Assembly: GCA_053919585.1 (NCBI GenBank)
Contig: CM132786.1
Reading direction: 5' to 3' (one strand)
DNA length: 63,826 bases
DNA from: Euprymna scolopes
Lineage: Eukaryota
The position numbers and the translations under genes were made by a program. Positions within the stretch are counted from its first letter, which is position 1. Every line of letters begins with the position of its first letter. The notes under the pieces are model-generated. The model did no database searches. It was not told where the DNA came from and saw nothing but the letters and a program-made list of their open reading frames with translations. Positions 1-63,826 of the stretch are shown here, in pieces.

Positions 1-13224: not shown

Positions 13225-13228
<4 letters not shown>

Positions 13229-13594
13229 TTAAAATTGACAGAGTTATTGCGTAGGGAAATGTACACACACAGACACACAGATACACACACAGATAGATAC
13301 ACAGACACGTTCACTTTTATAGATATGCTAGAATGGGTGCCCGCGTTGCCCGGGTGTGTGGAGTTTTACTAAGTTACATCCATGTCCAAGGAACCTATCT
13401 CTATAATTTCAAGTGTTTAGACCCAAAATTGTCGGAGGAGTTTCGTAGAGTTCTCAACGGCCTAATGTTGAACTTTGATCCCTTTATCGTCAAATTTCTG
13501 GCCGAACGCCGATCATATCAATTTTCCCAAATCTCAGTACACTGTATATCAAATATTGAGTCTGTAGAAAAAAATTGACAGAGAGAGAAAGAGA

Positions 13595-13625
<31 letters not shown>

Positions 13626-13676
13626 GCATGCATACAGACAGACAGGCAGACAGCAGACAGATACACAGACACGTTC

Positions 13677-13680
<4 letters not shown>
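13225..13680 (-). mobile_element. non-autonomous Helitron (Lep1-like), one full plus one partial copy in tandem
   Basis: CTAG plus hairpin GGGTGCCCGCGTTGCCCGGGT at 13329; (ACAG)n-CACGTTCAYTT end at ~13310 and ~13670; homologous to 46054-46480. Confidence 0.7.
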
Positions 13681-13734
<54 letters not shown>

Positions 13735-13777
13735 TTGTATCTGTGTGTGATTGTATGTGTGTGTACATAAACACACA

Positions 13778-13846
<69 letters not shown>

Positions 13847-14536
13847 TGCGTAACCGCTTCTTGCAGATCTAAAGTTACTCGAGAATAACAAGTCAGGACG
13901 TCTCAATTAAGATCGTAATGCGGCAAATACGGAAATGTTTGATTATTTAACTAGATGACTCAAACATTTTGCTTACATTGTACTAAAAACGAAATGGTGT
14001 CGTTACATTTGATGCAACCTATTAACATCGTGTTACGAGCCGATTATTTTTTAGAAAAAAAAAACCTTGCCTATAAAATCGTCGTTTAGTTTATTCACAA
14101 AGTTAATGTTGTTGTTATTAGACATATATTGTGTTTGGTATTTTAACTAGTAGATCTGAGTTGAGCAAAAACATCACGTTTAAAGGTAGATTCGTTAGGT
14201 CTTTTTCGATCAGAACGAGAAATAGGGAAAAAAGTGGATCGTCGAACAGATTTCGAAGCCGATTTCGCATTAGATCAAGGCATGAAACGTGCGCTAGGCA
14301 GCTTCACTTCAGGTCGTACGTTATTGGTTTATTGTGAGTGTAGCGGTTTATGCCGGGAGTTCTGGAGCAATATAATTATCCAATTATTTTTTCCGTCCAC
14401 CCTGTCTAAGCATCTGATGTATACCTTTTATGTTAACGGTGTTTTTGTCTTAGAAGTTTGTAACATCAATCTGCCTCCTCAAAACGAGAATGACCATGTG
14501 AAATTGGTTCTAAGTAGGGTTCACGGCGCAAGACAT

Positions 14537-14590
<54 letters not shown>

Positions 14591-14699
14591 CTATGTATGT
14601 ATTTATATAATAATATATGCACAATCAATAAACAAACTCTTATTCACTATGTTATTGATTTGCTAGCTCGACTGTACATATAAACAAGTAAAAAATTGG

Positions 14700-15000
14700 A
14701 CGTTATAATACTTAAGAAAGAAAGGAACCTAAATAAATTGGGGATTTTCGTATCGAAGCAGATCACAGGGTGAGAATCAAGCATATAGAACAAAAAACTG
14801 CAGAATTTTGCACCGAATCGAAAAAAATATTGAACTTGAAAACTCAATATAATACAGAGAAATTAAGCAATACTACGAACAGTTCTAAATAATAAATCAA
14901 CGGGAATACTGAGACTATGCAACGGAAGGTAATTCTGAAAACAGCGGAAATATTAACAAAACCCTTCGAATATGGCCACTAATTAACATGATATATAAAC
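14700..15000 (+). mobile_element. possible PLE N-terminal remnant
   Basis: QNFAP and PLRIWPLIN traces resemble PLE GLNFAP and PLRPIVS motifs. Confidence 0.25.
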
Positions 15001-15289
15001 GCTAACCGAGTTCAACGAAACTGTTACAAAAATGAAAGAAGGATGTAATTAAGAAAGCTGAATAAAAAAGTAAGCTGATAAGCATCCCGTTCTCAAAGTA
15101 ATATATATATATTTAAAAAAATTGTATATTCGGCATCGACTAGCACTATACCAAATATTCGAGGGATCAATGGATTTGGTAAAAAAGGTGAAGAGGAAAA
15201 GACTAAACAAGGCCTTCACTGAATGGGTTCGAAGAGGGCTAATAGCTAAGTAAGGGTTACTGACCCACAAATTAAAATTATGTCTAAAA

Positions 15290-15613
15290 AAACCCGTCTA
15301 GCTGAAACAAATGTCAATAATTTTCCCCTCTATTTATCTTTGCCTTAATCAAAGCGTAGATTCCATGAACAAAGTTTCTTTCTTAGAAGTGCCGCCTATT
15401 GAATTCTCTTCCGTTTTCCTGTTTCCAACCTGACTACAACTTGTATGTCTTCAAGTCCAACATAAACAAATTCCTGATAAACCGTCCCCTTAAGGCACAT
15501 TATCAAATATCTATTAAAAAAAATTCTTGTAGATTACTGTACACGCAATAACCCTTTGCCCCTAGTTGCATCCGGGCCTTGAAAAGTTGTGAATACCATG
15601 TAAAAAAAAAAAA
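15290..15613 (+). mobile_element. 5'-truncated CR1-group LINE 3' end
   Basis: homologous to 26510-26839; ends ...CCATGT followed by an A-tail. Confidence 0.7.
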
Positions 15614-16497
15614 TAAGTGTCAGAAATTGACACCAAGCGACTGTTGCAATAGTGCAAATTCATTTGAAAAAGTTGTTGAAATAGATTAGATGTACCGGGT
15701 ATTTGGGACGACTTGTTGCCATCCATGTGTGGGGAACACAACTGATTATTTTTAATAAGTATTCTGCGATGATGCCATGTGTGAAAACTACGACTACTGT
15801 TACTACTAATAGTCATAAGAATTATTAATGTTATTCTTATTATTTTACCATAAATATTAGTTCATCCTAACTACAATTGTTTGTAAACTAAATTAGAAAA
15901 ATAATTATCAGTTCTTTGTTAATAATTAAGAACAGTTATTTTATTTTCCGCAGTATGACAATACATTATAGGCGACAACGAACTCTAAATAGTTAGTTGT
16001 GTGTTATGGAATCTTGGAGATTACGTATCATCTCTGATACCCAGCACTCTCAACGTCTTTCGATAAGCAGGGGATACGTATTAGTGAATCGAAATAGCCG
16101 TTTACCATCAAAAAGCCTCGACATTCGACATATATTCACCCCACAAATCCCGTGTAGTCATTTTAACGCATTCAATCTATTAATATCTCAATAGTTTTTG
16201 ATATTTCACGCGAAATAAAATTTAGTTTGCCTTAACAATTGCAACACATGAGTGCATGTGTATGCGTTTCAAAATGATGTAAGTTATAAGATTTTTGAAG
16301 TTTATACCAACCGTAGTTCGGAACATGTGTTTTCCTTATCGTTGTTTTTTGGGGNNNNNNNNNNNNNNNNNNNNNNNNNNNNNNNNNNNNNNNNNNNNNN
16401 NNNNNNNNNNNNNNNNNNNNNNNNNNNNNNNNNNNNNNNNNNNNNNNNNNNNNNNNNNNNNNNNNNNNNNNNNNNNNNNNNNNNNNNNNNNNNNNNN

Positions 16498-16901
16498 ACT
16501 GTTTCGCTGTACAACAACACATCAGTGCACCTAGACATGCCCCTTTCCCCATCCGTGGATCGTACCTACAAACATCGCATTGAATCAGTGCCGTCTGTAT
16601 CTCTCCTCGAGTGTGTACTTAATCCACACCCGTTCGTCGCAACTCTGCTCTAGCCATCGGCTTTTTATTTACGTGCAAATTAAAAGTGCGTTCGTTAAAT
16701 AGCTTAAATATGCGTCGGGTGAAAATTTATTTACAAAGTGCTATACATTGTTTTTGCTAAGACTCAAAAGAGAGGGGGTAAATCGTCATCTACATACAGA
16801 ACTGTTTCGTTGTATCACAACTTATCAGTCCGGCTAGACATACACCTTTTCCCAGTCGTGGATCGAACCTACAACCGTCGCATTGACATTGGGCAGTTCT
16901 C
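16498..16901 (-). mobile_element. tRNA-Asp-headed hammerhead element, partial head-to-tail dimer (period ~303 bp)
   Basis: reverse complement: AATGTCAATGCGACGGTTGTAGGTTCGATCCACGACTGGGAA (tRNA-Asp-like, B box) then CTGATAA-GTTG-TGATA-CAAC-GAAA-CAG-TT-CTG-TA^TGTAGATGAC; ACTGTTTCG recurs at 16498 and 16801. Confidence 0.8.
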
Positions 16902-17284
16902 NNNNNNNNNNNNNNNNNNNNNNNNNNNNNNNNNNNNNNNNNNNNNNNNNNNNNNNNNNNNNNNNNNNNNNNNNNNNNNNNNNNNNNNNNNNNNNNNNNN
17001 NNNNNNNNNNNNNNNNNNNNNNNNNNNNNNNNNNNNNNNNNNNNNNNNNNNNNNNNNNNNNNNNNNNNNNNNNNNNNAATATGAAAACGCTCATATCTTT
17101 GATTCTATGGTGCGAAATTAAATGTGAATTTGCAGGGTTTTTTGTAAGATTATTCTCTTATGATGATTAGTAAAAAAAACAATCTTATTTTCCAACCAAG
17201 TTTTCCTATATTTGTGTATATAATGTCCTAGCAGCTAGCTTCAGTTCCCCTGTCTCCCGTGAAATAGAGCCAGGTTACTAACTA

Positions 17285-17340
<56 letters not shown>

Positions 17341-17810
17341 TAAAACTACAATTAAATTAACCAAAATGATTGAAGATGGTAAAACTAACGTATATTGTTA
17401 ATATTAAAGAATTAATATTTATAAAGTAATCTCAGCCAGATGTAAAAGCTCGATAAAACCAANNNNNNNNNNNNNNNNNNNNNNNNNNNNNNNNNNNNNN
17501 NNNNNNNNNNNNNNNNNNNNNNNNNNNNNNNNNNNNNNNNNNNNNNNNNNNNNNNNNNNNNNNNNNNNNNNNNNNNNNNNNNNNNNNNNNNNNNNNNNNN
17601 NNNNNNNNNNNNNNNAAAAACAAAATACATAGAAAGTATATCTTGAACACCTGCGGTAGAACTGTGAAAAAAGTTCAAAATCCTAGTGTTTTGATTGTGA
17701 GGTTTTAAATATTATAAACTAGTTATGACCAAAGTTTACTTTCATTTGGACCAAAAACTAAGAAACGGGATCTAATTAGAGTCGGGCCCCGTTTTTGTTT
17801 TCGGTCACCC

Positions 17811-17875
<65 letters not shown>

Positions 17876-18076
17876 TTATAGGAGATTAGAACAATAGTCT
17901 AAAGAGCTGAGTGTATTTCAATGTAACAGTGAAATTACTAGTTTAATTAAAATACAGGAACGAGAAAGTGCTCGTTGTAATTTAGATATATAATAAGCTC
18001 GATAGGTAAATATCTTAGAGCTAATTCAATTTAATTATAATTTGATTTTAAAATTTTAAATTATCAATCACATTAC

Positions 18077-18131
<55 letters not shown>

Positions 18132-18171
18132 CATTTAATCCTTTAAGATGTGCAAGCTATCACTAGTCCCC

Positions 18172-18219
<48 letters not shown>

Positions 18220-18516
18220 ATACATACATATATTGTAAGTACGCTAGCTTACTATTTTTATTGGTTTCCTCTTATAATCCCTTTTTTCATTTTTCTGCAC
18301 TGAGGGTAGAATTAAGACTTACAGTAAAGAAAATGTGCTATTAAGCATTATCTGTGATGATATTGGACTTGCAATGTGTGTGCATGATATATCTTCAGTA
18401 TTAGATCGTTTTTTCTCTAAATTGTTCAACTCGGGAAATTAATTTCAAGCTTACCCGATCGGGGACAGATTTCATTCTTTTATATGCATACACCTTAGAT
18501 ACTATTCCCCGACATT

Positions 18517-18567
<51 letters not shown>

Positions 18568-20394
18568 TTTTATTAATATATATATATGCATATATGTCAT
18601 TGGTTAATCTATCATAGCTTCATACACACACACGCACCCACCCACATACACACCCNNNNNNNNNNNNNNNNNNNNNNNNNNNNNNNNNNNNNNNNNNNNN
18701 NNNNNNNNNNNNNNNNNNNNNNNNNNNNNNNNNNNNNNNNNNNNNNNNNNNNNNNNNNNNNNNNNNNNNNNNNNNNNNNNNNNNNNNNNNNNNNNNNNNN
18801 NNNNNNNNNNNNNNNNNNNNNNNNNNNNNNNNNNNNNNNNNNNNNNNNNNNNNNNNNNNNNNNNNNNNNNNNNNNNNNNNNNGTATGTGTATTACTTTTA
18901 ATTCAATTGAACATAATAAGGTAGGTTACAAGTGAAAACTGCCAAGCAATCTAATTGAATATTTCGCGAATTTTTTCATGTGCAACTTTTAAAAACGTTT
19001 TTCACCGATTTGATTCGGTTTTCCTTTTCCCTTTGTTCGATTTCCTTTTTTATTTATACATTTTTGTAAGGGTGAGCTTTCATTTCCTGCTATCACTGCG
19101 TCAAACCTTCATCATTCGCGAGTTTTCGTCCACGTGATTTTTCTTCCATCATCATCTGCCTTTTATTTATTTTTTTATTTCCCATCCTTACTTAGAGCGA
19201 CCCATACACAGCCTTTTTCATCTTTGTCAATACATTAATCAACTGTTATTGAGCCTTGGGGGACATTACTGCATGTCGACGCAAACAATGCGTCGGCCCA
19301 TTTTCTAGGTGGGTACGGAAATGAACATGACAGGGAAGGGAAAATCTATTTATTTCATGAAAAAATGTTTTTTCATGTGAGTTTATAAACCCGCAATAGT
19401 CCTATTCCTTTCACTTTTCGTAGGTAATATCAAGGATATTAATAACAATGTCGGTTATATGTCTTATATAACTGGCAAATATATTAAGAATGACAAGCTG
19501 AACATATTAAAATCAAATAGGGTATGCTTTTTAATAGAAATTCGGCTGAGATTGTATATTTTAAACAATAATACATATACAGTTTAAGCCTGCTTTGTCA
19601 AATACGAAGGCAATCTAAAGGAAATGTTATATGTGTTCAGTAGCCTGAAATTCATGTCAAATTTTCTAAACTCGTTTTAAATATTTGCAAGCTATATTCC
19701 ATATGTTTCGCGATTATTCTGTACTAACATTTTAAATTGTGAAGGCTTTTAAAATTCAGATTATTCCTAAACATCTTGACTGCCCAAATTTTATGATTTA
19801 AGGTTAAAAAAACAGTCAAAAGAAGAATTGGAAAAACAAACTTGATTGTGAAAGATGGGTAATTTCCAAAATGATATCTATATGTGCAAAAAAAAATTAG
19901 ACGTAGAATATGCAATGAAATTTTGTTTAAAGCTTGAAAAACATGGCATAAGAACGTATGGAATGTTTCAGTAATGTTGGGTGCCATATTACATTAATCG
20001 TGCAACAGTCTTTGAGTTGCACGAGAGATTCAATGAATGTAAGAAGTCTGGGATATAGTGGGAGGTGTGAGAGGAGTAAGAAAATCAGAACACAAAGTTA
20101 CTTTGACAAATATTAAATCCCGTTAATGAGGAGCGTTGCGTTTCTATAGACAAAATAAGAGCACAGTTATTTTATAACTAATACGAGCAACCACTAGTCC
20201 TTTATGTTATTTCCTCTATTATAATTTTCTTGTTNNNNNNNNNNNNNNNNNNNNNNNNNNNNNNNNNNNNNNNNNNNNNNNNNNNNNNNNNNNNNNNNNN
20301 NNNNNNNNNNNNNNNNNNNNNNNNNNNNNNNNNNNNNNNNNNNNNNNNNNNNNNNNNNNNNNNNNNNNNNNNNNNNNNNNNNNNNNNCCATTTT

Positions 20395-20572
20395 ATAGTA
20401 TGAGGTCCAATGCAATGTCGGATGTATGCTGCCGGTTGCGTGATCTGTGTAGGTTTATAGGCATTCTGATGTGTGTGTCGTGTTTGCTTAATTGGTAGAG
20501 TGCTCGCCTAGCATACAGGAGGCTCGAGTTTAGAATTCCGAATTCGGATGTGTCTAAGTGATGTGCCGAAAT
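20395..20572 (+). mobile_element. tRNA-Ala(AGC)-headed element with truncated hammerhead
   Basis: GCTTAATTGGTAGAGTGCTCGCCTAGCATACAGGAGGCTCGAGTTTAGAATTCCG is tRNA-Ala-like; following GGATGTGTCTAAGTGATGTGCCGAAATA matches the 39680-39710 HHR lead-in; upstream 80 bp homologous to 39460-39540. Confidence 0.65.
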
Positions 20573-20582
20573 ACACACTGAT

Positions 20583-21028
20583 TCGTGGCCCGATGGTTAG
20601 AACAGCCGACTGTCAACTCGACGGTTTAAGGTTCGATCTAGAGCTGGGGAAAGGTGTATGTCTACCCGCACTGAAAAGTTGTTATACTAAGAAACATGAC
20701 TGTATATGCATGACAAATAAAAAGCCCCCTCTTTGGGTTGAGCATTTTGTAAATATATTGTCACCCGACGCGTATTTAAGAAATTAAGCGAAACCCACTA
20801 TTAATTTGTTTGTAAACAAACTTATGGTTTGAGCACTGTAAGCGACGGGCGAGTGTGAATGAAATACACACCTGAAGAGTACTTTACTACACATTTATGT
20901 GAAGCTTGATGGTTAGAACAGCTGACTTTAAACTCGACGGTCGTAGGTTGGACCCAAGGCTGGGGAAAGGTGTATGTCTCGCCGCACTGATGAATGATGA
21001 TACAACGAAACAGTCCCGTATATGGACT

Positions 21029-21030
<2 letters not shown>
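20583..21030 (+). mobile_element. tRNA-Asp-headed hammerhead element, partial head-to-tail dimer (period ~316 bp)
   Basis: A box GTGGCCCGATGGTTAG, anticodon loop CTGTCAA, B box GGTTCGATC, then HHR cores at ~20671 and ~20986 (CTGATGA..CAAC-GAAA-CAG); spacer homologous to 16590-16790. Confidence 0.8.
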
Positions 21031-21110
<80 letters not shown>

Positions 21111-22658
21111 CGTTTTTATATTAAAAAAAATATTCATAAAAATACTTTTTAAAACAATTCAAGGTAATTTTCTTGATCCATGGTCGTTAGAATTATGCAG
21201 ACGATAATTTTTAATAACTTAATTTTTAACTCTGATGGAGTCACATCAAGTTTTATAGTAAACACACACATCTATTTTTGCTAACTTTTATCCCCCTCTT
21301 TTTGAATATTTATTCTAAGGGATTGGATTATAGTTTATGTTTTTGTTCTTTCCCCACTAACATAGGACACAATATAATATAACTTTTTATTTGACTAGGA
21401 TTGTCTTATATAAAAATATTGCTTCCCAGGACTAATTGTAAATAGTGTCATTCCATCAATGAATTAAAAAAAAATTGGCGAATTTAGACAAAATAACGAT
21501 GATAAAGTTCAGCAGTTATATCGACAAAAACGTTGATTATAACAGTAGTACGGACTTTTTTGGATAATATAAGTCTCATCCTGTTTCTATCTTTCTTAGA
21601 AAAAATAGGCAAACAGTTATATGCATTGACTTTAGTTATATGTCCATGAAAAAAACAAAGAGTTTTCTACATCGATAACTCTTTTGAAATAAGGTTTTAC
21701 TTTCATTTTCAGAATTGTATTCCTGCGTTCCAATCTTTAACTATACCATCATCCGTGTAGTTTTGCAGATCAAACGACAGTCCAGCTAAATCTTGTTCCA
21801 ACGCGGCCAATGTGCAATTAAAATAGTGTCCAGTAGGCTTTTTCGTTTGGAACGCCATTTTCGTGGTCCTTTTAATTCCTCTCCCTTTTTTGATGTTTTC
21901 AATTTTTATCTTGGATTTTCTCCTCATGTAAAATGCATTCCTTATTTCACTGCATACACATTAGAGTCTTAATAATGTCTTATTTAACGAAATACATTTG
22001 AATGCTTTGTTTGATATTTTCTTATTTTTAAGACATTGCATATAATAAGATTGTTGCGTACTGACATCAGGAGAAAAATGAGATGAAGAGAGAAAGAAGT
22101 TCATATAAACCAATAGACATAGGAAAATCCCGGCCTTCTTGTCAAGATGTTTGTCACGTGATTATGGACTATATTTATACATAAATATATAATTCACCAT
22201 ATACATATAGGGGTTACAAATATTTGTTACAGCTCCGCGGGGTGGGCCTACATACTTTAATTTATTAATTTCATTAGTGTTCTGGCGATAGCTTGAGGAT
22301 AATATTTTTACTGCTCATTCAAAAATAATTATACTTCTAGAGATTGAATGGAACACACCTGCTTTTAGTAGTGTTTTAGTCTTCTTAATTTTATTAAACG
22401 CTTTGAGTAGCGCTATGAATTTTATTGTATTACCACTGCTTACTCTTGTATTATTCTGTTTTCTTCATGATATTTTGCAAAAGAAAGTGTCAGAGAAATA
22501 AGCGAAAGTATTATACCGCACTTAAGTGCCATTAAAAATTATCATACATTCTTAATATAAGTAGCAAGGACCCTGTACAAAATAATAACACAAAAATGTA
22601 CTTTGAGTCGATTAGTCATTGCTTTAACTAAGTAAGTTCAGAATTTGTATAAAAGTCA

Positions 22659-23860
22659 ATTAGGTTTACAAAAGGTGTTTTTTAACTTTCAATTTCACAT
22701 GAACATATCTCGCCTAAAAAAAAACAAAACATATTGACCAACATAAGCAACATCTGAATCAACACACATTTGCAAACATAAAACACGGGTATTAGTGCCA
22801 GTAACATACAAATCTTGCGTTCTGATGGCGATCAAGTTGCTAAAAGTGTCTCTTATGTTTAAGCATTTATTACGCAGAGAGTTGTCGAGATGCTTTAAAA
22901 ATTATAGTCGGTAGGTAAGATATATGGAGAGTATAGCGGATAAGGCAGAGTTTATTAGCTCCATTTGTTTTTCTGCATGGACGATTAGCAATGTGCATTC
23001 GGACATTGTCGTGGAAAAGAGTTGCCCCTTATATGCTGATTAATGTTTGGGTGTTGCTGTCATAGTTTCTGCCATATCTCATCTATTTGTTGAGAGTACG
23101 TGTCTGCCGTAATGGTTTCGCCCACATTACAAAAATAAATGTAATGGATGAGACGGGTCACAGACCACAAAAGAGTAAGCACTAGCTTCTTTTGATGCAA
23201 CTCTTGCTTCGGGAAGTGTCGTGAGGCTTGGTCAGCGTCTAACCACTGAGCTGAGCGTCACCGGTTTTTATAAAGAACTCACTTTTCATCGCAAATCACA
23301 ACCCGGTCGAAAAATGGGTCGTTCTTGTAACGTAAAAAGGGGTAGATTACACTTAATAAACGCGCTATTTTTCCTTGCCGTTCACTTAGTGATGTGCCTA
23401 TTTATAAAATTACTTGTTTTTCCAATCTCTCTCAAGTGGTTGTAAATGGTCGTATATTTTAATTCAGAAGAAAGTGTTCGAAAGGGTGTACGTGGATTGG
23501 CTTCGTATAAAGCTCTTAATTGATCGTTGCTCATATCTGATGGCCAAATGCTGCACTCATCCTTTTCGAGACGCCACAATACTCATTAAACAATCATTTT
23601 GTTTTGCCGTCAGTAGTGGTTACTGGGCCAAAAGCATTGTTCATATTAGAAGCTGTTTCAACTTCTTTTATCCCAGCTACAATTAAAATAATAAAACTGT
23701 GCGTATTTGCTGTTTTTCATCTTCTATTCAACGTTCTAAAAAAGGGCATACTTGTTTTAGAACGGTGTACGTTAAACAATTAGATCGATTGGAAAACGTT
23801 CGTTTTAATATTACTTGATTAATACAGGAACAATACTCGCTAAAAACTTATTGTAAAATC
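22659..23860 (-). mobile_element. decayed mariner transposon
   Basis: minus-strand LPYPLYSPYILPTDY (HPPYSPDLAPSDY motif) and TIYNHLREIGK; end TTAGGTTTACA homologous to the TIR at ~59830-59857. Confidence 0.85.
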
Positions 23861-24522
23861 ATCATTTAGTTCAGGAATAAAAACATGTCTCAGCAAATAC
23901 AAAGTTAAGGAAAACATTCTTGCTCACATGTATATGGACAAAACACGAAGTCCTCTCGAGGAAATGGATTTTTTGTAATCAACTTCGTTTAAGTAGTAAT
24001 TCTTCTAAAAATATGTCACAGGTAAGTGATATTTTCATATGTGTATGTGCAATTATAAACAATCATGTATATATAATGGCATTGTAGTTCACTTTAAACA
24101 ATGCTTGTAAACAAATAAGCATATATATTAGAAGTGTGTGCCAATATAAAGTGCCTGGGTGTTTACATAACGTATGATTAAAATAAGACACATAAACCAG
24201 TTGTTATGTNNNNNNNNNNNNNNNNNNNNNNNNNNNNNNNNNNNNNNNNNNNNNNNNNNNNNNNNNNNNNNNNNNNNNNNNNNNNNNNNNNNNNNNNNNN
24301 NNNNNNNNNNNNNNNNNNNNNNNNNNNNNNNNNNNNNNNNNNNNNNNNNNNNNNNNNNNNNNNNNNNNNNNNNNNNAACTTACATATAATGTATATATAT
24401 GTATATATATATATATATAACTACTTCATTTACTCACATAAAATTAATATACGAAAGTAGAGGTTTATACGTAAACTTTAAGTATTTACTTCAAAAGTGT
24501 TCAATACGTAGGTAGAGCTAGT

Positions 24523-24766
24523 TAGTCATATATAAAATATATATGGCGATTAAGCTACACTGAATATTCGGCGTTTCATCGAGAACTGATAGGAAAGAGC
24601 GCGGTGGATACTAGAAAGCTGATTTGCTAACTAAAATCCTCAACAGAAAAGGACCATATAAAAACGAGAAACAACCACAGAATTCGCGCATAAGCTTGAC
24701 GAGTCCTAGAGTGGATGAAACGCCGAATATTCTTTGTAGCTTAATCTCCATATATATTTTATAAAT

Positions 24767-24771
<5 letters not shown>
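24523..24771 (+). ncRNA. hammerhead-bearing element with ~57-bp terminal inverted repeats (PLE pLTR-like)
   Basis: TTGACGA-GTCC-TAGAGT-GGAT-GAAA-C at 24696-24721; 24523-24580 is the reverse complement of 24714-24771. Confidence 0.7.
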
Positions 24772-24809
<38 letters not shown>

Positions 24810-26049
24810 ATTAAAATTTAATTATCAGTAAATATTGCATTACTGCTAAATGGCAAATATATTTTACTATTTCTACAAAAAAAAAAGAAAACAGTTTCAA
24901 AAAACAAATAATCCGAAAATAATATCGTAAGAAATATGAATATGAAATAGTTGTCCGATTATGCACGTGAATTATTTTGAAAAATAAATAGATATATAAA
25001 AATTTGTAGTCAAGCCAAATTAAGTCTCTTTGTCTGTTTCATTTATAATAGGTTACCTCAAACAATCGCCATTCGTAATTGCTATTGACTAATTATAAAC
25101 TTATGCACACNNNNNNNNNNNNNNNNNNNNNNNNNNNNNNNNNNNNNNNNNNNNNNNNNNNNNNNNNNNNNNNNNNNNNNNNNNNNNNNNNNNNNNNNNN
25201 NNNNNNNNNNNNNNNNNNNNNNNNNNNNNNNNNNNNNNNNGAACATATTTAGTAGCCTTTGTAATTGACTGAATGTTCCCGGTCAACACGGTTTAAATTA
25301 GCTAGCAAATTCATAATCGTAGCCAAGTTTGTTTTGTAAACTAAATAGCAATTGCACTATCTTGATTGTTTCTTTGTGTATTTTATTTACGCCATTAACT
25401 ATTTCTATTGTTAGCCTTATGTTAGAGGCTAATTTTGCTCTATGCAGCAGCCGGTGTATTTTTTGTGAAAGTTCGACACAAAGAAAATGTCTATAATATA
25501 GTTTACAATGATAATTACACAGCATTGTGTGCTTTTCGTTGGTTATTGTCTGGATATAATAAGAAGAAACCTGATTGTGAACAAAGTCGACAACGAGGCG
25601 TTTTAGAGCAAGGGTGAAGAATGAGAAATACATGATTTGACGACAACAAAACAAAAGGAAAAAAAACTAATAAAAATGAACGGAGCGAAACATTGATAAG
25701 AGAAAACTAATTACGTATGCCTGTGACGAAGGCAGATATCGTAACTTCGTAAAAGATACATAAAGAAACAAAACAGATACGATTCACTTCGGTATATTAT
25801 GTATGTGTGTAAAGGAATAAAACTGTTATGTTAACTTTCAATGTGACAAAAAAGCAGATACTTATATTTCAGAGGAAAAATATGACTTATAGATACTTGA
25901 AGCGACGGATCACGAAAGTTTAACACTTTACGAAGAAAATGGTAATGATAAACAGGAAATACAATAAATAAAATTAAAAACATGAGCGCGTGGTTTAGTG
26001 GGGGAAGAGGTGGCTGTCGAAAAACAAGCTCCTATCTTTCCAACCTCAA

Positions 26050-26839
26050 CGCTCTAATCCCTATCTGGCATCTATTGAAATAGAGGGGTCTCGTCTAGGG
26101 AAGCTCCATGTTTTGACAAGCTCCTGGGTTCGACCTTTACTCCTAATCTGAAATGAAACACGTACATCAGGTCTGTTACCAAGGTCGCTGGGAAACTAGT
26201 GGAATCCTTTTACCGCCCCAGGAGATATCTCACTGCTGATGCAATTCTCTATCTATTTATATAGCATAGTACGTCCAAGGATGGAATATTGCTGCCAACG
26301 CTTGGCATGAGCTGCTAAAAACAGCCTATACTTCCTTGACAGAGTACAAAATAGACTTCATGGCTCAATGTGTGATGCCCTTTTCTATTCCCTGCAACCT
26401 CTCTCCCACAGAAGAGACGTTGCGAGCCTATCTTTGTTTTATCGTGATTTCAATGGCTAGTGCTCGTCAGAGCTCAAATCTCGGGTCCCCCTCTCGCCAA
26501 TCTTTCATGATAAACACCCGTCTAGCGGAAACCACTGTAAATAATTTTCCCCGCTCCTTATATGTGCCTAAATCGAAACGTAGATTCCATGAAAAAGTGT
26601 CTTTCTTAGAAGTGCACGCCTCTGGAACTCTCTACATCTTGCCTATTTTCCACTTGACTTACACTTGGATATTTTCAAGTCCAACATAAACAAATTACTG
26701 ATAAACTGCCCCCTTAAGTAATGCCACTTTATCAAATCTCCAATACTAACGAATACTACAACACTACCCCATTGATTACTGTCACTCTTATCCCCGAGTG
26801 GCTTCTGGCTTGATAAGTTGTGACCTCCATGTAAAAAAA
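26050..26839 (+). mobile_element. 5'-truncated CR1-group LINE 3' end
   Basis: IYLYSIVRPRMEYCC, LDRVQNR, HRRDVASL motifs; A-tail at ~26833. Confidence 0.8.
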
Positions 26840-27243
26840 TGTATCTAACCCAACCCTAACGCTAACCCGTTATTTTAACCTGAGACCCCGCGGTTGAAAT
26901 TATGTTTTCAATAATTTCTGTTTATAAAAAAAGTAGCCTTCATATATTCCTATTAGCTAAAAACAAGCAGTGCGTTCGTTAAAACTTAAGGACACTCGGC
27001 TGACGTTTTCCGATATTTTCCCTCAGATTTCAAGCAAAGCCGAGCTAACATGTGGGCTTGTTAATGCAGGACGCCTGACTTATGAAACAGACTGCCCATT
27101 TTTTTACAAACAGAATGCCAGTTAATTGTTCCAAAGGGCAGGCTCATGGCGTCGACATATAAATTGTAAAGAACGGAAGACGTATTTTACGATATTCGTA
27201 TCTTGTATGGAAACTGATTGTTTCAGAAAACAGTTCAAATGTT

Positions 27244-27590
27244 ATTTTTTACAAGGTAGTAACCACTTATCAAGGGTCGGAAGCCACTCGGGATTAGCGT
27301 TATTTCCTGTACAGTAATCAATAGGATAGTATCATAGTAATCGTTAGTATTGGAGATTTGATAAACTGTCTTACTTAAGGGGGCGGTTCATCAGTTATTT
27401 GTTTATGTTGGACATGAAGACATCCAGGTTGTAGTCAGGTGGGAAACAGACAATTGGAAGAGAGTTCCATAGGCGAGCACTTCTAAGCAAGAAGCTTTGC
27501 TCATGGAATGTACGTTTTGGTTTTGTCACAGATAAAGAGTGGGGCTAATTTTTGAGAGTGGCTTCAGCAAGACGGCTGTTTTGGAAACGT
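27244..27590 (-). mobile_element. LINE 3' end of the same family, inverted relative to 26050-26839
   Basis: reverse complement matches 26510-26839 including CCCGAGTGGCTTC and the tail. Confidence 0.75.
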
Positions 27591-28447
27591 TTATGTTAGA
27601 GTAAACATTCAGAGAGCCTCTGATAATGGGTTTCCTTGACGGAGTGTTCTAAGCAATTAAACTTGCTCACGAAATTTGCGTTTAGTGTGACATATACGGA
27701 GAGAACAGGGGATTTATCGAGAGTTGTTTATGGTAAATGTTTTACACGTAGGAAGCGTGATATGTAACTTAGTTGCTATGAAGTTTTTTTTTTAAATTCT
27801 CTTCTAGAGAAAGTGGCTGTATTATTGATAGAAAAGCATCCCTTACGATTTTCATCTCAGCTGATATTTTACGCAAATTTTGAGGATTTAAATGAAACAG
27901 CTATTATAATTATTTTTTGTAGATATTTTTATGTGGTTACCTCATGATTATGAGTGTGTTTTAATTATAAAACTTCTAGCAAATATTATTGTTATGAAGA
28001 GAGAACCATAAAGATCATGTGAACTCTTTTAACACTATCAATATAACGAGAGATACCACTCTAGAAAGCAATGTGTAGTAAGCGCTATTAGTATGGAATA
28101 CATTCTGCGTTCAGTGTATTTGTAATAAAGTCATATTTTATTTCTTATAGTCGGGTCTTTCTTAAAGACATTCTCTGCGAGAATAAAAAGATTTTAACTA
28201 CGTGGAAAATTTTCGGAAAAAGAAAAACACAAACTATGTTTTTATAAAGTGCTTAACTTTTCAATGTTTAAATATTTTAAGTGTTTTTCCTTCAAATACA
28301 ACTTTAATTTAAATGATAAAAATAGATAACACATTGATAGAAGACGAGACAATTATAAGTAAAATGTTATAACTTTTCTGAACATCACGGGACTCATAAT
28401 TTGAGTTAGTTATGAATTATTTATACATTGTATGAATGCTATTCTAG

Positions 28448-29027
28448 ATTGTTTTCTCGTGAACATCAATGTCTTATCCGATGATTGTTTTGAAGATTTA
28501 GAATAATCAGAAAATTACTCAATAATCTGATGATCGCGGGAGTTTTTCACCGCACGGTTTATATGTCAAAGTTGGACCTTTATGGGGTTGTTGTTGGGCA
28601 AGAACTATTGTAAAACTCATCCCAATTTTTTTTTTCAAATTTTAATTTTGCTTAATCTTCACAGATGGTTACATTCACTATAAATTTGAAGATCCTAATC
28701 AAGGGAAGATGTATCGTGGAACAGACCACTATATCAGATGAGGTATTTTAGAGAATATAATTATAGGTGGTTGAGAAGGAGCACTAACAGGAAATTTTAT
28801 TTGAAGCTTATAATATGGAAAATTTCAAGAGCAAGAGAAACGTAAACACGTTACAGCAGCTACATCTGTATGATTATAGTAAAAGATTCTGGGGAAATAT
28901 AGTGAATTTGTGTTGTCTAAATTCAAAGAAAGAAGGATGCTGTTGCAATGTATTATCAATACAGCAGAAGCACGGTGTACAGCATAATAAATTAGTAACA
29001 AAATACAGTACAGTATATAATATACAT

Positions 29028-29079
<52 letters not shown>

Positions 29080-29410
29080 AAAACATTATAAATACTACTG
29101 TAAAGTAAAGCAAATACCGTAACCAGGGGCCGTAAAACATCGTATTTTACATCGTAACATAAACAAAACATAGCTTACTACCACCGTATCTCAAGGTTCT
29201 ACTGCACTGCTATGAAATGAGTCTATAATTCGCAGCGAGATACGTAGGTAAGAAAACCCATGCAGATAAAATAACAACTACACCATTTTAGCGTGCATAT
29301 ACTGTACAACAATTTGTGAAAGATTTGGAAGACGATGTAAACATATGGATAAACTAGCCGAGCCAAATTACAATAAACATCGACGGTTATTCCATTGCCT
29401 CAACAAAAGC
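28448..29410 (+). pseudogene. probable decayed multi-kringle-domain gene
   Basis: three successive kringle-like traces: (D)CF..ENY..CQSW..GKNYC after acceptor 28447; (D)GY..GKMYRGT/TTISDEVF*R..NLCCLNSKKEGCCC after acceptor 28664; HCYE..ARYVGKKT..PF*R..NIWIN*P at 29205-29360; many stops. Confidence 0.4.
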
Positions 29411-30274
29411 TTCGAGCATTATTCCGCAAGGAAAACGCTAGTAAAGAGAATTGCAAAGAGAAATAGATTTAATATCAATAATGTTTGCCTCAGACAATTG
29501 ATTTTTCTATAAAAGGAATAGTAGAAGGATTTCTAGAATTCGACCTTTTTATGCCTTTATCTGAATTTCATTAGTAAATCATAAATATGTAATGCATATG
29601 ATTAGATCGAATAAATAATTATCTGGCAGCGTATTAATAAGGTGTATTATTGCTAATATCTTTTAAATGAACTAAAATGACAAATATAATAATTTACATT
29701 GTTAGCAATTCATGTAATTTGCTTTTTATTTCATCTAAGATATAGATAATTATTTTTTTTAAAATGAGGTCTCATTCATCTTAAAATTAATCATAAAAAT
29801 CGTGGCATTCAATTAGTGTAGAAATGTATATCTATCAATTATAGAATACAGTCAATACATTGTAACGAGGACGCTAACTGTTCTAAAATGGCATCAAATC
29901 AGCACGTCATCTCCACACAACAAAATTGATCTGCAAATTTTCTATATATTTTCTAATGGAAAGTAGAGGTAAACTGAGCATGAACATATTTAATCGCAAA
30001 TAACAAGCTGCACATTTTGTAAATAAAATATATTCCTTGTCTATATGTTTCATATATTGAATCTGATGCACACAAATATTGAGTACTTAATATTTCATTA
30101 ACAACTCGTAATAAAACGGATAAAAGAGTAATTATTAGGGCTATGACAAGAGAATATGTTTTTCACTATGCGTACTCTCGATTAAATATAAGTTAATATC
30201 ATATATGTTTTATACACAGAGTGATGTGGTTCTTGATTGATTAACTGTATCTGTCTCCGATATATACACGAGAG

Positions 30275-30870
30275 TAAAAACAAACAAAGCCGATAGCCAT
30301 TAGTCGCGTGTTTTTGTGTAATGAATGTATTCGTGAATGTAGGATTGACATGAAATTCTTACAGATAAACTAAAATAACCTAAAAATGGGATGAAATCAC
30401 TTAAATAAATAAAACGTAATTGACTTAGAATGATTTAATGAACTTTAGGACGAATTGTATGACCTTAAGAATGACTTGAATGCTAAAGAATAACTGGAAT
30501 GCTTCAAAAACAAGTTGAATGATTTGAAGAATGACTTGTAATGGCTTTGAGACTGACTGATTTTAAGTGGGTGATCATTTTACATTCAATTAATACAGAG
30601 AATTGATCCCCCACTTTATATCACGAAGTTACAAACATAAGTACATCATGTAGTAAGATCAGATACTATACGTTAGTCTTGCCCAAAAGGTCAAGAAAAG
30701 CTTAAAAAGCTAAGAACAACATCTATTAACAACATACCTTCGATCTTAACCAAAAAGGCCAAGTGTTACGGAGAGACCGACAGACCGCTCGACTAACAGA
30801 CCGACCGACCGACCGACCGACCGACCGACCGACGGAGTAACGTATAGAGTCGCTTGCACGTGACTAAAAA
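30275..30870. mobile_element. Helentron-associated non-autonomous element (DINE-1/HINE-like)
   Basis: subterminal IR AGTCGCGTG (30302) / CACGTGACT (30857); terminal hairpin AGTCGCTTGCACGTGACT plus AAAAA; (GACC)n microsatellite; internal AATGAC short tandem repeats. Confidence 0.7.
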
Positions 30871-31042
30871 TGATAAAAATATTCTCTTGCCATAGCTCTT
30901 ATAACTATTTAGTTATAAGCGCCAGTTATATTTTTTTTGTGAATATCTATAACAGAAAGTGCAAATACAATTAAAATTTAATTAAGATTTAATAATGGCA
31001 AAGCTGTCTAAACATCGAAGGCTGATATCAGAAATTAAAAAT

Positions 31043-32070
31043 GTTTTTACCTCTGATTTATTCGAGAATGGTCTATGATTTCAGTGGCGTAAGTGCGTCT
31101 GTACGTCAGTTAATCCGACGATTTCCATATAATCGTCCATTAGTTTTTCCTGAAATTTTGCCACACATTAAATTTTATTAAATAGATGTGCACAGCCACA
31201 AAAAAAACTTTTTTTTACAAAACTTCCCATTGCGTCTCCATGGGCTCAAAATGGGCAAAATTGCACGTTTTGTCCCATAACTTCATTCATCCCTTAGATT
31301 TTTTTCTGAATTTTAGCCAAAATGAAGCCAGTATGGGCGACACTGTCAAAATTCAGGTTGACATACCCAGGGGCTTTCAGTGCTAAGAATGTCCCTTTTC
31401 TGGCCCTTTTTCATGTTTCTGAAGAGACACTTGATATGTCTGACTATATAGTGGTTTTCGCAGTTGTCAACTTAAATATATGTGTTAAGGGCTTAAACTG
31501 CACCGTTATAAACCTAGATAATTTGACGTCCCCAGGGGCTAAAAAAAGGTAAAAAATGCCCCAAATGGCCGAAAGTGACACTTTTGACCCCATACTGTAT
31601 GATTACTCCATTAGATTTTCCTGAAATTATGCCAAGATGTGTAGGTCATTGTTCTTAATATAAGTTTAGTACGGGTGACTCTGGCAAAATTCTTGTTCGC
31701 ATACTTCTTGAATTTTAGGGCTACAAAAACATGCCTTTTTGGAGCTCTTTTTTCATCTTACTCATAAACTTGATATATATGTCTACATAGTGCTTGACCA
31801 TGTTGCTGACTTCAAATATACATACTATAAGACGTGAAGCTGCATTATTCTCCATTTTCACTGGGATTCGGCGTTCCCAGGAGTAACAATTGTCCCAAAA
31901 TTGCAAAAATGACACTTTTTACCCCATAAATTTTGCCCCATTGATTAGATTTTTCTGAAACCTGGCGAAAATGTGAAAGCAACGTTGCCCCTTCACACTT
32001 CTCACTATTATTTTGTGGCGTCATCTCACATGCAGGGTCAGAGGGTGACCACGCACACGCGGCATGTTTT
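31043..32070 (+). mobile_element. second Helentron/HINE-like element with internal repeats
   Basis: T-run termini, subTIR ACCTCTGA (31049) / TCAGAGGGT (32038), short 3' hairpin-like tract; TTAGATTTT(T)CTGAAA motif repeated at ~31140, 31295, 31610, 31945. Confidence 0.55.
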
Positions 32071-32574
32071 TGAAGTCTACACAGTTGATTCTAATTCGAC
32101 TTACATGTTCTTGAAAGAGCTTGGCAAACAAATCCACTGAAAATGTTATTGTTTATATCTTCAACAAAGACAACAAAAAGTGACAAATAAAATAAACATT
32201 TAAAAATGTTGAATGAGTTGAATTCGTAGTTTGCAAATATTAAATTAGTTCATTACGCTTGATATTTTGAGATGGATGGAGTTTCCTTTTCGAAATAATA
32301 TGCGAAGAAAATTGAATAATATTTTATAAGTAACAACAACCGATGTACATTGTTAACTCTGCTGTTATATATTCAACAGTGCCATATCAGTATCATATAG
32401 CGTATCATATCAGTATCAAATAGTGACAGCTAAGACAGCATACACTGAAACGATCAGAAAACGCATCGAACACAGAAATTGGGAACTCGTGATTTTTTGA
32501 AGATCTAGAAAAATGTAGTAAATAATAGGCAGTCAACGATTTCCTTACTAATAAACGATCATGAGGTTGTTTGC

Positions 32575-34270
32575 ACGGCAACTGAGAAGGCGAACCTGCT
32601 CGCAAATCGGTTTGTCCAAAACTACACATTGGACCCGGCACAACACTCCCTTTTTGACTTTCCTTTGCGGACAGACGCCACACTAGATGATTTGAAAATC
32701 ACCCCTTCACAGGTATATGGTATCATAACAAACATAAAAAACCTCAAAAGCGTGTGGACCCGACCTCATCGTGCTCTGCTATTAAAGAATGCCCCGCTGA
32801 GTTTGTTTTAGTTCTCTCCAAACTTTAAAATAAATGCCCTGACGAATCTTGCTTTCCTGACTGCTAAAAAATCTCTTCTGTGGTACCAGTTTTTAAGGAT
32901 TCTGGCGAAAGAACTGGCCAATTAAATTACTGCCCCATCAGCCTTCTCTCGCATTTAGCTATATATTTGAGTCCTTAATTAACCAATCTCTAGTCCATCA
33001 CCTTACAGCTGCAAAACATCTCACCGACTATCAATATGGATTTAGGCAAGCCCGTTCCACAGCATATATCCTAACTGTAATCTCTGAACGTATATACCGT
33101 TCACTGGACAACACATGGAAGGGTAGAGTGGTAATCCTCGATATATCTGATGCTTTTGACAGGGTATGGCACTATTGTCTTCTAAGGAAAATTAGATCAT
33201 ATGGTATCACTGGAATAATGGAATTAAATTCTCCTTTACTAAAAATCCAGGTTGTCCTCGACGGTCGTACATCTAAACAATATCACATATATGCGGGAAT
33301 ATTTCAGACCTCTATCCTCGGACACTTATTATTCCTGATATTCATAAATGACCGTCATCATGAAATTATTTCTGGGATTTGTATATTTGCTGATGACGCC
33401 ACTCTCTAAAACAGGCACGAGGGGAAAACAAATGAACACACATCTAAGGAAATTGCAGAAACACTAGAGGGTGACCTACAATCTGTAGTGAAATGCGGAC
33501 ACATTCAATATTGTCAGGACTAAGCCTGTTTCTTTCAATAACTACAAGAAACCATCACTACCACCAATAGCAATGGTGAAGAACACATTGCCCGAAGTAC
33601 TTTCTGTAAACTCCCCGGCCTAAAATTTACAGGGAACATGAACTTGAACAGAAACATTGAGATAATTTCCAAGGCTGCTTCGAAGAAGGTGGGCTCTCTA
33701 CTGTGCTGGAGAACTACTTACGCATAGAAGTATCCTATATCTATATAAAGCCATTATTCGCCCATTTATGGAAACTGTTGTCACATTTAGGTTGGTGCGC
33801 CTGCTACTAGTATCTCACTCCTGGATAGGGTTCAAAAGATTATCGCCAAACTGCTAGATCCTAAACTGAAATCTTAGCTTCAGCCTCTGACCCATCAAGG
33901 ACATGTCGCATCCCTTGCCTGTTCTACAAGTAATTTAATGATGAATGATCTGACGAACTGCCAGTTCTTGTACCCCTTAGACGTGAATATCCCCGATAAA
34001 CCCAACAAGCTGCAAAACCCTACCCCTTCACAGTAGAGATCACTAGGTGTAAGAAAGTTTTCTAATCCAATAGTTTCTTCCCCAGAACTGCAAGACTTTT
34101 GAACTCCTTTCCGAGATTCTGCTTTCCAAACTGAACTGATATGCAGAAGTTCAAGTGTAATGTGAACATCTCCCTTCATAACACCACTGCAATTATGCCC
34201 CTGATAGTAGCCCCCTACTTAAAATGTGCATTGTGCCTTGTTTGTGGTGAAATTTGAATTTAAAAAAACA
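32575..34270 (+). mobile_element. 5'-truncated decayed CR1-group LINE (RT and 3' end)
   Basis: LDISDAFDRVWH, GIFQTSILGHLLFLIFIND, FADD motifs; same family as 1605-5370; A-tail at ~34262. Confidence 0.9.
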
Positions 34271-34540
34271 TTCCCTTCGACTTACTATCTGATTTAGTGT
34301 AATGTTATTATAGTTGATCATAGCCATTAGGTTATTTCTGGTTTGAAGTATAGTATTGTACTTCGTATGTCAGTTTAAATATCATGAGCTGTCATTACCT
34401 TCTACTTTTACGGTCAGTATAAAATATGTTCGTTTATCACGATCTCATTGTCTTAGTCAAGCCAAAATAAGTGACCAATGAGACCATATTTATAGTCATA
34501 GGCGATTATGTGTATGTCTGTGTATGTGTGAATGTGCGTC

Positions 34541-34582
<42 letters not shown>

Positions 34583-34900
34583 GGTGTGTGGGTGTGTTTG
34601 TACGTGGATGTGTGAGTATGGTTATCATTCGTTTTCAATCACTGAGCCTTAGAACACATAAAGCCACAAGCATGCGGAAACCTAAATATTCTTTCTAATT
34701 CTTTTCTGTTTAAAGCTGGATTATTAAACGGATATTTCCATATACCTAGTAATGGTTAGCAACATATTCATTGCAATTAAGCCACAGAAATATATACGTA
34801 TTTCGTCTCCGGATAAAATTGTCGGATTAAGTGCTTTGGCTTGGCTATTTCCTTCCAGAGGGAATACAAACGTATCTATGCTACTTAATTTTTATAATTA

Positions 34901-35540
34901 TACTAGAATACCCGTGACCCGTTGGGTCAGTATGTTATATTATCTATGGGATTCATGTATGAGCGTGACACTTGTGACGTAAGGAAAATGTTTTTTTTTG
35001 ACATAGCAGAAACATTTCTATGAAAGTATATTAAAATGAAAACAGAATATAAATAGATTTCTATGAGTCGTTCTGTTTATTATAATTGATTTTTTTTTTA
35101 AATTACAGTTACTGAATTATAAATGATTGACCATACTTATAGGTGAATGTGCACTAAACAGATACCATAATAATTATTATAGTAAAATTCAAATTTTGAT
35201 ATATCTGTTTTTTTTACATCGTTCATTTCTGTATTACGTTTAAGTTATTTTAAACCCAACTCTTCCCATGTTTAATAATAATTTCGAAATAATAAAGTTA
35301 ATATTTCAGTGCGCATGTTATGTGCGCATGCGCAACCGGATGTCGTTTACCTGAAGGTGGGTTGCATACATCGTTACAAGGTTATTTGAGTTTTATAATT
35401 ATAAATATTTCTTACTTTCCGAATCAAAATAATTACGCATTCAGTATTGTTTATTTAAACGCTCTAAATAAATTTATACAGTATAACATATTCGCCTAAT
35501 GTTCATACGCGTATATATTAATTAAAAACACGTCAATTAA
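34901..35540 (-). mobile_element. possible non-autonomous Helitron
   Basis: TACTAG plus hairpin TGACCC-GTT-GGGTCA at 34901-34929; other end uncertain. Confidence 0.35.
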
Positions 35541-35558
35541 TCAATACACACATATATA

Positions 35559-35860
35559 TATGTTTAAAGAAAAAAATAGAAAAAAACCGAATGAAATTAT
35601 TAAAAAATCAACGTTTCGTCCTTGTTTCCGAGGACATCTTCAGGATAATTGAAATAAAAATGTGATAAAAGAAAAAGTCATAGATCGTGCGAAAAACATG
35701 GGTTGGATTTTAAAAAACTGTCTTTTTTCGCACGATCTATGACTTTTTTCTTTTATCACATTTTTATTTCAATTATCCTGAAGATGTCCTCGGAAACAAG
35801 GACGAAACGTTTATTTTTTAATTATTTCATTCGGTTTTTTCTATTTTTTCTTTAAACATA
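35559..35860. repeat. near-perfect palindrome (arms ~138 bp, loop ~27 bp) with a hammerhead motif in each arm
   Basis: 35559-35696 is the reverse complement of ~35724-35860; CTGAAGA-T-GTCCT-CGGAAACA-AGGAC-GAAA-CGTT at 35778-35811 (+) and mirror copy at ~35608-35643 (-). Confidence 0.9.
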
Positions 35861-36575
35861 ACATCAACCACCGCTGGTATATTTTNNNNNNNNNNNNNNN
35901 NNNNNNNNNNNNNNNNNNNNNNNNNNNNNNNNNNNNNNNNNNNNNNNNNNNNNNNNNNNNNNNNNNNNNNNNNNNNNNNNNNNNNNNNNNNNNNNNNNNN
36001 NNNNNNNNNNNNNNNNNNNNNNNNNNNNNNNNNNNNNNNNNNNNNNNAAAATACGGAGGAAAAGTATCTAATACTTTAGTAGAACTAAATATGTTTTTAG
36101 GATTTCAACCTGGGGGATTTTGCTAAAATCATCACTAGTTGTTTCAATCGACAGGACAATAGAATTATCCTACTAGCTCTCATCAGGAAATGCAAGGCAA
36201 ACCGTGATAAGATCGGTAGGGTAATTTTATTGTCCTGTTTGTTGAAACAACTTTTAATGATTAAAGCAAAATCTCCGAAGTTAATCCCCACTTTATATAA
36301 ATAATGATCCTGTTCTTTATATTTTTAATTCAATATGTATTACTATTTTTATCATATATTCCGCATGTCATAAACTGATATATCTTTATAAGTTGTCTTA
36401 TCCCCACTNNNNNNNNNNNNNNNNNNNNNNNNNNNNNNNNNNNNNNNNNNNNNNNNNNNNNNNNNNNNNNNNNNNNNNNNNNNNNNNNNNNNNNNNNNNN
36501 NNNNNNNNNNNNNNNNNNNNNNNNNNNNNNNNNNNNNNNNNNNNNNNNNNNNNNNNNNNNNNNCTCTATTCTATT

Positions 36576-37252
36576 CTATCTATCTATATAAATAAAATGA
36601 ACTCATTTTTCCCGTCTGATTTTGACATTAATAGGATTAAAAATCAAGATATTTCATGCAAATATAATATGCACAAACGGCAGAACAATATCTGAGGTGT
36701 GTTATAGGCTTATTATTTCTCAAATTCCTCGATAGTCTTAGATTTCTATACTTTTTCTGCTGACAAGTCACGGCCAAAATCGGTAAAGATCAATGGAAGT
36801 GGTAAAATATTTTCTCTCTAATAAATTCCTCCTCCCCCTGCCACCACTTAACACCGTTTGGGGATCGTTCACAAGGAATAGTTGAGAAGAGATCACCGGT
36901 TTGGCTTCGTAGTTCTTTCATGTGAAGTTATTTAAAATCACGAAACTAAGCTGCAGTACTCTGTGGCCTAGTGGTTAGCGTGATGGACAATTCACATTAT
37001 ATTTTCACGTTCGCGCCGACCTACCGTAGTCGTTTTTTTTTGTTTTTTTTTCCTAAACAACTGGAATGGACTTTTCTTGGTGGCCGAACTGTTAACGTTG
37101 CAGATGTTTTTTGTTTTTTTTTTCACACTTTATTTTCCTACTTTTACTCATGACTCCGGGTTTGATCCTTCCTACTTACCTACCATAACATTTTTTAAAA
37201 CTCCCCCCCGTCCCGGAAACAAACACTCGGGCAACGCCGGGTACCCCCGCTA

Positions 37253-37253
<1 letters not shown>
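36576..37253 (+). mobile_element. complete non-autonomous Helitron
   Basis: 5' TCTATCTATATAAATAAAATG; 3' hairpin CGGGCAACGCCGGG then CTAG followed by T; internal tRNA-like A box GTGGCCTAGTGGTTAGCG. Confidence 0.75.
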
Positions 37254-37307
<54 letters not shown>

Positions 37308-37665
37308 ATTACGTTATTTCCTTTATTATGTAAACAAAAAGGAGTATGCATATTGAATGCCTTAGTAAAACACAATAACTTATAAAACTTTATATAGTTT
37401 ACTAAGCAAACGACGAGACAATCGCTTGGAGTCTAAACAGAACTACTACATATTGTTCTGTATCAAGTCATTTTTAAGTAGAGATAAATCAGATAGCATA
37501 TTCTTTTATCATCTTTTAATGAGACCCTGTATTGTAGTAATCGTTATTTGCAATCGAACAGTATCTTGGGGGATTAACGTTAAACTACATGGAAAGGAAT
37601 CTTGCTCTTTTTTTTGTGATATCTTCCAAGAGAAAACAGTGTTCGTTTTGTGGGTAGGTATTAGG

Positions 37666-37725
<60 letters not shown>

Positions 37726-37856
37726 CTCTCGAAACTCGTGAAGATACATATCCGACAACCAAATTGTTTAATATTCGCTTTCCAATATTAACTAAATTAA
37801 AATTAATCAGCATAGTTTTTTGTGTACATGTCTCACTCTTGATCATAGTATTGCTA

Positions 37857-37932
37857 TAAGGTTGGTGCAAAATAATATCGTTTTTACATGAAGTTGAACG
37901 TCAAGAACAACATTATTTTTGCAACAACCTAA
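37857..37932. mobile_element. MADE1-like mariner MITE (76 bp)
   Basis: TAAGGTTGGTGCAAAATAAT...ATTATTTTTGCAACAACCTAA, flanked by TA; essentially two mariner TIRs. Confidence 0.8.
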
Positions 37933-39233
37933 TAATTCTGTAAGTGTTTCCTACAATATAATAATGTTCATGTCTAACATAATGAAAACGTGTTGAATCG
38001 CATTCAAACTTAATAAAATTCTACACAAAGACGCCTGCCATTACAATTATTTACTGTGTTCCTCACTCTCAAGATGAAGCAGACAGTTTAGCTTATCCTC
38101 CGATGGCTTTAGAATTTGATTAATGATAAAAAATTAATAAGAAGTTAAGGCACTATTAAAAAAACTTGGGCGTACGTGTTTACATAGTTTTTCTTTTGTA
38201 AAATATATTCCCAACCATAGTTTGTACTTTTTATATGCAAATATTTAATCTATTCATGATATCAGTCGAAAATGAGTCTATCCAAAGACTACGCTCAGAC
38301 AAAAGTCATTCGCGCGACCTATTATTTCTATACTATCAAGTAGGTTGGAATGTCCACTTTACACGACTGGCGTCAAGCGCACCAATTACAAACACAGAAA
38401 CAAGACACAAATAAAAAAGAATTCAATTAACTTCAAGAGGGAAATAAATGTGTCCAACCCAACATTTAACCTTCCAGAGTGTATTTCATAGAAAGTTGAC
38501 AGTACTGCCCACACCAGCTACTTGTCGGCTTTTTTGTTTTGTTTGGGGATTGGCGTTTCGCTGACTCTTGCCCTTTGTATACTGACAAGATTTGCTTTAG
38601 ACGAAAGCAAGTATGTCATGTTTGTTTGCACTGCTAGAGAACAAGAGATATTTGGGCTGGAATGGGTCACCAAAGTAAAGTTTAAACCCCCTCTTCCTGT
38701 CATTTATTTAAGTTTCAATGAATTATTACCTCCATACAAACACAGTCTACATACTATACGACGTCTCCATCAAAGAAAGATGAGATAATCGTAAAAGATA
38801 AAACAAACTTTTAAAGAATTAACTTGGTTGAACAGACTGCTTTCGTAAATTCAAATTAATTTATATAGATTTAATATCTCGTGTACTTAAGAGGATGTAA
38901 AACAAATGCTAAAATGCTGACTTTAAGAGTATACCTCGGAAATATTCGGCATAATTTGTATGGAAATATATTTAGAAATGTTTCACAAAAAATCGTAGTC
39001 GACGGGCGATAACATAAATAGCTAAGATATTTTAAAGCGGTGGAAATTGGACTAATACAAATTTTGCATACACTTAAGAAATCTATATGTAAGAATTACA
39101 TTAAAATAAATACAACTCAGGAAGCTATAATAATGCACTGTTTTGTTACCAAATTACCAATAACTTTTAAAGCTTAAAGAAAAAACGCATTATATTTCCA
39201 AGTTGAAAATGCATAGATTGTTTTTTGTTAACG

Positions 39234-39298
<65 letters not shown>

Positions 39299-39302
39299 CG
39301 TG

Positions 39303-51684: not shown

Positions 51685-51793
51685 GGCATAATCGCGTTGA
51701 CACACCGGTTCTAGTCAGATGACCGAAGTTAAGTAACGTTGAGCCTGGTTACTATCAGATGGGTGGTCATTTGGGAGATCTAAGCGCTGTACG
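51682..51793 (+). pseudogene. 5S rRNA pseudogene (or 5S-derived SINE head)
   Basis: TACGGCATAATCGCGTTGACACACCGGTTCTAGTCAGATGACCGAAGTTAAGTAACGTTGAGCCTGGTTACTATCAGATGGGTGGTCATTTGGGA..GCTGTA is collinear with metazoan 5S rRNA, with many substitutions. Confidence 0.85.
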
Positions 51794-52329
51794 TGCTCTC
51801 CGCTTATCTGGGCATTTTTCCCGTACTTCACTTGTTACTGGCATTTAACAATGTCGACTCAGGAGAGGTGTGGTTTTATATTGCTCACGTCGTGTTAAAA
51901 CAATTTCACGAGCAAGCAACATTCTTTTGTATCCATAGTCTGTCTAAGACTGAAAGAGCCTGCACACACACACACACACACACACACGCACATATATATA
52001 TATATATATACACATATATATTGTGTTAGTAAAATGAAAAAGTATATATAATCTAGCTACAACGAGTTTTCCGCGGTTAACGTTTTTGGATACTAGTCTG
52101 TCTATTGCCTGGCGCTAGGAGACGAAAATAAAATGTGGACTAGTTTGTCCAGGTTAATAGGCATATATATTTCCATACAATCTGCATAGCTAAATTCATG
52201 CATTCAGCAGTTTTCAAGAAAAATACTGAACATCGATATATAGTATATTATATAAGTTCATATAATCTATATTGTTCTCATAATAATATGTTCTAATGCA
52301 CCTCTATTTTAGTCGGTACTGATGTAATT

Positions 52330-52670
52330 TTGACCAGCAAGGGTCACAGTGCGTTTTGTAATGGTACATACCGCAAAAGCATCGTCGATATGTCGAGCTT
52401 TTTCAGCAGTTTTTAAACCTAGCTTAAATTGAAATAAGAAAATAGTGCAAATTTATTTTCCATTTTGTATTCAACGTTCTAAAAGAAAGAATTATTGTTT
52501 TAAAAGGGTTGCAATTTATACGACTAATTTGCGCAAGAAACGCCTTTCTGAAATAGTATATTAAGTAAAGGAATTATAACGAAAATTTATTTGAAAATGT
52601 ATCCTTGTAAATCAAAATAAAGCAAATCCGTAAAAATATGTAAGAACATGCTTGCGAACTTACTATTTTG
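52330..52670 (-). mobile_element. mariner 5' fragment
   Basis: resembles 23590-23860 (ATTCAACGTTCTAAAA, transposase N-terminus on minus). Confidence 0.5.
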
Positions 52671-52759
52671 TGTATAATTGAAAACAAACATTCTTTCTCT
52701 TAGAATGTTGAATACAAAATAGAAAAAAAAACAAATCCGCACACTTTTCTAATTTTTAA

Positions 52760-53445
52760 AAATACATTATAGCACTTTTTAGGTGGAAAATTTAAAATTA
52801 GCAGAAAAAGAAATAAAACAAGAAAAGGAAAGCACTTCAAGTTGGTGAGAGGGGCGGGATATTTTTTTTTTTCCTGGAACATAGAATTTTTAAATTTTCA
52901 AAAAGTAACGCACCGTCATTTACCGATTAGAACACCATTACACATTTTTCGAAGATTTTACTGTTTACCCCTCACCCGCTCACGCCCCAACATCACATCC
53001 ACCCCCGCTCGCGCTCCCAATGTAAACAGTAAAATCTTCGAAAAATATCAAATTGTGTTCTAATCGGTAAATGTCGGTGCATTATTTACAGAAAAACGAT
53101 TAAGTAAACTGCAGAAGCATCTATTAAGCCACATAAGTTCTATAATTTAATCCCCTTCTCGAAAAAAAAACAAACGAACAGCATAAAAATGTTTGGTGCT
53201 TATGTTTTTGTAACCCGCATTAAAAACTACGTGATACAAAAAAAAAAGTTCCCCCAATTTGTTGTACCTCTCTTTAATTGTAAGTCATTAAAAAATGTCA
53301 GTCCGTAATATTTTCACCCCAAAAGTGCTATAATGTACTTTTTGAAAATTGAAAATTCTGTTCCAGGAAAAAAAAAACAATTAAATTACTCCCCTCTTCT
53401 TTTCCTTGTTTATTTCTTTTTCAGTTAATTTTAAATTTTCCCCGC
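52760..53445. repeat. nested inverted-repeat (foldback/MITE-like) structure
   Basis: ~52908-52968 pairs with ~53022-53083 around a C-rich loop; ~52785-52903 pairs with ~53340-53443. Confidence 0.75.
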
Positions 53446-54379
53446 GGAAGATTGGCCCGCCATGTGAGAAAGCAGTTTGCTAGGTGAAGCAAGCCATCGT
53501 TTATGCAGCCGCGCGCACGCGCATAGCGTAGACGGAAGCTGTAAAATGGCGGAAATAGTTCGTGGCTTCAGGGGTTAATACCATGCAAACGTTAAATTTG
53601 CCCCGGGTTTGATTATCAGATTTGTTTTTAGCGACCTCGATTACCCTTTAAAAAATTAGAGTGGTTGGGGTTCTGTTGTAACGTATCTGAATATTTACCA
53701 TTTACTTTTGCAATATGCATGAGTCATTTTACCAACTTAGCACGTCAAAGCGAAACCAATTTTTACGCTATCAAGATGGATTGGCGAAATAAAACCCAAA
53801 CCCCGCAAAATTACCCCGCCATCGCCGCATCAGAGAGTGTGCAGAGTAAGTTTTGGGAAGTTCGAGAGTTGAATCGAGTTAGAACTGGACACCCGTACAC
53901 CCAAGCTACACCCATCACTAACGGAATAAGAGCGAGGAAGAGGAAATTGAAAGGAAAACGCAGACCCAATCGGACGTTTCCAAATGTTTTTTTTTTATGA
54001 GCGAACGGAAACTAAGAAAAATCGTACATTGTTTTTTGGTATCTGCAAAATACAAATAAATCAATTAAGAGCTTATTTAAAAAGTAATCTTTACAAAAAC
54101 ACGTATTTATAGCTGGGGTTATTTTATTTGTTGCATACGGAATTTGTTACTCGAATAACTATCTACTGCCACCTATTTTGGTTAATTTATTTCAATAGAC
54201 AGCAAGCAGGAGTAAAATACAGCTGCGACCGCTGACCCGGTCGAAGGCGCAATACTCATGATCGTATTCCCTCCGAGAGTTATTTACTGGATTTTTACGC
54301 TGAAAATAATTAGCTTCTCATGCAAGCCCAAAAGAAGACAAACTCGGGTGTCACTATTCTACTCAATTTAATTCAACGA

Positions 54380-56390
54380 AATTTACAAAGCGTCTTCACA
54401 TATGTACAGTTGTTCGGTTCGGTCTCATTAAAGAAACGGTTTTAAATCTTATTTCTCGTGATATACAGAGGCGGCGGTCGAGGAGGTGGGCGTATCTTTG
54501 GTTAGAGTTAACTTCCCTCGAGATCCAGCTCAATCTGATATTTTTGGCTCTGATATTTTTGGCTCTGATATTTCGATGAAAGGGTTCGTTCGGAGTAAGC
54601 CGTCATGCCAACCACCGATAAATATGTAATTTCAGGGGCTGCACCGATGCTTTGCACGGCCTGAGAACTTGTAATCACATCTTAGCCCCGTTCACACGAT
54701 CAGAGGGGTTGACACTATGATCCTCGGCCTGGCCTTGTACTCAGAACCCAGATGTCCTTCAGTTGGGTTTCGCGAGACTGAGAACGAAAGTATATTTCGT
54801 TTGACTTTCAAAATGGCATCACTTGCCATTTTTCACAAACGATGGAAAAATATGACTGTTTAACGAAAACAATAATATCATAAGTTAATTCTTTTTTGTC
54901 AGCCGGGTTACCTGCCGCTGTCCAAGCACGTAATATGCTTACCAGTTAATACGGCCTTATTCAGTGTTTGAGAGGGTCTTAAGCTTCCTTAAGTGAGAGT
55001 TTTACCGCTCCTAAAGGAGGTCACGCCACACAGCAAGCTTAAGGACGGTCGAGACTGTTTCCTTTGGCACTCATATTTCACTGCAAACTTTAAGTTGTCC
55101 AGTTTTTCTCCAATTTTTTTATATCTTTTTCCTATGGACTACTCGTGAAGCAAGGACCAGACAGCAATTGAGCATCAACCCCGTATAAGCGATAAAGACC
55201 AAACTACTGAAGTTAGTTAGGTTTTACGAAATCTAAAATTCCTAGCACTATACGTTTGCAGCTGTAAACACTACAGTACTCACTGTGTTATAACGGTGTC
55301 CGTTGACCTGGATGTGATCCAGGGAACTCCATAAATTCTGTGTTTACCCTGTTATGTTTGGTTGCCTTATGACCAGATGTCACTCTGTGTTAAGAACGAT
55401 CACGAACTTTTGTGGCGTTTAACATACGCTAATACGGTTTCAATACAAAAACACAGTAATATGCACTCTTTCTCTATATGTTCTCTACAATATACGCACG
55501 CAGATATAAATAAAACACAGCATACCACTTGCAGTTTCACATTAAAAGCTCGAGTAATGTTTTGAAAAAAATGAAGCTTGATTTGACGAGTAATGTCTGT
55601 TATTAATTAGTAATTGAATAAATGGGAGCCTAGTGCACAGGCGGCAACAGAGGTTATTGATAACGATTTCAGAGTGTCGGATGGATGGTTGCAGATTGTC
55701 AGTGAGAGACTGATTTTTTCGGGCGGAGTGAACTCACGGTTTATCAAACGGAAACTTAAAGAACCCCGTCGATTGCATAGGAGAAGCTACGGTCATCACA
55801 AGTAACAGAGTTATTCCGTGAGAGGATTGAGTGTACGCGGTCAGGTGGTTGTTCATGCTCGTGCCGCGGGCTAGAGAGGTGTGAACTGGTGGCTATGATT
55901 TCGATTTTAGCAGGGATGGCATTTCCACACTTTGGAAAAGCCTTGGTGGACGGAGGCATTAAAGTAGAGGTCACCAAAAGCAGTCCGCTGAAATTGGCAC
56001 GGTTCCAAGAGATTATGTAGAAGGGCGGCAACGTGCTGAGAAGTCATGACCAAGAATGGTCGATAAAATCCTTCTGTGCACAATGTCAAAACCATGGAAA
56101 TCTGGGAAAAAAGCCTTGGAATCTGAAATCGATCTATCTGAATTGCGGTGTGTTCGGCAACACACTCGGCTAAGCAGTAAACTAACGCGATAGATGGCAG
56201 ATTGGCGATTAAAAAGTGAGATAACATGATGTTCCAGAATCTCTTAAATGGCAAGGTTCAAGGAACCAACACCGCTCCAACCCAAGAATGGAGATATTGA
56301 AATGGGCGGAGCAGATGGTTGAATAAACAGTGGACCAGAATCAGTGAAACCGCCGACCCTGTGGAAGTCTTAAAGTGATTGATGTAATTT
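54380..56390 (-). mobile_element. decayed LINE (RT region), interrupted at ~55380-55620
   Basis: higher GC; minus-strand traces such as RPISVPI (RPISLT motif), VINNL and CSIAVW; no intact ORF. Confidence 0.55.
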
Positions 56391-56394
56391 TGTA

Positions 56395-56462
<68 letters not shown>

Positions 56463-56465
<3 letters not shown>

Positions 56466-57213
56466 TTGCAAAAGTGCCCGTCATTGCCTGGGTTCAAAAA
56501 CAGCCTACACAAAATGCACTCCGATTTATGAAAATATGATAAGTTATGAAAAGAAAGGTTTGTAAAGAGATAGTTTCGAATTTGGGGGTATCAAAACCAA
56601 AGCAAAATATGATGAAAGTAAAAACAAAATAGATACACCCCATAATTTATTATACCATACGTGTCCACACTGAAAAACTTATCACAATATTCTCTATATT
56701 ATATATCACAATATACTCTATATTAAAACATCTTTTTAAACTGTGTGACATATTTACATTCTATGGAGGCCAGGAGCGAACGACCACCCCATAATTCTAT
56801 TATATCATATTTCTTCAAAATGAAACATAATTATCAAATTATACTTACACAGATAGGTATGAAAAGTCTTTATTAAAGTTTGTGCCTATTTCCATTCCAT
56901 TGAGGCCAGGGGCTAACGCAGACCCCACAATTTTATTATACCCTCCCTTTTGAAGTTAAAACATACCTATCAAATTATTCTTATGTACATCTATATCAAA
57001 AACACTTGTAAAGGTTTTTTTTTTAATTTATAATTTTTTTTATTTCCATACTTTTTGGACCAAGCGCAAACGCACACCCCACAATTTTAATTAACCACCG
57101 TTCTGCCAGATCAAAGATACCGATTCGTCTGTCTCGATACATCTTCTATCGTTATATGTAATCAGTTTTTTTTTTTTTAAATAGTCAACACTATAGGAGC
57201 CTATTCGTGACCA
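56463..57213 (-). mobile_element. Helitron-like element with internal ~135-155 bp tandem repeats
   Basis: TACTTGCAAAAGTGCCCGTCATTGCCTGGGT terminus beside (TA)n; CCCCA(T/C)AATT..ATTA unit at ~56638, 56788, 56923, 57077. Confidence 0.5.
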
Positions 57214-57349
57214 NNNNNNNNNNNNNNNNNNNNNNNNNNNNNNNNNNNNNNNNNNNNNNNNNNNNNNNNNNNNNNNNNNNNNNNNNNNNNNNNNNNNNNN
57301 NNNNNNNNNNNNNNNNNNNNNNNNNNNNNNNNNNNNNNNNNNNNNNTTT

Positions 57350-58480
57350 CGTTCTTACGGATTAATTAAAAGCATTTAACCTGAGGAATATAGTCCGTTA
57401 TGGTCGATAATTTCCTCGCAAGGAAAAGGTGTAATGATGTAGAAATTTATAATTTCAAAATTAAATTAAAAAACGGTGAAAATCATTTGGAAACATTTAA
57501 ACTCATATTTTTAAAATTGAATTGTAAAAATGTTAAAAATAAGTTGGAGACATTTGAAGAGAGAGAATAAAATACTATTAAACTTAAAAGTAAATAGTTG
57601 TGAAAAGAGATTATTTAGATAAAAATGGAGAAAGATATATAATTTACACCAATTCTTTGAGAAAAGGAAAGCGCCGGTGTTGGTGTTGTTTTGAATTTTT
57701 ATAATGCATCCAGATAAGGATATGGCCTTATCAATTTTTTAGGTATTTTTGTCACGTTCTCCGCTTTAGTTATAGTTGAGTTGACCTGCTGATACGGATG
57801 TTAATTGATATTTTGTAACAGCTGGATTTAACAACAGAAATAGATTAGATTTTAGGAATTTGCACGTTACACGCAAACAATCTCAGCCATCACTGTGAAT
57901 TGTTTATAAAAGAAGAAAGGAAAAAAAGAAGAAGAAACAGTTAGCAAAAAATAAATGAAGGAAAATAGTGTCTTGCTGAAAGGTACGCGGGTAAGATTAT
58001 CATTTGCACCTGTCAATATTGTTTGGACGGCTCCTGGAGCTTAATTCTCTTCTTTAAAAAAATGTGATACTAAGTTTTGAATTCCGAGTTGATAGATTGA
58101 CACGCACACAACAAGACATACAACCAGAACGGTGGTCGACGGTAGGGTCTTGAGTCGGGTCGTTTATGCTCTTCGCCTGAGTTGCGTCCCAGTGTTAGCG
58201 ATAGAACGCGCACCGGCCTGGGTGTCTCTATCAGCGATCAATCCAGTACTTAAAGTGTCTGCAGTTTGCGGGTACTAAGTAGTAAAATAATAGAAGAAAA
58301 CAAAATAATCTCTAGACGTACTTGGGAGTCTAACCGTCATTAGTGACTTTTAAAATCGAGCTTCTAGCTCAGAAAGAGAAGCTGATATATTCAACTCCGG
58401 AACCCTTAGAAAAATTGATCGACTGTTGCGAGGGAAAAATTGGTAAGTAAGATGAGATTAGAGGCTCTCGATATTTTTAA
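57350..58480 (-). mobile_element. possible 5' part of a LINE (ORF1/endonuclease remnants)
   Basis: minus-strand LFACNVQ-like EN start and GC-richer upstream segment; heavily decayed. Confidence 0.35.
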
Positions 58481-58889
58481 GGACGGAGATTATGAAAAAA
58501 ATGAAAAAAATGTTAATAATAGAGAAGAAATTTTTTCAATAAATAATCTTTAAAAAAAAAATATTCACCAATGGAGTTTTTTTTATTTGTTGCACGCGGA
58601 TTTGTGACTCAAATAAGCAATAAATGCTATCTGCTTTAGTTGATTACTTTCAGAAGACATCAACCCAAACGACACTCATATTTTCCTATATACTTTTACT
58701 TGTTTACTTTTTTTGTTCAATACTTGATTTAATATTTATTACTAGATTCTTTGGTCTTATGAACCACTAGTGAAGCAAGAAATAACAGGAATTGCGAATA
58801 AACTCCGTCATCATATAAGCGAAAAAGAATACGCTATTCAACATTCCTGGTGGTCTAACATCGGTACTACCTATAACTAATATTATGTG

Positions 58890-59857
58890 CCGGTTAATAC
58901 TTGAATATTCACTATATAATACACATCCCATTGGTGATTTAAAAATGTCATTGTGCAACGACAGTCTTGAAGAGGATGGCCGTAGTGGTCGGCAAACGGA
59001 TGCTGATAACAATTCAGAACCTTATTCGAGGTCAACCAACGCACAACTTTTCGAGAACTTGCTTCTGAATTAGGCTTAACATATACGGCCAGTTTTCATT
59101 TAATTATTAGAAAAATATTCGAAAGACCAATAAACCTTGATAAATGGTGCATTATGCATTGAATGGCAACAAAAAAAAAACGCCGTTATGATGTGTTATT
59201 TCAACTTCTTTGCGCGAGAAGAATAGCCCGTTTTACCCTGCTAGGAAAAGTGAGTTGTTTACTAAAACCAGTGGCACCCAGCTTAGTGGTTAGAAACTGA
59301 CGACACATCCCGAAAAAAGAGTTGCTTACTGTTTGCTGGTTTACTGCCGGTCTCATTAATTATAGTTTCTTTTGTAATTAAGACAAACCATTACGGCGAA
59401 GTTCTGTCAACAAATTGCTCAAATATATAAAAAAAAATTGACAACAACACTCGGCATTAGTAATCCAAAATGGCCCAATGTTTTTCCACAACAATGACCA
59501 ACCGATCGTTGCTAATCTGACCGTGCAAAAGCTGGACGAATTAGGCTGCGAAACTCTGCTTTTTTCAACGAGTCGTTCAAGCGTCTCGTCTATCGACCAC
59601 CACTTTTTCAAGCATCTGTAAATTTTGTGCGTAAGAAATGTTTAAAAAAACCAAAGCGATATCAAACACACTTCAATCGACTTCAACACCACCAGAACGC
59701 AAGATTGTACCTTACATACATGAATATAATTGTGTTGTGTTGGTGAAATGTGTGGATTCTGATGCCGTTTGTTTGAATCAATAAGTTTTTGTGTGGTTGA
59801 GATAAGCGCATCTGAATTTAAAAGTTAAAACCCACAAGATATTCCTTGTCAACCTAA
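58890..59857 (+). mobile_element. decayed mariner transposon
   Basis: DSLEEDGRSGRQT, GPMFFHNNDQP (HDNARP) and DHHFFKHL motifs; 3' TIR ...GTCAACCTAA. Confidence 0.85.
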
Positions 59858-61419
59858 CATGTTATTTCTNNNNNNNNNNNNNNNNNNNNNNNNNNNNNNN
59901 NNNNNNNNNNNNNNNNNNNNNNNNNNNNNNNNNNNNNNNNNNNNNNNNNNNNNNNNNNNNNNNNNNNNNNNNNNNNNNNNNNNNNNNNNNNNNNNNNNNN
60001 NNNNNNNNNNNNNNNNNNNNNNNNNNNNNNNNNNNNNNNNNNNNNNACATACTTTTTACTCTAGGTTTGAATAGCTACAAAGTCGCAAATGATAGCATCT
60101 ACAAGAGCGAGGTTTTGTGCTCAAAAACTTTTTTCTACATAGTTACTATAATTCACAATGCTCCCATGCAAACAATGAACGATGGCTTTTCATGCCTCTT
60201 CTGTAGCAATTTGTCACTAAAGAGTCGTTACAAATGTACGCCTCTTATACTTTTTGTTTGTTTTTAACTGAGTTTAAGATCTACGATGATAAGAGTGATA
60301 ATATTAAAACGGGGCAACTTTTTACTATAAAGTTATTTTTGTACACAATCACTACTCTTCATGATGTATTTTTATCAGGAATTCAATGATTTATGTTTGT
60401 GCGTTACGCACGGCTATGAGAAGGTTTGCTTTTGGAGAACCTCCCAACGTTAATGCCTACAACAAGGAAATGAAATTTTTAAATTACAAATGCAGTTTTG
60501 TAATCATAACGAAATTAGAATTCACCTCATATCTATTGGGGCTTTGTGAAAATAAGTAGTATTACCTTTAGAACACTCTTGTACTTGCAATGCACACAGG
60601 CAGCAAACCAGTTTGAGGGTATTTATCTAATTAATATACAATAGTTTTCTGTGAAATTCCACTTCACCTGTTTTCAAATAATTCGACGATGTAGATGCAA
60701 TAATAGTGCTTATATACAATTAGCTTTTCGAATAAAATCGTTCAATACTTTATGAAGTATACTATACAACTGATTATATCCGCTGGAAAAAAGTATTTTT
60801 CTAGGTTGAAATTCAGCGTTGGAAGAATTATAATATCTCGGTCTACAAGTAGTTAGTTTTTTCCCACTCAGTTCTTCCACTAACAAAGTCTGATTATTCT
60901 ATGTGCAAATTTATGCTATGTCTATATTATGCCATTTGCAGATATATACTGGGTAGTTGTTGAATACTAAACCTTGTCCTAATAAAATATGACATTTCTA
61001 AATCAATACAAATAAACCATCTTATTATTAATTTCTCAAGCACATATTAACGGCATTCATAGTTAGCCTTTTTAGTATACTATATCGTAGGTTGAAAAAA
61101 ACCCAAAGTTTTTACTGATCTGACAACGTTCAAATCTAAGCGTGTCTAATTAATGCCAATTAATAGTATACAGTTTTATTTGTCACATAATCTTATTTTC
61201 AAAACAATGAATTCAGTAGATACTTAATTATTTAATGAGTGTTGTATTTGCTCAGTTCAAAAGGTAGTTTTCTTTAATATTAACGTGCATGTGAGTTTAT
61301 GTTGTTATGTTGTTTTATATATGTTATGGGTGTATCTATCGGGTTTATGCACAAAAATATGTAAGTAAATATCTATTGAAAGAACATAATATGTTCTAGT
61401 CAATGTAAAGTGAACCTTC

Positions 61420-61693
61420 GTAATGGGGGGTCAACTCAAACACACGAAAAAGGATTATAATTTCAGAAAGTATATCCACTCCCGTTGCGCCTACTCTCCT
61501 GACAGATCTGGAATCCCTCAGCACCGAGAAATGAAGCTCGTTCTGTAGTTTCCAGCTTCATGCGCACACGAGATTATGCGAGAACGCACGTAATAAAATG
61601 CTGGCCGACATCTTTGTTTTTTCTTTTATCGGTCTAAACTCACTCGTTGAACACCCACGGTAAGACTTGTTTTTTTCTTAGCTTCTAACCACA
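61420..61693 (-). repeat. 3' LTR of the gypsy-like element
   Basis: purine-rich GAGATCAGGGAAGCA directly after the ORF stop, then TGTGGTTAG...; far end ...CCCCCCATTAC approximate. Confidence 0.55.
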
Positions 61694-61712
61694 TGCTTCC
61701 CTGATCTCAAGA

Positions 61713-63826
61713 TCATATTTCGTAGTCTCTCATCCACTGTGGCGGTCGACTCTCTCTATTCGGCCTCTGAGGTGTCTCGTCCTCCTCCTGTTGCTGCACA
61801 TTCCCCTCCATTGCTTCGCCTTCCACTGGTCTTATGTCGAGAATATGCCTCGGTACTGCGTCCACCACAATATTGTTTCTGGTGTTCCTCCCAGTCACGC
61901 GATCTCTACTCCATTGTGTGGTGCAGCACGACCCCCGTGGCTTCGACCATACCTCATCCCCGAGTTTAATGGTCCATGTGGCCTCTGCCTCTCTGCTTGC
62001 CGGATCAACCCTGGGATGTCTCCAGGAATATGCGAATGTTGACAGTTGCGGAACCGTCTCTGGCACTTACCCCAATCTAGGCGACATATTATACTAGTAG
62101 ATGACTTGCTCAGATAAGTTGCCTCCTCTTTCCGCAACTGTCTTTTTGGTGTGGTGGTTTCTCTCCACGATCCCGTTTCCACTGAGTCTGTAGGCAGCTC
62201 TGAAAATTTTTTTAAATATTCCACCTCCTCATTACTTCCGTCACTGCTACTTACTTGAATGCGCTCCCGTTTTCGGTTAACAACTCTTCCACGGGACCTC
62301 GATCCAAAAACACCTCATCGAGGATGGCCGCTATTTCATTGGCTGTTCCTCCTCGTAGCTTCTTCAATAGAGCAACACGCAGTCAATCATGGTCAGGTAA
62401 AGTCCATCCTGTAATGGATGACATCGCATGCCAGTCTCTCCCAGGTCCCACCTACCCCCAATTGACCAGCTTCATGCGTGGTTGGAGCAGGATCAATCGA
62501 CTGACATCTGTCACATGTCCTGACCACTTCCCTCACTTGCTCCTGACACTCGGGTCGACTTTATTCACCAAGTACCACGCCCCATCCACCCCAATATGCT
62601 TCGGATATTGCAGCTCTCGCACGTCAATCCGATGCAGCAACAACATCTTTCTTTGGCAAAAGCCAACTCTTCTTCTCTCTCGTGAGAGCATCTACTCGGT
62701 TCTTCTCAGAAGCCGCCATGTCTACGGGAAGCTCCAAACAAAACTCCTGCATCAGCTACGCTTGCATCCCAAGCCTGCGCTTCACTAAAATCCCCTTTCA
62801 TTCTTATCCTTTATCCGGGGCAGATTCTTTTTTGATGCAGATGTCACGCAGTCCCCATTTCAAGGCCATATTGAGCACTTTGATTACCGCATCTAATTCC
62901 ACTACATTGATGTGGCTGGCATCATTTTTCTTCCTTAACCAGGCCGCATCTTCTGCAACCACTCCTCCAATTTCCAAAACGACCCCTGTTGCAAGCTGCT
63001 TGCATAAGACCACACGACTCCATCCAATGTTCGCGGTACGTTCCAGGTTCCCCGGACTGGATCTTGGCGTTCTGCTTCGTTCACGAGCTCTTCCCCATGG
63101 CGACCGTTCTTCCTCACACTTTATCATTCCATCCTTTTCCTTCTACATGCCCCTTTAGGTAGCTGCATGCTGGTCTAATCCAGCTAGCAACGGGGTAATG
63201 TCCGATACATTCCTGCATAGGGGAAAAGGCTCCTGTCTATTGAACTGTTGCTTCAGTTGCGGGATGTCGTTCCCCCCTGCGTTAATCCAGGCTGCCCGAC
63301 GCACCTCGTTTCACCCTTAGCCCCAAAGCAGCTCCTCCGTTTAATTTTTCAGGCTCTTTGGTGACCAACCCAAACCTCATCAAATGAGCCACCACCTCCT
63401 TGGCAGTTACCAGATTCTCATTCACCAGAATATCGTCTATGTATGAGATCACTGCCCAATCTCCTTTTCCTATTATCTCCAGAATCTTCCTGAGGATAGT
63501 CGACATGATCTTCGGTACCGACTTCAACCCGAACGCCACTCGCGTAAGGCAGTAGGTGTTGCCTTTGTACCTGACTAACATGTATTTCCAGAACTTCTTG
63601 GCGATGTTGAGTTGCAAATAGGCAGATTTTAGATCTACCAACGTAGACGCGCCATTCATCCGCCTCCATTCTCTAATGGTCTCACTGCACACATCTACGG
63701 TTTCACCTCCAGTATGGCACTTAACATGTTGGGTCAGCTCTCGGAAATCCAGGACCGGTCTTACTTTCCGTTTAGTTGGTTGTAGAACGGCCATCAACGA
63801 CAAAATGCCCGACTCAACGTCATCTA
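61713..63826 (-). mobile_element. Ty3/gypsy-like LTR retrotransposon pol remnant (RT, RNase H, deleted integrase), runs off the window
   Basis: VRPVLDFREL, VDLKSAYLQ, RVAFGL, SYIDDILV (63282-63803); RNase H ASSL/ATGVVLE..HINVVELDAV; frameshifted C-terminal pieces. Confidence 0.9.

What the first reader, a model, noticed from the sequence alone, without database searches (positions are those of the whole stretch)
16498..21030. tRNA-Asp-headed hammerhead retrozyme: Pol III promoter fused to a self-cleaving ribozyme in ~300-320 bp tandem units
Seen: five copies (13103-13177, 16498, 16781-16901, 20583-20715, 20900-21030) share a tRNA-Asp(GTC)-like head (A box GTGGCCCGATGGTTAG, loop CTGTCAA, B box GGTTCGATCC). 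About 20 nt later comes a type-I hammerhead with consensus GCCGCA-CTGATGA-G(C/T)TG-N5-CA(G/A)C-GAAA-CAG-NN-CTG-TA^TGTAGATG. Stem II covaries (GCTG/CAGC, GTTG/CAAC, GTTG/CAGC). At two loci the unit is a partial head-to-tail dimer with a homologous spacer. Established: metazoan non-LTR retrozymes are tandem HHR repeats that yield circular RNAs, and Schistosoma Sm-alpha joins a tRNA-related head to an HHR. Inference: this is a Pol III-driven family that self-cleaves to monomers/circles and is retrotransposed by PLE machinery. Each copy here has at least one core or stem lesion, so the active master lies elsewhere.
Basis: partly seen in the sequence, partly recalled or inferred. Interest (0 to 1): 0.85.

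Follow-up and report, generated by a model that had tools for sequence, protein, structure and literature searches.

The report
tRNA-headed hammerhead SINE, Penelope-style insertions
These are decayed copies of an abundant mollusc mobile element that joins a tRNA-like head to a hammerhead ribozyme and inserts into (TA)n repeats as Penelope-like retrotransposons do; it is real, but it is a new member of a known kind (Schistosoma Sm-alpha, animal retrozymes), not a new kind.

Summary
The observation largely holds. Four of the five listed places carry a tRNA-like head (A and B boxes), and about 30 nt later a type I hammerhead. The fifth (13127-13177) is only a 51-nt ribozyme module with no head.

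All window copies have lesions, but the family is intact elsewhere in this 5.9-Gb mollusc genome. There are 16,095 exact matches to CTGATGA-N13-GAAACAGTACTGTA, against 0 in the reversed control. One stem II pair is compensated: 75 C-G, 18 U-A and 7 other in a sample of 100.

The unit is about 311 nt (a sister family about 283 nt). Insertions have a fixed 3' end 10-12 nt past the cleavage site, nearly always followed by (TA)n. Their 5' ends vary (0.4-2.4 units) and there is no poly-A. This is the insertion pattern described for Penelope-like elements.

Stem III is a palindrome that cannot close in a single copy. Two copies co-fold into a double hammerhead.

Not shown:
- tRNA-Asp ancestry (no Rfam tRNA hit)
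- Pol III transcription
- cleavage in vivo (poly-A reads cross the site)
- circular RNA
- the autonomous partner

The closest knowns are Sm-alpha and the non-LTR retrozymes. This scan has noted the same kind of element elsewhere in this genome.

The parts
13127..13177 (+). 51-nt hammerhead module of the sister family (stem II GCTG/CAGC). Core lesion CCGATGA (U4C) and a G>A change in stem I. There is no tRNA-like head: it reads as a severely 5'-truncated insertion.
   Evidence: 98% identical to family B modules. Upstream, 12983-13100 belongs to a different repeat.
13178..13226 (.). (TA)n directly after the 3' end of the module
   Evidence: The same junction (GATGAC + TATATA) is seen 3,758 times in the genome.
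16844..16901 (-). 3' part of the tRNA-like head (B box GGTTCGATCC). Its 5' part is lost in the assembly gap at 16902-17077.
   Evidence: unit positions 193-250.
16785..16843 (-). Linker plus hammerhead, with lesions (CTGATAA, GCCGGA, TGTAGATG). It continues into the next unit, so it is an internal ribozyme of a partial dimer.
16600..16784 (-). Spacer of the next unit (about 185 nt), including the conserved T4 run
16498..16599 (-). Degenerate head (A-box half deleted, B box GGTACGATCC) and the 5' part of a second hammerhead (CTGATGT). Cut off by the assembly gap at 16355-16497.
20578..20655 (+). tRNA-like head: A box TGGCCCGATGG, loop CTGTCAA, B box GGTTCGATCT. The insertion's 5' end lies at or a few nt before the head start.
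   Evidence: unit positions 173-250.
20656..20716 (+). Linker plus degenerate hammerhead (CTGAAAA, broken stem II). It is internal, followed by a spacer.
20717..20893 (+). Spacer (here TTG in place of the T4 run)
20894..20975 (+). Second tRNA-like head plus linker
20976..21032 (+). Terminal hammerhead. The core CTGATGA/GAAA is intact, but stems II and III are broken. This is the 3' end of the insertion.
21033..21075 (.). (TA)n directly after the insertion's 3' end
   Evidence: This is the same pattern as 21-24 of 28 sampled insertions.

Best explanation
This is a non-coding, non-autonomous retroelement family. Each unit of about 311 nt consists of a roughly 185-nt spacer, a roughly 75-nt tRNA-like head with A and B boxes, a roughly 20-nt linker, and a 55-nt type I hammerhead.

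Shown directly:
- The family is dispersed over all large scaffolds, in thousands of copies.
- Insertions end at a fixed point 10-12 nt past the ribozyme cleavage site (..GTA^TGTGGATGAC(AA)), nearly always followed by (TA)n.
- Their 5' ends fall anywhere in the unit, giving lengths of 0.4 to 2.4 units.
- There is no poly-A tail and no target duplication outside the TA repeat.
- A sister family with another head and body shares an almost identical 56-nt ribozyme module.
- The ribozyme module is the best conserved part of the element.

Inferred:
- Copies are made by target-primed reverse transcription that starts at the 3' border of the ribozyme module on a (TA)n nick.
- The enzyme is most likely that of a Penelope-like element. 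Such elements are very abundant and young in this genome and also end in (TA)n.
- Templates longer than one unit are needed, so they must be either multimeric transcripts of tandem source copies or circles.
- Stem III is a palindrome (ACAGUACUGU) that cannot close in one copy. The ribozyme should therefore cut only when two copies pair as a double hammerhead, in a tandem transcript or in trans. That would release unit-length RNA, as described for Schistosoma Sm-alpha, newt satellite 2 and axolotl retrozymes.
- The tRNA-like head may act as an internal Pol III promoter, so that an upstream unit drives the downstream ones. This is plausible but untested.
For: Anatomy and ends:
- 29 insertions, 27 with the same 3' end. 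5' ends are scattered. 3' (TA)n is present in 21-24 of 28 and 5' (TA)n in 12 of 28.

Abundance:
- 3,265 first-look candidates.
- 13,491 exact 25-mers.
- 16,095 intact cores, 0 in the reversed control.

Tandemness:
- family A, 127 internal against 197 terminal junctions.
- family B, 653 internal against 3,758 terminal junctions. Arrays reach at least 6 units.

Ribozyme:
- Core and helices read directly.
- stem II pair is 75 C-G, 18 U-A, 2 U.G and 5 mismatched.
- 94.9% of cells are paired, against 12-48% when the structure is slid.
- two modules co-fold as a double hammerhead at -36.8 kcal/mol, against 2 x -13.8.

Constraint:
- the ribozyme module agrees 98.4% with the commonest base, against 95.5% for the head and 95.8% for the spacer.

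Module sharing:
- only 56 nt are similar between the two families. RNA reads show further heads joined to the same module.

Penelope-like context:
- 15,395 GIY-YIG candidates, with open frames up to 870 aa.
- their copies also end in (TA)n and carry a minimal hammerhead-like core.
- Published traits of these elements (5' truncation, partial tandems, a ribozyme near the 3' end, (TA)n targets): PMC8557442.
- Retrozymes as non-autonomous Penelope derivatives: bioRxiv 10.64898/2026.07.22.740005.
- Sm-alpha logic (promoter followed by ribozyme, Pol III, tandem needed): PMC6765202.
Against: - No autonomous element with this ribozyme module was found. The one abundant Penelope-like family examined has an unrelated 3' end.
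- Rfam scores are far below threshold: 17-25 bits on the Hammerhead_3 model, where the gathering score is 48.5. The window copies give no hit at all.
- In three poly-A RNA runs the reads cross the cleavage site and no ends pile up there. Reads come from both strands at about 2:1. Head and spacer of this family are covered only 5-20x, against about 600x for the shared module.
- The A box is the least conserved stretch (85.6%). A conserved T4 run about 44 nt into the spacer would stop Pol III before the next unit.
- The whole unit is not unusually structured (z = -1.67).
- Covariation amounts to a single pair, probably a single event.
Confidence: 0.62

Rival explanations
1. It is the same Penelope-type non-autonomous element, but the tRNA-like head is a fossil with no promoter role. 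Transcripts come from read-through or Pol II. The hammerhead module serves mainly as the 3' handle that the reverse transcriptase recognises, and cleavage is incidental or rare.
For: - No tRNA model hit.
- The A box is the least conserved part.
- A conserved T4 run lies in the spacer.
- Most insertions carry spacer 5' of the head.
- Poly-A reads from both strands cross the cleavage site uncleaved.
- About 85% of family B ribozymes are single and cannot dimerise in cis.
- The role of the ribozyme in Penelope-like elements is called unclear in PMC8557442.
Against: - At least two, and by RNA loose ends several, families with different bodies all keep a B-box-bearing head about 30 nt upstream of the module.
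- The catalytic core is letter-perfect in 16,095 copies, and stem II is kept through a compensatory change.
- Four of 29 insertions begin within 7 nt of the head's position +1. About 0.8 would be expected, but the window was chosen post hoc.
- Family B has no T4 run in its unit.
Confidence: 0.27
2. It is an ordinary LINE-dependent tRNA-derived SINE whose body happens to contain a hammerhead-like motif.
For: It has a tRNA-like head with A and B boxes, a high copy number and a dispersed distribution.
Against: - No poly-A or LINE-type tail.
- The 3' end is the ribozyme itself plus (TA)n.
- Insertions do not start at the head. They run through upstream spacers for up to 2.4 units.
- The ribozyme module is the most conserved part and is shared between families.
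Confidence: 0.05
3. It is a satellite or minisatellite spread by unequal crossing-over and segmental duplication, not by retrotransposition.
For: Head-to-tail arrays with periods of 283-316 bp exist, some with 6 or more units.
Against: - Thousands of separate loci lie on all large scaffolds, with different flanks.
- The 3' end is constant and the 5' truncation varies.
- (TA)n sits at the junctions.
- Most loci hold fewer than 2 units.
Confidence: 0.03

Closest known systems
Sm-alpha / Sj-alpha SINE-like elements of Schistosoma (Ferbeyre et al. 1998, as described in PMC6765202, PMC2770079 and PMC8490949)
   Same: - A tRNA-related head with Pol III-type boxes followed by a type I hammerhead.
- A unit of about 300-335 bp.
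- Found both dispersed and in tandem, in thousands of copies.
- The promoter lies upstream of the ribozyme, so a cleaved monomer carries the promoter near its 3' end and tandem source copies are needed.
   Different: - The host phylum differs (mollusc, not flatworm).
- No sequence similarity was tested, because no Sm-alpha sequence was available from a tool.
- Here the head does not score as a tRNA, whereas Sm-alpha copies are called tRNA-Gln by tRNAscan.
- Stem III is a perfect 10-nt palindrome that needs dimerisation.
- Insertion ends and a (TA)n association are documented here.
- Cleavage and Pol III transcription are shown for Sm-alpha but not here.
Metazoan non-LTR retrozymes (Cervera and de la Pena 2020, PMC7229834; Li, Clavereau and Pollet 2026, bioRxiv 10.64898/2026.07.22.740005)
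   Same: - Type I hammerhead in non-coding units of 170-400 bp.
- Monomers, dimers and multimers occur.
- No LTR, PBS or PPT was seen when reading the copies.
- Proposed dependence on Penelope-like elements.
- A dimer-dependent ribozyme, as in axolotl HHR_Amex1.
   Different: - Those papers do not describe a tRNA-like head: 'tRNA' appears there only for the ligase.
- Circular RNA is shown for retrozymes but is not testable here.
- The unit here is not significantly self-paired (z = -1.67).
- Most loci here are shorter than 2 units.
Penelope-like elements and their pseudo-LTR hammerheads (PMC4209133, PMC8557442, Lunse et al. 2017)
   Same: - 5' truncation and partial tandems.
- The ribozyme sits next to the 3' end.
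- (TA)n insertion bias.
- A ribozyme that works as a dimer.
   Different: - There is no ORF.
- The ribozyme here has a real, though palindromic, helix III and a 4-bp helix II. It is unlike the minimal cores in this genome's own Penelope-like copies.
- No sequence is shared with the Penelope-like family examined.

Membership tests
Hammerhead ribozyme, type I | Conserved core CUGANGA ... GAAA and a cleavable NUH site | tested here: met
   The family-typical copy reads GCCGCA-CUGAUGA-GUUG-UGAUA-CAAC-GAAA-CAG-UA-CUG-UA^U. There are 16,095 exact matches to the core pattern and 0 in the reversed control. All five window copies carry lesions.
Hammerhead ribozyme, type I | Three helices around the core, with helix I open | tested here: met
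94.9% of cells are paired, against 12-48% when the structure is slid.
Hammerhead ribozyme, type I | Compensatory changes that keep the helices | tested here: met
   One pair of helix II: 75 C-G, 18 U-A, 2 U.G and 5 mismatched in a sample of 100; UA 22, CG 8 and UG 1 on alignment A2. It is a single pair and probably a single event, so the support is modest.
Hammerhead ribozyme, type I | Reaches the Rfam gathering score | tested here: not met
   The best hits are 17-25 bits on the Hammerhead_3 model, where the gathering score is 48.5. The window copies give none. The short palindromic helix III fits the curated models poorly.
Hammerhead ribozyme, type I | Self-cleavage | not testable with these tools
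   Poly-A RNA reads cross the site without a pile-up of ends. This is uninformative for a dimer-dependent ribozyme in single-copy contexts.
Sm-alpha-like SINE (tRNA-related head plus hammerhead) | Pol III A and B boxes upstream of the ribozyme | tested here: met
   The A box TAGCCGAATGG / TGGCCTGATGG lies at unit positions 181-191 and the B box GGTTCGATCC at 225-235, about 30 nt before CUGAUGA. The same layout is seen in the sister family.
Sm-alpha-like SINE (tRNA-related head plus hammerhead) | Head derived from a tRNA | tested here: inconclusive
   ARAGORN finds none and there is no Rfam tRNA hit at E<=10 on 171 nt. Local similarity to the genome's own tRNA-Asp(GTC) gives z 1.5-6.9, and the best stretch (17 of 21) covers the B box and the 3' acceptor. 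The 'GTC' loop is not kept in the sister family.
Sm-alpha-like SINE (tRNA-related head plus hammerhead) | Transcription by Pol III | not testable with these tools
   Only poly-A libraries were available as raw reads. The T4 run in the family A spacer and the weak A-box conservation argue for caution.
Non-LTR retrozyme | Type I hammerhead in every unit of a short tandem repeat (170-400 bp) | tested here: met
   Units are 311-316 bp (family A) and 283-284 bp (family B). For perfect ribozymes, internal against terminal junctions are 127 against 197 and 653 against 3,758. Arrays of 6 or more units exist. Most loci, however, hold fewer than 2 units.
Non-LTR retrozyme | Expressed as small circular RNA | not testable with these tools
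   Poly-A libraries only. The back-joints seen (3-4 reads) are equally explained by tandem DNA copies.
Non-LTR retrozyme | Highly self-paired unit | tested here: inconclusive
   The linear unit folds at -92 kcal/mol, z = -1.67, and 5 of 100 shuffles fold as well.
Penelope-dependent non-autonomous element | Insertion signature: fixed 3' end, variable 5' truncation, partial tandems, (TA)n | tested here: met
   The signature is as published in PMC8557442.
Penelope-dependent non-autonomous element | 3' end shared with an autonomous Penelope-like element of the same genome | tested here: not met
   The one abundant family examined (L051-L062) shows no similarity to either unit. Its tail carries a different minimal core.
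Classical LINE-dependent SINE | Monomer starting at the tRNA 5' end and ending in poly-A or a LINE tail | tested here: not met
   There is no poly-A. The 3' end is the ribozyme plus (TA)n. Only 4 of 29 insertions start at the head, and 17 of 29 exceed one unit or carry spacer 5' of the head.

The most novel reading that the evidence does not exclude
The heads are live Pol III promoters. On this reading, tandem source copies give multimeric transcripts that the dimer-only hammerheads cut into unit-length RNA. That RNA is ligated into circles of about 311 nt or 283 nt. A Penelope-like reverse transcriptase then copies the circles by rolling circle, starting at the 3' border of the ribozyme on a (TA)n nick. 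The 56-nt ribozyme module would be the portable 'handle' that different tRNA-headed bodies have acquired. This would be the first worked-out case of a Pol III SINE head coupled to Penelope-type mobilisation, found in a mollusc genome.
Probability: 0.22. Interest if true: 0.6.

Novelty: new member of a known kind. Interest (0 to 1): 0.4.

Why it matters
This gives a large natural data set: more than 16,000 ribozymes with an intact core, several families, and clean insertion ends. Three open questions about hammerheads in animal genomes could be tested on it:
- what the ribozyme does for Penelope-type retrotransposition;
- whether a Pol III-type head can drive such elements;
- whether circles or multimers are the template.

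The genome looks like that of a decapodiform cephalopod. This is my inference from its size, its 46 or more large scaffolds and its 'mollusc' run labels; it is not shown. If so, the family would belong to the large 'unclassified' repeat fraction of genomes that are reported to have almost no SINEs (PMC13218726). None of this changes how such elements are thought to work.

Tried and rejected
1. 'The terminal ribozyme of each insertion is deliberately dead (U4C, CCGATGA), so that the 3' end is not cut off.' Six loci suggested this, but those loci had been picked with a CCGATGA query. Genome counts reject it: U4C makes up 23 of 3,758 terminal and 3 of 653 internal ribozymes.

2. 'The 51-nt module at 13127-13177 was added by template switching.' The simpler reading is an extreme 5' truncation sitting next to another repeat. 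This was not pursued.

3. Rfam searches gave nothing usable: gathering threshold on the window, E-value mode on 12800-21400, six loci, and 171 nt. There were only sub-threshold Hammerhead_3 hits and many microsatellite 'miRNA' artefacts.

4. The autonomous partner was not found. The GIY-YIG search turned up a very abundant Penelope-like family, but its tail is unrelated.

I had spent part of it on a tRNA search that returned only a tRNA-Thr array. Exact-pattern counts were used instead.

7. 5'-end clustering: there are weak excesses at the head start (4 of 29) and around the unit junction or cleavage site (7 of 29). The windows were chosen post hoc and the sample was picked by similarity to head plus ribozyme, so I treat these only as hints.

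8. Ceph-SINEs were considered from the literature only (PMC5786205) and not compared by sequence.

9. My first circular-fold script timed out. The linear fold from the tool was used instead.

Full report
**What is in the window**

Reading the sequence and aligning the five listed places shows two real multi-part loci and one fragment.

- Minus strand, 16785-16901 holds the 3' part of a tRNA-like head, a linker and a hammerhead. This runs on without a break into a spacer (16600-16784), a degenerate second head and the 5' part of a second hammerhead (16498-16599).
- Plus strand, 20578-20716 holds head plus hammerhead. It is followed by a spacer, a second head and a terminal hammerhead (20721-21032), and then by (TA)n.
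- The fifth place, 13103-13177, has no head. Only 13127-13177 belongs: a 51-nt hammerhead module followed by (TA)n, joined upstream to a different repeat.

**Gaps**

- The minus-strand locus is cut at both ends by assembly gaps (16355-16497 and 16902-17077). Its length and its ends are unknown. I did not fill them.
- The plus-strand locus has no gap.
- The 3.7 kb between the two loci is unrelated (TA)n-rich DNA with three more gaps.
- The finding's span therefore covers two independent insertions on opposite strands.

**The family**

The window lies on scaffold C4 of a 5.9-Gb assembly. RNA runs that hold the sequence are labelled mollusc.

- A BLAST of one copy against the genome gave 3,265 first-look candidates, the best about 90% identical.
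- The 25-mer 3' half of the ribozyme occurs 13,491 times. The pattern CTGATGA-N13-GAAACAGTACTGTA occurs 16,095 times. The reversed controls give 0.
- In 29 fetched loci the unit is 311-316 nt: a spacer of about 185 nt, a head of about 75 nt, a linker of about 20 nt and a ribozyme of 55 nt.
- A sister family ('B', unit 283-284 nt) has a different head and body. It shares a 56-nt ribozyme module at 93% identity, and that is the only stretch BLAST recognises between the two units.
- In a sample of 100 intact ribozymes, about 60% are B-type, 18% are of the finding's type and about 8% are a third type.
- Loose ends of RNA reads show further heads joined to the same module.

**The ribozyme**

The family-typical copy reads GCCGCA-CUGAUGA-GUUG-UGAUA-CAAC-GAAA-CAG-UA-CUG-UA^U-GUGGAUGAC. 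This is the full hammerhead core with helix I open, which makes it type I.

- Helix II is kept through a compensatory change. In 100 random intact copies the second pair is C-G 75 times, U-A 18 times, U.G twice and mismatched 5 times.
- On a 32-sequence alignment, 94.9% of cells pair, against 12-48% when the structure is slid. One pair changes on both sides. That is one pair and probably one event, so the support is real but modest.
- Helix III is the palindrome ACAGUACUGU.
- Two copies co-fold into exactly a double hammerhead with a 10-bp intermolecular helix III, at -36.8 kcal/mol against 2 x -13.8. This is the dimer-only behaviour known from newt satellite 2, the hammerheads of Penelope-like elements and axolotl retrozymes (PMC7761336, PMC7229834).
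- Rfam does not call it. The best scores are 17-25 bits on the Hammerhead_3 model, where the gathering score is 48.5. The window copies give nothing.

**The head**

- A and B boxes are present, with the right spacing, about 30 nt before the ribozyme. This holds in both families.
- ARAGORN finds no tRNA.
- The Rfam tRNA model gives no hit on 171 nt even at E<=10.
- I pulled the genome's own tRNA-Asp(GTC) and compared it with the heads. Local similarity gives z 1.5-6.9. The best stretch is the B box plus the 3' acceptor, 17 of 21.
- The 'GTC' loop is not kept in the sister family.
- A tRNA origin is plausible. The Asp label is not established.

**How copies are made**

- Of 29 insertions, 27 end at the same point, GATGAC with 0-3 further A or T. 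That is 10-12 nt past the cleavage site.
- 21-24 of 28 are followed at once by (TA)n. 12 of 28 also have (TA)n on the 5' side.
- No target duplication outside TA was seen, and there is no poly-A.
- The 5' ends fall all over the unit, giving 0.42 to 2.44 units.
- Genome counts of exact junctions agree. For family B, 3,758 ribozymes are followed by TATATAT and 653 by the next unit. For the finding's family, 197 are followed by AATATATA and 127 by the next unit. Arrays of 6 or more units exist.
- A fixed 3' end, 5' truncation, partial tandems, a ribozyme next to the 3' end and (TA)n targets are the published hallmarks of Penelope-like elements (PMC8557442).
- The genome is full of young copies of such elements: 15,395 GIY-YIG candidates, with open frames up to 870 aa. 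Their copies also end in (TA)n.
- The 3' end of the one family I could read is unrelated to the module, so the partner is not identified.

**What the ends say about the template**

- The 3' end lies beyond the cleavage site, so a self-cleaved linear monomer cannot be the template.
- Most insertions carry spacer 5' of the head, so a transcript that starts at its own head and ends at the first terminator cannot be the template either.
- What remains is multimeric transcripts of tandem source copies, or circles. Priming would be at the 3' border of the ribozyme.
- Four of 29 insertions start within 7 nt of the head's position +1. Seven start within about 20 nt of the unit junction or cleavage site. 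Both are weak, post hoc hints. I could not enlarge the sample.

**Constraint**

Within the 29 units, agreement with the commonest base is as follows:

| Part | Agreement |
|---|---|
| Ribozyme module | 98.4% |
| Head | 95.5% |
| Spacer | 95.8% |
| A box | 85.6% |
| B box | 95.9% |

Head and ribozyme were both in the query that picked the loci, so the difference between those two is not a selection artefact. A T4 run about 44 nt into the spacer is kept in most copies of this family and is absent from the family B unit.

**RNA**

I laid three poly-A raw-read runs of the same species label on one locus.

- Depth is about 600x on the shared module and only 5-20x on this family's head and spacer.
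- Reads come from both strands at about 2:1.
- Reads run across the cleavage site, and no pile-up of ends is seen.
- This shows that module-bearing elements sit in poly-adenylated transcripts. It says little about a dimer-dependent ribozyme, Pol III products or circles, all of which such libraries exclude.
- The linear unit is not unusually structured (z = -1.67).

**Comparison with what is known**

- The layout (promoter-like tRNA-related head, then a type I hammerhead, in units of about 300 bp that are both dispersed and tandem) is the layout described for Schistosoma Sm-alpha. That description includes the point that a cleaved monomer carries its promoter near the 3' end, so tandem source copies are needed (PMC6765202, PMC2770079).
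[quoted passage not shown] Those papers do not mention a tRNA-like head.
- I found no paper linking such elements to cephalopods or to this sequence.
- I therefore class it as a new member of a known kind.
- This scan has noted the same kind of element on other pieces of this genome and twice more in this window.

**Verdict**

The element is real, abundant and well defined. Mobilisation of the Penelope type is strongly suggested by the insertion ends. The ribozyme is canonical and probably works only as a dimer. Pol III transcription, tRNA-Asp ancestry, cleavage in vivo, circles and the partner element remain unshown.

Noticed in passing
window 20470-20570: Directly 5' of the plus-strand copy lies a different tRNA-like head. 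It looks like tRNA-Ala(AGC): TTGGTAGAGTGCTCGCCTAGCATACAGGAGG. It is followed by the start of another hammerhead family (GTCTAAGTGATGTGCC..). Either the family A copy was inserted into it, or the two were joined.
   Followed up: partly
window 35559-35860: A near-perfect palindrome of about 300 bp. Each arm ends in a minimal hammerhead of the Penelope-like type (CTGAAGATGTCCTCGGAAACAAGGACGAAACG). The right side runs into an assembly gap.
   Followed up: no
window 39303-39798: A divergent inverted pair from a third hammerhead family, with a B-box-like stretch (TTCGAATCCCG) about 19 nt before GTCTAACTGATTAGCCC..GGGGGAAAC. It ends near (TA)n.
   Followed up: no
window 12983-13100: A separate repeat family (686 first-look candidates, about 80% identity) abuts the headless hammerhead module.
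   Followed up: partly
window 51679-51795: A 5S rRNA match above the Rfam gathering score (49 bits, E 3.6e-07). It is a lone copy and may be a 5S-derived repeat.
   Followed up: no
window 42833-43855 and 63282-63803: An intact-looking 340-aa Tc1/mariner-type transposase ORF (HTH_Tnp_Tc3_2, DDE_3), and a reverse-transcriptase fragment at the window's end (RVT_1, below cut-off).
   Followed up: no
G000 C11:1.68-2.16 Mb (loci L063-L092): A very large array of tRNA genes, almost all tRNA-Thr (TGT or AGT) with some tRNA-Lys. There are 627 ARAGORN calls in 30 overlapping 3-kb loci, giving 109 distinct sequences.
   Followed up: partly
G000 C19:127.555-127.581 Mb and C14:19.09-19.37 Mb: Tandem arrays of tRNA-Asp(GTC) genes with a period of about 335 bp. 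There are 714 matches to a 28-nt probe. Most carry GGTTCAA instead of GGTTCGA in the T arm.
   Followed up: partly
loci L051-L062 (e.g. L058:782-3252, minus strand): A very young, abundant Penelope-like family with ORFs of 806-870 aa and many inverted pairs. Its tail carries CTTGAAGAAGCCCGCATAAATCGGGCGAAACG, which is a hammerhead core with one extra or changed base. It ends in (TA)n at two alternative points.
   Followed up: partly
loci L040 and L050: Family B insertions in which the terminal ribozyme module is joined directly to the spacer, or to a truncated ribozyme, skipping the head. The junctions show 3-4 nt of microhomology (AGC/CAGC). This suggests template jumps or deletions.
   Followed up: no
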